Below are positions 1-54,379 of a DNA stretch of 54,379 nucleotides, in pieces. Origin of the DNA: an uncultured bacterium (GTDB lineage: Bacteria > Chlamydiota > Chlamydiia > Chlamydiales > SM23-39); assembly GCA_964641775.1 (NCBI GenBank), contig CAZXLK010000002.1, positions 1-54,379 on the forward strand, in the 5' to 3' direction. Each line of letters opens with the position of its first letter. Position 1 is the stretch's first letter. The translations under genes and the position numbers were made by a program. The notes below the pieces were generated by a model that saw nothing but the letters and a program-made list of their open reading frames with translations, was not told where the DNA came from and searched no databases.

Positions 1-11
1 AGGTGGATTTT

Positions 12-108
12 GGATCGGTCACGGTATCGGTCACGGTATCGGTCACGGTATCGGTAACGGTATCGGTCACGGTATCGGTCACGGTATCGGTCACGGTATC
101 GGTCACGG
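12..108. repeat. Tandem 12-nt repeat (GGTCACGGTATC)n, about 8 units, ending 15 nt upstream of the sctN ATG
   Basis: Read directly: units at 17-28, 29-40, 41-52, 53-64 (GGTAAC variant), 65-76, 77-88, 89-100, and a partial unit at 101-108. Confidence 0.9.
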
Positions 109-123
109 GATATGTAAATAATT

Positions 124-1440
124 ATGGACCTACCACCATCTTTTGATAAATTGATCAGCCATCTTGAAGAGCTGGAGCTTACAACCGTCCATGGGCGGAT
201 CACCGAAGTGATTGGCATGCTCATTCGAGCGATCATTCCCCAAGTGAAAATGGGGGAAATTTGTTTGATCAAGAGGGCCGGAGAGCCTTTGGCTGCAGAA
301 GTCGTCGGCTTTACCAAAGAAGAGGTCATTTTATCTCCGCTCGGGGATTTGAGAGGCATTGGTCCCTCTTCGGAAGTAGTTCCCCTTCGGATGCCCATGC
401 ATATTAAAGTAGGTCCTGAGCTTTTAGGGAGAGTTTTAAATGGTCTCGGACAACCGATTGACATTGAAACGATGGGACCTCTCAATTTGCAAGAATCCTA
501 TCCTGTCATAAACGCCCCTCCGGATCCGTTGAAAAGAGGTCTCATCACAGAGCCGCTTTCTACGGGAGTTCGGGGCATTGATGGAGTTCTTACCTGCGGA
601 AAAGGGCAACGGGTTGGCATTTTTAGCGCAGCAGGAGTTGGAAAATCGACCCTTTTGGGAATGATTGCCCGAAATGCAAAAGCCGATGTCAATGTAATCT
701 CTTTAATTGGAGAAAGGGGACGGGAGGTTCGGGAATTTTTGATCAATGATTTGGGCGAAGAAGGGATGAAGCGCTCTGTCATTATTGTCTCAACGTCAGA
801 TCAAGCAGCGCAAATGAGGCTCAATGCCGCTTATGTCGGCACGGCTATTGCAGAGTATTTCCGCGATCAGGGCAAATCGGTCATTTTGATGATGGACTCG
901 ATCACCCGTTATGCGCGGGCGCTTCGAGAAATTGGACTTGCAGCGGGAGAGCCTCCGGCGAGGGCCGGCTATACGCCATCTGTTTTTGCAACGCTGCCGA
1001 GGCTTTTGGAAAGATCGGGAAATTCGGAAAAAGGATCGATCACCGCATTTTATACCATTTTAGTTGCGGGAGATGATCTCAATGAGCCGGTGGCAGATGA
1101 AGTCCGCTCGATTTTGGATGGCCACATCATCTTATCTTCCGATTTAGCACGTCAATACCACTTCCCTGCGATTGATGTTTTGGCCTCCGTAAGCCGGATC
1201 CTATCGCAAGTCGTCGACAAGCCCCATCTTGAGCTCATTGGCAAGGTGCGCGAAGTTCTTGCCAATTACAAGAAAAATGAGCTTTTGATCCGCATTGGCG
1301 AATATAAGCCCGGTTCCGACAAAATGGCTGACTTTGCCCTCAAATACATTGACAAAGTAAACCGCTTCCTCAAACAATCAATCGACGACAAAGCGCCGAT
1401 GGAAGAAACTTTACGTGCCCTCAAAAGTTTGTTTGTATAG
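124..1440 (+). CDS. sctN: Type III secretion ATPase SctN (chlamydial CdsN)
   Basis: 438 aa. Walker A is AAGVGKSTLLGMI and Walker B region is VILMMDSITRYA. Full-length resemblance to YscN/FliI-type ATPases. It heads an sctN-O-P-Q-C gene order as in CT669-CT674. Confidence 0.95.
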   Translation: MDLPPSFDKLISHLEELELTTVHGRITEVIGMLIRAIIPQVKMGEICLIKRAGEPLAAEVVGFTKEEVILSPLGDLRGIGPSSEVVPLRMPMHIKVGPELLGRVLNGLGQPIDIETMGPLNLQESYPVINAPPDPLKRGLITEPLSTGVRGIDGVLTCGKGQRVGIFSAAGVGKSTLLGMIARNAKADVNVISLIGERGREVREFLINDLGEEGMKRSVIIVSTSDQAAQMRLNAAYVGTAIAEYFRDQGKSVILMMDSITRYARALREIGLAAGEPPARAGYTPSVFATLPRLLERSGNSEKGSITAFYTILVAGDDLNEPVADEVRSILDGHIILSSDLARQYHFPAIDVLASVSRILSQVVDKPHLELIGKVREVLANYKKNELLIRIGEYKPGSDKMADFALKYIDKVNRFLKQSIDDKAPMEETLRALKSLFV

Positions 1441-1443
1441 TAG

Positions 1444-1530
1444 CCGATACCGATACCGAGACCGTGACCGATACCGACTAAAATTTGAGCTACATTTCGG
1501 TCACGGTATCGGTATCGGTCTCGGTATCGG
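1444..1530. repeat. Imperfect inverted repeat built from hexamer units in the sctN-sctO spacer
   Basis: Left arm 1444-1477 (CCGATA CCGATA CCGAGA CCGTGA CCGATA CCGA), right arm 1498-1530 (CGGTCACGGTATCGGTATCGGTCTCGGTATCGG), with a 20-nt AT-rich loop. It uses the same hexamer vocabulary as 12-108. Confidence 0.85.
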
Positions 1531-1539
1531 AATGAGTTT

Positions 1540-2079
1540 ATGGCTAAGGTAGAATATCCGTTAGAACAGATGCTGACGATCAAAAAGAACCGGTTTGATG
1601 CAGCTGTCAAAATCCTGGAAGAAAAAAAAGCCCTTTTAGAAAAAGCCTATGAAAAGCTCTATGATGTGACCCAAGAAAGAGATGGAGTGCTCAAGCATAA
1701 ACAAGATAAGCTGGAGCAGCTGAGATCCGATTTAGATGCCGGAACGAGTTCAGATAAAATCCAGCAAAGCAAATTCTATTTGAAAGTGGTCGATGAGAGG
1801 CTGGCTGAAAAGGAAAAGAAAGTGAAGGAGCAGCAAAAACAGGTCGATCTTGCCCAAAAACAGGTCGATCTTGCAACGGACGATCTTTTCCAAAAAAAGA
1901 AAGACCTTGAAAAGATCGAAATCCATAAAAAGGAATGGGAAGGAGAAATGGGCTATTGGGTGCAGCAAAAAGAGGCTATCGAACACGATGAACAAGGAGC
2001 TCAAATGCATCAACTTCACAAAAGAGAGGCAAATCAGAGAAAAAAGAATCGAGAAAAAAAGGAAAATAGCTCAAGCTAG
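1540..2079 (+). CDS. sctO: SctO-like coiled-coil stalk protein (CdsO/YscO position)
   Basis: 179 aa, almost entirely Lys/Glu/Gln-rich heptad-like sequence, directly after sctN as in CT670. The assignment is positional plus compositional. Confidence 0.6.
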   Translation: MAKVEYPLEQMLTIKKNRFDAAVKILEEKKALLEKAYEKLYDVTQERDGVLKHKQDKLEQLRSDLDAGTSSDKIQQSKFYLKVVDERLAEKEKKVKEQQKQVDLAQKQVDLATDDLFQKKKDLEKIEIHKKEWEGEMGYWVQQKEAIEHDEQGAQMHQLHKREANQRKKNREKKENSSS

Positions 2080-2097
2080 AAGTCTCAATGAGGTAAT

Positions 2098-3312
2098 ATG
2101 TCTACTCCAAGAATCCCGCCGGTCCCCTATCGTGGCGAATCCGATAAATCTGCCCCTGCTACCGATAAGAGACAAATAGAAAAAGTTGAGAAAATCGATC
2201 AGGTCGATGAAGAGGCAAGCGCCCGCCAGCAAAAATTTAGAAAATTTGTAGATGAGGAAAAAGGACAGGATGATTCTGAATTTCCAACTCCATTTGCCCT
2301 TTTTTCAAAATCTGCATCTCCACCTGTTGGAGTTGGGTATGGGATTGGGCTGGACGAGCTTACACCGGAAAATATCGCAGAAAGTAGAGGCGCTCTCAGC
2401 AGTCCTGAATATTCTCCTTCGCCTGCAACATTTTTGAATGACACATTACCTGAGGCAAGTAAATCTAGACCCCCGCTTCCCAATTCAGAAAAGTTTTATT
2501 CAGACATCGATGAACAACAACCGTCCAAAATGAAAGAGACTCCCGGATCATCTGCCCGGACGTTTGTAACAAAAGAAGAAGAAGAAAAAGCGAAAAAGGT
2601 AGAAGCACATCATCACAAAAAAGGTAAAGGGAAGAAAAAGGTCACCGAAGAGCCTCTTGGACCGGGAGCTCCTGCGGAAGTAAAAAAGGAACAGGGACCT
2701 CAAGCTATAGTTACCGGTAGATCGGGCTCCAAATATGTAGCTTCTTTAAAAAAAGAAAAATTAAAAGAAACAGAAGAAACACTAGTTGTTCCTATTAAAG
2801 AAAAAGAAGAAAAAGAGAGAGAAGGGAAAAAAGAAGAGATAAAAACTCCGATTGCTGTTCAATCTCCCACAATAACGCCTCTTCCTGAAGCGGTGATTCC
2901 GGTGGCCACTCAAGCAGCAGCCAATGCTCAGCGCTATCTCGGGCCGGAAGCTCTTGCTATTTATTTTCGTATGGTGGGAACCATTACTTCAATGGTCACT
3001 CCAAAGGGCGATAGCAAGACCGAATTTTTCTTGAACTCCCCTTCTTTTGCCAATTCCAAATTTTTTGGCTCTAAGATTACTATTGAGCGGTTTGCGACAG
3101 CCCCTTATCAATTAAACATCCGCCTTACCGGCTCCAATGAGGCAGTCGTTGCATTTAACAAAAACATTCCTAATTTACTTGCGGCATTTCGAGATGGGAA
3201 ATTTAATTATTCCATTAACAGGATTGATGCAGCGTATGAAAGACCTTTAATTCGGAGAAAAGAAGAAAAAAAAGAAAAAGACTTTGAAGGGGGGATGGGA
3301 GAAAAGACATGA
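2098..3312 (+). CDS. sctP: SctP-like needle-length/substrate-switch protein (CdsP position)
   Basis: 404 aa. The N-terminal two thirds are low-complexity and Pro/Lys/Glu-rich. The C-terminal part of about 110 aa (TEFFLNSP...KITIERFATAPYQLNIRLTGSNEAVVAF) resembles T3S4/FliK-C type domains. The stop overlaps the sctQ ATG (ATGA). Position equals CT671. Confidence 0.5.
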   Translation: MSTPRIPPVPYRGESDKSAPATDKRQIEKVEKIDQVDEEASARQQKFRKFVDEEKGQDDSEFPTPFALFSKSASPPVGVGYGIGLDELTPENIAESRGALSSPEYSPSPATFLNDTLPEASKSRPPLPNSEKFYSDIDEQQPSKMKETPGSSARTFVTKEEEEKAKKVEAHHHKKGKGKKKVTEEPLGPGAPAEVKKEQGPQAIVTGRSGSKYVASLKKEKLKETEETLVVPIKEKEEKEREGKKEEIKTPIAVQSPTITPLPEAVIPVATQAAANAQRYLGPEALAIYFRMVGTITSMVTPKGDSKTEFFLNSPSFANSKFFGSKITIERFATAPYQLNIRLTGSNEAVVAFNKNIPNLLAAFRDGKFNYSINRIDAAYERPLIRRKEEKKEKDFEGGMGEKT

Positions 3313-4379
3313 AAAACCAAACCCTCGAGACGATTTTAAACCGTTTGCCTGAGATTGCAGAGGCAGAAGCAATTCCTCTTTTTGGCAACGCCCCTCCTTT
3401 TGACTCGCAAAAGTTATCAGAGGATCTTGGCTCCAGACTCGATCTCAAAGGATTTTCTTTACATCCGGCAAGACAAAATTGGATCTCTGTCAAAGAGCTC
3501 AAAGAGCAGCTAGGGGAGGGCTTTTTTTCCACGTCTATCTTTTTAAGCCCTCTATCAATGCCTTTTTTCTTTGCGATTTCCAAAGCGGACAAAAATAAAC
3601 TAACCGCTTTCATCATGGAAGGAAAACCGAAAGGGCAAATTTCTGATCCGCTCAAAGAAGGCTTTTGTAAATTTTTGGTGCTGGAAGCGGTGGCTGCGGC
3701 ATCTGGCATCGAGCCGATTTCAAAACTTACCCCCTCTTTGGGAGCCTCCGTTGAGTTTCCGGAGGAAAATGTCTTTTGCATCGATGTGGAAATCACGTTT
3801 GAAGATCACTCCTGCTGGTCGAAAATCATCATTCCTACATCGTTTCAAAAAGCTTGGGTTGAGCATTTTGAGGCTGAGTCTCCTCAATATCGAGCAGAGC
3901 TTGTCAAAAGGACAGAGCTCATCATAGGCTGTCAAATAGGAAGTGTAAAACTTGGGCCGGATGAGTGGAAAAAAATCAAGGCGGGAGATTTTGTTGTTTT
4001 AGATGAGACAAGCTATGATCTTGAAACTAAAACATCTCTTTGCACATTGAAACTAGACGGCACTCCCTTGTTCCATGCAAAAATTGCCGAAAACAGCCTA
4101 GAGCTCATGGATATTGTATTTACAAAAGAGGAAACTATGGAGCAAGAAACGGAAAAAGATATCACCGCAATGAAAAATATTCCGATGACCATATGCGTAG
4201 AGATCGCAAGGTTAAGGATTTCCTTAGATGAGCTCATGAAACTATCACCCGGGAATACCATCCCCCTTCCCATCCATCCCGATCAAGGAGTGGATTTAAC
4301 AGTAAATGGGAAAAAGATTGGTCATGCCGAGCTTGGGGTTTTAGGAGATCGGCTCGGAATCAGAATCTTAGAAGTTTAA
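3309..4379 (+). CDS. sctQ: Type III secretion sorting-platform protein SctQ (CdsQ)
   Basis: 356 aa. C-terminal SpoA/FliN-type domain (ICVEIARLRISLDELMKLSPGNTIPL...DLTVNGKKIGHAELGVLGDRLGIRILEV). Position equals CT672. Confidence 0.8.
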   Translation: MKNQTLETILNRLPEIAEAEAIPLFGNAPPFDSQKLSEDLGSRLDLKGFSLHPARQNWISVKELKEQLGEGFFSTSIFLSPLSMPFFFAISKADKNKLTAFIMEGKPKGQISDPLKEGFCKFLVLEAVAAASGIEPISKLTPSLGASVEFPEENVFCIDVEITFEDHSCWSKIIIPTSFQKAWVEHFEAESPQYRAELVKRTELIIGCQIGSVKLGPDEWKKIKAGDFVVLDETSYDLETKTSLCTLKLDGTPLFHAKIAENSLELMDIVFTKEETMEQETEKDITAMKNIPMTICVEIARLRISLDELMKLSPGNTIPLPIHPDQGVDLTVNGKKIGHAELGVLGDRLGIRILEV

Positions 4380-4478
4380 AGTTGCGAACCATTTCCTCAA
4401 ACGATATGCTTTTCATGCCGAGAGAGATTGCATAAAACAAATCGGTATTTTACGATGCGAAAAGGGATGTAATATTCT

Positions 4479-7400
4479 ATGCTCAGGGGGCTTTGTACCT
4501 TTTTCTTCATCATCTTCTCTTCTTTGTATTCTGAAGAACCTACCACAGATACATTCCAAGAGACAGAGACAACTATCGCAAGTGTTGACGAAATAGCTGC
4601 TGCAACATTGATGCTGGCCAAAACCGATTTATCAAGCGATAAAGAGGGCTACACCATCAATTACAATACCGTCTCGATCATTGAATACATCCGTTTTGCA
4701 AGCAAAATCTGCAATTTGAATTTCATTTTCAATGAAGCCGATCTTGATTTTACCGTAACCGTTGTCTCCGATGCCCCCATCACTCCGCAAAATGTGATGG
4801 CGACCCTTTTGCAAGTGCTTAGGATCCACGGCTTGCGTCTTTTAGAGCAAGACAAAAATTTAGTTATCCATAAATCAGCAGATGTTGTTCAAATTGCGCC
4901 CCTTGTCACAGATGGATCCCAAGAAAATAACTTCCCCATTGTGACGCGCGTTTTTCGGCTAAAAGTTGCTAAAGTAGACTCCATTGCAGGTATCATCCGC
5001 CCCATGATCTCGGGCTCTGCCCTTTTGGAAGTCTTGTCTGAGACAAAGCAGATGATTCTTACCGATGTGACTGCCAATGTCGATAAAGTGGCCAGCCTCA
5101 TTCAAATTCTCGATTCGCCGCAAAACCAGTTAGACGTTCGGACGTATACGGCAGTAAATAATAAACCTGAGGCACTTGCTGCACTTGCAGATCAAATCAT
5201 GGCCCCATTTGCCGGGACAAACCCCTTTATTTTAGTCCCCCAGCCAATGACAGGCTCGATTTTCATCGTTTCAACGGGCGATCTGATCGATAAAACCCTA
5301 TCCGTGTTGAAAACGCTCGATGTTGCTCCTAAAAAAGAGATGGTCTCTCAACAACAGCTCAAATCTGAAAATATTTTTGTCTATAAAGCAATGAACCGCT
5401 CCAGCGATGATCTTTTGCACTCGCTGCAAAGCATTGGAGACAATCTGCAAAGATCGGGCATTCCCGAAGGCGATTTGATCACTACGATAGACTCTGCCCG
5501 CTCGATTAAAGAAACCAATTCGATCCTATTTGTCGGATCCACCGATGCAATCACAAAAATAAAAGAATTTTTACTATCTCTTGACATGGCAGGGGCAGAA
5601 GGGGTCCCGGGCAAAATGTCTTATTTTGTCTATAACCCCAAAAATCGAAGCGCACAAGAGATTGATAGCGCCTTAAAGGAAATGGCAGATAACCTAAAAC
5701 ACGTCAAAGGCGAGGAAGATCTTGTCAAAGTGCTTCATAGCGCAAAAATCAATACGACAACAAATACGATCCTTTTTTCCGGCGATGAGAGCCAATTTGG
5801 CAAAGTTCGGGCGCTACTTAGCGATGTCGATGCCAAAACAGAGGAGTCTACAAAGCCCGTTTATTTTATCTACAAGCTGCAAAATGCATCGGGCGATGTT
5901 GTAGAAGAGGAGCTGGAAACAATTGCCAAAGACATGGAAAAAACCGGCGCCGCAAATAAGGACGTTTTAAATGTCATCCACACTCTTCGCTACATCAAAG
6001 AGACGAATTCACTTCTTCTCATGGGAAATTCTGCAGCGGTTGATGAAGTCAAAGAGATGATCGTGGAATACGATTATCCAAGAGGAAATGCTACTGTCAG
6101 CAGCAACTTTTTCATGTATAAACCGCAATACAAAAGCGCAAAAGAGATTGAACATTCCCTGCACGATGTCGCATCGAACTTAAAAGCAGCAGGGCTTGCC
6201 GACCCGTCGCTTTTACAAACCATCGACAAGGTAAAATATGTAGAAACGACCAATTCCTTAATTTTTACCGGAAATGCAGACTCGATCAAAAAAATCCAAA
6301 CCTTGATCCCGGAAATTGACATCCCTCCTAAAGAATCTGCCCAAATCCAGCATGTCGGCAAAACGACATTTCTTCTTTATAAATTGAAAGTAGCAGGCGC
6401 GCCCCAAATTCTTGCAGCTTTGAAAAATATGACCGCTAATCTTCAAAAAACCGGGACCGCCGATAAGAATTTGATCGACACCCTAAATTCAATCAAATAC
6501 ATCAAAGAAACAAATTCGCTTCTTTTCACAGGCGATGAGGAATCTCTGCAAAGAGTGCAGCTTCTCATAGAACAATTCGATGTAACTTCTCTTGCAGCAG
6601 CGCCATCTGCCACCACAACAACAGTTCCGGGAGCAGGACAAGCCAATTTCATCCTTTATACCCCTGTTGCCTTGCCTCCGGACGATCTTGAAAAGCTCGT
6701 GAATGATTTTGCAGAAAATGCCCATGCAAGCGGCTTGAACGATCCTGAGCTTTTTGCAGCGATCGCATCCATGAAGCTAGCGGAATCGACCCATTCGCTG
6801 ATTTTTACAGGCACGCCTAAAGCACTCGATCAAATTCAGCAGCTTCTCAAAAGTTTTGATGTTCCTGCTAATCTGATTACAAAACCCAGTCCTACTGCCC
6901 CATCAGAGCCATCGATCCAAGGGATCGATAACACAAGCTTTATGGTCTATAAACTTCAATTCCATAAAGGCGATGAGATACAAAACGCGCTCAAACAAAT
7001 TGCAAAAGATCTGATCAATAACAATGCCCCGATCAATCAAAACCTTCTCAATTCCATCAATTCCATCCAATGGCTAGAAGTGACAAATTCGATTCTGTCA
7101 TCGGGCGATCAAGAAACACTGACAAGATTGAAGGAACTGATCAAAAATCTCGACATTCCCTTAAAGCAGGTTTTCATTGAAGTTCTTGTTGTTGAAACTT
7201 CTTTGACAAATGCCCTTCTTTTTGGACTCGAGTGGGGAGGCAATTACAAATTCAATAACCGATTTGGAATTAGCTCCTTCAATACGGTTCCCCCTGCGAA
7301 TCCTCAAAGTCCTTTCCCGGATCAGTTTGTCAGCAGATTATCAACCCTTACTCCTCCCAGCGCGCCAACACCTATCGGCAATATTCCTCCCGTTACCGGA

Positions 7401-8129
7401 TTTGATTTGGGCGTGATTGGAGAGGTCATTAAACATAAAGGGGAAACCTTCCTCACTTTGGGCTCTTTATTGAATGCGCTGCAAACCGATAACGAAACGA
7501 CGATCATTACGGCGCCGAAACTCTTAGGTCAAGATGGAAGAACTTCAACCATTTTTTCCGGTGCGAATATCCCTTTCACAGGATCCTTTGTCAACAATAC
7601 AACAAATGGCGCGACGATTTTAACGTCCAATATTGAATATAGAGATATTGGACTAAATCTTACGATTACTCCGGTATTAGGTAATTCCGATATCGTAACT
7701 CTCGATATCGATTTAGATCGATCCCAAACTGCATCCGGCATCACGCAATCCTCTTTGAATTTCCAAAACCAGTCGGCAAACGGGATCATTACAAGCAAAA
7801 CGACGATGCAGACAACGGTCCATGTTCCGGATCGCAATTTCTTAGTCTTAAGCGGCTTTGTGAACAATTCCACCACAAAAACCAAACAAGGAATCCCCTG
7901 CTTAGGCGGTCTTCCAATGATTGGCGCTGCCTTTTCGCAGCAAAATGATACGATTTCCAATCAAAACATCGTCATCTTTTTAAGACCGTTTATCATTAAT
8001 TCGATCGAAGACATGCGAAGAGTGACCTCGGAGCAAGAAGATTTCTTCCGAGATCAAGCCGGCACACCTTTCTTGGAGCATAATTATGACGATGCAGTTG
8101 AGCTCATCAAAACCATCGACGATGAATAG
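4479..8129 (+). CDS. sctC: Type III secretion outer-membrane secretin SctC (CdsC) with an expanded N-domain array
   Basis: 1216 aa with a signal peptide (MLRGLCTFFFIIFSSLYS) and an N0-like region. Nine secretin-N-type modules follow. The C-terminal secretin core reads VFIEVLVVETS...GIPCLGGLPMIGAAFS...IVIFLRPFII. Confidence 0.9.
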   Translation: MLRGLCTFFFIIFSSLYSEEPTTDTFQETETTIASVDEIAAATLMLAKTDLSSDKEGYTINYNTVSIIEYIRFASKICNLNFIFNEADLDFTVTVVSDAPITPQNVMATLLQVLRIHGLRLLEQDKNLVIHKSADVVQIAPLVTDGSQENNFPIVTRVFRLKVAKVDSIAGIIRPMISGSALLEVLSETKQMILTDVTANVDKVASLIQILDSPQNQLDVRTYTAVNNKPEALAALADQIMAPFAGTNPFILVPQPMTGSIFIVSTGDLIDKTLSVLKTLDVAPKKEMVSQQQLKSENIFVYKAMNRSSDDLLHSLQSIGDNLQRSGIPEGDLITTIDSARSIKETNSILFVGSTDAITKIKEFLLSLDMAGAEGVPGKMSYFVYNPKNRSAQEIDSALKEMADNLKHVKGEEDLVKVLHSAKINTTTNTILFSGDESQFGKVRALLSDVDAKTEESTKPVYFIYKLQNASGDVVEEELETIAKDMEKTGAANKDVLNVIHTLRYIKETNSLLLMGNSAAVDEVKEMIVEYDYPRGNATVSSNFFMYKPQYKSAKEIEHSLHDVASNLKAAGLADPSLLQTIDKVKYVETTNSLIFTGNADSIKKIQTLIPEIDIPPKESAQIQHVGKTTFLLYKLKVAGAPQILAALKNMTANLQKTGTADKNLIDTLNSIKYIKETNSLLFTGDEESLQRVQLLIEQFDVTSLAAAPSATTTTVPGAGQANFILYTPVALPPDDLEKLVNDFAENAHASGLNDPELFAAIASMKLAESTHSLIFTGTPKALDQIQQLLKSFDVPANLITKPSPTAPSEPSIQGIDNTSFMVYKLQFHKGDEIQNALKQIAKDLINNNAPINQNLLNSINSIQWLEVTNSILSSGDQETLTRLKELIKNLDIPLKQVFIEVLVVETSLTNALLFGLEWGGNYKFNNRFGISSFNTVPPANPQSPFPDQFVSRLSTLTPPSAPTPIGNIPPVTGFDLGVIGEVIKHKGETFLTLGSLLNALQTDNETTIITAPKLLGQDGRTSTIFSGANIPFTGSFVNNTTNGATILTSNIEYRDIGLNLTITPVLGNSDIVTLDIDLDRSQTASGITQSSLNFQNQSANGIITSKTTMQTTVHVPDRNFLVLSGFVNNSTTKTKQGIPCLGGLPMIGAAFSQQNDTISNQNIVIFLRPFIINSIEDMRRVTSEQEDFFRDQAGTPFLEHNYDDAVELIKTIDDE

Positions 8130-8132
8130 AAT

Positions 8133-8375
8133 ATTTAACCACCGAGAACACCGAGAGCACAGAGATCTTTTTTGCGGAGCAAAAAAGAAAAATTATCTTT
8201 CTTTTCCCTCCCTCGGTGTTCTCGGTGTGCTCGGTGGTTTATTTCTAAAAATGAAAAGAAGATTTAACCACCGAGAACACCGAGAGCACAGAGATCTTTT
8301 TTGCAGAGCAAAAAAGAAAAATTATCTTTCTTTTCTTTCCCTCGGTGTTCTCGGTGTGCTCGGTGGTTTATTTCT
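8133..8375. repeat. Two tandem copies (8133-8246 and 8262-8375) of a 114-bp palindromic element
   Basis: Each copy has an outer arm of 9-mer sub-repeats ACCACCGAG AACACCGAG AGCACAGAG. The centre is a hairpin TCTTTTTTGC-GGA-GCAAAAAAGA (8166-8188 in copy 1). The opposite arm is CTCGGTGTT CTCGGTGTG CTCGGTGGT. The copies differ at only a few positions. Confidence 0.9.
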
Positions 8376-9285
8376 GCTTTCCGGCTGCTACCGGGTGTCG
8401 GATAGCATTGAGCCTCACGTAAGCTGGCAATTGCAAGATCGACATTTACAGGGTTTGAAAACCGCATTTTCTCCTTATAGCGAAGAGGAAAAAAAGGCCG
8501 ATTGGACGAAAGAATGTACCATCGCAACAGGCTTTGCCGAGCAATTGGATTTATACCGGGCGATTTCAACCTATAAACGGGCTGAAATATTAATTCCTCA
8601 CTCAGAGTCAAGACGGCTCCTTGAAATCCAATACGACATCCTCTTTTGCTATTTTTTGGGCAAAAAATATGATGAGGCCATTGAGGTCTTTGAAAAATCG
8701 GAGCTTAGCTTTGTCGACAAGACTTTTCCCGCCTATCGGGATCTTCTATTAGTGCTTTATGAATGTTATAGGGAAATGGACAATTCGGAAAAACAAGAAA
8801 AGATCTATGAGCTCATGGCAAAATCATTTCCCGATACCGCAGAAGTGCTGCAGCTATCCAGAGCCATTCGAGAAGGAGAGCTTGCCTCAGTAGATCTCTT
8901 CGCGGAAGGATTTAATGGCCCTTCTTATTTGAGCAATCTTTTAGATACCTATGCAATGGGAAAAAAGTCCGTCTCTTTTGCCCAAACGCTCAATGCTATT
9001 TTGCCCGGAGCAGGCTACTTGTATATCGGCCAAACCAAATCGGCCTTTACCGCATTTTTTCTCAATAGCTTATTTATAGCGGCAGCTTATGAGTTTTTCC
9101 GTCATGGTCATACTGCCGGAGGAATCATTACTTTAGGATTTGAAGCGGGCTGGTATTTTGGAGGAATTTATGGGGCAGGTGAAGAGGCAAAATACTATAA
9201 TGAAAGACTTTATGAAAGAACTGCAAGCGCATCACTCAATGACCAGAAACTCTTTCCCGTTTTGATGTTGGAGCACACGTTTTGA
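8251..9285 (+). CDS. Putative lipoprotein with TPR-like helical repeats and a C-terminal membrane-embedded region
   Basis: The ORF track starts at 8086 inside the sctC 3' end. I prefer the ATG at 8251, which gives MKRR...LSFLSLGVLGVLGGLFLLSGC with lipobox LSGC. The middle is TPR-like (YRAISTYKRAEILI, FLGKKYDEAIEVFEKS). The C-terminus is Gly/aromatic-rich and hydrophobic (LPGAGYLYIGQ...GFEAGWYFGGIYGAG). The start remains uncertain. Confidence 0.5.
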   Translation: MKRRFNHREHREHRDLFCRAKKKNYLSFLSLGVLGVLGGLFLLSGCYRVSDSIEPHVSWQLQDRHLQGLKTAFSPYSEEEKKADWTKECTIATGFAEQLDLYRAISTYKRAEILIPHSESRRLLEIQYDILFCYFLGKKYDEAIEVFEKSELSFVDKTFPAYRDLLLVLYECYREMDNSEKQEKIYELMAKSFPDTAEVLQLSRAIREGELASVDLFAEGFNGPSYLSNLLDTYAMGKKSVSFAQTLNAILPGAGYLYIGQTKSAFTAFFLNSLFIAAAYEFFRHGHTAGGIITLGFEAGWYFGGIYGAGEEAKYYNERLYERTASASLNDQKLFPVLMLEHTF

Positions 9286-9656
9286 TTTTATTACTCTCAA
9301 CTCTCTTTGGATTTGTAGGATATTTTGAGCCTTGGGGAGAGGATGCAGATCTCAAATTTTCAAGAAAAGAAATTCAAGTTCCTCCTCAACCCTCCATTGC
9401 TGCAAAGATTGCAGATGGGGTCATCCGTTTTCATCAAGAAGTGATTTCCCCTGCTGATGGCCCAAGAAGCCATTTCCGCCCCACCTCTTCTCGTTATATG
9501 CAGCTTGCCATGCAGCGCTATGGCTTCCTTAAAGGCTTCATTATGGGATGCGATCGCCTCCTTCGGGAAAATAATGAAGAATGGGTCTATCAAACGATTA
9601 TGATCGATGGCCAAATCTATAAATTCGACCCGGCAAAGCCCAATAAAACGTTTTAA
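9282..9656 (+). CDS. YidD-like (DUF37 family) protein lacking the conserved cysteines
   Basis: 124 aa, TTG start overlapping the upstream stop (TTGA). VIRFHQEVISPADGPRSHFRPTSSRYMQLAMQRYGFLKGFIMGCDRLLREN aligns with the YidD core LIRxYQxxISPxxGxxCRFxPTCSxYxxxAxxxxGxxKGxxLxxxRxxRCHP. Confidence 0.5.
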   Translation: MILLLSTLFGFVGYFEPWGEDADLKFSRKEIQVPPQPSIAAKIADGVIRFHQEVISPADGPRSHFRPTSSRYMQLAMQRYGFLKGFIMGCDRLLRENNEEWVYQTIMIDGQIYKFDPAKPNKTF

Positions 9657-9663
9657 TCCAATT

Positions 9664-9743
9664 CCCGTGAACGCTTGCGCTTGCGTTACCGTGCCCGTGA
9701 CCGTGACCGATCCCGATACCGTGCCCGATACCGATACCGTTCC
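9664..9743. repeat. Hexamer-phased (CCGNNN)n tract between convergent gene ends
   Basis: CCGTGA ACGCTT GCGCTT GCGTTA CCGTGC CCGTGA CCGTGA CCGATC CCGATA CCGTGC CCGATA CCGATA CCGTTC. It shares GAACG(C/T)TTGCGCTTGCGTTACCG with the elements at 11206 and 43725. Confidence 0.85.
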
Positions 9744-9751
9744 TTAATCAC

Positions 9752-11119
9752 CTAAGACCTCCCATAATCATCCTTCATCCGAACAATATCATCTTCTCCA
9801 AGGTATTCCCCTACTTGAGTTTCGATGAGTTCGAGGGGAATTTTACCGGGATTTGAGACTCGGTGAAGGGCGCCTTTGGGGACATAAATGCTCTCATTTT
9901 CATGGACAAAGGTCTCCTCTTTGCCGATCGTCACTTTGGCAGTGCCTTTGACAATGACCCAATGCTCACTTCGATGAAAGTGCTTTTGCAGGCTCAGAGT
10001 ATGACCCGGCTTTACAGAGATCTTTTTGATTTTGTAGCGATGGTCCAAATCTAAAACGGTATAGGATCCCCAGGGGCGATTCGTTGTAAGATGCTCTTTG
10101 ATTTCGGATCGATTTTCCTCTTTTAGCTTCAGGACAATGTCTTTGACTTTTTGCGACTCATTTTTCTTTGCGATGAAGACAACATCGGGAGTTTCAACAA
10201 TGAGCATATCATCGAGTCCAATCGTAGCGATCAGCCTCTTGCCTCCCAAAATCAAAGAGTTTTTTGTACCTATCCGAATCGTCTCACCAAGCGCTGCATT
10301 GCCATCGCTATCTTTAGGAAGAACATCATAGACGCTATCCCAAGAGCCAACATCGGACCAAAAAAGATCAACGCCCAACACCACCGTTTTTTTCGACTTT
10401 TCCATTATGGCATAATCGATGGAAATATTAGTTAATTTCTCAAAGGGAAGGCTCCCTTCTACAAATTTCTCAAGTTCGGGAAAGTACCTACAAAATGCAT
10501 CAAGCATCGTTTGGATAGAAAAGGCAAACATTCCCGAATTCCAATAGAAATTCCCCTTTGCAATGTATTCTTTTGCCGTTTCCAAATCGGGTTTTTCAAC
10601 AAATTGGAGGGCTTTAAATCCCCCATCAATCGGCTCGCCAGCTTCAATATAGCCATACCCCGTTTCCGGCTGTTTGGGAAGGATCCCAAACGTGACGATC
10701 CAATCCTTTTCTGCTAAATGTAAAGCGCGCTTTACATATTTTCCAAAAAGAGTTTGCGGCTCTAGAATTTGATCGGAAGGAGATACAAATATAGGTTCAT
10801 CCAAAGAAATTCCCCTATCAATTAGAGCCTTTATCCCAAAAGCAATGGCAGGCGCAGTATTTTTTTGAGAAGGCTCAAACAAAATATTTTTCTCCAAATC
10901 AAGTTGCATCTCCTCCAGCTGCTCTTTCAGAATAAAAAAGTATTGCGAATTGGTTAAAAAAAAGATGTCCTCACAAGAGAAATATTCCAGGAGCCGAAAA
11001 ACCGCTTTTTGCAAAAGCGATTCATCGGATCCAATCTTTAAAAACTGTTTAGGATACTCTATTCTAGATACCGGCCAAAGTCGCGTTCCACTTCCGCCGG
11101 CTAATATAAGGGCTTTCAC
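9752..11119 (-). CDS. manC: Bifunctional mannose-1-phosphate guanylyltransferase / mannose-6-phosphate isomerase (type II PMI-GMP)
   Basis: 455 aa, GTG start. N-terminal NTP-transferase motif is LILAGGSGTRLWPVSR..YPKQFL. C-terminal cupin motifs are RPWGSYTVL and QKHFHRSEHWVIVKGTA. Confidence 0.9.
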   Translation of the reverse strand: MKALILAGGSGTRLWPVSRIEYPKQFLKIGSDESLLQKAVFRLLEYFSCEDIFFLTNSQYFFILKEQLEEMQLDLEKNILFEPSQKNTAPAIAFGIKALIDRGISLDEPIFVSPSDQILEPQTLFGKYVKRALHLAEKDWIVTFGILPKQPETGYGYIEAGEPIDGGFKALQFVEKPDLETAKEYIAKGNFYWNSGMFAFSIQTMLDAFCRYFPELEKFVEGSLPFEKLTNISIDYAIMEKSKKTVVLGVDLFWSDVGSWDSVYDVLPKDSDGNAALGETIRIGTKNSLILGGKRLIATIGLDDMLIVETPDVVFIAKKNESQKVKDIVLKLKEENRSEIKEHLTTNRPWGSYTVLDLDHRYKIKKISVKPGHTLSLQKHFHRSEHWVIVKGTAKVTIGKEETFVHENESIYVPKGALHRVSNPGKIPLELIETQVGEYLGEDDIVRMKDDYGRS

Positions 11120-11205
11120 AATTCATTATATTCCTTCGCTCCTTATTAATTACATAATAATGCATGAAGAAAATATTCCTGTCACTATATATCACTTTTT
11201 AATTA

Positions 11206-11287
11206 CCGTGAACGTTTGCGCTTCCACCCCAAAGACGATGCGTCTTCGGGGACCCCGGTGCGTTACCGTTACCGAAAAAACGGAACG
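11206..11287. repeat. Hexamer-family element interrupted by the 33-nt hairpin module (core 11224-11256)
   Basis: CCGTGAACGTTTGCGCTT [CCACCCCAAAGACGATGCGTCTTCGGGGACCCC] GGTGCGTTACCGTTACCGAAAAAACGGAACG. The flanks are contiguous in the copy at 43725. Confidence 0.85.
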
Positions 11288-11302
11288 TTTGATTACACAA
11301 AT

Positions 11303-12091
11303 CTATTCATTTTCCCAATTTACTTTGAAGGATGTTCCATCTTTTTGTAATTCTGTAGGTACCGCTTTGACATAGGATGGGTTATCTTCCATCACCATTT
11401 CATCATTTTGCCAGCCATCATTGTTAATCGTACCATGTATTTTATTGATGACTGCGCTGCAATAATTAAAAGTAACAGTATTAAAATCGGCTAAAGGAAG
11501 TGTGCTTGAAGAAAAAGGGGCTTCGAGAATCCATTCCGCAGAGCTTCTTAAAGCGGCAGTATTCACTGTGTAAAATGAGGGAACAGTATAGGACACATCT
11601 TGGGTCCAATTAGTGATCACTAACTTAAATACTCCATGTCCTTGATAGCCCACTCTTACGCTGATCGCATCGCCAACATTTACGGGAAAACCCCCAATCA
11701 TAAAAGCGCCGCTTGGATACATTTCAAACCAGGCATAATTTTGCTGCGCTCCATTGATCCAATTATGCGATGTTCCTATTTGTTCAACCGTTCCATTAGT
11801 AAATCCATCAATCCCTACCCAAATTGCAGAATAAGTATCGTCTTTTGTGGAAAGAAGAGTGGGAACAATCCAATAACCTGCAGCATAATCCACCGAACCG
11901 TTCACAGGATTCGTTAGATTTTCAGCTGCTACGTATCCACTCCAATTGTTACTATTAACCAAACCGCTATGAGTTGTATAGACTTCTTGTCCATGAATCA
12001 TTGCTCTATGAATCGATACGATATCGCATTCGATCTCCTGCATTGCATAAACACCAACAGTTGCTAAAAGACTTAAAACGATTGTTCTCAT
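11303..12091 (-). CDS. Secreted peptidase family G1 (eqolisin / scytalidoglutamic-type glutamic peptidase) homologue
   Basis: The track start at 12103 is TTG. The ATG at 12091 is preceded by GGAGG and gives the signal peptide MRTIVLSLLATVGVYA. Family motifs are NNWSGYV, SAIWVGIDG, VEQIG (catalytic Gln position), NYAWFEMYP (catalytic Glu position), AEWILEAP and LADFNTVTF. Confidence 0.7.
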   Translation of the reverse strand: MRTIVLSLLATVGVYAMQEIECDIVSIHRAMIHGQEVYTTHSGLVNSNNWSGYVAAENLTNPVNGSVDYAAGYWIVPTLLSTKDDTYSAIWVGIDGFTNGTVEQIGTSHNWINGAQQNYAWFEMYPSGAFMIGGFPVNVGDAISVRVGYQGHGVFKLVITNWTQDVSYTVPSFYTVNTAALRSSAEWILEAPFSSSTLPLADFNTVTFNYCSAVINKIHGTINNDGWQNDEMVMEDNPSYVKAVPTELQKDGTSFKVNWENE

Positions 12092-12157
12092 AAAACCTCC
12101 CAATAAACCATTTACACAATATTAATCATTTCTTGAAAAATAGCAAATGGTTTTCCT

Positions 12158-13006
12158 CTACTCTTGAGCTTCCCGAATTTTTAAGAGCATCTTTGCGTGA
12201 AGATGTTTATTGGAAGCGACGACATCGATCATATCGAGAGTTAAAAGATTCAAAGGCTCTCCTTTCCAATCGGTCAAAACTCCACCCGCATTGCGAATCA
12301 TAAGGCTAGCTGCAGCGACATCCCAAGTCCTAAGTCCTGCATGAAATTTGCCGTCAAAGATCCCCGCTGCCACATAAGCGAGATGAAGAACAGCTGTTCC
12401 CAGATTATCGACTTGAGCTCCTGTTTGGATCATTGCATTTTCCACTTCCATGCAATTGAGCGGATTTTCCATCACAGCATAAGGATAGCCTGAGGCAAGA
12501 AGAGCTTTTCCTAATTGATTCGTTAATGAAACCGTAACTAACTCGCCATTGAGATACGTTTCTGTTAAATCTGCAACAAAAAGCTGTTGCAAACAAGGAG
12601 CATAGATCACGCCGCAAACTGGATATCCGTGAAGCAAAAGAGCAATACTAATGCTATAAATAGGAAGTCCTTTGGAATAGTTCTTGCTTCCATCCAATGG
12701 ATCAACGACCCAAATATAATCATTCTCAGGCACACCTTCTGATTTTGTCTCTTCGGCTAAAATTCCATGATTTGGGAACTCATAGCGAAGGATTCGGATG
12801 ATCTCTTTCTCTGCCTTGATATCAGATTCGGTTACTACATTTGCCGCTCCTTTTTTCTCCACGATTTCTTGAGCAGCACCCCTTTTTGCTTCCAATATTT
12901 CTCCTGCAAATACAGCTGCTCGAATCGCGACTTTTGTATAGGTGGCAAACTTTTTCGTACAAGACGGCAAAGCAGGAGTTGTAAAACACACTGTTGCTAC
13001 TGACAT
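12158..13006 (-). CDS. suhB: Inositol monophosphatase family protein
   Basis: 282 aa. IMPase motifs are WVVDPLDGSKNY and WDVAAASLMIRNAGG. Confidence 0.85.
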   Translation of the reverse strand: MSVATVCFTTPALPSCTKKFATYTKVAIRAAVFAGEILEAKRGAAQEIVEKKGAANVVTESDIKAEKEIIRILRYEFPNHGILAEETKSEGVPENDYIWVVDPLDGSKNYSKGLPIYSISIALLLHGYPVCGVIYAPCLQQLFVADLTETYLNGELVTVSLTNQLGKALLASGYPYAVMENPLNCMEVENAMIQTGAQVDNLGTAVLHLAYVAAGIFDGKFHAGLRTWDVAAASLMIRNAGGVLTDWKGEPLNLLTLDMIDVVASNKHLHAKMLLKIREAQE

Positions 13007-13077
13007 AAAAAATCCCCTTGATAAAAATTTATAAAAAATTTATAAAGCATTGACTAATTTAACAAAAAGATTTTTTT

Positions 13078-13992
13078 ATGGCAGCAGCATCCAATGTCAC
13101 TTCAACTAGAGAGAGATCTACTCCAGAAGAACCGGAATCAAAAATTGTCCCTTTACATGTTGCCCTATCAGCAATAGAAGAAGTCGGATCATTATATGAA
13201 AGACAAAAAGCTGAACTTTTAGATTTCTATCAAAGACATCCTACCTTAGTAGGAGGAGATTATATAAAAGGAGAAATCGAGATTGTAACTGATCCTGATG
13301 CGATTTCAAAAGTAGAAAACTTCGTAGAGCAAATACTTTTAGACAAAGGAAGATCTCCAGCAGCTGCCAGAGAACGGTCCCGAGCTGGAGTTATCTCGAA
13401 AGATGAGTATTTCATTCTCATTAGAGATGCTGTCTATTTCTCCAATGGGATGCCCGGTATATATAATCGGCTATTCGAAAGGTCTTCCTTAGAAAAAGCC
13501 GGCCAAGGAGCTATCGCTTTACCGATCACCGAAGAGGGAAAGATTTTATTCAATTTAACCTATCGACATGCAACCAGAAATTGGGGCATGGAAGTTGCCC
13601 GAGGGTTTTCAGATAAGGCAGATGGATCTTTAAGCAACACCTGCACAAGGGAACTTGCTGAAGAAACAGGGATGCAATCTCAAGCTCCCATTTCTCTTGG
13701 TACAGTTTGCGCCAATACCGGAATCTCCGGCACATTGCCTGAGGTATTTCTATGTCCGCTTACAGGATCCGGCAAACCAAATCGAGGAAATGAAGCAATC
13801 AAAAAATGCATCCCCTTCTCTCTACAGGAAGTCTCCAATGCAATTGTTAACGGCTATTTTGAGTACGATGGAAAGAGGATTCCCTTCATCGATGGATTTT
13901 CCATGAATGCGATTGTAAAAGCCCATACTGCAGGCTACATCAATTTGCCTACCGGCATCCGAAACGACTCGCCAGATGCATCCGTTGCATAA
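13078..13992 (+). CDS. Nudix-family hydrolase with an N-terminal extension of about 130 aa
   Basis: 304 aa. The Nudix box core RELAEETGM is preceded by GMEVARGFSDKADGSLSNTCT. The upstream part of the box is somewhat divergent. Confidence 0.55.
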   Translation: MAAASNVTSTRERSTPEEPESKIVPLHVALSAIEEVGSLYERQKAELLDFYQRHPTLVGGDYIKGEIEIVTDPDAISKVENFVEQILLDKGRSPAAARERSRAGVISKDEYFILIRDAVYFSNGMPGIYNRLFERSSLEKAGQGAIALPITEEGKILFNLTYRHATRNWGMEVARGFSDKADGSLSNTCTRELAEETGMQSQAPISLGTVCANTGISGTLPEVFLCPLTGSGKPNRGNEAIKKCIPFSLQEVSNAIVNGYFEYDGKRIPFIDGFSMNAIVKAHTAGYINLPTGIRNDSPDASVA

Positions 13993-13999
13993 AAATACA

Positions 14000-15289
14000 T
14001 CACGTGCGGTTTATTTCCAGGTTTGGATAGCGCTCTTTGAGAGAAGTGATATATTCATCTGTAATATTATCAAGCTTGGACATCTCAAGTGTGGTCAACT
14101 TCGGGCACTTTTCTAATATTATGTCCAATATTTCTGGTGTGACCCACTCATTATAGTAAAATGCCAAGTTCGTTAGCTTAGGAAATCCCTTGGAAATAAA
14201 ATCTGATGTTAAATCGAGAAAGCTATACTTCGATTGGTAAAAAGCCAAGTGAGTCAGCCTAGGACAATCTTCTGACAAAATTTTGAATGTAGCTGGTGTG
14301 AAAATGTGTTTTCCAATCACTGCACTGACCAGACGTTCTTTGGGGACTGTAGGTTCAGATTCGATCCAATTACCATCGAAAATAATGTCTGCTGAATAGT
14401 TGGAAAAACCTTCTTGTTTTATAAAATCAACAAATTTTAAAAAATCACTGAAGGATCTATAATCACCGCCGGGTCTATCGCTATGGTAAACTGCAGGAAT
14501 GATTTTAAAGCCGTTCAAAAATTCTTTCACATTCATACGTCTTTCTTCTATATCATAATTTTTTGGATCAGGATAATCTTCCATATAGAAGTATACTGTG
14601 TTCCAAACTATCTCTTGCATTTTTTTTATATTCAGTGTGACTGCAGGAACTTGAGCCTCAGGAAGGTTAAGAAAATTTTTCCATATTTCTAGTAATTTAG
14701 AGTCTTTAAGATCTAGAAAAGTTCCCTTTACAGTATTTAAAACCGCTGCGATCCTATCCAGCACTTCGATCTCGACTTTACCACCAAGATAATCTTGAGC
14801 AATTAAAAAATTGTTGATTTTTCTATAATAATCGGACTCATTAGAGAAAATCTCATTCAGATTATCCATTGAGTTAGGGTTTTCAAAGAATTCTAATAGT
14901 TCAAGTGCATCTTTAACAACTTGTACAGGAATTTTTACATTGATCTTTGTTGCTTCTTTATCATTTTCCAAAACCGTTCTGATTAAACCGAATCTATTTG
15001 ACATGTTTCTTGGGATCTCTACATCACCATCCTTGCAGTGCAGAAACAATGGTTCTTCATTTATTTTTTCATCTAAACCTTGAATGGAGTAGATCTTACT
15101 ACCATTGACCAAGTCAAGCACTTTAGATTTTTCATCTTTATTTAAATCAGAATTGTTTAAAATCTGATTACTAATATTTGCAATCCGTTCATCCGCAGAG
15201 GGATCGCTCCAATCATCTTCAGGGATTTTTTCTTCTATTTCATGGAATACTTTCATCACTCTTTGTTCGCTAGGAACGGGAGCTGCCAT
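14000..15289 (-). CDS. Eukaryote-like POZ (Skp1/BTB-type) plus FBXL-type LRR protein, paralogue 1
   Basis: 429 aa with N-terminus MAAPVPSEQRVMKVFHEIEE. The POZ-like segment is PLFLHCKDGDVEIPRNMSNRFGLIRTVLENDKEATKINV...VKDALELLE...LIAQDYLGG. C-terminal Cys-containing LRRs read CPRLTHLAF...FPKLTNLAF...CPKLTTLEMSKLDNITDEY. Confidence 0.75.
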   Translation of the reverse strand: MAAPVPSEQRVMKVFHEIEEKIPEDDWSDPSADERIANISNQILNNSDLNKDEKSKVLDLVNGSKIYSIQGLDEKINEEPLFLHCKDGDVEIPRNMSNRFGLIRTVLENDKEATKINVKIPVQVVKDALELLEFFENPNSMDNLNEIFSNESDYYRKINNFLIAQDYLGGKVEIEVLDRIAAVLNTVKGTFLDLKDSKLLEIWKNFLNLPEAQVPAVTLNIKKMQEIVWNTVYFYMEDYPDPKNYDIEERRMNVKEFLNGFKIIPAVYHSDRPGGDYRSFSDFLKFVDFIKQEGFSNYSADIIFDGNWIESEPTVPKERLVSAVIGKHIFTPATFKILSEDCPRLTHLAFYQSKYSFLDLTSDFISKGFPKLTNLAFYYNEWVTPEILDIILEKCPKLTTLEMSKLDNITDEYITSLKERYPNLEINRT

Positions 15290-15339
15290 ACAAAATTCCT
15301 CAAATTGACATCTAATCTTTAGGTACTAAAAAAGTTGTA

Positions 15340-16569
15340 TTACTGCGAGTAATAAATTTTCATTTCCGGATAGCGCTTTCTGAGAGAAGCAACATATTCT
15401 TCTGTAATATTATCACAGTCGGATATCCGGATTTCGGTCAACTTCGGGCACTTTTCTAATATAATGTCCAATATTTCTGGTGTGACCCAATCAATAGATA
15501 CAAAACTCAAGTTCCTTAGATTAGGAAATTCCTTGATGGAAATAACATCTGATTTTAAATCGGGAGAGAGAAACTCCGATCGGTAAAAAAAAGCCAATTG
15601 ACTCAGCCTAGGACAATCTTCTGACAAAATTTTGAATGTAGCTGCTGTGAATTCGTGTTTGATCACCGCTTTGACTAGATGTGCTCTCGGGACTGTAGGT
15701 TCAGATTCGATCCAATTCTTATTGAAATCAATGTCTGCTGAATAGTTGGAAAAACCTTCTCGTTTTATAAAATCAACAGATTTTAAAAAATCACTGAAGG
15801 AGGCGCCATAGTAATGGTAAACTGCAGGAATGATTTCAAAGCCCTTCAAAAATTCTTTCAAATCAGGATTATTTTCACTCATGTACAAGCTTACCGTGAC
15901 CCAAACTAACACTTGCATTTTTTTAATAAAATGATCTTTTGTAGGAACTTTAGCCTCAGGAATGTTAAGAAAATTATTCCATATTTCAATTAATTTAGAG
16001 TCTTTAAGATCTATACTAGTTTTCCCATCAGTTAAAAAATCTGCGATAATTGATAGCGTGACCCTCTCACCATTAAGATAATGATGAACTACTAAATAAT
16101 TGTTGATTTTTCTATTAATATCGGAGTCATTAGAGAAAATCCCCTTCCCTTCATCGACAAATTTTTCACAGCTCTCTAATATTTCAAGTGCATCTTTAAC
16201 AACTTGTACATCAAGATCTACATTGATCTCTGTTGCTTCTTTATCATTTTCCAAAACCGTTCTGATTAAACCGAATCTATTTGACATGTTTCTTGAGATC
16301 TCTACATCACCACCTTTGCAATGCAGAATCAATGGCTTTTCATTTATTTTTTCATCTAAACCCTGCATGGGGTGGATTTTACGATCATCTATCAAGCCAC
16401 GCACTTCAGATTTTTCATAATCATCTAAACTAGACTTGTTTAAAACCTGATTACTGATTTCTTCAATCCGTTCATTCAAAGCGGAATTGCCCCAATCATC
16501 TTCATTGATTCTTTCTTCTATTTCATGGAATACTTTTTGCACTCTATCGCTAGGGAGGGGAGCTGCCAT
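15340..16569 (-). CDS. Eukaryote-like POZ (Skp1/BTB-type) plus FBXL-type LRR protein, paralogue 2
   Basis: 409 aa, same architecture as 14000..15289 (MAAPLPSDRVQKVFHEIEE; PLILHCKGGDVEISRNMSNRFGLIRTVLENDKEATEINV; CPRLSQLAF...CPKLTEIRISDCDNITEEY). The duplicated leader includes a GAGGA Shine-Dalgarno. Confidence 0.75.
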   Translation of the reverse strand: MAAPLPSDRVQKVFHEIEERINEDDWGNSALNERIEEISNQVLNKSSLDDYEKSEVRGLIDDRKIHPMQGLDEKINEKPLILHCKGGDVEISRNMSNRFGLIRTVLENDKEATEINVDLDVQVVKDALEILESCEKFVDEGKGIFSNDSDINRKINNYLVVHHYLNGERVTLSIIADFLTDGKTSIDLKDSKLIEIWNNFLNIPEAKVPTKDHFIKKMQVLVWVTVSLYMSENNPDLKEFLKGFEIIPAVYHYYGASFSDFLKSVDFIKREGFSNYSADIDFNKNWIESEPTVPRAHLVKAVIKHEFTAATFKILSEDCPRLSQLAFFYRSEFLSPDLKSDVISIKEFPNLRNLSFVSIDWVTPEILDIILEKCPKLTEIRISDCDNITEEYVASLRKRYPEMKIYYSQ

Positions 16570-16625
16570 ACAAAATTCCTCAAATTGACATCTAATCTTT
16601 AGGTACTAAATAAGTTTTATTACTG

Positions 16626-24149: not shown

Positions 24150-25070
24150 ATGATCGGAGTCGGACTTTCTTCAATACAAAGCATAACGCCTTATTGTGAA
24201 GCAATGGCCAGAGGAATTCGCGATGTTGCAGTACGCGTAGCTAAAGCAGTGGCTAGAGTTTTCACAGCAGTTGCACATTTGATTATTGCAGGTGGTACTT
24301 TGATAAAAGATTGGGTGATTCTACCTATTTGCGATAGAGTAAAATACTCTTTGGAGTGCATAGAAAGGTTCTTCGACGATTTGGAGGATGAACCAGCCGA
24401 CTATAATTTACGCAGGGTCCACCAACAAGGTGTAGACGTACATAGTGGCAATCGCGATAGACAAACAAGAGCGGCCATCGATTTGTTGAGAGCTCATCAA
24501 GGATTTATACCAACAGATAGAATCAATGAGGCAAAAGATCAATTCGTCAAATATCTATACAATGTTCGCATGAATCAGAATCAAAAGCAACTAGCAATCA
24601 GGGCTCTTTTAATACCTCAAGAAAGGGGTGAATCTTGGGGGCCATTGCTCGACGGTAATACCTGTTATGGAATATCAGGAAATGAGCTGATCGGCCGTCT
24701 TTACATATTTGCATCGTCATTATCCGGAAAGGAAATCACAAATGCAAAAATGAGCATGATTGGCGCTTTGAGTCGCTCTTATGATTCCTTTGGTGATAGA
24801 ATTTGTAATGATGGAAAAACAGAACGACAAGTCGTTTCGGTACTCCAAGGCCGCCTGAAAGGAGTTAATATTGACGACGCTCGAATTCAAGTCACTAAAC
24901 AACAAGCTATGCGAATGTTTTTTTATAGACCGGAAAATAGCAATCCCAATATTTCCTTACATGACCTGCGTCAAGCGGCAAATCATTTTTGCGATGAAAA
25001 TGCCGGTGTGAATAGAGCAGAGTTTATCGAAGAGATCCGGACATATGCGAGAAATTCAGGAATCGTTTAA
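24150..25070 (+). CDS. Hypothetical protein (orphan) with one hydrophobic segment near the N-terminus
   Basis: 306 aa. The ATG is preceded by GGAGG at a 7-nt spacing. The hydrophobic stretch is VFTAVAHLIIAGGTLIKDWVILPI. I recognise no family motif. Confidence 0.55.
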   Translation: MIGVGLSSIQSITPYCEAMARGIRDVAVRVAKAVARVFTAVAHLIIAGGTLIKDWVILPICDRVKYSLECIERFFDDLEDEPADYNLRRVHQQGVDVHSGNRDRQTRAAIDLLRAHQGFIPTDRINEAKDQFVKYLYNVRMNQNQKQLAIRALLIPQERGESWGPLLDGNTCYGISGNELIGRLYIFASSLSGKEITNAKMSMIGALSRSYDSFGDRICNDGKTERQVVSVLQGRLKGVNIDDARIQVTKQQAMRMFFYRPENSNPNISLHDLRQAANHFCDENAGVNRAEFIEEIRTYARNSGIV

Positions 25071-25242
25071 GTTGTACGATTTTTCCGTTCAATCGAACAT
25101 GAAATTTCCTCCGAGCAGAGACGGGGCTTCTGCCCCGCCCAGGGCTACTGATCGGACCTGTTTTGACTGGAGCTTTTGCTCTCTGTAAAACAAACAATTT
25201 ACTGTCTATTGGAAAATTCCAGATAGCCTATAATAGCAGCCT

Positions 25243-25833
25243 ATGCTTACTATTTACTCTGTCAAACCTTATTTTCAAAGAATGCTCAAACCTTTACTGG
25301 ATTTCTTAATCCGGATGAGGATAACGCCTAATCAAGTCACTCTTTTTGCAATTCTTTTATCAATTGGCTTTGGAGCTTATTTTGCCTGGGCCGGCAAAGC
25401 GAGTTGGTGGTTAATGCCTATTGTGCTTTTAGTTCGCATGGCGCTCAATGCTCTCGATGGGATGTTGGCTAGGCAGTTACAGATGCAAAGCCATCTCGGA
25501 ACCTATCTTAATGAGCTCGGGGATATGGTATCCGATCTATTTCTATGCTTCCCCTTTGCCATTGTGTTTCCTTGGTCGATAGGATTTGTGTGCTTCTTGA
25601 GTCTGTTTAGCGAAATAGCAGGAGTTTTAGCTACGGCGATCGGCAAGAAACGGCGCTATGATGGCCCTATGGGAAAAAGCGACCGGGCATTTTGCTTAGG
25701 GCTTATGGGATTTTTAATGGCGTTTGGGTGGATCAGCGATATGGGGGCCATTTTGTTTTTTGGAGGCATGTCGTTTCTACTATTTCTTACTATCTTTTTT
25801 AGAATAAAAAATGCTCTAGCAGGTAATCAATGA
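25243..25833 (+). CDS. CDP-alcohol phosphatidyltransferase family protein
   Basis: 196 aa, multi-TMS. The motif is DGMLAR-x8-G-x3-N-x3-D (ALDGMLARQLQMQSHLGTYLNELGD). The first Asp of the usual G-x3-D-x3-D is Asn here. Confidence 0.75.
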   Translation: MLTIYSVKPYFQRMLKPLLDFLIRMRITPNQVTLFAILLSIGFGAYFAWAGKASWWLMPIVLLVRMALNALDGMLARQLQMQSHLGTYLNELGDMVSDLFLCFPFAIVFPWSIGFVCFLSLFSEIAGVLATAIGKKRRYDGPMGKSDRAFCLGLMGFLMAFGWISDMGAILFFGGMSFLLFLTIFFRIKNALAGNQ

Positions 25834-26768
25834 TGGTGAATCCCGCAGGAGTTTGCATTTTAACTTATCTTTCCTTGCCTTTACTCGGTCGATTTATTTT
25901 AAGCAGGTTACGCTCAAAAATGAATCCTGATCTCTTTGTAGAAACAAGACAACGGATCCGTACATGGGGTGTTATTTTGCTTGTATTGAGCATAGCTGTC
26001 TTGCTGGGCAGATCGGGAATGTTGTGGTTTTTTGGCATTGTTAGCTTTTTGGCCTTTAAAGAGTATATTTCCATTATCCCAACTCGTCCTACAGATCGAA
26101 GGACTTTATTCTGGGCTTATTTGTCTATTCCGATTCAATATATTTTGATCGCTCAGGGTCATTTTGTCCTTTCTCTGATTTTCATTCCGATTTATGTCTT
26201 TCTATTCCTTCCTATTCGGTTGATCCTTTCCGGAGATACAATTCATTTTCTTCGCTCCCTTTCCCATTTTCATTGGGGCTTGATGGTATTTGTATTTTGC
26301 GTGGCGCATGGAGCGATGTTTTTCTTGCCTGAAGCGAGAGGTTTTCCTATAGACCAAAGGATTTTCACTATTTTGTATTTAATTACTTTGACTCAGGCGA
26401 ATGATATTGCTCAGTTTATTTCGGGTAAAATCTTTGGAAAGAGAAAGATCTTGCCTAAGATTTCTCCAGGGAAAACCTGGGAGGGTTTTATTGGAGGGGT
26501 TATTTTTTCAACAACTTTTGGGGCCGTATTAGGTCCTTTAATGACTCCGCTTTCTCCCACACTTGCCGCAATGTCGGGCCTGTTAATAAGCGTTGCAGGA
26601 TTTTTAGGAGACGTGACTTTTTCCGCTATGAAGCGGGATTTGAAAATTAAAGATACAAGCATGATGTTGCCGGGACATGGAGGGATTATCGATCGGATCG
26701 ATAGCTTGACATTCACGACACCTCTCTTCTTCCATTTTTTCAACTATTTCTGGATCATGCAGCTATGA
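25830..26768 (+). CDS. cdsA: Phosphatidate cytidylyltransferase (CDP-diglyceride synthase) family
   Basis: 312 aa. Motifs are SGKIFGKRKI..ISPGKTWEGFIGG and KRDLKIKDTSMMLPGHGGIIDRIDS. The start overlaps the upstream stop. Confidence 0.8.
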   Translation: MMVNPAGVCILTYLSLPLLGRFILSRLRSKMNPDLFVETRQRIRTWGVILLVLSIAVLLGRSGMLWFFGIVSFLAFKEYISIIPTRPTDRRTLFWAYLSIPIQYILIAQGHFVLSLIFIPIYVFLFLPIRLILSGDTIHFLRSLSHFHWGLMVFVFCVAHGAMFFLPEARGFPIDQRIFTILYLITLTQANDIAQFISGKIFGKRKILPKISPGKTWEGFIGGVIFSTTFGAVLGPLMTPLSPTLAAMSGLLISVAGFLGDVTFSAMKRDLKIKDTSMMLPGHGGIIDRIDSLTFTTPLFFHFFNYFWIMQL

Positions 26769-27451
26769 TTTTACGAACTTTATTTTTTCTTTTGGTAATC
26801 CGACCTTTAACCACCTTTTTACTGGGTATGAATATTCGGAATTTCAGCCATTTGCCAAAAAGAGGACCGACCATTGTGATTGCCAATCATAATAGCCATT
26901 TGGATGCTGTTGTGCTCATGTCTCTTTTTCCTCTAAGAATGCTGGCAAAGATTCATCCTGTTGCAGCCGAAGATTATTTTCTATCGAATCGCTTTTTGGC
27001 TTGGTTTTCTACTAAAATAATAGGAATTATCCCATTCAAACGGAAGGTTTTGAAGGAAAACCCTTTTGAACAAGTAGAAGAGGCTTTAAATCGAGGAAAA
27101 ATAATTATTTTCTTCCCCGAAGGAAGTAGAGGAGAAGCCGAGAAACTTTCTTCTATGAAAAGCGGAATTTTTCGCCTGGCTAAGAAATTTCCCCATATCC
27201 CTATTACCCCAGTCTTTCTTCATGGTCTTGGAAAAGCTTTGCCAAAAGGAGATCCAATCCTAGTCCCTTTTGTCGTCGATGTGGCGATAGGAACCCCGCT
27301 ACCTAGCTGTGAAGATCGCACCGTGTTTATGCAGTCCATTCACGATATATTTGAAGGCCTATCCAGAGAAATTCCTCATCTTCAAGAAATATCCAGTGTA
27401 AAAGATCAACCAGAATCCAGAGAGAATGGCAATTTGAGTCATAAGGCTTAA
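26765..27451 (+). CDS. plsC: 1-acyl-sn-glycerol-3-phosphate acyltransferase family
   Basis: 228 aa. The HX4D motif is ANHNSHLDA and the second motif is FFPEGSRG. ATGA overlap with cdsA. Confidence 0.8.
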   Translation: MILRTLFFLLVIRPLTTFLLGMNIRNFSHLPKRGPTIVIANHNSHLDAVVLMSLFPLRMLAKIHPVAAEDYFLSNRFLAWFSTKIIGIIPFKRKVLKENPFEQVEEALNRGKIIIFFPEGSRGEAEKLSSMKSGIFRLAKKFPHIPITPVFLHGLGKALPKGDPILVPFVVDVAIGTPLPSCEDRTVFMQSIHDIFEGLSREIPHLQEISSVKDQPESRENGNLSHKA

Positions 27452-27916
27452 GTTCGGCAAGAGCCGATGAAAAGCGAGTTCTGTTATTAGAATAGAGAGG
27501 ACAAATCGGGTCAAGCGAGCGGGTATAGAGATGAGTAAAAACTGAAAGAAGGGAATACTGCTTGATGGAGAGCAAATTGCGTAGATTTTATAAGGAACTC
27601 CTTTCAAGGGGCCTAGCAAAATAGCCCATACTCCTTTCTTTCTAAGATTGGTTTTTTCCCTTTGGACTATTCGATTTGAAACGCCCGGCAGAGACTCCAC
27701 GATACCTGCTACTTGCTCAAAATTTTTTCTTCCCCATTGATACATCAACCCACCTCCAATCAGAGCTCCGATCAAAGCGAAAAGACAACTCCAGGATGCT
27801 AATCTTAAGTCGAAAAGAACAAGATAAGTAAAAAAGATATCGGGAACAATAAAAAATAGCGTTGCCTCAGCAAAACCCCACAAGAAAGCAATAACCAGTA
27901 GCATAGGCCTATCCAT
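27359..27916 (-). CDS. Small integral membrane protein (possibly YqaA/DedA-like)
   Basis: 185 aa with several TMS (FAEATLFFIVPDIFFTYLVL...). Its 3' end overlaps the plsC 3' end by 93 nt, so one of the two ends may be over-called. Confidence 0.45.
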   Translation of the reverse strand: MDRPMLLVIAFLWGFAEATLFFIVPDIFFTYLVLFDLRLASWSCLFALIGALIGGGLMYQWGRKNFEQVAGIVESLPGVSNRIVQREKTNLRKKGVWAILLGPLKGVPYKIYAICSPSSSIPFFQFLLISIPARLTRFVLSILITELAFHRLLPNLSLMTQIAILSGFWLIFYTGYFLKMRNFSG

Positions 27917-27938
27917 GTCCTGAGTAATCTTAGAGATA

Positions 27939-28334
27939 TTAAAGCCGTTGACACCGTAATATATAGGCTTTTTTTATAATGAAACCAAACTTTTCTGAAA
28001 GCGGTTCAATTGAAAAATCTTTTGGAGATTCTTTAACTCCGCCATTAGTAAGAGTACAGGCTTCTTGTAAAAACGAAACAACTGGATCAGTATTATCAAG
28101 AATTACTATCCGTGAAAGCTGAAGAAGCTCCTCTGTACTTAAAGCAACTTGAATTTTAGAAATCACCTTTGAGTAAGCATTTTTATCCGCAGAACTAAGC
28201 CAGGAAGCTGAGGCTACGACATCCCATTTTTCCAATGAATCTTCTCTAAGAAAAAGCGCGAAGAGCACAATGGCTCCATTTTTTTCCTCAAGAAACTGGA
28301 CAACAGATTTGAGCTTTTCCAAAATCTCTTTCAT
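27939..28334 (-). CDS. Hypothetical protein, partner of the HEPN gene (possibly a degenerate minimal-nucleotidyltransferase-like fold)
   Basis: 131 aa. The ATG overlaps the HEPN gene stop (ATGA). GAIVLFALFLREDSLEKWDVVASASW is laid out like the MNT motif hhLFGSxARGxxxxxSDxDLhV, but GS and DxD are not conserved. Confidence 0.5.
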   Translation of the reverse strand: MKEILEKLKSVVQFLEEKNGAIVLFALFLREDSLEKWDVVASASWLSSADKNAYSKVISKIQVALSTEELLQLSRIVILDNTDPVVSFLQEACTLTNGGVKESPKDFSIEPLSEKFGFIIKKAYILRCQRL

Positions 28335-28726
28335 AATTTTTTCAGTAAAACCTCTACAGAATCTAGCAACAACTTCACACTTTTATTCGTTTGTTTCTGT
28401 GAAGAATAGCGCATTTCAGGGTCCCAAGACCTAACAATAGACCATTCAGCAAACACTTCACCTTCTTTAATTTCGTGTTCAATCCCTGAAAGATGTAGCA
28501 GCATGTCCAAGTCATGCGTTTTGAAAGATTTTAACCCTTCAAATTCATTTTTTGTATTTGGATAACCTTTCCATCGTAAGGTTTCGCATATCCTTTTTTT
28601 TAAAGCTAACTCTATCGCATAACCTATAGTATATCTAGCCCAATCCAAACGCCCAGAATCAAATAAAAGCTTAGCATCTTCTATTCGTTGTTTAGAAAGA
28701 GCTTGCAATTCTTCTACCGTAATCAA
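28331..28726 (-). CDS. HEPN-domain protein
   Basis: 131 aa, TTG start (uncertain). DAKLLFDSGRLDWARYTIGYAIELALKKRI...FKTHDLDMLLHLSG...WDPEMRY fits the HEPN (PF05168-like) helical pattern. The Rx4-6H position reads K-S-F-K-T-H. Confidence 0.65.
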   Translation of the reverse strand: MITVEELQALSKQRIEDAKLLFDSGRLDWARYTIGYAIELALKKRICETLRWKGYPNTKNEFEGLKSFKTHDLDMLLHLSGIEHEIKEGEVFAEWSIVRSWDPEMRYSSQKQTNKSVKLLLDSVEVLLKKL

Positions 28727-28842
28727 CCGACCCTAATTTCTTAAAAAATTTCAGTTTTTCGAAACAGTAAAAGAAGTCTACAGAGGATGATAAAAAAAGT
28801 GTATCTCTTTCCCAGGTTGTCGTGGTTAGGTACTCAGAAATG

Positions 28843-28858
28843 TGCCACCAGCGTGCCA
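28843..28858 (-). promoter_or_regulatory. Sigma-54 (-24/-12)-like promoter motif upstream of the HEPN operon
   Basis: The minus strand reads TGGCACGCTGGTGGCA against the consensus TGGCACG-N4-TTGCA. GG and GC are at the correct 10-nt offset, with one mismatch in the -12 element. It lies about 115 nt upstream of the HEPN start. Confidence 0.3.
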
Positions 28859-28925
28859 TTTCAACTATATACAAGTTATTTTTAGTTCGATTTTTTTTTA
28901 AGACTTTTTTGATTTTCCCTATGAG

Positions 28926-29576
28926 ATTGCTTGGAGTGGGACCCCCTCGCGCAGCGCTTCGCGCTTGCTGCCGGGGCAGCGATCCTCTCCGGTTTTTCGA
29001 AACGAAAAACATCGGAGAGGATTCGAGTCCCACACGCGATGCACTTAAGGTGAACACTATGTTCATGCGGGGACAGGGCTTCGCCCTTTCCCCTGCACCC
29101 CTTTCCCACAGGCGTGCGCTTTGCCACGCCTGGGACGCCCCAGATCCGCCTACCCGCCAGGGTAAGCGAGGCAACTGCTTGCCTCGCGGGGCGAGATCTG
29201 GCTGAGGGCGTTGTTTTGCCTATGCAAAACCGCCCGATGCGCGGAGCTGCCGGGCCGGCGATCCTCTCCGGTTTTTCGAAACGAAAAACATCGGAGAGGA
29301 TTCGAGTCCCACACGCGATGCACTTAAGGTGAACACTATGTTCATGCGGGGACAGGGCTTCGCCCTTTCCCCTGCACCCCTTTCCCACAGGCGTGCGCTT
29401 TGCCACGCCTGGGACCCCCTCGCGCAGCGCTTCGCGCTTGCTGCCGGGGCGGCGATCCTCTCCGGTTTTGCTAAAAGCAAAACATCGGAGAGGATTCGAG
29501 TCCCACACGCGATGCACTTAAGGTGCATCGCTTCCGAGCGATTTTTTGCTCGGCAAAAAATTGCTCGGAGTGGGAC
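28926..29576. mobile_element. Putative decayed or non-autonomous element integrated at the 3' end of tRNA-Leu, bounded by 17-nt direct repeats
   Basis: ATTGCTTGGAGTGGGAC (28926-28942) versus ATTGCTCGGAGTGGGAC (29560-29576, the tRNA 3' end). The distal copy restores perfect acceptor pairing. No integrase or credible ORF lies between the repeats. Confidence 0.5.
28937..29526. repeat. GC-rich hairpin-dense repeat array with 279-bp period
   Basis: Block 28968-29136 is nearly identical to 29247-29415. Block 28937-29052 recurs at 29411-29526. Hairpins include GCTGCC-GG-GGCAGC, ATCCTCTCCG...CGGAGAGGAT enclosing TTTTTCG-AAA-CGAAAAA, TGAACA-CTA-TGTTCA, GGGGACAGGG-CTTCG-CCCTTTCCCC and GGCGTG-N8-CACGCC. 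Confidence 0.9.
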
Positions 29577-29644
29577 TCGAACCCACACGGGGTTGCCCCC
29601 AAGGGATTTTAAGTCCCTAGTGTCTACCATTCCACCATCCAAGC
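29562..29644 (-). tRNA. tRNA-Leu (anticodon UAA)
   Basis: 83 nt, folded by hand. Acceptor is GCTTGGA/TCCGAGC with one U-G pair, and the D stem is 3 bp. The anticodon stem AGGGA/TCCCT carries loop CTTAAAA. The long variable arm is GGGG-GCAA-CCCC and the T arm is GTGGG-TTCGAGT-CCCAC. The discriminator is A and CCA is not encoded. Confidence 0.9.
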
Positions 29645-29683
29645 AAGAAAAGGGGTTCATTTTATCGAACCCCTGATTTGGAA

Positions 29684-30373
29684 TCAACTTTCCTCGGGAG
29701 GAGTTTCTTCATCATCAGATTCCGGAAGAGGGGGCTCGAAGAGGACGTCTTCGTACTTTTCCTCTTTGGGAGTGAACATTTCCGATTCCTCGGTTTCAGC
29801 AGTTCGATAACGGCTGAGAGAATCTTTGATAAGGGTGGGAGGTGGAGGGAAAAGCTTGGAAATATAAGATGGCGCTTTTGGTTCTTCTCCATGAGATTCG
29901 GTTGGAGGGGGTTCTTCCGAAAAGGACCTTTCTTCCATTGGCGGAGGGGTTTCGCGCATGGGGGATTCGGGCCTTGGGCCACGGCGGCCACGGCGTCTTT
30001 TGCCCTGTTTACGATCCATGGGAGGATGCTCTCGCTCTTCAGAATCAAAAGCTTTATCTTCCCGAGTGCGAACACCGCCTTCTCTGCCACCCCCGATCTT
30101 AATAGACCTTTCCGGAGCGGCATTTTTTAGCTGCATGCGCACTTCTTTGATCTCTATAACTTCATAGTCGCTGACCGGAACTAGGAAAGATTTTGGTCTT
30201 TCTTGCGAACGGAAAAAAAGGGATCTTCCAAAAGAAACGACTTCGATGGATTCAACGTAGTATTCCTCTTGCCCTGCTGCTTTGCTGTTTCTCACCAGGA
30301 GTTTGCATCCTTCCCGGGGCATAATCACAGTTTCGATGATAGGTTCTCGTGTAAAATTCACTGAAATTTCCAA
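29684..30373 (-). CDS. Hypothetical protein with a globular N-terminal domain and a Pro/Glu/Arg-rich disordered tail
   Basis: 229 aa, TTG start (uncertain; GTG and ATG alternatives lie downstream). The N-terminal 85 aa are non-repetitive. Competing ORFs in other frames look like compositional artefacts. It sits next to gapA, where chlamydiae carry a conserved hypothetical gene. Confidence 0.45.
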   Translation of the reverse strand: MEISVNFTREPIIETVIMPREGCKLLVRNSKAAGQEEYYVESIEVVSFGRSLFFRSQERPKSFLVPVSDYEVIEIKEVRMQLKNAAPERSIKIGGGREGGVRTREDKAFDSEEREHPPMDRKQGKRRRGRRGPRPESPMRETPPPMEERSFSEEPPPTESHGEEPKAPSYISKLFPPPPTLIKDSLSRYRTAETEESEMFTPKEEKYEDVLFEPPLPESDDEETPPEES

Positions 30374-30406
30374 TTTTTAAATTGTTGTTGATTTGGAGCG
30401 GTATCA

Positions 30407-31411
30407 TCATTCTTTCAACGCCATATACTCCAACAGGTCGACAATCCGGTGGGCATACCCCATCTCGTTGTCATACCATGCAATTAACTTATAAAAACGG
30501 CTGTTCAACTCAATTCCTGCCAATTTGTCAAAAATGCAAGAATAATGAACGCCGATAAAATCAGACGAAACCAATTGCTGGTCCGTCGTGATCAGGATGC
30601 CTTTTAGATTTGTTTTTGCTGCGGCATCCATTGCGTTTGAAATTTCTGCATAGGTTGTACTCTTCGATAAACGGACTGTCAGATCAACAACCGATACATC
30701 AATTGTAGGAACGCGGAAAGCCATACCCGTTAACTTGCCTTTCAATTCAGGCAAACAGGCAATCACTGCCTCGGCAGCGCCTGTATGAGCGGGGATGATA
30801 TTGTAGCCGGCTGCCCTTCCGCCTCGCCAATCTTTATGAGATGGGCCATCGACAGTTGGCTGGCTAGCTGTAAGAGAATGGACTGTTGTCATAAGCCCTT
30901 CTTCAATTCCAAAAGAATCAAGAAGCACTTTGCATAGCGGCGCCAAGCAATTGGTCGTGCATGATGCATTTGATATGACAAAATCCTTTTTAGAATCATA
31001 TTTTTGATGGTTCACTCCCATCACATAGGTAGGAACGTCTCCTTTGCAAGGAGCAGAAACAATGACCCGTTTAGCACCGGCTTCCAAGTGTTTTTTTGCA
31101 TCTTCTGCCTTAGTGTAACGTCCCGTCGATTCCACAACATAATCAACGTTGTGCTGTTTCCAGGGAAGTTTTGTAGGATCTTTTTCTGCAGAGACTGCAA
31201 TTCTTTTCCCATCAATGATGAGAGCATTTGCCTCAGAGGCAACACTTTTAGCAAATGTACCGTGCGTCGTATCGTACTTGAAAAGATAGGCTAAATTATC
31301 CGGAGGAACCAGATCGTTGATAGCAACAATCTCTACATTTTTTTGCAGAGCGTTTCGAAGGACTAAACGGCCGATCCTTCCAAATCCATTGATCGCGATC
31401 CGTTTGGCCAT
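30407..31411 (-). CDS. gapA: Glyceraldehyde-3-phosphate dehydrogenase
   Basis: 334 aa. Motifs are [13 protein letters not shown] and the active-site [12 protein letters not shown]. Confidence 0.95.
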
Positions 31412-31484
31412 TAATCAGCCCCTCCATAGACTAGTCTTAAGTTTGATAATTGTACCAAAAAAAGGAGTAACTGCAAAAAAGTTT

Positions 31485-31910
31485 TTATTTGAGGTACTCG
31501 ATGTAACAAGTTGGGGCGTTGTCCCCTACTCTGTCACTTAAGCGGATGATCCTTGTATAGCCACCCTTTCGCCCCTCAAATCGAGCGCGCAGTTCGCCAA
31601 AGAGCTTATCAATGACTAAGCGATCTTTCGTATAAGAGCCCTTATCGCCCGCCTTTGCTTTGCGCGCATCTTTAGTGGTTAAAGGATTGAATGAGACTCG
31701 CATCTGAGAGATTGCGTTCCTTTTTGCTGCGAGTGTGTTTTTCTTAGCCATGGTAATCAGGCGATCCGCATGTCTTCTCAGCTCTTTTGCTTTAACAACA
31801 GTCGTTTCAATGCGCTCGCTTTCAACTAAAGATTTTAACATATTCGCGATCATCGCGCGACGATGTGAGCCTGTACGCCCTACTTTAAACGTGTGTTTTC
31901 CGTGTCTCAT
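31485..31910 (-). CDS. rplQ: 50S ribosomal protein L17
   Basis: 141 aa, [20 protein letters not shown]; follows rpoA. Confidence 0.95.
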
Positions 31911-33007
31911 ACTTCAACGGGTCCCATTTTTTCTTGGTTGTAGTTTTGGATGATCTGTCGAATGTTATCTCGGTTGATGCCATATTTGCTAAGATCCATT
32001 CCTAAAGAAAGTCCAAGCTCATCCAATTTTTGCTTAATTTCGGTAAGAGATTTTTTACCGAAATTGCGGAATCGGAGCATATCGCTCTCCGGCATGACCA
32101 CCAATTCACCAATTGTATCAATATTTGCTGCCGCTAAACAATTTGTAGATCTGACAGAAAGCTCAATCTCATTGATTTTCAAAGCCAATTTGGAAAGAAT
32201 TTCATCTCGATCTCGGTTAACCTGCATCTCCCCCTTATCAAAGAAAATCGTATGGGTTTTGACTTGGTCAAAAATTTGGAAATGGAGAATTCCAATTTGA
32301 GCAGAAAACGCAAGGGCTTCTGCCGGTGTAATTCTACCATCGGTTGTGACTTCAAAGATCAACCGATCAAAGTCTGTGTCTTGTCCAACTCGGGTATTTT
32401 CTACATAGTAGTTCACAAGCCGCACAGGTGAAAAAGATGAATCCATCACAATTTCATCGACTTGGATTTCAAATGTAGAATGGCGCTCGGAAGGGACATA
32501 TCCTCTTCCCGCAGCTATTCGAATATCAATCCGTTTGGTCATAGGCTTTGTGATCGTTAAAATATGATGATCGGGATTGACCATTTCATACTCGGAATTC
32601 TTCATCAAATCTTTCAACGTGACCCGATATTCCCCTTCCCCTTTTTCGATCATCTCATCCGTGATATCAAGGTTTTTTGTAATAAGGCGAACTTCTCTTG
32701 GATTAGGCTCTTCACCGGATGTAAGCCTACGAAGTAATGTCCCTTTCAAGTTTAAAATGATATGTGTCATATCTTCGATGACGCCATCAATTGCCATGTA
32801 TTCGTGAGGCACTCCTTCAATCCGTACAGACACGATTGCAGGCGCTTCTAAAGAAGCGAGCATAATTCTGCGAAGGGAATTGCCGACGGTATGACCAAAT
32901 CCACGTTCAAACGGCTCTATGATGAACCTGGCAAACGTCCTGCTTTGCGTAGCCTCGTCTAACTTGATTTTCTCCGGCATTTCAAATTTGCCATACTTAA
33001 CGCTCAT
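31907..33007 (-). CDS. rpoA: DNA-directed RNA polymerase subunit alpha
   Basis: 366 aa. N-terminal domain [18 protein letters not shown]-terminal domain [21 protein letters not shown]. Confidence 0.95.
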
Positions 33008-33030
33008 TACATTCTCCCAAGTTCATTTAT

Positions 33031-33447
33031 TTAGACACGCCTTCTTTTACGAGGCCGGCATCCATTGTGCGGTACAGGTGTCGTATCTCGAATCACACTA
33101 ATTGCAAGTCCTGCGCTTTGCAAACCGCGCACCGCTGATTCCCGTCCTGCTCCAGGTCCGCTCAAATTGACTTCGCATTCCTTCATTCCATAGCCGAGAG
33201 CATCTCTTGCGGCATTTTGCGCTGCAACAGTTGCAGCAAAAGCAGAAGATTTTCTCGATCCGGAAAAATTGGACTTCCCGGCAGAGGACCAAGAAATGAC
33301 ATTCCCTGCTAAATCGGTGATCGAAACAATCGTGTTATTAAATGTTGCCCTTACGTGTGCGATTCCAGATGGTACATTGCGAACGATCTTCTTTTTAACT
33401 CTAACATTCGCTTTCTTTGGAGGCGCTTTTTGTTCTTGCTTCGCCAA
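33031..33447 (-). CDS. rpsK: 30S ribosomal protein S11
   Basis: 138 aa, [30 protein letters not shown]. Confidence 0.95.
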
Positions 33448-33463
33448 GGGGTGTCTCCTCTAA

Positions 33464-33832
33464 TTAAATTTTCTTATTTGCAACTGTCTTGCGTTTGCCT
33501 TTTCGCGTGCGTGAATTTGTACGCGTTCTTTGGCCACGGACCGGAAGACCAAGGCGATGCCTCATTCCACGGTAGCAATGAATTCCAATCAATCGCTTAA
33601 TGTTGTTTTGGATTTGCCGTCTAAGGTCTCCCTCAACAACATATTCGCTGGATAGCGTTGCATTCAGCTGCGCAATATGATCCTCGTTCAGGTCGCGGGC
33701 CCTCATATTCTTATCCAAACCAAGCTTTTCAATCACCTGGTTCGAAAGCTTTCTCCCAATCCCGTAGATATAGGTCAAGCTGATTTCCAATCGCTTATTG
33801 GGGGGGATATCAATTCCAATTACTCTAGGCAT
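33464..33832 (-). CDS. rpsM: 30S ribosomal protein S13
   Basis: 122 aa, [26 protein letters not shown]. Confidence 0.95.
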
Positions 33833-33878
33833 ATTTTGTCCTTAAAAATAACATACAAACTTGTTAATGTCCAATGGG

Positions 33879-35249
33879 TTATCTCCCTCTCAGCCGCCCC
33901 TTAGTCATGAAGCCATCATACCTTTTCATAAGTAGATGAGACTCAATCTGTTTTGTCGTATCCAGGATCACGCCGACGAGGATGAGAAGCGATGTACCAC
34001 CAAAAAATTGACTTATATTGGCATCAACCCCCATCAAACGTCCAACGAGGGTGGGCAAAATCGCAATAATTGCTAAAAAAATTGCTCCTATCAGGGTAAT
34101 GCGACTCATTGTCTGTTCAAGAAAATCTTGAGTTGGCTTGCCCTGCCGGATCCCGGGGATAAAGGCCCCATTTTTCTTCATATCAGAAGCAATCTGGTCC
34201 GGTTTAAATTGTGTCGAGGTCCAAAAGTAGGTAAAGGCTAAAATCAAGAAAACATAGATACACAAATAGACCCATGAGCCAGGTGAAAGATAATTTGAAA
34301 GCTGCCCCATCCAGGTCCCTTTGCCGATAAATTGGCCAATCGATGCAGGGAACATCAGAAACGTTGAGGCAAAGATCACAGGGATGACCCCTGCATAATT
34401 TAATTTTAAAGGAATGTGGGATGTCCCACCTTGCACTTCATGTCTACCAACGATGCGGCGGGCATATTGAAGGGGGATCCTTCTTTGACCTTGGATCACC
34501 AAAATCGTTCCAATCGTGATCAGAACATACAAGGTGCAGAGGACCAAAAGGGTAGCAAAAGAGAGCTGTCCTTGCTGCTGAGATTCGAGATTCAATTGTT
34601 GGATAATCGATCCGATCATGCTGGGAAAAGAGGATAAAATTCCCACTGCGATGATCAAGCTAATCCCATTTCCCACTCCCTTTTCAGTGATTTGTTCTCC
34701 AATCCACATGAGAAAAAGGGTGCCGGCAGTCATGGTAACCATAACAATCATGTAAAAAAGCCACGGCACTCCTAAAATCTGCATATCAAAGAGATGAGGC
34801 ACAATGATGCCGGGCGATGAAAAATTGATTCGGACTGCATATCCTGCTAAAAGGCAAGATTGGAATAGAGCAAGAGCAAGAGTTGAAAGACGGGTCCATT
34901 TGGATAGTTTTCTTCTCCCTTGATCCGGACTTTCCCGGATTTCCCTTTGCATTGATGGAATAAGGGTAATTAAAAGCTGCATGATGATCGATGCAGAGAT
35001 ATAAGGGACAACGCCGAGAGCAAGAACAGTCATTTTCGCAAATGCGCCGCCGGAAAAAATATCAAAGAGTTGAAAAAGGTTTTGTCCCCCCCCAGAGGCA
35101 TGTTTAAATAAGCTAGTTGCAACATCGCCATTGACCCCGGGAACCGGAATATATGTTCCAATTCGGCACACCACAAGAAGCATGAAGGTATTATAGATTT
35201 TGTTCTTAAGTTCCGGAATGGAAAAAATGCGGCGAATTGCTTCTATCAT
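33879..35249 (-). CDS. secY: Preprotein translocase subunit SecY
   Basis: 456 aa, 10 TMS. Motif [23 protein letters not shown]. Position between rplO and rpsM. Confidence 0.95.
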
Positions 35250-35701
35250 TTAACAGCCGTAAATGAAATCTTTTTATCTTGGATTTTCTTCAGTGCGCCC
35301 GCAGAGATAGCATGCGCTTCAATGGTAACTTTTTTTGTAAGTTCCCCATTTGCTAAAATTTTAATTCCTCCGGGAAGACGTCGAGAGATCAATCTTTTTT
35401 CTCGAAGGGTTGCCATATTAACGGTCTCCCCATCTTGATAATAGGCTTCAATCTTTGCTAACGTGATGGCTTGTGAAGGTTTAACAAATCTTCCACGAGT
35501 AAATCCTCGGATAGGGAGTTTCCGATAAAGAGGAACTTGACCCCCCTCATATCCAAAACGTTTGCGATATCCTTGACGTGCGCTATCTCCTTTTCCACCT
35601 CGTCCGCAGGTTTCCCCTCTTCCGGATCCAATTCCCCGTCCAATTCTCTGCACTCTTTTTGGAGGCCGCGATGTATCTTTTAATTGAGATAAATCAATCA
35701 T
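35246..35701 (-). CDS. rplO: 50S ribosomal protein L15
   Basis: 151 aa, [20 protein letters not shown]. Confidence 0.95.
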
Positions 35702-36203
35702 GATGCTTCCTCTCTCGCTGTGCGAGATATTTGCTTCGGTTTTTCAGTTGGCGAAACGCCTTAAAGGTAGCTCTGACCAAATTCAATGGATTGCTCGATC
35801 CCAAACTTTTTGCAATCACATCTTTAACGCCGCCAAGCTCTAATACTGAACGGACTTTTGAACCTGCTACAATTCCGGTTCCGGCGCCTGCAGGTTTTAA
35901 AAGAATGATTGCTCCATCCCAGTCGACATGGACAGCATGAGGAATCGTAGATTCTTCCATTTCGATCGTATAGATATTTTTTCTCGCTGCTTCAGATCCT
36001 TTACGGATAGCATCAGACACCTCATTTGCTTTGGCATAGCCATAGCCTACGTGTCCTTGCCCATCGCCAACGAGAATTAAAGCGGAAAAGCTAAATTTCC
36101 TTCCCCCTTTCACTACTTTTGCACAACGATTGATATAGAGAACTTTTTCCTCAAATTCCGTTCCAAAATCTTCCTGGCGTTTTCTATCTGGGTTTTTTGC
36201 CAT
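35694..36203 (-). CDS. rpsE: 30S ribosomal protein S5
   Basis: 169 aa, INRCAKVVKGGRKFSFSALILVGDGQGHVGYGYAKA. Confidence 0.95.
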   Translation of the reverse strand: MAKNPDRKRQEDFGTEFEEKVLYINRCAKVVKGGRKFSFSALILVGDGQGHVGYGYAKANEVSDAIRKGSEAARKNIYTIEMEESTIPHAVHVDWDGAIILLKPAGAGTGIVAGSKVRSVLELGGVKDVIAKSLGSSNPLNLVRATFKAFRQLKNRSKYLAQRERKHHD

Positions 36204-36212
36204 TTTTTTTCC

Positions 36213-36572
36213 TTAGAATTGTAAACCTGCATCGCGAGCGCTTGTAGCTAGCTCTGCGATAATTCCATGATATTTATAACGGCCGCGATCAAAAAGAACC
36301 GATTTGATTCCTGATGATTTCGCAAGCTCTGCAATTTGCTTTCCAATAGCTTGAGCTGTCTCTTTCGATTTACGGGCTTTAATCCCTTTCGATAGAGTTC
36401 CAACACCGGCTATCGTGACTTTTTTATCATCATCAATCAATTGGGCATAAAGATGCGCATTTGTTTTTGATACAGAAAGCCGAGGCCGCACTGCTGTTCC
36501 ATGAATTGTCTTGCGGACCCTTTTCATTCTTTTTGCTCGTGCAACCGCACGTTTTGTTTTTGCATTATCCAT
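36213..36572 (-). CDS. rplR: 50S ribosomal protein L18
   Basis: 119 aa, RPRLSVSKTNAHLYAQLIDD...FDRGRYKYHGIIAELA. Confidence 0.95.
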   Translation of the reverse strand: MDNAKTKRAVARAKRMKRVRKTIHGTAVRPRLSVSKTNAHLYAQLIDDDKKVTIAGVGTLSKGIKARKSKETAQAIGKQIAELAKSSGIKSVLFDRGRYKYHGIIAELATSARDAGLQF

Positions 36573-36579
36573 AAATCAT

Positions 36580-37134
36580 TTAAGGTGCTGTTTTGCCTTT
36601 AGCTGCCTTTCCTTCTTTCTTGCGGACATATTCATTTTCATAGCGGATTCCCTTGCCTTTATAAGGTTCAGGGGGTTTCACAGCTCGAACCGAAGCTGCA
36701 AATTGTCCTACTTCTCTTTTGTCGCTTCCTTTAATGACTATGAGAGTGCCCTTTTCAACCGTAACCTGAATCGACTTAGGAATGAGTTTAAATGTCGGAT
36801 GAGAAAACCCTACGCTTAAATCGAGCTTATTGCCTGAAATGTTAGCGCGGTATCCAACGCCGATCATTGTAAGACGTACTTCAAACCCTTCAGTTACACC
36901 TTCAATATGATTTCTCAAAAGAGTGCGGAAGAGGCCGTGCAAAGCGCTTTGAGGCATGACTTTCTCATCCCTTTCAAGAAGGGCAGCATCTCCATCCATT
37001 TTCAAACTAAGTCCTAAAGGAAGTTGCAGACTAAGAGTCCCTTTTGGCCCTTTGACTTGAACTGTTCTGTCTGGTCCAGCTTTAACTTCGACCCCTTTAG
37101 GCACTGCTACCGGTGCTTTTCCCAATCTAGACAT
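36580..37134 (-). CDS. rplF: 50S ribosomal protein L6
   Basis: 184 aa, MSRLGKAPVAVPKGVEV...PPEPYKGKGIRYENE. Confidence 0.95.
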   Translation of the reverse strand: MSRLGKAPVAVPKGVEVKAGPDRTVQVKGPKGTLSLQLPLGLSLKMDGDAALLERDEKVMPQSALHGLFRTLLRNHIEGVTEGFEVRLTMIGVGYRANISGNKLDLSVGFSHPTFKLIPKSIQVTVEKGTLIVIKGSDKREVGQFAASVRAVKPPEPYKGKGIRYENEYVRKKEGKAAKGKTAP

Positions 37135-37146
37135 ATCTCAATCCTT

Positions 37147-37539
37147 TTACCAAACCATACAAAGAAGTTCGCCGCCCACTTTCAAACCGCGAGCTGTTTC
37201 TCCATCTAAAATCCCTTTCGGAGTAGATAGAATACAAACACCCATGCCATTAAATACTCGAGGGATGCTCTTATAGCCAATGTACCTGCGAAGTCCCGAT
37301 GTCGAAATCCGTTTCAAGTTATGGATCACTGACTCTCGATCCTTCGTATATCGCAAAAACACCCGCATTTTAAATTTCTCTTCATTAACCAAGAAATTTT
37401 CAATAAATCCGTGGTCTCTCAATAGTTCTAAAATTTTGACTTTGTTTTTACTAAAACCCAGGTCCACAAATCTGTGCTGAGCACCTTTTGCATTTCGAAT
37501 CTTTGTCAAAAGCTCAGCAATGGGATCATTAAATGGCAT
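37147..37539 (-). CDS. rpsH: 30S ribosomal protein S8
   Basis: 130 aa, NDPIAELLTKIRNA...GGELLCMVW. Confidence 0.95.
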   Translation of the reverse strand: MPFNDPIAELLTKIRNAKGAQHRFVDLGFSKNKVKILELLRDHGFIENFLVNEEKFKMRVFLRYTKDRESVIHNLKRISTSGLRRYIGYKSIPRVFNGMGVCILSTPKGILDGETARGLKVGGELLCMVW

Positions 37540-37553
37540 ATTTTTCCTTTCTC

Positions 37554-38087
37554 CTACTTAAACGGAAATCCCAGTAAAGTGAGCAGTTCGACGCTATCTT
37601 CGTCGTTTTTCGCAGAAGTGACAATTGTCACATTCATCCCCTGCGTTCTTTTCACTTTATCAAGGTTAATTTCAGGGTAAATCTGTTGATCAGTAAGGCC
37701 AAAGCTGAAATTTCCTCTTCCATCGCATTTTTTACCAAATCCGCGAAAGTCGCGAATTCTCGGCGCAACAATGTTGCAAAATCGATCAATAAAATCATAC
37801 ATCCGTTTTCCGCGTAAAGTTACCATCAACCCAACCGGCTGATCTTCCCGTAATTTAAAATTTGAAATCGCTTTTTTCGCGCGGGTAACTATTGGCTTTT
37901 GCCCTGACAGCAATGCGAGCTCTTCGCTATGCTCTTGGATCGCATTCTTGTCCTTTAATCCCTCGCCTAGTCCCATGCTAATGACAATTTTTTTAAGCGA
38001 TGGGAACGACATCACATTTCTAGCTGGATGCCGATTTTTCAGCTCCGGAAGGACAACTTCTTTAAATTTTTGATACAATCTTGACAT
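37554..38087 (-). CDS. rplE: 50S ribosomal protein L5
   Basis: 177 aa, [12 protein letters not shown]...[11 protein letters not shown]...[14 protein letters not shown]. Confidence 0.95.
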
Positions 38088-38099
38088 GGTTCCTTACTC

Positions 38100-38435
38100 T
38101 TATGCGGGTTTTTTTACACCGCGATACACTATTTCCTTCTTATCTTTGGCGAAGACTAGTTCCCTTTCTCCACCCTTTTTTTCTTGTCTTACTTTGACTT
38201 TGAAAATCTTGCCGTCTTTATCGCAAAGGGCAACGTTCGATATATGGATCGGCACTTCCATTTCTACAATGCGGGCGCCTTGGCTTTGCTGTGACCTGCG
38301 AAGATGTTTTTTGCGGATATTCACCCCTTTGACCAAGACTCTTTCTTCCAATCTCTTTAGTACCTCACCCATCTGGCCTCTGTCATTGCCTGCAAGAACC
38401 TTTACAGTGTCTCCTTTTCGAATCCATTTGCTCAT
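38100..38435 (-). CDS. rplX: 50S ribosomal protein L24
   Basis: 111 aa, IRKGDTVKVLAGNDRGQMGEVLK (KOW motif). Confidence 0.95.
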   Translation of the reverse strand: MSKWIRKGDTVKVLAGNDRGQMGEVLKRLEERVLVKGVNIRKKHLRRSQQSQGARIVEMEVPIHISNVALCDKDGKIFKVKVRQEKKGGERELVFAKDKKEIVYRGVKKPA

Positions 38436-38437
38436 TG

Positions 38438-38806
38438 TTAAATTACCTCTGGTGCTAACGAACTAATTTTTATAAACCCTCTGTCTCTCACTTCTCGGGC
38501 AATCGGACCAAAAATACGGGTCCCTCTTGGGTTATTCTTATCATCGATAAGCACGCCACTATTGTCATAAAATTTGAGCATAGATCCATCGGATCTTCGA
38601 ATGGAGCCTTTTGTCCTTACAATCACTGCTTTGACAACTTCGCCTTTTTTGACAGCCCCTTTAGGATCTGCTTCTTTCACGGAACATACAATGATATCTC
38701 CCACATGGGCATAACGTCTGCGGGATCCGCCAAGCACTTTGAAGCACTTGATTTTTTTGGCTCCGGTATTATCGGCAACTTCAAGCTCTGTTTCTTGTTG
38801 AATCAT
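38438..38806 (-). CDS. rplN: 50S ribosomal protein L14
   Basis: 122 aa, [27 protein letters not shown]. Confidence 0.95.
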
Positions 38807-39060
38807 GCTTTTACCTCAGCAACTCGCCATCGCTTCAATTTAGAAAGAGGCCTTGTTTCTACAATGCGTACAACTTGTCCCACTTCCAAAGCATCGCTTT
38901 CGTCATGTGCATAATATTTTTTCTTTCGTTCAAAAACTTTTGCATACCGAGGATGCCGTATTTTCCGTTTTACTTCCACAGTCACGGTCTTATCCATCTT
39001 ATTAGAGATCACAGTCCCTAAATGTTCTTTCCTTTTCCCGCTATGTTTTGCTGTTTCCAT
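38803..39060 (-). CDS. rpsQ: 30S ribosomal protein S17
   Basis: 85 aa, [27 protein letters not shown]. Confidence 0.95.
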
Positions 39061-39288
39061 TTACGCCTCCGCTGCTTTTGCCGTGGGGCTTTTCTTTTGG
39101 GTGAGCATGGTTAAAATTCTCGCTTTTTCTTTTCTCATAGCTTTTAAACGGTGCGGTTTTTCGATCTTCCGATTCCAGGAAAGCTCATTGCGCATTGCAA
39201 AAATTTCTTTGTCCAATTCAAGAAGAGCTTCCATCATCGATTTTTCCGACTCGTCCTTCCAATCTTTCTTTTTTTTCTTTTTCGCCAT
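39061..39288 (-). CDS. rpmC: 50S ribosomal protein L29
   Basis: 75 aa; position between rplP and rpsQ. LELDKEIFAMRNELSWNRKIEKPHRLKAMRKEKARI, with an unusual N-terminal Lys run. Confidence 0.85.
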   Translation of the reverse strand: MAKKKKKKDWKDESEKSMMEALLELDKEIFAMRNELSWNRKIEKPHRLKAMRKEKARILTMLTQKKSPTAKAAEA

Positions 39289-39290
39289 AA

Positions 39291-39710
39291 TTATACCTTT
39301 TCCACTCGGTCGACAAATTTTGTCCTAACAGGAAGCTTCGCAGCAGCAAGTCTCAAAGCATTTTGCGCCTCTTCCCTCGTAACACCGCCAACTTCAAAAA
39401 GAATCCTTCCCGGTCTAACTGGCGCTACATAATGATCGGGAGCTCCTTTTCCGGTACCCATTCGAGTTTCCGCCGGTTTTTTTGAAACCGGTTTATCTGG
39501 AAAAATTCGGATCCAGACTTGTCCTTTTCTACTAAACGTTCGGCTAATCGTCACACGGCAAGCCTCAATCTGCTGAGCTGTAATCCAGCAGCGATCCAAT
39601 GACTGCATTCCAAATTCGCCAAATTCAACAAAATTTCCTGCTTTGGAAAGGCCGGTCATTTTCCCTTTTTGCTGTTTTCTATATTTGGTCTTTTTTGGAC
39701 TTAAAGACAT
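39291..39710 (-). CDS. rplP: 50S ribosomal protein L16
   Basis: 139 aa, [16 protein letters not shown]...[24 protein letters not shown]. Confidence 0.95.
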
Positions 39711-39712
39711 GT

Positions 39713-40369
39713 TTATCCTCCCACCGCAGCTTTAGCGGGAACGAGGACATCTTCGCCGCGATTGATCCAAACTTTTACACCGATCGAACCATAGGTTGTT
39801 TCCGCTCTTCCATGGGCATAATCGATATCGGCTCTCAGCGTATGCAAAGGAATGCGACCTTCTTTATACCATTCGACGCGAGCAATTTCAGCGCCGCCAA
39901 TTCTTCCCGAAATCTGAACCTTAATTCCGGCAGCACCTGCATCCATCGATGTTTGCATCGCCTTTTTCAATACACGGCGGAAAGGAATTCGTCTTTCGAG
40001 CTGTTTTGCAATCCCATCGGCTACCAGTTTAGCATCGAGATCGGGTCTTTTGATCTCTTCCACTTCAATCCAAATCTCTTTGCCGGTGAGATGTTTCAAA
40101 TCATTTTTTAAAACATCGATTTCCGCCCCTTTTTTCCCGATGACAAGGCCCGGTCTGGATGTGATGATTGTAACTTCAATTTTGCCGCTCATCCGTTTGA
40201 TTTGGAAACGGGAGGCTCCTTGGCATGCACTCTTTGGCAATAAATACTGACGGATCTTCCGATCTTCGCCAATCAGCCCGCCAAATTCTTGTTTATTTGC
40301 AAACCAATTCGATAACCAGCGCTTGCGGCGCACTAAGCGAAATCCAATCGGCGATACTTTTTGTCCCAT
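39713..40369 (-). CDS. rpsC: 30S ribosomal protein S3
   Basis: 218 aa, [12 protein letters not shown]...KH domain...[30 protein letters not shown]. Confidence 0.95.
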
Positions 40370-40376
40370 GTCTCCT

Positions 40377-40715
40377 CTAACTCTCTTTGGCTACAATAAT
40401 TGTAAAATGGCTCGTTCTCTTATTCACAGGCACTGATGAGCCGCGGCTTCTTGGTTTTGCTCGTCGTAAAATCGGTCCCGGATCAACGCGAACTTCATGC
40501 ACTTTTAATTGGTTTCTGCGGGCATCGAGCTGAGTTTCCGCATTTGCCACGGCGCTATCGAGCGTCTTTTTCAATAGCCTCCCGCCTCTTAATTTAGAAA
40601 GCTCAAGCTGAAGCGATGCTTTTTCTACGCTAAGTCCCCGAATGAGTCCAGCTGCATAGCGGGCTTTGCGAGGAGAGATTCTGACATATCTTGTTTTGGC
40701 TTTAGCTAATTGCAT
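40377..40715 (-). CDS. rplV: 50S ribosomal protein L22
   Basis: 112 aa, YVRISPRKARYAAGLIRG...RRAKPRSRGSSVPVNKRTSHFTIIV. Confidence 0.95.
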   Translation of the reverse strand: MQLAKAKTRYVRISPRKARYAAGLIRGLSVEKASLQLELSKLRGGRLLKKTLDSAVANAETQLDARRNQLKVHEVRVDPGPILRRAKPRSRGSSVPVNKRTSHFTIIVAKES

Positions 40716-40729
40716 ATTCTATCTCCGCC

Positions 40730-41026
40730 CTATGATCCTGCCGCAGGAGCAGCTGATGCTGCCGCTGACTTTTTCGGATGCCCTTTAAATTGTCTCGTTG
40801 GGGAAAATTCTCCCAATCGATGCCCTACCATATTTTCTGAGACGTATACGGAAATAAACTTCTTTCCGTTATACACATCAAATGTCTGGCCAACCATGTC
40901 AGGCAAAATCATTGATCTGCGCGACCATGTTTTAATCACTTTTTTGGAAGCTTCTTTTTGGTTCTTGAGCACTTTAGCCATCAGGTGATGGTCGACAAAA
41001 GGCCCTTTTTTCAATGATCTTCCCAT
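40730..41026 (-). CDS. rpsS: 30S ribosomal protein S19 (with an Ala-rich C-terminal tail)
   Basis: 98 aa, [15 protein letters not shown]...[16 protein letters not shown], then [14 protein letters not shown]. Confidence 0.95.
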
Positions 41027-41028
41027 AA

Positions 41029-41856
41029 TTATTTCTTCCTACGTTCCTTTACAATCCATTTTCTTGTTTTCTTTGGATTGCGGGTTCTATAACCTTTTGC
41101 AAATTGTCCCCAAGGAGACTGAGGATGATTTCCTTTGCCTCGCCCTTCACCGCCACCATGTGGATGGTCAACAGGATTCATATGAACCCCTCGGACAGTG
41201 GGACGAATCCCCAACCATCTTGAACGGCCTGCTTTCCCTATAACGCGTAAATTGTGCTCTGCATTTGAAACGACCCCAAATGTCGCTCTACAATTTTCAT
41301 GGATGAGCCGAACTTCTCCGGATGGCATTCGAATCGTTGCATAGCCATTGGTTCTCCCTAAAAGCTGAGCGGATAGGCCTGCAGATCGGACTAATTTTGC
41401 CCCTCTTCCCGGATAAAGCTCTACATTATGGATCACCGAACCTAGCGGCATGAACTTCAATTTCATGCATGAACCAATTTGAAACGGCGGCTCATCGCTT
41501 GTTTGAACGACATCGCCAACTTTGATTCCTTGCGGGGCTATGATGAAGCGCTTTTCTCCATCATTATAATGGAGAAGGGCGATCAAAGCAGATCGATTCG
41601 GATCATATTCGACGGAAGCAATTTTTGCCGGAATATTTTCTTTGTCCCGTTTGAAATCGATCACGCGGAACATTTTCTTATGCCCGCCCCCTTTGTGGCG
41701 CACGGTAATATGGCCATGGTGGTTGCGTCCGTTGGTTCGTCTTTTTGGGCGAAGCAAGGCTTTTGGAGCCGGTTTGCCCGAAGGATCGAGTTCCAGATAG
41801 ACAGGGAGGACTAATTTTCTCTGTCCCGGCGTCTTTGGTCGAAATGTCTTTGGCAT
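41029..41856 (-). CDS. rplB: 50S ribosomal protein L2
   Basis: 275 aa, [29 protein letters not shown]. Confidence 0.95.
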
Positions 41857-41866
41857 AAATTATTCC

Positions 41867-42199
41867 TTACACAGTCTCATCAATTGCATCGCCCGGGCGC
41901 AACGTAACAATTGCCTTTTTCAACCCTGCGCTTTTTCCTTCATGCCCTCTTACACGTCTGGGCTTTGGTCCACGGCGCGAGGTGTTTACTTTTGTCACTT
42001 TTACTTTTTTTTCTGCGTAGATTTGTTCAAATGCCCACGCAATTTCCGCTTTATTTGCCTCTTGGTGAACATTCAAAACCACTTTCGGAGATTTGCACTT
42101 ACTTACAGATGGATTGCTTTTGGCATGCTGCAGGTTTTCCAAAACTCGGCTTTTTTCCGTTACACGTCGCGATTTGATGATTTCGTAGGGGTTATTCAT
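41867..42199 (-). CDS. rplW: 50S ribosomal protein L23
   Basis: 110 aa; position between rplD and rplB. VVLNVHQEANKAEIAWAFEQIY...KKAIVTL. Confidence 0.9.
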   Translation of the reverse strand: MNNPYEIIKSRRVTEKSRVLENLQHAKSNPSVSKCKSPKVVLNVHQEANKAEIAWAFEQIYAEKKVKVTKVNTSRRGPKPRRVRGHEGKSAGLKKAIVTLRPGDAIDETV

Positions 42200-42845
42200 T
42201 TGGAGCTCCCAAGATAGAAAGGAATGGTTTTACCGCAGATTCCAAAACTACGAGATGCTGGCATCTTGCCAGCTCATATCCATTGAGCTGAGAAACATGG
42301 AAGTATTCTTTTTTTGGAATATTGCGGAGGCTTTTGACAAGATTTAAGTTTGCTGCATGCTCGTCTACCGACCCTAGGACCATAATCCGATTTGGACCGA
42401 TTTGAAGCTTATCAAAAAAAGCTGCCATTTTTTTGGTTTTTGGCTCTTTCAATTTTTCTTTTTCAAGAACATGAATCCGCCCTTCTTTGATCTTTGCTAC
42501 GATGAGTGACTGAATTGCTGCCCGTCTCTCTTTTTTATTGATCCGGGTATGGATATCAAATTTTGGCCGTGGACCAAATACGATCCCTCCCCCTTTATAA
42601 TGAGGAGCTGCCAAATCCCCTTGTCGAGACCGCCCTCCCCCTTTTTGAGGATGAGGCTTTTTCCCTGTCCGATTGATTTCGGCTCTCGTTTTGGTACTTG
42701 CCGACCATTGGCGCGCATTATTGCGGATTGCAACAAGATAATCTTTTACAGACTGAGGGTGTGCTTTAACGTCTAAAAGCGATTCACTGACAACGACTTC
42801 TCCCGTCTCTTTTCCGGTAAGGTCATATTTTTTCAGAGTTGCCAT
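42192..42845 (-). CDS. rplD: 50S ribosomal protein L4
   Basis: 217 aa, RTGKKPHPQKGGGRSRQGDLAAPHYKGGGIVFGPRP. Confidence 0.95.
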   Translation of the reverse strand: MATLKKYDLTGKETGEVVVSESLLDVKAHPQSVKDYLVAIRNNARQWSASTKTRAEINRTGKKPHPQKGGGRSRQGDLAAPHYKGGGIVFGPRPKFDIHTRINKKERRAAIQSLIVAKIKEGRIHVLEKEKLKEPKTKKMAAFFDKLQIGPNRIMVLGSVDEHAANLNLVKSLRNIPKKEYFHVSQLNGYELARCQHLVVLESAVKPFLSILGAPNE

Positions 42846-42848
42846 CGA

Positions 42849-43496
42849 TTATTTCCCCTTCTTCTTTAACTTTTTCGATTCGCTAATGAAGACAGTGCCG
42901 CTTCTTGAACCCGGGACTGCCCCTTCAACAAGGAGATAATTTCCTTTCACTGCAACAACCCTTAAATTCTGAACGGTCTGACGATCGCCGCCCATTCGAG
43001 ACGGCCTCTTGCCGCCGGGGAAGCATCTGCCCGGCGTGGTTCTCATGCCAGTGGAACCCATATGTCTATGGAAACCCGAGCCATGAGCTGCAGGGCCACC
43101 GGCCATACCATGAAGCTTGATAACTCCTTGATATCCTTTTCCTTTAGTTACCCCTTCGACATCGACGAAAGAGACTTCTGAAAAAAGACTTGCATCGATT
43201 TGCTGACCGACTTGGAATGCATCGACATCCTCAATTCTCGATTCCCGAACAACCCGGCAAGGCGCTACTTGAGCTTTTGCAAAGTGCCCCTTTAAAGGCT
43301 TGCTCATTTTTTTTGCTTTCGGCTCTGTGAGAGGCAATCCAGCAAGCTGAACGCCATTGTAACCGTGCGTTTCTTTGCGCTTGATCCCAAGGACTGTGTT
43401 TGGCCCAGTCCAAATCACTGTGCAAACCACCAGCTTCCCTTCTTGATCAAAGACTTGAGCCATCCCTTTTTTTTGGCCAATCAATGTCAGCGACAT
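42849..43496 (-). CDS. rplC: 50S ribosomal protein L3
   Basis: 215 aa, TKGKGYQGVIKLHGMAGGPAAHGS. First gene of the cluster; no rpsJ lies upstream. Confidence 0.95.
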   Translation of the reverse strand: MSLTLIGQKKGMAQVFDQEGKLVVCTVIWTGPNTVLGIKRKETHGYNGVQLAGLPLTEPKAKKMSKPLKGHFAKAQVAPCRVVRESRIEDVDAFQVGQQIDASLFSEVSFVDVEGVTKGKGYQGVIKLHGMAGGPAAHGSGFHRHMGSTGMRTTPGRCFPGGKRPSRMGGDRQTVQNLRVVAVKGNYLLVEGAVPGSRSGTVFISESKKLKKKGK

Positions 43497-43724
43497 ATCG
43501 TTTTCCTATTTCTATTCCTTCTCAAGATCTGCTCTGCGAGCAAGCGATAAATGCTATCAAATCGAGCTATTTAACTCAATTTTTCATTTTCCGCCTTAGG
43601 ACTCGCGCTTAACCCAAGGCCCAAGGCCGGGGTGGCATTCGAGAGTGAGGGATCGTTCGCAAGAACGATGTTTTTAATACTGGCTCAAGATCATAAGGAA
43701 ACACTGAATTTTAAGCAAGCGACC

Positions 43725-43868
43725 CGTGAACGTGAACGTTTGCGCTTGCGTTACCGTACCGTTTCCCGAAAAACGTGAACGGGTAAGGAACGTGAACGGG
43801 TCGGGCACGCAAGCGCCAGGGGTCCCCGAAGACGCATCGTCTTTGGGGTGGAAGCGTTCACGTTCACG
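43725..43868. repeat. 144-bp composite palindromic element of the hexamer family carrying the 33-nt hairpin module (core 43819-43851)
   Basis: The outer arms CGTGAACGTGAACG (43725-43738) and CGTTCACGTTCACG (43855-43868) are exact reverse complements. Internal GCGCTTGCG / CGCAAGCGC pairing is present. The core is GGGGTCCCCGAAGACGCATCGTCTTTGGGGTGG. Confidence 0.9.
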
Positions 43869-43875
43869 AATGCTG

Positions 43876-44376
43876 TCAATCTTTATTTGAATTTCTTCTC
43901 GGAATCGTGATCCGCTCACCATCCTTAAGAATTCTCCTTCTTCTCAAAAATTTCGGATCGGCATCCTCGGATAATTGAATTTTTGATTTTAAATCGCAAA
44001 TCCGGCTACCTGGTGGCAAAGCCAATTGAATTCCATCTACAGTTATAAAAATCTCTTGAAGGGGCTCAATCACCAAGGACATACCGACTCTCACCGGGCT
44101 GTCAAGATCCAATCCTTTGAGATTGGCAAAGCGCCTAGGCCGGCTTTGGGCAATAATATCGCCAAGTCTTTCTCCAACCTTTGCGCTATAGGACCCCGAC
44201 TTGATCACATCTCCGGATATTTGGATCACTACTGTCTTTGCTTCTTTTTCAAGACAAGCTTCAATCTCCCCTTTTTTTCTCCCTTCATGAAGGTGAGAAA
44301 TCAAAAAAAGAGAAGTCAAAAGGATAATAAAACTGGCAGCTAGAACCCATTCCGAAGTCTGCAAAGTTTTTTTCAT
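43876..44376 (-). CDS. Membrane-anchored SLBB-domain protein (ComEA N-terminal-like, no HhH motif seen)
   Basis: 166 aa with an N-terminal TMS (WVLAASFIILLTSLFLISHL). VVIQISGDVIKSGSYSAKVGERLGDIIAQS...NLKGLDLDSPVRVGMSLVI resembles the SLBB pattern V.V.G.V..PG.y.l..g.rv.D.i..AG. Confidence 0.5.
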   Translation of the reverse strand: MKKTLQTSEWVLAASFIILLTSLFLISHLHEGRKKGEIEACLEKEAKTVVIQISGDVIKSGSYSAKVGERLGDIIAQSRPRRFANLKGLDLDSPVRVGMSLVIEPLQEIFITVDGIQLALPPGSRICDLKSKIQLSEDADPKFLRRRRILKDGERITIPRRNSNKD

Positions 44377-44426
44377 GAAAATGAGGGAGTTGGGGCCCCC
44401 AAAGATGGAGCCCCCTAAAAAATGAT

Positions 44427-45233
44427 TTAAATGTCTAAAAAGTTGATAGTCTTATAAGGCATTGTTTCTGAATAAAGATCTTTAGAGATTGCCAAGACAG
44501 CCGTTAAAACCCCGAGAGTAGTCAGAGCAATCCCGGAGAGAACTGATACTCCCGTTGTTGCCAAAAGGAGTCCGAAAAAGCCGGTAGCTACTGAAATCAC
44601 ATCTTTTATAACTTCAAGCATATTGCATATTTTGGTCTGCTCCACTGTATCTGCCATTTCCGGTGGTACACCCACAAGATCAATGCCTGCCGCAACAACT
44701 AAATTTTCTGCCTTCAAATCCAGGCTAATCACATCTTGGCCAAAAAACAACACTTCTGCAAAAGAAAAAATCCCTTTATTCAGCTGTGTCGTATTTCTAA
44801 AGAGAGTTGTAATGCAACCCATGGAATGAGCTGACATAGCCGCAAAACCAGCTACTTCGCCAAAGGCGTTTTTTACTCTGTATTGTACTTGCCCATTCGT
44901 AAGTCCCGGAGTTTGAAATGCATCTTGCGCTTTTTTGACACTTTCAAACACTCCATCTTTCATTTCCCAGGTTCTGGTACCTGTGAGTACAAAAGATGTC
45001 CACATCGTAAAACTTCTTTCGTGAAGGGTATCTAAAGCTTCAACTCGGCTTTGACCAAAATATTGTAGATAATCATTGAGCGCCTTTGGAGCTTTATCAA
45101 AGAATTGTCCCAAACGAAATAATCCTCTTGCTGACCGAAAATAGTTATTGACTGCTTGACCTAAAGTGTGGTCGCCCGGATTTGCTCTCAATGGTGGATA
45201 TACTTGTTGATTATGCTGTACTCCTGGTGCCAT
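44427..45233 (-). CDS. Inc-like membrane protein with a C-terminal bilobed hydrophobic domain (Cap1/CT529 position), paralogue A
   Basis: 268 aa. The C-terminus is VISVATGFFGLLLATTGVSVLSGIALTTLGVLTAVLAISKDLY. It is paralogous to the neighbouring gene (shared KAENLVVAAGI / DAENVLVASAI blocks). Confidence 0.6.
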   Translation of the reverse strand: MAPGVQHNQQVYPPLRANPGDHTLGQAVNNYFRSARGLFRLGQFFDKAPKALNDYLQYFGQSRVEALDTLHERSFTMWTSFVLTGTRTWEMKDGVFESVKKAQDAFQTPGLTNGQVQYRVKNAFGEVAGFAAMSAHSMGCITTLFRNTTQLNKGIFSFAEVLFFGQDVISLDLKAENLVVAAGIDLVGVPPEMADTVEQTKICNMLEVIKDVISVATGFFGLLLATTGVSVLSGIALTTLGVLTAVLAISKDLYSETMPYKTINFLDI

Positions 45234-45279
45234 AAAACCTCTCTTGTTAAGAAGGGGAAAAGTATAAAGACCGGCAGAA

Positions 45280-46113
45280 TTAAAGTACAGTTTGGCATGA
45301 AATGAAATCGATGGGCTGATACTCCATCATTTCTTTGTAGACACTAGCAACTAAGCCCAAAACTAAAGCTAGAATGGTGAGACTCAAAATGAAAACAGCA
45401 GGTATGATTGCAGCTCCTGTCAACATAACTTGCAGAGCTAAAATTGCTGAAATACATGCTGTGATATTCTGTGCAAGAGATAAAGTATTATACACTTTTG
45501 TCTCATCTACAGCTTTTCGGATATCTTTGTTTGCATTTCCAAACTGAATGGCGGAGGCAACAAGAACATTTTCCGCATCCATTTCGATACTCGTAATTGT
45601 TTGTGCAACTGTTAAGGCACTGGTAGCAACTAAAAGACCTGGGGCAGCGGGTATTGTGGGAAATAAACATGCGCCTGTTCTGGTATATAGCTTGGCGGTG
45701 CTTGTAACAGAGACAAATCCTTTAGTTGTGGCCAATTTTTTCTCTGCGTAAGTCTTCTTGGAGTCTTTGAGCACTTTTAGTGCATTTTTCACATCGGCAA
45801 GAGCTTTAGGAGTTTTTTCTAACATTGCAGGAAAAGCTATCATCGCATCAAAATAGTTTGGAGATAGAATCTGTTTATCTTGCGCAGTCCAAGTAAAGCC
45901 ATTTTTCAAAGTATCATCAATTTCGGCAGCCATTTTAGGGATTTTGTTATAAAGCTTTTCCACACCCAAATAGCCATCAGATGTTCTGAGACATCGGAGT
46001 AGCGAGCTATTGAGGCCATGATAATTCGACACCTTTTCTTTGGAAACCATATCCAAAGGGTGATTTGGCTTTAAATTAATTATAATTCTTCTTAATTGAT
46101 TTACTTGTCCCAT
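45280..46113 (-). CDS. Inc-like membrane protein with a C-terminal bilobed hydrophobic domain (Cap1/CT529 position), paralogue B
   Basis: 277 aa. The C-terminus is ITACISAILALQVMLTGAAIIPAVFILSLTILALVLGLVASVYKEM. Confidence 0.6.
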   Translation of the reverse strand: MGQVNQLRRIIINLKPNHPLDMVSKEKVSNYHGLNSSLLRCLRTSDGYLGVEKLYNKIPKMAAEIDDTLKNGFTWTAQDKQILSPNYFDAMIAFPAMLEKTPKALADVKNALKVLKDSKKTYAEKKLATTKGFVSVTSTAKLYTRTGACLFPTIPAAPGLLVATSALTVAQTITSIEMDAENVLVASAIQFGNANKDIRKAVDETKVYNTLSLAQNITACISAILALQVMLTGAAIIPAVFILSLTILALVLGLVASVYKEMMEYQPIDFISCQTVL

Positions 46114-46173
46114 AATTCACTAATATTATAACTAATATCGGAATAAAATAAAACATAGTAAAAATTTTAACAA

Positions 46174-47094
46174 TTAGAAACTGGGTAATTCTGAGAAGCC
46201 TCTGAGCCAGTCAGCTACTTGCATGACCTTCTTCCCTTCAGGCTGAATCTGTATGATTTTGAGCGATTTAGAGCCGCATCCAACAACTCCGTCTTTTGAA
46301 ATAATTCCTTTACGCCCTTCTTGTTCAGAAAGCTCGGTACGGAAAATTTTTACCCGTCTTTTTTCTCCTCCCGGCATGTGGGCAAATGTCCAGGCCCCAG
46401 GCTTAGGAGAGAAGGCCCTTACTTGATTGTGAATCTCTTCTGCACTCTTTCCCCAATCAATTTCCGCCTCTTCCACCCTCACTTTAGATGCATAGGTAAC
46501 TAAGCTATGATTTTGAGGCTCTCCCTTGGGAATGCCTTCCTCATAACCTTGCAAGACAAGGAGAAGTAAAGGCTTGGAAAGCTCGCAAAGCTCATCATGG
46601 AGCTCCCCTAACGTCATATCGGGTGGGATTTCTAAAACGGCAGTTGCAATCACATCTCCCGCATCTAACTCTTTGACCATTTTTTGGATGGCGACCCCCG
46701 TCTCTTTTTCCCCATTCAAAAGAGTCCTTTGCATAGGCGCAGCTCCCCGATATTTTGGAAGAAGGCTTGCATGGACATTGATGCAGCCTTTAGGGGGAAT
46801 ATCCAAAAGCGTCTGCGGCAAAATCTGTCCAAATGCGACCACGACAAAAAGATCGGCGCCCAATTTTTTCAGCTCTTCCAAAAAGGGAGGCTCTGAGCAT
46901 TTTTGAGGCTGAAAGATAGGAATTTTTTGATTTTGAAGGGCAGTTTTTACCGCAGATGGGCTTAGCTCTAGAGATCTTCCTTTTGGCCTATCAGGTTGCG
47001 TCACAACCCCAACTACCTCAATTCCGGCCTCTAGCAAATACTCTAAAATCGATGCTGCAAATTCAGGAGTGCCAAAATAGACTATTTTTAGCAC
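46174..47094 (-). CDS. fmt: Methionyl-tRNA formyltransferase
   Basis: 306 aa, [19 protein letters not shown]...[11 protein letters not shown]...[18 protein letters not shown]. Confidence 0.95.
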
Positions 47095-47918
47095 TCTAGT
47101 AGATCTTCTTCAAATTCGTTCGATTTACTGATCCCTTCGAGCCCCATAAGCCCCCTTTTAGAGCTTCTACAAAACTCAATCCAATGCTTGATTTCGGGAG
47201 TTTGCAAGATTTGCTTTTCAATTTCAGAGAGCGACTCATCCAAATGGAGTCCCGAACGATAGGTAAGCTTAAAGGCTTTGCTAATTGCAATTCTGGTTTC
47301 TAAGGGAAAAGACTGCCTTTTCAGTCCTACAATATTGATTCCTCCAAATTTATAGGGAAAGCCTCCTCCTAAAGTATAAGGAGGGATATCTCTTAAAACC
47401 CCGCTAAATCCCCCAACCATAGCATAGCATCCAATACGGGAAAATTGATGCACCGGCGTCATTCCTCCAATTCTCGCGTAATCGCCCACGATCACATGAC
47501 CTGCCAGCGTTGCATTATTCGACATAATGACTCTGGTGCCCACTTCGCAATTGTGCGCGACATGGCAATAGGCCATGAGTAGACATTCATCGCCAATCTT
47601 AACCGTTGAATTTTCCTGGCAAGAGGAATTGATCGTCACATATTCGCGGATATCGCACCGTTTGCCAATTTCAACTAAGGTTTTTTCTCCGCGATATTTC
47701 AGATCTTGCGTTTTGGTTCCGATGCTAGCTCCGGGCCAAATCGTCGTCCCTTCGCCAATTGTTGTATACCCATCGATATAGGCATGCGATTTGATGACGA
47801 CATCATCTTTCAATTCGACATGTTCTTTTACAACAGCAAAAGCCTCAACGACGACATTTTTGCCGATTTTCGCCCCTTTTTCAACGATTGCAAGAGGATG
47901 GATATTTGTTTTTTCCAT
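47088..47918 (-). CDS. lpxA: Acyl-ACP--UDP-N-acetylglucosamine O-acyltransferase
   Basis: 276 aa with hexapeptide repeats ([19 protein letters not shown]...). Position between fabZ and fmt as in CT531. Confidence 0.9.
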
Positions 47919-48368
47919 TTATAATTGTTCCCGATCCACCAAAGCAAAACTCAAGACGGCCTCTGCTGCCATTTTATCTCCAATCATCGCTTTTGTATCC
48001 ATTTTGCCTCCCGTTGAACTGATATGGAGTCCTTTTGCGTGAAGATGCAACACATCTCCCGGCAAAACAGGTTTTCGAAACTTAGCATTAGTCACATTCA
48101 AAAGCACAGCGATTTTTTTTGCATATCCTTTTTGATGCACTAAAATGCCTCCTGTTTGAGCAAGAGCCTCCAAGATCAAAACTCCCGGCATAATGGGAAT
48201 ACCCGGAAAGTGGCCTTGGAAAAACGGCTCATTCACTGTGACATTTTTTACCCCAATGATTTCCCCCTCATCCAAATCGAGGTGAATCACTCGATCCACA
48301 AGTAAGAAAGGGTAGCGATGGGGCAAAATATTTTCAATTTCTTTAGCATTTAAAATGGGGGCTTTCAT
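47919..48368 (-). CDS. fabZ: 3-hydroxyacyl-ACP dehydratase FabZ
   Basis: 149 aa, [13 protein letters not shown]...[23 protein letters not shown]. Confidence 0.95.
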
Positions 48369-49240
48369 GGGTTAATTTTTTTCTCAAGATTTAGGGTTTT
48401 GGAAATAGTTTTAGCAAAGGCAACATTGCTGGAATGACCGGATCGCACTGCAATGATATGAGCGAGAAGGGGAAATCCAATGAGTGCAAGATCTCCAATG
48501 AGATCTAAAATTTTATGGCGCACCATTTCATCTTCAAAACGGGCTCCTTCCGGATTTAAAATCCTCCCTCCCTGGATCACCAAAGCATTTTCCAAGCCAC
48601 CGCCTTTAATGATCCCTTTCTCTATGAAAGGGACAATTTCTTCATATAGCGAGAAGGTGCGGCATGATGCAATTTCTGCTTTATAACGAAGCGGCTGCAA
48701 AGAAAACGAATAATATTGGGAACGAAGAAGGGGCGAATGGGGATAATGCATCGTATAACTCACTCGAAATTCTTGCGCGGGCAATGCAATGAGATTGATA
48801 TCGCCATTTGACCAATAAATTGGCTGAGTAATTGCGACAAATTTTCTTGGGGTATTTTGGATGGCAATCCCTGTCTTTTCAATCAGATCGACAAAAGTTA
48901 ACGCGCTTCCATCTGCTGCGGGAAGCTCGGGCCCCTCGACTTGAATTTCGGCATTATCAATCCCATAAGCATAAAGGGCGGACATCAAATGCTCCACCAT
49001 GAGAATGCTCGCTTTTTCATTTGCAAGACGGGTACACCTCGGCGCTTCTCGCACGAAAGATAAAAGCGCCGGAATCCTCGGTTTTCCCGGAAGATCGACT
49101 CTTTTAAATACAATTCCCGAATCAGGAGGGAGCGGAGAAATTTTAAAAGAGACTTTTTCTCCTGTGAAGAGACCAATCCCCGAGACGGAAGCTTCATGTT
49201 GGAGAGTTTTCTGCATGTCAGCAGTCTGAGTCTGGGTCAA
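48365..49240 (-). CDS. lpxC: UDP-3-O-acyl-N-acetylglucosamine deacetylase
   Basis: 291 aa, [27 protein letters not shown]...[14 protein letters not shown]. Confidence 0.95.
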
Positions 49241-49485
49241 ACAAGTACCTCGTCACAAACGAGTCTTTTTTTCGGGTTCAATTCAATATTAAAACAACAA
49301 AAAATTAACCCGAAAGTCCATTTCGACGCAACTTTTTCTTGAAGATACCGAAATGATTTGAAGAATCGGGAATATGTCAAGGAGGCGCCCCGATTTTTGT
49401 CCAAGATTTCTGGCGCCGAAGCAGCTAAACTTAAAAAGTTTAGCGATGCAGGCGGGACAAAAAGCGGTGGCTGACCGACGCAGCC

Positions 49486-49518
49486 GGGGTCCCCGATGAC
49501 GCATCGTCATTGGGGTGG
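49486..49518. repeat. Solo copy of the 33-nt hairpin module overlapping the lnt stop codon
   Basis: GGGGTCCCCGATGACGCATCGTCATTGGGGTGG. The stem is CCCCGATGACG / CGTCATTGGGG. The lnt stop TGA is at 49507-49509 (minus strand). Confidence 0.85.
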
Positions 49519-51162
49519 CGTCGACAGAAACCGATTCTTCAGATTATTTCGGTATAAGTAAAGGAAGAAACTGAGGATGCTAATGGTTAGGATACACGCA
49601 TCTCCCCAAATGGTGTATAAAGTTGCCTCGGAAAAAACGGGAACGGTTAAAAAAAGCGCACCTTTTTTTCCCGGCGCTTTCATTTGGACCACCCGGCCAT
49701 AAGAATCGATGCCGGAAGTGATACCCATATTGCTCGCCCTTAAAAGGTAAACTCCATTTTCTACTGCGCGAAGTCTTGCATGATCAAAATGCTGCCGTGC
49801 GAGTTTTGAATTGGGAAACCAAACATCATTGGAAATGCTCACCAAAAGCTCAGCCCCTTTTTTTCTTAAATCCCGAACAAGCTCTGAATACATTTCCTCT
49901 AAACAAATAGGAGTCCCGATCGGAACATGGGATTGAAAAATTCTCGCTTCTTGTCCTACATCAAAAGACTCTTTGATTCCAAAAGATTTTTCTAAAAAAT
50001 TCACTACCCAGTCAAATTGAGAAAAGGGAATATATTCTCCAACAGGGGTTAAAATCCTTTTGTCATACCGCTCCATTTCTAGACTGCCGGGCTTAAATAA
50101 AAAGGCCGCATTCGTCCATTCATCTTCGCCATTATAATAATCGAGCCCTGTAATGAGATCGGCACCAAAATGATTGGCAAGGGCTTTTGCAAAATAGACA
50201 TTGGTGGCCATCCAATGTGTTTCTCCATTCTGCTCATAAGGCAAAGCAAATGGAGCCTTTAGGGGAGGCAAGGCATCAATGCTGCCGAAATAATCTTTCC
50301 ATGTTTTTTCGGCGATCGGCACGGGGCAAAATGCAATATCTGTTCGATAAGGAAACGCAGCCTCCGGCAAGACGATGAGATCCACTTTTTTAGTAAGGCA
50401 ATCCCAAACCCTTTGCCATTGAGCGAGCGGCGGGATAAAGGATAGAGGCTTTTGGCAATCCCGATTTTTTTCTTCTACCAATAAAGAGGTATCGACAAGA
50501 GCTACCGTTATCTTCTTTTCTACTTTGCTAGGATGTTTTATATGAATGAGCCCATAGCCGTAAGGAAATAGGACAAGAAAGAGCCAAACACACCCATTTT
50601 TCCAGTTTGGTTTGACGAGGACCCTTAACCCAAAAAAATTGGTCCCTATGACCCAAAATGTAAGACCATAGACCCCAAAAATTGCGGCAAGCTGCATCGA
50701 ATAGTCACTGCATGCAAGACTGAGTCCTGCCGGATTCCAGGTATATCCTGTAAAAACATAAAGGCGTGTCCATTCCAAAAGGGTAAAAGCGCCTGCCACC
50801 CCAAGACCTTGCAAAACTTTTGCCTTTTTATCTACGATCATGGAAACGAGTGCAAATTGAACACCCACTAATAAAAGTAGTCCAAGATAGACAATCAAAA
50901 TCATTGGACCCATATAACGGGTCTCGGTCATCCAGGAAAGCTGGACGCTATGTGCTGCCACGAACCAAAAAAGACACAATATAAACCGATGTTTTTTTTG
51001 ATCCAGCTCCAACATAGAGCGCCAAAAAAGGGCATATCCCAAGGCGGAAGCGAGTATCCCACAGACAGGAATCCACGCCGGCTGCCCAAAGGCAACCAGA
51101 AAAAAACTGACAAAGATATTAATAATCTTCAGGGTATTCCCTTTCCCTACCATGTGCACCAT
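49507..51162 (-). CDS. lnt: Apolipoprotein N-acyltransferase
   Basis: N-terminal multi-TMS region plus a CN-hydrolase domain (DLIVLPEAAFP). The track start at 51189 is TTG; ATG candidates are at 51162 and 51153. Position equals CT534. Confidence 0.85.
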   Translation of the reverse strand: MVHMVGKGNTLKIINIFVSFFLVAFGQPAWIPVCGILASALGYALFWRSMLELDQKKHRFILCLFWFVAAHSVQLSWMTETRYMGPMILIVYLGLLLLVGVQFALVSMIVDKKAKVLQGLGVAGAFTLLEWTRLYVFTGYTWNPAGLSLACSDYSMQLAAIFGVYGLTFWVIGTNFFGLRVLVKPNWKNGCVWLFLVLFPYGYGLIHIKHPSKVEKKITVALVDTSLLVEEKNRDCQKPLSFIPPLAQWQRVWDCLTKKVDLIVLPEAAFPYRTDIAFCPVPIAEKTWKDYFGSIDALPPLKAPFALPYEQNGETHWMATNVYFAKALANHFGADLITGLDYYNGEDEWTNAAFLFKPGSLEMERYDKRILTPVGEYIPFSQFDWVVNFLEKSFGIKESFDVGQEARIFQSHVPIGTPICLEEMYSELVRDLRKKGAELLVSISNDVWFPNSKLARQHFDHARLRAVENGVYLLRASNMGITSGIDSYGRVVQMKAPGKKGALFLTVPVFSEATLYTIWGDACILTISILSFFLYLYRNNLKNRFLSTPPQ

Positions 51163-51586
51163 GCAAAATGACAATGAGAAGACCGCCAAGGATGGCCAGG
51201 TTTTTTAAAAATGCAGAGATAGCAAGGGTTTTTTCAGTCCCTTCTAAAAACCAAAAATGCTGCATCAAGATGGTTGATGGGACAAGGACAAGGATCAAAA
51301 AAAATGCCCCCAATTTTTCTTTAATACCGAACAAAAGAAGGAGGGCCCCCAATATTTCTAAAAAGGTTAAGACCATCAAAATCACAGGAAGCCAGACGAC
51401 TGCCCCGTTAAAAAAACCTTGAAAGCCTTGCCAAGTGGTCGTATGAATTTGCCACTCGCCAAAAACAGAGATGAGCTGTTTTTCGACATTTTTCCAATAA
51501 AGTATTTGATATATTCCAGAAACAAGAAAACCTATAGAAAGGAAGATTCTAGCTAAAATAGCCACTAAGGCCCTTAATATTCCCAT
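51119..51586 (-). CDS. DoxX-family small membrane protein
   Basis: 155 aa, 4 TMS, ILARIFLSIGFLVSG...LGGLLIV pattern. The family call is tentative. Confidence 0.5.
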   Translation of the reverse strand: MGILRALVAILARIFLSIGFLVSGIYQILYWKNVEKQLISVFGEWQIHTTTWQGFQGFFNGAVVWLPVILMVLTFLEILGALLLLFGIKEKLGAFFLILVLVPSTILMQHFWFLEGTEKTLAISAFLKNLAILGGLLIVILHGAHGREREYPEDY

Positions 51587-51620
51587 ATACTAAGAATGTC
51601 AAAACGTATAAATTAGCGCC

Positions 51621-52715
51621 ATGAAAACCCCATTTTGCGATTATCATATTGCTTCTTTTTTTACTCAGTACCTGCAAAAAAAGAGCCCTTTGGATTTGGC
51701 CCTCTCTAAATATTTTAAAGCACATAAAAGCCTGGGCTCAAAAGACCGCAAGATCATTGGCGACACTGTTTATGGGATGGTCCGGTGGAAATCCTTGATC
51801 GACCACCTATGCTCTTCCCCCGAACACCTGGACAGGATCCATTGCTACAAAAACCTCGATTGGAAAAATATTCCCATCCGTTTTGCCCTCCCAGAATGGC
51901 TTTACTCTAAACTCGTAAAAGATTTTGGAGAGATGCAAGCCCAAAAGCTATGTAAAATTTTTAATACCGAAGCGCCTGTTACAATCAGAGCCAACCTTTT
52001 AAAAACGACTCGGAATCAGTTATTAGAGCGCCTCCAAGGCCATCCTACGAAACATGCCCCTCATGGGATCCAATTTGCCAAAAGGCTTCCCCTATTTTCC
52101 TACCCTGAATTTAAAGAGGGTCTTTTTGAAGTGCAAGATGAAGGGAGCCAAATGGTCTCTTTAGAGGTTGCGGCAAAACCCGGCGATATTGTTCTCGATT
52201 ATTGCAGCGGCTCCGGAGGCAAAACCCTGGCCTTCGCCCACCTCATGCAAGGACGGGGTCAGATTTATCTGCATGATATCCGCCCCCAAATCCTAGTGGA
52301 AGCCAAACAAAGGTTGAAGAGGGCCGGCATTCAAAATGCCCAAATTGTAAAATCAACTCCGGCCCATCTCAAAGGAAAATGCGATTGGGTCTTAATTGAC
52401 GTCCCTTGCTCAGGAACCGGCACCTTGAGAAGGAACCCCGACCAAAAGTGGAATTTGGATCAGGCTGCTATCGATCGTCTGATCATCGAACAAAGAACGA
52501 TCGCTAAAGAGGCAATCTACTATTTGAAACCAAATGGCAAACTAGTCTATGCAACCTGCAGCATTTTAAAAGAAGAAAATGAGGCCCAAGTAAAGCATTT
52601 TCTTGAGACTCTTCCTCTTCATCTGGAAAAACCCCCATCAATGCTTTTTCCACAGGAGGGGGGAATGGATGGATTTTTCGTTGCTACCTTTAAAAAAAAC
52701 GGTTATGATTCTTAG
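51621..52715 (+). CDS. rRNA cytosine-C5 methyltransferase, NOL1/NOP2/Sun (RsmB-like) family
   Basis: 364 aa. SAM motif is VLDYCSGSGGKT. The catalytic Cys motifs are IDVPCSGTGTLRRNPD and YATCSI. Confidence 0.85.
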   Translation: MKTPFCDYHIASFFTQYLQKKSPLDLALSKYFKAHKSLGSKDRKIIGDTVYGMVRWKSLIDHLCSSPEHLDRIHCYKNLDWKNIPIRFALPEWLYSKLVKDFGEMQAQKLCKIFNTEAPVTIRANLLKTTRNQLLERLQGHPTKHAPHGIQFAKRLPLFSYPEFKEGLFEVQDEGSQMVSLEVAAKPGDIVLDYCSGSGGKTLAFAHLMQGRGQIYLHDIRPQILVEAKQRLKRAGIQNAQIVKSTPAHLKGKCDWVLIDVPCSGTGTLRRNPDQKWNLDQAAIDRLIIEQRTIAKEAIYYLKPNGKLVYATCSILKEENEAQVKHFLETLPLHLEKPPSMLFPQEGGMDGFFVATFKKNGYDS

Positions 52716-53730
52716 CGCTATGTATAAATATATCTTCCTTGCTGCCTTGCCCCTCTTTGCCCAGATGCAGCAGGCCAATATGGGCGATAAAAAAATTGTT
52801 TTTCAAAATACGATCGTGGCCAAGGTCAATGGCAATACCATCTCCATGATGGATGTAAAAAAGAAGCTCGACATGCACTTTCATCAACATTATCCCCATT
52901 TAGCCGATTCCAGTACTGCCCGGCATCAGTTTTATGAAAAAAGCTGGAGGCAAATTATGATGGAAATGATCGACAATCAGCTGATTTTAGCAGATGCTGA
53001 AGCCCATCAAATTAAAACCTCTGATGCCGATGTCAGGCAAACAATGGATGAGCGCTTTGGCCCAAATACCTTAGAAACGCTGGAAAAAATCGGTCTTACA
53101 TACGATGAAGCTTTCAAACTCGTTAAAAATGAGATCATTGTCCAAAGGATGAGCTGGTTTTTCATCCAAGCCAAGGCCTTCCACGCGGTCACTCCCCTAT
53201 CGATTAAAAAAGCTTATCAGAGCTATCTCGAAGAACATCCTCCCTATAATGAGCTTAAATATCGAGTGGTAACGATTCAAAGTCAAAACCTAGAAGTTAC
53301 AGCAAACCTCGTATATAATCATCTCATCCAAAATAAAAAAAGCCCGGAGCTTCTTGAAAGCTCTCTCAAAGAGATCGATCCATCGATTCAAATCTCATCC
53401 GAATATACCGCATCCGATCTAGAAATTTCAGAAACTCTACGCAATACTCTTCACACCCTTCTTCCCGAAAGCTACAGTGAACCTGCAATTCAAACGAGTA
53501 GAGCTGCAAACAAAAAGGTAGCAAGAATTTATTATCTGGCATCTCTAACCGATCACCCGGCATCAACTTTTCAAGAATTATCTCAAACGCTTCGCGATCA
53601 GCTTTTGCAAACGGCAATGGCAAAAGAGTCGACTACTTATCTGAACAAACTTCGTAACAATTTTGGCTTTGACACGGCTTATCTCAAAGAAACCGTACCC
53701 GACGACATGCATCCCTTTTCATTGCAATGA
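52705..53730 (+). CDS. SurA-N-domain-like periplasmic chaperone (no parvulin domain recognised)
   Basis: The track start at 52603 is TTG inside the upstream gene. An ATG at 52705 or 52720 gives the signal peptide (MILSA)MYKYIFLAALPLFA/Q. IVAKVNGNTISMMDVKKKLD resembles SurA/PpiD N-terminal regions. Confidence 0.55.
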   Translation: MILSAMYKYIFLAALPLFAQMQQANMGDKKIVFQNTIVAKVNGNTISMMDVKKKLDMHFHQHYPHLADSSTARHQFYEKSWRQIMMEMIDNQLILADAEAHQIKTSDADVRQTMDERFGPNTLETLEKIGLTYDEAFKLVKNEIIVQRMSWFFIQAKAFHAVTPLSIKKAYQSYLEEHPPYNELKYRVVTIQSQNLEVTANLVYNHLIQNKKSPELLESSLKEIDPSIQISSEYTASDLEISETLRNTLHTLLPESYSEPAIQTSRAANKKVARIYYLASLTDHPASTFQELSQTLRDQLLQTAMAKESTTYLNKLRNNFGFDTAYLKETVPDDMHPFSLQ

Positions 53731-54379
53731 AATTGTTCGACCTGCTTCTTTTTCTAGATTCCATCCAAAGGCGGCCAAGTAGAGCTTTATCACAAAATTT
53801 TCTCATCGATGAGAATATCGTAAGAAAAATCATTCAACTAGCAAAAGTTACCCCCGACGAAAATGTCTTGGAAATCGGCCCGGGACCGGGCGCCCTCACC
53901 TCCCAACTTCTTTCCACCGGCGCCAAAGTTTTTGCAGTAGAAAAGGATCCCATTTTTTCTCAAGAGCTCAGCCGTTTCCAAAATCCAAATCTCACCTCCA
54001 TCCATGCCGATTTTCTAAAATTCGATCTCTCTACCCTTCCCAGCCCCATCAAAGTGGTGGCCAATCTCCCCTACAACATCACAACTCCAATCCTAGAAAT
54101 ACTTCTCACTTCCCAAAAATTCACAACCCTAACCCTGATGGTCCAAAAAGAGCTTGCCGACCGAATTTTTGCTTCGCCCGGATCCAAAGATTTTAGTTCT
54201 CTCAGCATCTTCGTACAGTTCTACACCACCCTCGATTCTTCCTTCAAAGTTCCGGCATCATGTTTCTATCCCAAGCCAACCGTCGATTCCAAAGTGATCC
54301 ATCTCACTCCAAGAAAGCCGCCCCTGCAAGATCCCACTCCCTTTTTCGCCCTAGTGCGAAAAGCCTTCGGCCAGCGCCG
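53727..54379 (+). CDS. rsmA: 16S rRNA (adenine1518/1519-N6)-dimethyltransferase, 3'-truncated by the window end
   Basis: Not in the ORF track because there is no stop in the window. ATGA overlap with the upstream stop. The translation begins MKLFDLLLFLDSIQRRPSRALSQNFLIDENIVRKII...VLEIGPGPGALT...VVANLPYNITTPI. Confidence 0.9.
   Translation, partial: MKLFDLLLFLDSIQRRPSRALSQNFLIDENIVRKIIQLAKVTPDENVLEIGPGPGALTSQLLSTGAKVFAVEKDPIFSQELSRFQNPNLTSIHADFLKFDLSTLPSPIKVVANLPYNITTPILEILLTSQKFTTLTLMVQKELADRIFASPGSKDFSSLSIFVQFYTTLDSSFKVPASCFYPKPTVDSKVIHLTPRKPPLQDPTPFFALVRKAFGQR

Follow-up and report, generated by a model that had tools for sequence, protein, structure and literature searches.

The window, as we call the whole 54,379-nucleotide stretch analyzed here, carries a tRNA-Leu(UAA) gene on its minus strand (Table 1). 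The upstream neighbors of the tRNA are an open reading frame (ORF) of 229 amino acids and the genes for GAPDH, rplQ and rpoA, while a HEPN gene and its partner ORF lie downstream. An exact-protein look-up of the GAPDH, L17 and 229-aa proteins returned no recorded match. The HEPN operon was covered by two Logan contigs (SRR9179562 and SRR9179563, 99.8% identical), both of which ended before the array described below. The tRNA gene does not encode CCA, and its acceptor stem (GCTTGGA/TCCGAGC) includes a U4-G69 wobble pair; the same stem was found in relatives.

Between the tRNA and the HEPN operon lies an insert of about 620 to 634 bp, bounded by a 17-nt direct repeat. The copy joined to the tRNA, the proximal X (ATTGCTCGGAGTGGGAC), starts in the last bases of the T-loop, runs through the 3' strands of T-stem and acceptor and extends 2 nucleotides beyond the discriminator; it differs by one mismatch from the distal X (ATTGCTTGGAGTGGGAC). 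As originally predicted, the repeat is present at both borders, and a search of the 54 kb that permitted 3 mismatches found no further match. The first 6 to 7 nucleotides of the distal X (GTCCCA) overlap the end of GAGGGGGTCCCA, a conserved motif of the K module that also occurs at locus L231, despite the different T-stem of the tRNA there (labels of this form denote the tRNA loci compared, and a bare L denotes a hairpin part of the unit).

The original prediction further took the distal copy, TCCAAGC, for the native tRNA end pushed outward by the integration, as it would give a U4-A69 pair where the tRNA-joined copy gives U4-G69. This argument fails because the wobble state is native in most relatives, including insert-free ones; the distal A also occurs in the element of another species (L302).

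The claim that the insert is rich in GC and in hairpins was borne out. GC content was 0.56 to 0.67 over positions 28926 to 29450 compared to 0.425 for the whole window, with an abrupt jump at both borders, and both strands of the insert folded far better than shuffled sequence (z = −13.4 and −15.8). The segment was likewise gene-less as described: mechanical ORFs exist between the repeats, but none is credible, none reached the Pfam cut-off, and there is no integrase. ARAGORN reported the tRNA-Leu alone in the window, with no tmRNA and no second tRNA, and no reverse-transcriptase ORF was seen among the ORFs listed for it. A simple scan of the window detected no promoter between the tRNA and the HEPN operon, and no further copy of any insert block was found elsewhere in the 54 kb.

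Table 1. Features of the tRNA-Leu(UAA) locus and its array, ordered from the tRNA outward
Feature	Position	Strand	Basis
tRNA-Leu(UAA) gene	29562..29644	minus	ARAGORN (29561-29645); Rfam tRNA model, 57.7 bits (29562-29644)
Proximal X: tRNA 3' end, one copy of the 17-nt direct repeat	29560..29576	minus	repeat search
Hairpin L (trailer), AUUUUUUGC-CGA-GCAAAAAAU, directly past the discriminator	29541..29561	minus	repeat search, folding
X' part 1: anti-acceptor, inverted complement of the acceptor 3' strand	29533..29540	minus	inverted repeat
hp2: 9-bp hairpin, GCGATGCAC-loop-GTGCATCGC	29509..29531	minus	sequence, folding, homologues
X' part 2: anti-T, inverted complement of T-loop and T-stem 3' strand	29495..29506	minus	inverted repeat
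Unit 3 hpA: long hairpin, TTTTGCT/AGCAAAA variant	29455..29495	minus	inverted repeats, homologues
Unit 3 K core: TCGCCGCCCCGGCAG-hpB-GCGAGGGGGTCCCA	29410..29455	minus	covariance model R1 (66.9 bits), alignment, covariation
M block copy 2: hpC (CAGGCGUG..CACGCCUG), hpD (GGGGAAAGGGC-GAA-GCCCUGUCCCC), hpE	29332..29409	minus	direct repeat
Unit 2: half hp2 and anti-T (29301-29331), hpA (29261-29301), interrupted K variant	29135..29331	minus	repeats (D1 78%)
M block copy 1	29053..29134	minus	98% identical to M block copy 2
Unit 1: half hp2 and anti-T (29022-29052), hpA (28982-29022; TTTTTCG/CGAAAAA variant)	28982..29052	minus	repeats
Unit 1 K core	28937..28982	minus	covariance model R1, 63.5 bits
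Distal X: second tRNA 3'-end copy, TCCAAGC for TCCGAGC; far border of the element	28926..28942	minus	repeat search

Three units of a conserved DNA element without genes, arranged in tandem and partly rearranged, make up the segment. Hairpin L is the apex of a long palindrome (29533-29569, 17-nt arms, 94% complementary) and occupies the position that a canonical terminator with A-tract, GC-stem and T-tract holds in other family members, although in the window it has no U-run. The anti-acceptor, whose base facing the discriminator is a mismatch, and the anti-T together form X', and hp2 sits precisely where they meet; upon folding, the two parts of X' and the tRNA 3' end close a three-way junction. 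The T-loop motif GGATTCGAGTCCCAC was found three times, inverted relative to the tRNA T-arm as had been noted. The conserved inner part of the unit 3 hpA reads CGAUG-UUUUGC..GCAAAA-C-CG, and the adjoining K core reads as a pseudo-copy, now diverged, of the 3' half of the tRNA. In unit 2 the K variant is split by an extra hairpin block of about 105 nt (block C, 29141-29245), which is similar, in one orientation or the other, to the hpA region of other loci.

The predicted duplication, with a period of 279 bp, was recovered: positions 28967-29140 and 29246-29419 are 98% identical, and positions 28937-29052 and 29410-29525 are 96% identical. The two hpA variants, TTTTTCG..CGAAAAA and TTTTGCT..AGCAAAA, are separated by four substitutions that amount to two compensatory pair exchanges, and these account for four of the five differences between the two window copies. 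This part of the original prediction was confirmed, and helices covary in further copies of the family as well.

Units behind tRNA-Leu and tRNA-Ser in other genomes

The same architecture recurs in many environmental chlamydiae and was present behind tRNA-Leu(UAA) in about 20 of approximately 102 chlamydial species genomes. This count combines the 16 of 102 chlamydial tRNA-Leu(UAA) loci in which an inverted copy of the acceptor lies no more than 120 nt from the end of the tRNA with additions from motif and covariance-model searches. The architecture was also present behind tRNA-Ser(GGA) in five metagenomic contigs (L349, L351/L374, L353, L362 and L372), in which hp2, hpA and K are as in the Leu-linked copies and X and X' match tRNA-Ser. 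Overall, the family comprises about 25 independent assemblies or genomes, including megabase-scale contigs and chromosome-labelled records. What had been pictured as a unique captured insert or a randomly decayed remnant is instead a conserved family behind two tRNA genes.

Across about 1.1 Mb of related loci, all motif and model hits on tRNA-bearing contigs lay downstream of tRNA-Leu or tRNA-Ser and on the same strand, and orientation relative to the tRNA was fixed in all members; two further hits fell on a short contig without a tRNA (L358). The element was found behind none of roughly 85 tRNAs of other kinds. Among about 100 non-chlamydial tRNA-Leu loci, which came from a scan with a very general tRNA pattern, we found two variants (L130 and L107) and nothing more. 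Some mixing of Leu- and Ser-linked copies is hinted at: the Leu-linked L248 is 82% identical to the Ser-linked L353 compared to 76% to the Leu-linked window unit, the hp2 stem of the window is identical in both of these loci, and CGATGTTTTTCGTTTCGAAAAACCG is identical in the window and L353. M blocks homologous to those of the window occur in L255 and L231.

The closest relatives by upstream synteny (73 to 76% nucleotide identity), counted as the four with sequence downstream of the tRNA (L260, L254, L269 and L216), lack the element, and relative to them the segment is an insertion, as predicted. No relative offered an exact empty site sharing the far flank, because that flank is not conserved. 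Neither a filled and empty pair with a conserved far flank nor an excised circle was seen.

The alignments show a common unit of about 150 to 280 bp with the order X, L, X' split by hp2, hpA, K and X again. X runs from about T-loop position 57 of the tRNA gene to 1 to 7 nt beyond the discriminator, and 17- to 22-nt X repeats at the borders were also found in L203, L245, L313, L279, L349 and L372. X' is split at the junction of T-stem and acceptor, and hp2 lies at exactly that junction in every member. Within K lie CCCC, the 3' strand of the anticodon stem, a variable arm that is elongated (hpB) and GAGGGG, which resembles the 5' strand of the T-stem; the TTCGA of the T-loop is missing. X and X' vary with the local tRNA; the modules hp2, hpA and K, in contrast, recur at different tRNA loci and in different species. 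A claim that X' is better conserved than the distal X was dropped, as the data were mixed.

The three-way junction adopted the same fold in all 12 sequences tested, and some of its nucleotides are conserved in sequence. In hp2, measured on the related hp2 class, pairing was 99.2%, with compensatory changes in 4 of 9 pairs and G-U in 1 of 126 cells; 7 of 11 pairs of hpB showed compensatory changes. Arrays differ in what they repeat. In L238 and L372 the full unit including the L hairpin recurs, and in L238 the L of every unit is a canonical terminator; no anti-acceptor is present in the inner units of the window, L203 and L245. Inner units of arrays share mutations, indicating that they arose by local duplication and not by repeated integration.

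Database searches and rejected identities

The element was previously undescribed, and no described class matches it. The original prediction had said as much, and the Rfam search that it proposed returned the tRNA model alone for the window and six related loci (Rfam 15), other hits lying far below their gathering scores. Nor was such an element described in the literature searched, and the complete insert had no BLAST match among plasmids and phages. An exact 26-mer and 20-mer of the unit occurred nowhere in viral contigs or the metagenome collection; in genome representatives they hit one Terriglobia contig, which we counted as chance because it carries no tRNA and shows no further similarity. 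Two gapped core patterns searched against viral contigs gave no hit and two chance hits, respectively, and about 49 of the 57 hits of a metagenome scan were chance matches in GC-rich contigs.

Several known identities were rejected on specific features. A group II intron was dismissed as Rfam gave no domain V/VI hit, a retron or diversity-generating retroelement (DGR) for want of a reverse-transcriptase ORF, and a tmRNA or second tRNA on the ARAGORN result. A tRNA primer-binding site would include the complement to CCA, which is absent. A full-length diverged tRNA paralogue does not fit either, the anti-T following the T-loop complement and not the anticodon arm. Composite repeat blocks of 116 to 174 nt with a 279-bp period and without spacers are unlike a CRISPR array. 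The sequences that begin and end the stretch between the X copies (ATTTTTTGC... and ...GCGAGGGG) do not form inverted repeats, and the duplicated segment is 17 to 22 nt of tRNA sequence, unlike the short fixed-length target duplication of a MITE.

Competing explanations

We favor, at a probability of roughly one half, a miniature non-autonomous integrative cassette that is specific for tRNA 3' ends, acts as DNA and has been amplified in tandem; the originally proposed non-autonomous integrative element or DNA cruciforms thus remains the best reading. Such a cassette would consist of essentially nothing but a site-specific att site. It would insert by recombination inside the T-loop or 3' end of the tRNA gene, supply a replacement tRNA 3' end together with a terminator-like hairpin and leave the second X at the far border. 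The mobilizing recombinase would be encoded elsewhere, local multiplication would proceed by tandem duplication or accretion, and the helices would act as single-stranded DNA hairpins or cruciforms and not as RNA. The comparison of genomes shows the patchy species distribution and the tandem arrays of units. The cassette is favored by the confinement of the family to sites behind tRNA-Leu and tRNA-Ser, the modules shared between these two targets, the insertion polymorphism, the tRNA-derived border of L277 described below, the DNA-like behavior of the helices and the lack of matches to known families. Against the cassette stands that no recombinase or transposase gene was recognized in or beside any member: none was seen among 112 ORFs listed for the 5 kb downstream of the tRNA at 24 member loci, of which we inspected the first residues by eye and read the 10 longest in full. 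Moreover, ordinary double-strand att recombination does not need X'. The integrase islands at this tRNA without X', hp2 and K, the single occurrence within the 54 kb, the missing excised circle and filled/empty pair, and the local duplication of inner units also count against it. The element may also have been inherited vertically with many losses and have undergone concerted evolution between both tRNA loci.

A more specific form of the integrative cassette, which we regard as doubtful, would give X' a role. In it, gene-less cassettes of about 150 to 280 bp would home to the T-loop of class II tRNAs (Leu-UAA and Ser-GGA) as folded single-stranded DNA. Pairing of X with X' would restore the target tRNA end as a duplex, hp2 would serve as a strand-marking extra-helical arm and K as the other arm of the site, and a recombinase of the host or encoded elsewhere would exchange strands at the foot of the folded structure, much as at integron attC sites or the attP of CTX phage but with a tRNA gene for primary site. 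Retargeting would occur by re-templating X and X' from a new tRNA. Helices with almost exclusively Watson-Crick pairs on both strands, and a flipped hairpin, are indirect hints of folded single-strand recombination.

A structured noncoding RNA is an unlikely alternative. The units would be transcribed with or after the tRNA, and X'-K-X would fold into a tRNA-like minihelix whose acceptor stem and T-stem cap a K domain. Processing by RNase P, RNase Z and the CCA-adding enzyme would yield either a counterpart of the rtT RNA of the Escherichia coli tyrT repeats or a tRNA mimic having identity elements in common with the class II tRNA beside it. Both host tRNAs are indeed class II tRNAs, whose synthetases ignore the anticodon. 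The fixed orientation, the conserved helices with compensatory changes and the sequence-conserved junction nucleotides would fit, and read-through transcription is plausible in the window, since its L lacks a U-run and no promoter was found before the HEPN operon. In addition, the tRNA-sense strand has about twice as many GAA triloops as its complement. The GCGAAGC motif, a stable DNA mini-hairpin (PMC13037366), occurred 14 times on the tRNA-sense strand and 7 times on the other, a bias that we treat as weak because tandem copies inflate the counts.

Other features are difficult to reconcile with an RNA, and we consider the structured-RNA array that the original prediction had offered to be disfavored. 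Not only is G-U nearly absent from hp2, but G-U pairs also make up only 0 to 2 of about 40 pairs in 7 of 9 core units, and the folding energies of the two strands are similar. Both orientations of hpB are found and can even be combined in one array: the hpB of unit 3 in L372 is the exact reverse complement of that in units 1 and 2. In many members a strong intrinsic terminator separates the tRNA from the remainder of the element, and in several, L238 among them, each unit has one. The inner units of the window, L203 and L245 cannot form the minihelix because they have no anti-acceptor, and in three loci with differing X copies (L312, L231 and L009) X' matches the upstream tRNA end and not its own downstream X. 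The lack of an Rfam match points the same way.

More unlikely still is a passive scar, in which the X copies and K would be attL/attR partial tRNAs left over from ordinary islands after repeated integration and deletion at a hotspot tRNA, with no mobility or function of their own. The tRNA is a hotspot: a motif screen placed a tyrosine integrase right behind it in seven other loci, islands of 3.7 kb (L004) and 1.4 kb (L007) lie between repeats of about 55 nt taken from the 3' half of the tRNA, and in L003 a 16/17 repeat is located 3.3 kb downstream. K derives from a tRNA, and next to a 2-kb cargo segment in L277 lies a distal partial tRNA that combines a true tRNA 3' half with K; events of this kind are known to leave partial tRNAs dispersed over islands (bioRxiv 10.1101/2020.12.28.424599). 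Toxin-antitoxin or defense-type genes often lie 3' of the array, HEPN in the window and, judged from their sequences, MNT/HepT-like, AbiE-like and Fic-like ORFs elsewhere. However, common hp2, hpA and K modules with covarying helices, in about 25 genomes and behind two tRNA genes, are not what random scars would leave. The integrase-bearing islands at the same tRNA have different arms and no X', hp2 or K, the Ser-linked copies have tRNA-Ser on one side and housekeeping genes such as nrdR on the other without any island, and the inverted copy X' is left unexplained.

We find it very unlikely that the array grew from a post-tRNA terminator hairpin that was extended by template switching over the tRNA 3' end and then expanded as a minisatellite, with neither mobility nor function. 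A small AT-rich hairpin directly past the discriminator is common among relatives without the element (for example, L003 and L006), and L011 has an unrelated array with three inverted acceptor copies. The concentration of four of five differences in two base pairs is what templated correction could yield, the flipped hairpin within one array would fit, and the mutations shared among array units are as expected of tandem duplication. This growth would nevertheless leave unexplained the near-identical hp2 and hpA behind two tRNA genes in different species, the same hp2 junction in every member and the K derived from a tRNA half. Finally, a chimeric assembly joining foreign GC-rich DNA to the tRNA, suggested by the sharp GC jump at both borders and by relatives' contigs that end at or inside such arrays (L002, L222, L294 and L358), is barely credible given about 25 independent assemblies, megabase contigs and chromosome-labelled records among them, and borders that are precise tRNA-derived repeats.

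If the favored integrative cassette is real, it would be the smallest kind of site-specific integrative element so far seen, an attachment-site-only cassette parasitizing the tRNA genes of obligate intracellular bacteria, which are commonly thought to be poor in mobile DNA. The built-in inverted target copy and the modules shared between two tRNAs raise the question of how a gene-less element matches guide-like segments to a new target. In practical terms, the arrays break short-read assemblies at tRNA-Leu and mark an integration hotspot carrying toxin-antitoxin and defense genes. Were the RNA alternative true, the units would represent a new RNA family that mimics tRNA and is tied to class II tRNAs.

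Comparison with known systems

Non-autonomous att-flanked integrative elements (cis-mobilizable elements, CIMEs) and the partial-tRNA att remnants of tRNA-targeting islands such as P4-like islands and tycheposons (bioRxiv 10.1101/2020.12.28.424599) resemble the element in several respects: the insert lies between direct repeats of the tRNA 3' end, the tRNA-joined copy keeps the gene intact, copies accumulate in tandem at a hotspot with no internal recombinase, and a diverged partial tRNA, here K, corresponds to one attP arm. Judged as a tRNA-targeting element, the family shows border repeats with an intact tRNA and presence/absence polymorphism but has no internal integrase. In contrast to these islands, the element is 10 to 100 times smaller and gene-free, has conserved covarying hairpins and a hairpin-split inverted target copy, and uses the same modules at two tRNAs, with no parent element or integrase found.

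Integron cassettes with their folded attC sites and the folded single-stranded attP of CTX phage share with the element arrays of palindrome-separated units, outer boxes that repeat the core of the primary site once directly and once inverted, a structure conserved more than its sequence, an extra-helical feature on one arm and a unit boundary at the foot of the hairpin. Unlike integrons, the element has no intI or attI beside the array and no cassette ORF. Its borders read GAGGGG followed by GTCCCAC or CG followed by GACTCC and not GTTRRRY/RYYYAAC, its primary site is the tRNA T-loop, whose GTTCGAG is incompatible with GTTRRRY, and its repeated core measures about 17 to 22 nt compared to 7 nt.

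The 178-bp repeats distal to E. coli tyrT and their rtT RNA were reportedly described by Egan and Landy in 1978 and by Bosl and Kersten in 1991. They too lie in tandem directly 3' of a tRNA, contain the last 19 or so nucleotides of the tRNA in each unit and close with a fractional copy that is the tRNA-end repeat. They lack an inverted tRNA-end copy and hairpin-dense GC-rich modules, however, and are known at one tRNA locus, whereas the element occupies two tRNA genes. Rfam includes an rtT family, which had no hit in the window or the related loci searched.

REP/BIME sequences, Rickettsia palindromic elements and mitochondrial GC clusters are likewise GC-rich imperfect intergenic palindromes after the 3' ends of genes, with clustered hairpins in alternating arrangement and structures at the DNA level. 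REPs are 20 to 40 bp long and dispersed in tens to hundreds of copies, whereas the window contained no other copy and the hits in related loci, on tRNA-bearing contigs, lay solely behind tRNA-Leu or tRNA-Ser. The element, in contrast, is composite, bound to two tRNA genes and includes target-derived sequence.

The insert behind tRNA-Leu(UAA)

The window contains a single tRNA gene, tRNA-Leu(UAA), and the 17-mer over its 3' end recurs once, with one mismatch, at the far border of a hairpin array; no further match with up to three mismatches was found in the 54 kb. The direct repeat claimed by the original prediction was therefore confirmed, but it is not purely a tRNA-end repeat, because GAGGGGGTCCCA is a motif of the element family and part of the 17-mer thus belongs to the repeat unit. 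The 617 bp between the two copies have a GC content of 0.56 to 0.67, compared with 0.425 window-wide, and the fold of either strand is much more stable than that of shuffled sequence (z = -13.4 and -15.8). An Rfam search of the window matched the tRNA only. The prediction also held for the block repeats within the insert, the two compensatory base-pair exchanges between copies, the three inverted T-loop/T-stem motifs and the lack of a credible ORF, since only mechanical ORFs span the insert and none reached the Pfam cut-off.

On the tRNA strand, hairpin L is followed by X', an inverted complement of the tRNA 3'-end copy (X) that is split by hairpin hp2 into an anti-acceptor and an anti-T. In the predicted fold, these parts form a three-way junction with the tRNA's own 3' end. 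After anti-T come a long hairpin, hpA, and a core, K, composed of TCGCCGCCCCGGCAG, hairpin hpB and GCGAGGGGGTCCCA. Next come two further repeats of a three-hairpin block (M) with half of hp2, anti-T, hpA and K. An additional hairpin block (C) is found in the middle copy, and the distal tRNA-end copy closes the array.

Two ORFs lie just beyond the distal repeat. The first encodes a HEPN-domain protein (Pfam, 26.2 bits), the second matched no family, and together they are probably a toxin-antitoxin pair. In L245 and L250 the arrays are followed by ORFs that resemble MNT/HepT pairs in sequence, and near-identical copies of the HEPN ORF pair occur in Logan contigs of SRR9179562 and SRR9179563. Elsewhere in the window, the central hairpin TTTTTTGCNGAGCAAAAAA of an intergenic palindrome resembles the L hairpin TTTTTTGCTCGGCAAAAAA. 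Five other short stretches reach a GC content of at least 0.56 in this 42% GC window, and none has sequence in common with the insert.

Features of the window and of comparison loci (L numbers)
Feature	Position	Strand	Remarks
tRNA-Leu(UAA)	29562-29644	minus	
17-mer over tRNA 3' end	29560-29576		
17-mer, second copy	28926-28942		one mismatch
L	29541-29561	read on tRNA strand	small hairpin right 3' of discriminator
Anti-acceptor	29533-29539	read on tRNA strand	exact complement of acceptor 3' strand
hp2	29509-29531	read on tRNA strand	9-bp hairpin
Anti-T	29495-29506	read on tRNA strand	complement of T-loop and T-stem 3' strand
Two overlapping 131-aa ORFs	27939-28726	minus	
Intergenic palindrome TTTAACCACCGAGAACACCGAGAGCACAGAGATC..GGTGTTCTCGGTGTGCTCGGTGGTTTA	8130-8370		long, imperfect; two tandem copies, period ~129 bp
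Other GC-rich stretches	826-1000, 22901-23050, 42901-43125, 43701-43875, 49376-49525		
L372, three-unit array	10346-10695		behind tRNA-Ser
L004, island	7020-10800		integrase-less; AbiE-like look
L007, island	9950-11450		integrase-less; Bro-N-like look
L003, island	~3.3 kb past tRNA		integrase-less
L235, L241, L295, CTGGGCCACT..GTGGGTCAGTG	about 30-110 nt past tRNA		
L011, unrelated hairpin array	12160-12560		behind tRNA-Leu
L130, variant	directly after tRNA-Leu(UAA)		33% GC; hpA inner motif kept, CGATGTTTTT..AAAAACCG
L107, variant	directly after tRNA-Leu(UAA)		Peribacteria; inverted copy unsplit

Conserved helices: RNA or DNA

The element clearly maintains its helices. In hp2, pairing reaches 99.2% and four of nine pairs show changes on both sides, a level of covariation reached by 0 of 500 shuffles, and hpB has compensatory changes in 7 of 11 pairs. 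G-U pairs are nearly absent (1 of 126 cells in hp2), and the folding energies of the two strands are similar. The hpB loop is GAA or TTC across the family, and in the L372 array units 1 and 2 have one version of hpB and unit 3 its exact reverse complement, a flip in place. Moreover, a canonical terminator separates the tRNA from the rest of the element in several members (one per unit in L238). DNA palindromes fit better than a strand-specific RNA because G-U pairs are scarce, the strands fold alike, hpB flips and terminators precede the rest, and we regard a tRNA-like processed RNA as unlikely. GCGAAGC, known to form a mini-hairpin of very high stability in DNA (PMC13037366), occurs on the sense strand at twice the frequency of the other strand, a count inflated by tandem copies.

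Distribution behind two tRNA genes

In related Chlamydiota loci anchored on GAPDH, the position of tRNA-Leu(UAA) is kept. The element is absent from the window's closest relatives, as judged by upstream synteny. The U4-G69 wobble had been taken as the mark of a grafted foreign tRNA end; this is refuted, and the wobble is native because the TCCGAGC end is found in the insert-less closest relatives (L260, L254, L269 and L216) and the acceptor stem GCTTGGA/TCCGAGC is common to the tRNAs of L001, L002, L003, L004, L006 and L011.

The gene is an integration hotspot. A tyrosine integrase directly follows the tRNA in seven further loci, and ~55-nt repeats of the tRNA 3' half bound islands in L004 (3.7 kb) and L007 (1.4 kb). 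The repeats of the integrase-less islands begin in the anticodon loop. A passive scar left by ordinary islands is a still less likely origin of the element, since the integrase islands at this tRNA have different arms. The ~55-nt-repeat islands (L004, L007 and L003) differ from the element in att type. The tyrosine-integrase islands L235, L241 and L295 have a motif in common between tRNA-Leu and int, CTGGGCCACT..GTGGGTCAGTG, also present in L004 and L007, which probably represents arm-type integrase sites. In L005, a complete chlamydial chromosome, a homopolymer pair (GGGACCCCCCCCCAAAAAAAAA) lies 10 nt past tRNA-Leu.

Scanning with the chlamydial tRNA-Leu 5' sequence yielded about 119 loci, 102 with enough downstream sequence, and 16 of these 102 have an inverted acceptor copy within 120 nt of the tRNA end. 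All 12 sequences examined adopt the same three-way junction fold, and because the arms match the tRNA of the respective genome, their sequences vary. Further members, identified with motifs and covariance models, are L229, L238, L248, L255, L264, L277, L279 and L287. Many members have a second tRNA 3'-end copy at the far end (perfect in L203, L245 and L313), and several are arrays: L203 has six units, L238 four and L245 three. Outside Chlamydiota, variants occur in just two (L130 and L107) of about 100 tRNA-Leu loci, both laid out as tRNA end, hairpin, inverted tRNA end, structured block and perfect 17-nt tRNA-end copy. The contigs of L002, L222, L294 and L358 stop precisely at the tRNA end or within the array, so the element is probably more frequent than counts from short-read MAGs suggest. 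The incompletely covered literature that we searched yielded no description of it.

A degenerate K-core pattern gave 57 matches in metagenome contigs, most of them attributable to chance in GC-rich DNA. Eight contigs of low GC content appeared genuine, and the element was confirmed in seven (the eighth being L358). In five (L349, L351/L374, L353, L362 and L372) it lies behind tRNA-Ser(GGA) rather than tRNA-Leu; their phylum is inferred from module identity with chlamydial loci only. In these copies the direct repeat, anti-acceptor and anti-T fit tRNA-Ser, whereas the modules hp2, hpA and K are shared with Leu-linked copies. The window and L353 agree at every position of the 25-nt inner hpA segment, and the hp2 stem is identical in the window, L353 and L248. 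Leu-linked L248 is 82% identical to Ser-linked L353, compared with 76% to the Leu-linked window unit. Ser-linked copies sit between the tRNA and housekeeping genes (e.g., nrdR), outside islands.

A candidate integrative cassette and the origin of K

The best-supported reading, to which we assign a probability of about 0.5, is a miniature, gene-less, site-specific integrative cassette. Such a cassette would swap the tRNA 3' end for its own copy, supply a hairpin or terminator after the tRNA, leave a second tRNA-end copy at its far border and multiply its units locally. Its distribution is patchy, and at both tRNA genes X and X' are matched to the target. Inner array units have mutations in common, which points to array growth by duplication rather than repeated integration. 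Among ORFs listed within 5 kb downstream in 24 member loci, no recombinase was recognized. Like the RNA and scar explanations, palindrome growth intrinsic to the locus accounts for part of the data and fails on other points, and it is the least probable of the three. The unrelated L011 array, a 55-nt-arm palindrome including the acceptor 3' strand followed by three copies of AAAACTCGTGCYCGRAGC spaced 121 bp, may represent the same phenomenon arisen independently; AAAACTCGTGCYCGRAGC contains the acceptor 3' strand as inverted complement.

In L277, a 2-kb segment behind the tRNA terminates in a partial tRNA whose first part is a genuine tRNA-Leu 3' half (GACTTAAAATCCCCTGG.AGCAA), whose middle is K (GCGC..GCGC..CGAGAGGGGG) and whose end is TCCCGCTCCGAGCA. 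When K was aligned to the tRNA of each genome, its CCCC corresponded to the anticodon-stem 3' strand, GG(C/T/G)AG..hpB to the elongated variable arm and GAGGGG to the T-stem 5' strand, and the T-loop TTCGA was absent. Because of these correspondences and the L277 hybrid, K and X together are a diverged pseudo 3' half of the tRNA.

In the boldest and less probable reading, pairing of X with X' would restore a duplex target within a folded single strand, by analogy with integron attC and CTX attP, in which a duplex target is likewise rebuilt. K plus X, in turn, resembles one arm of the attP of tRNA-targeting elements.
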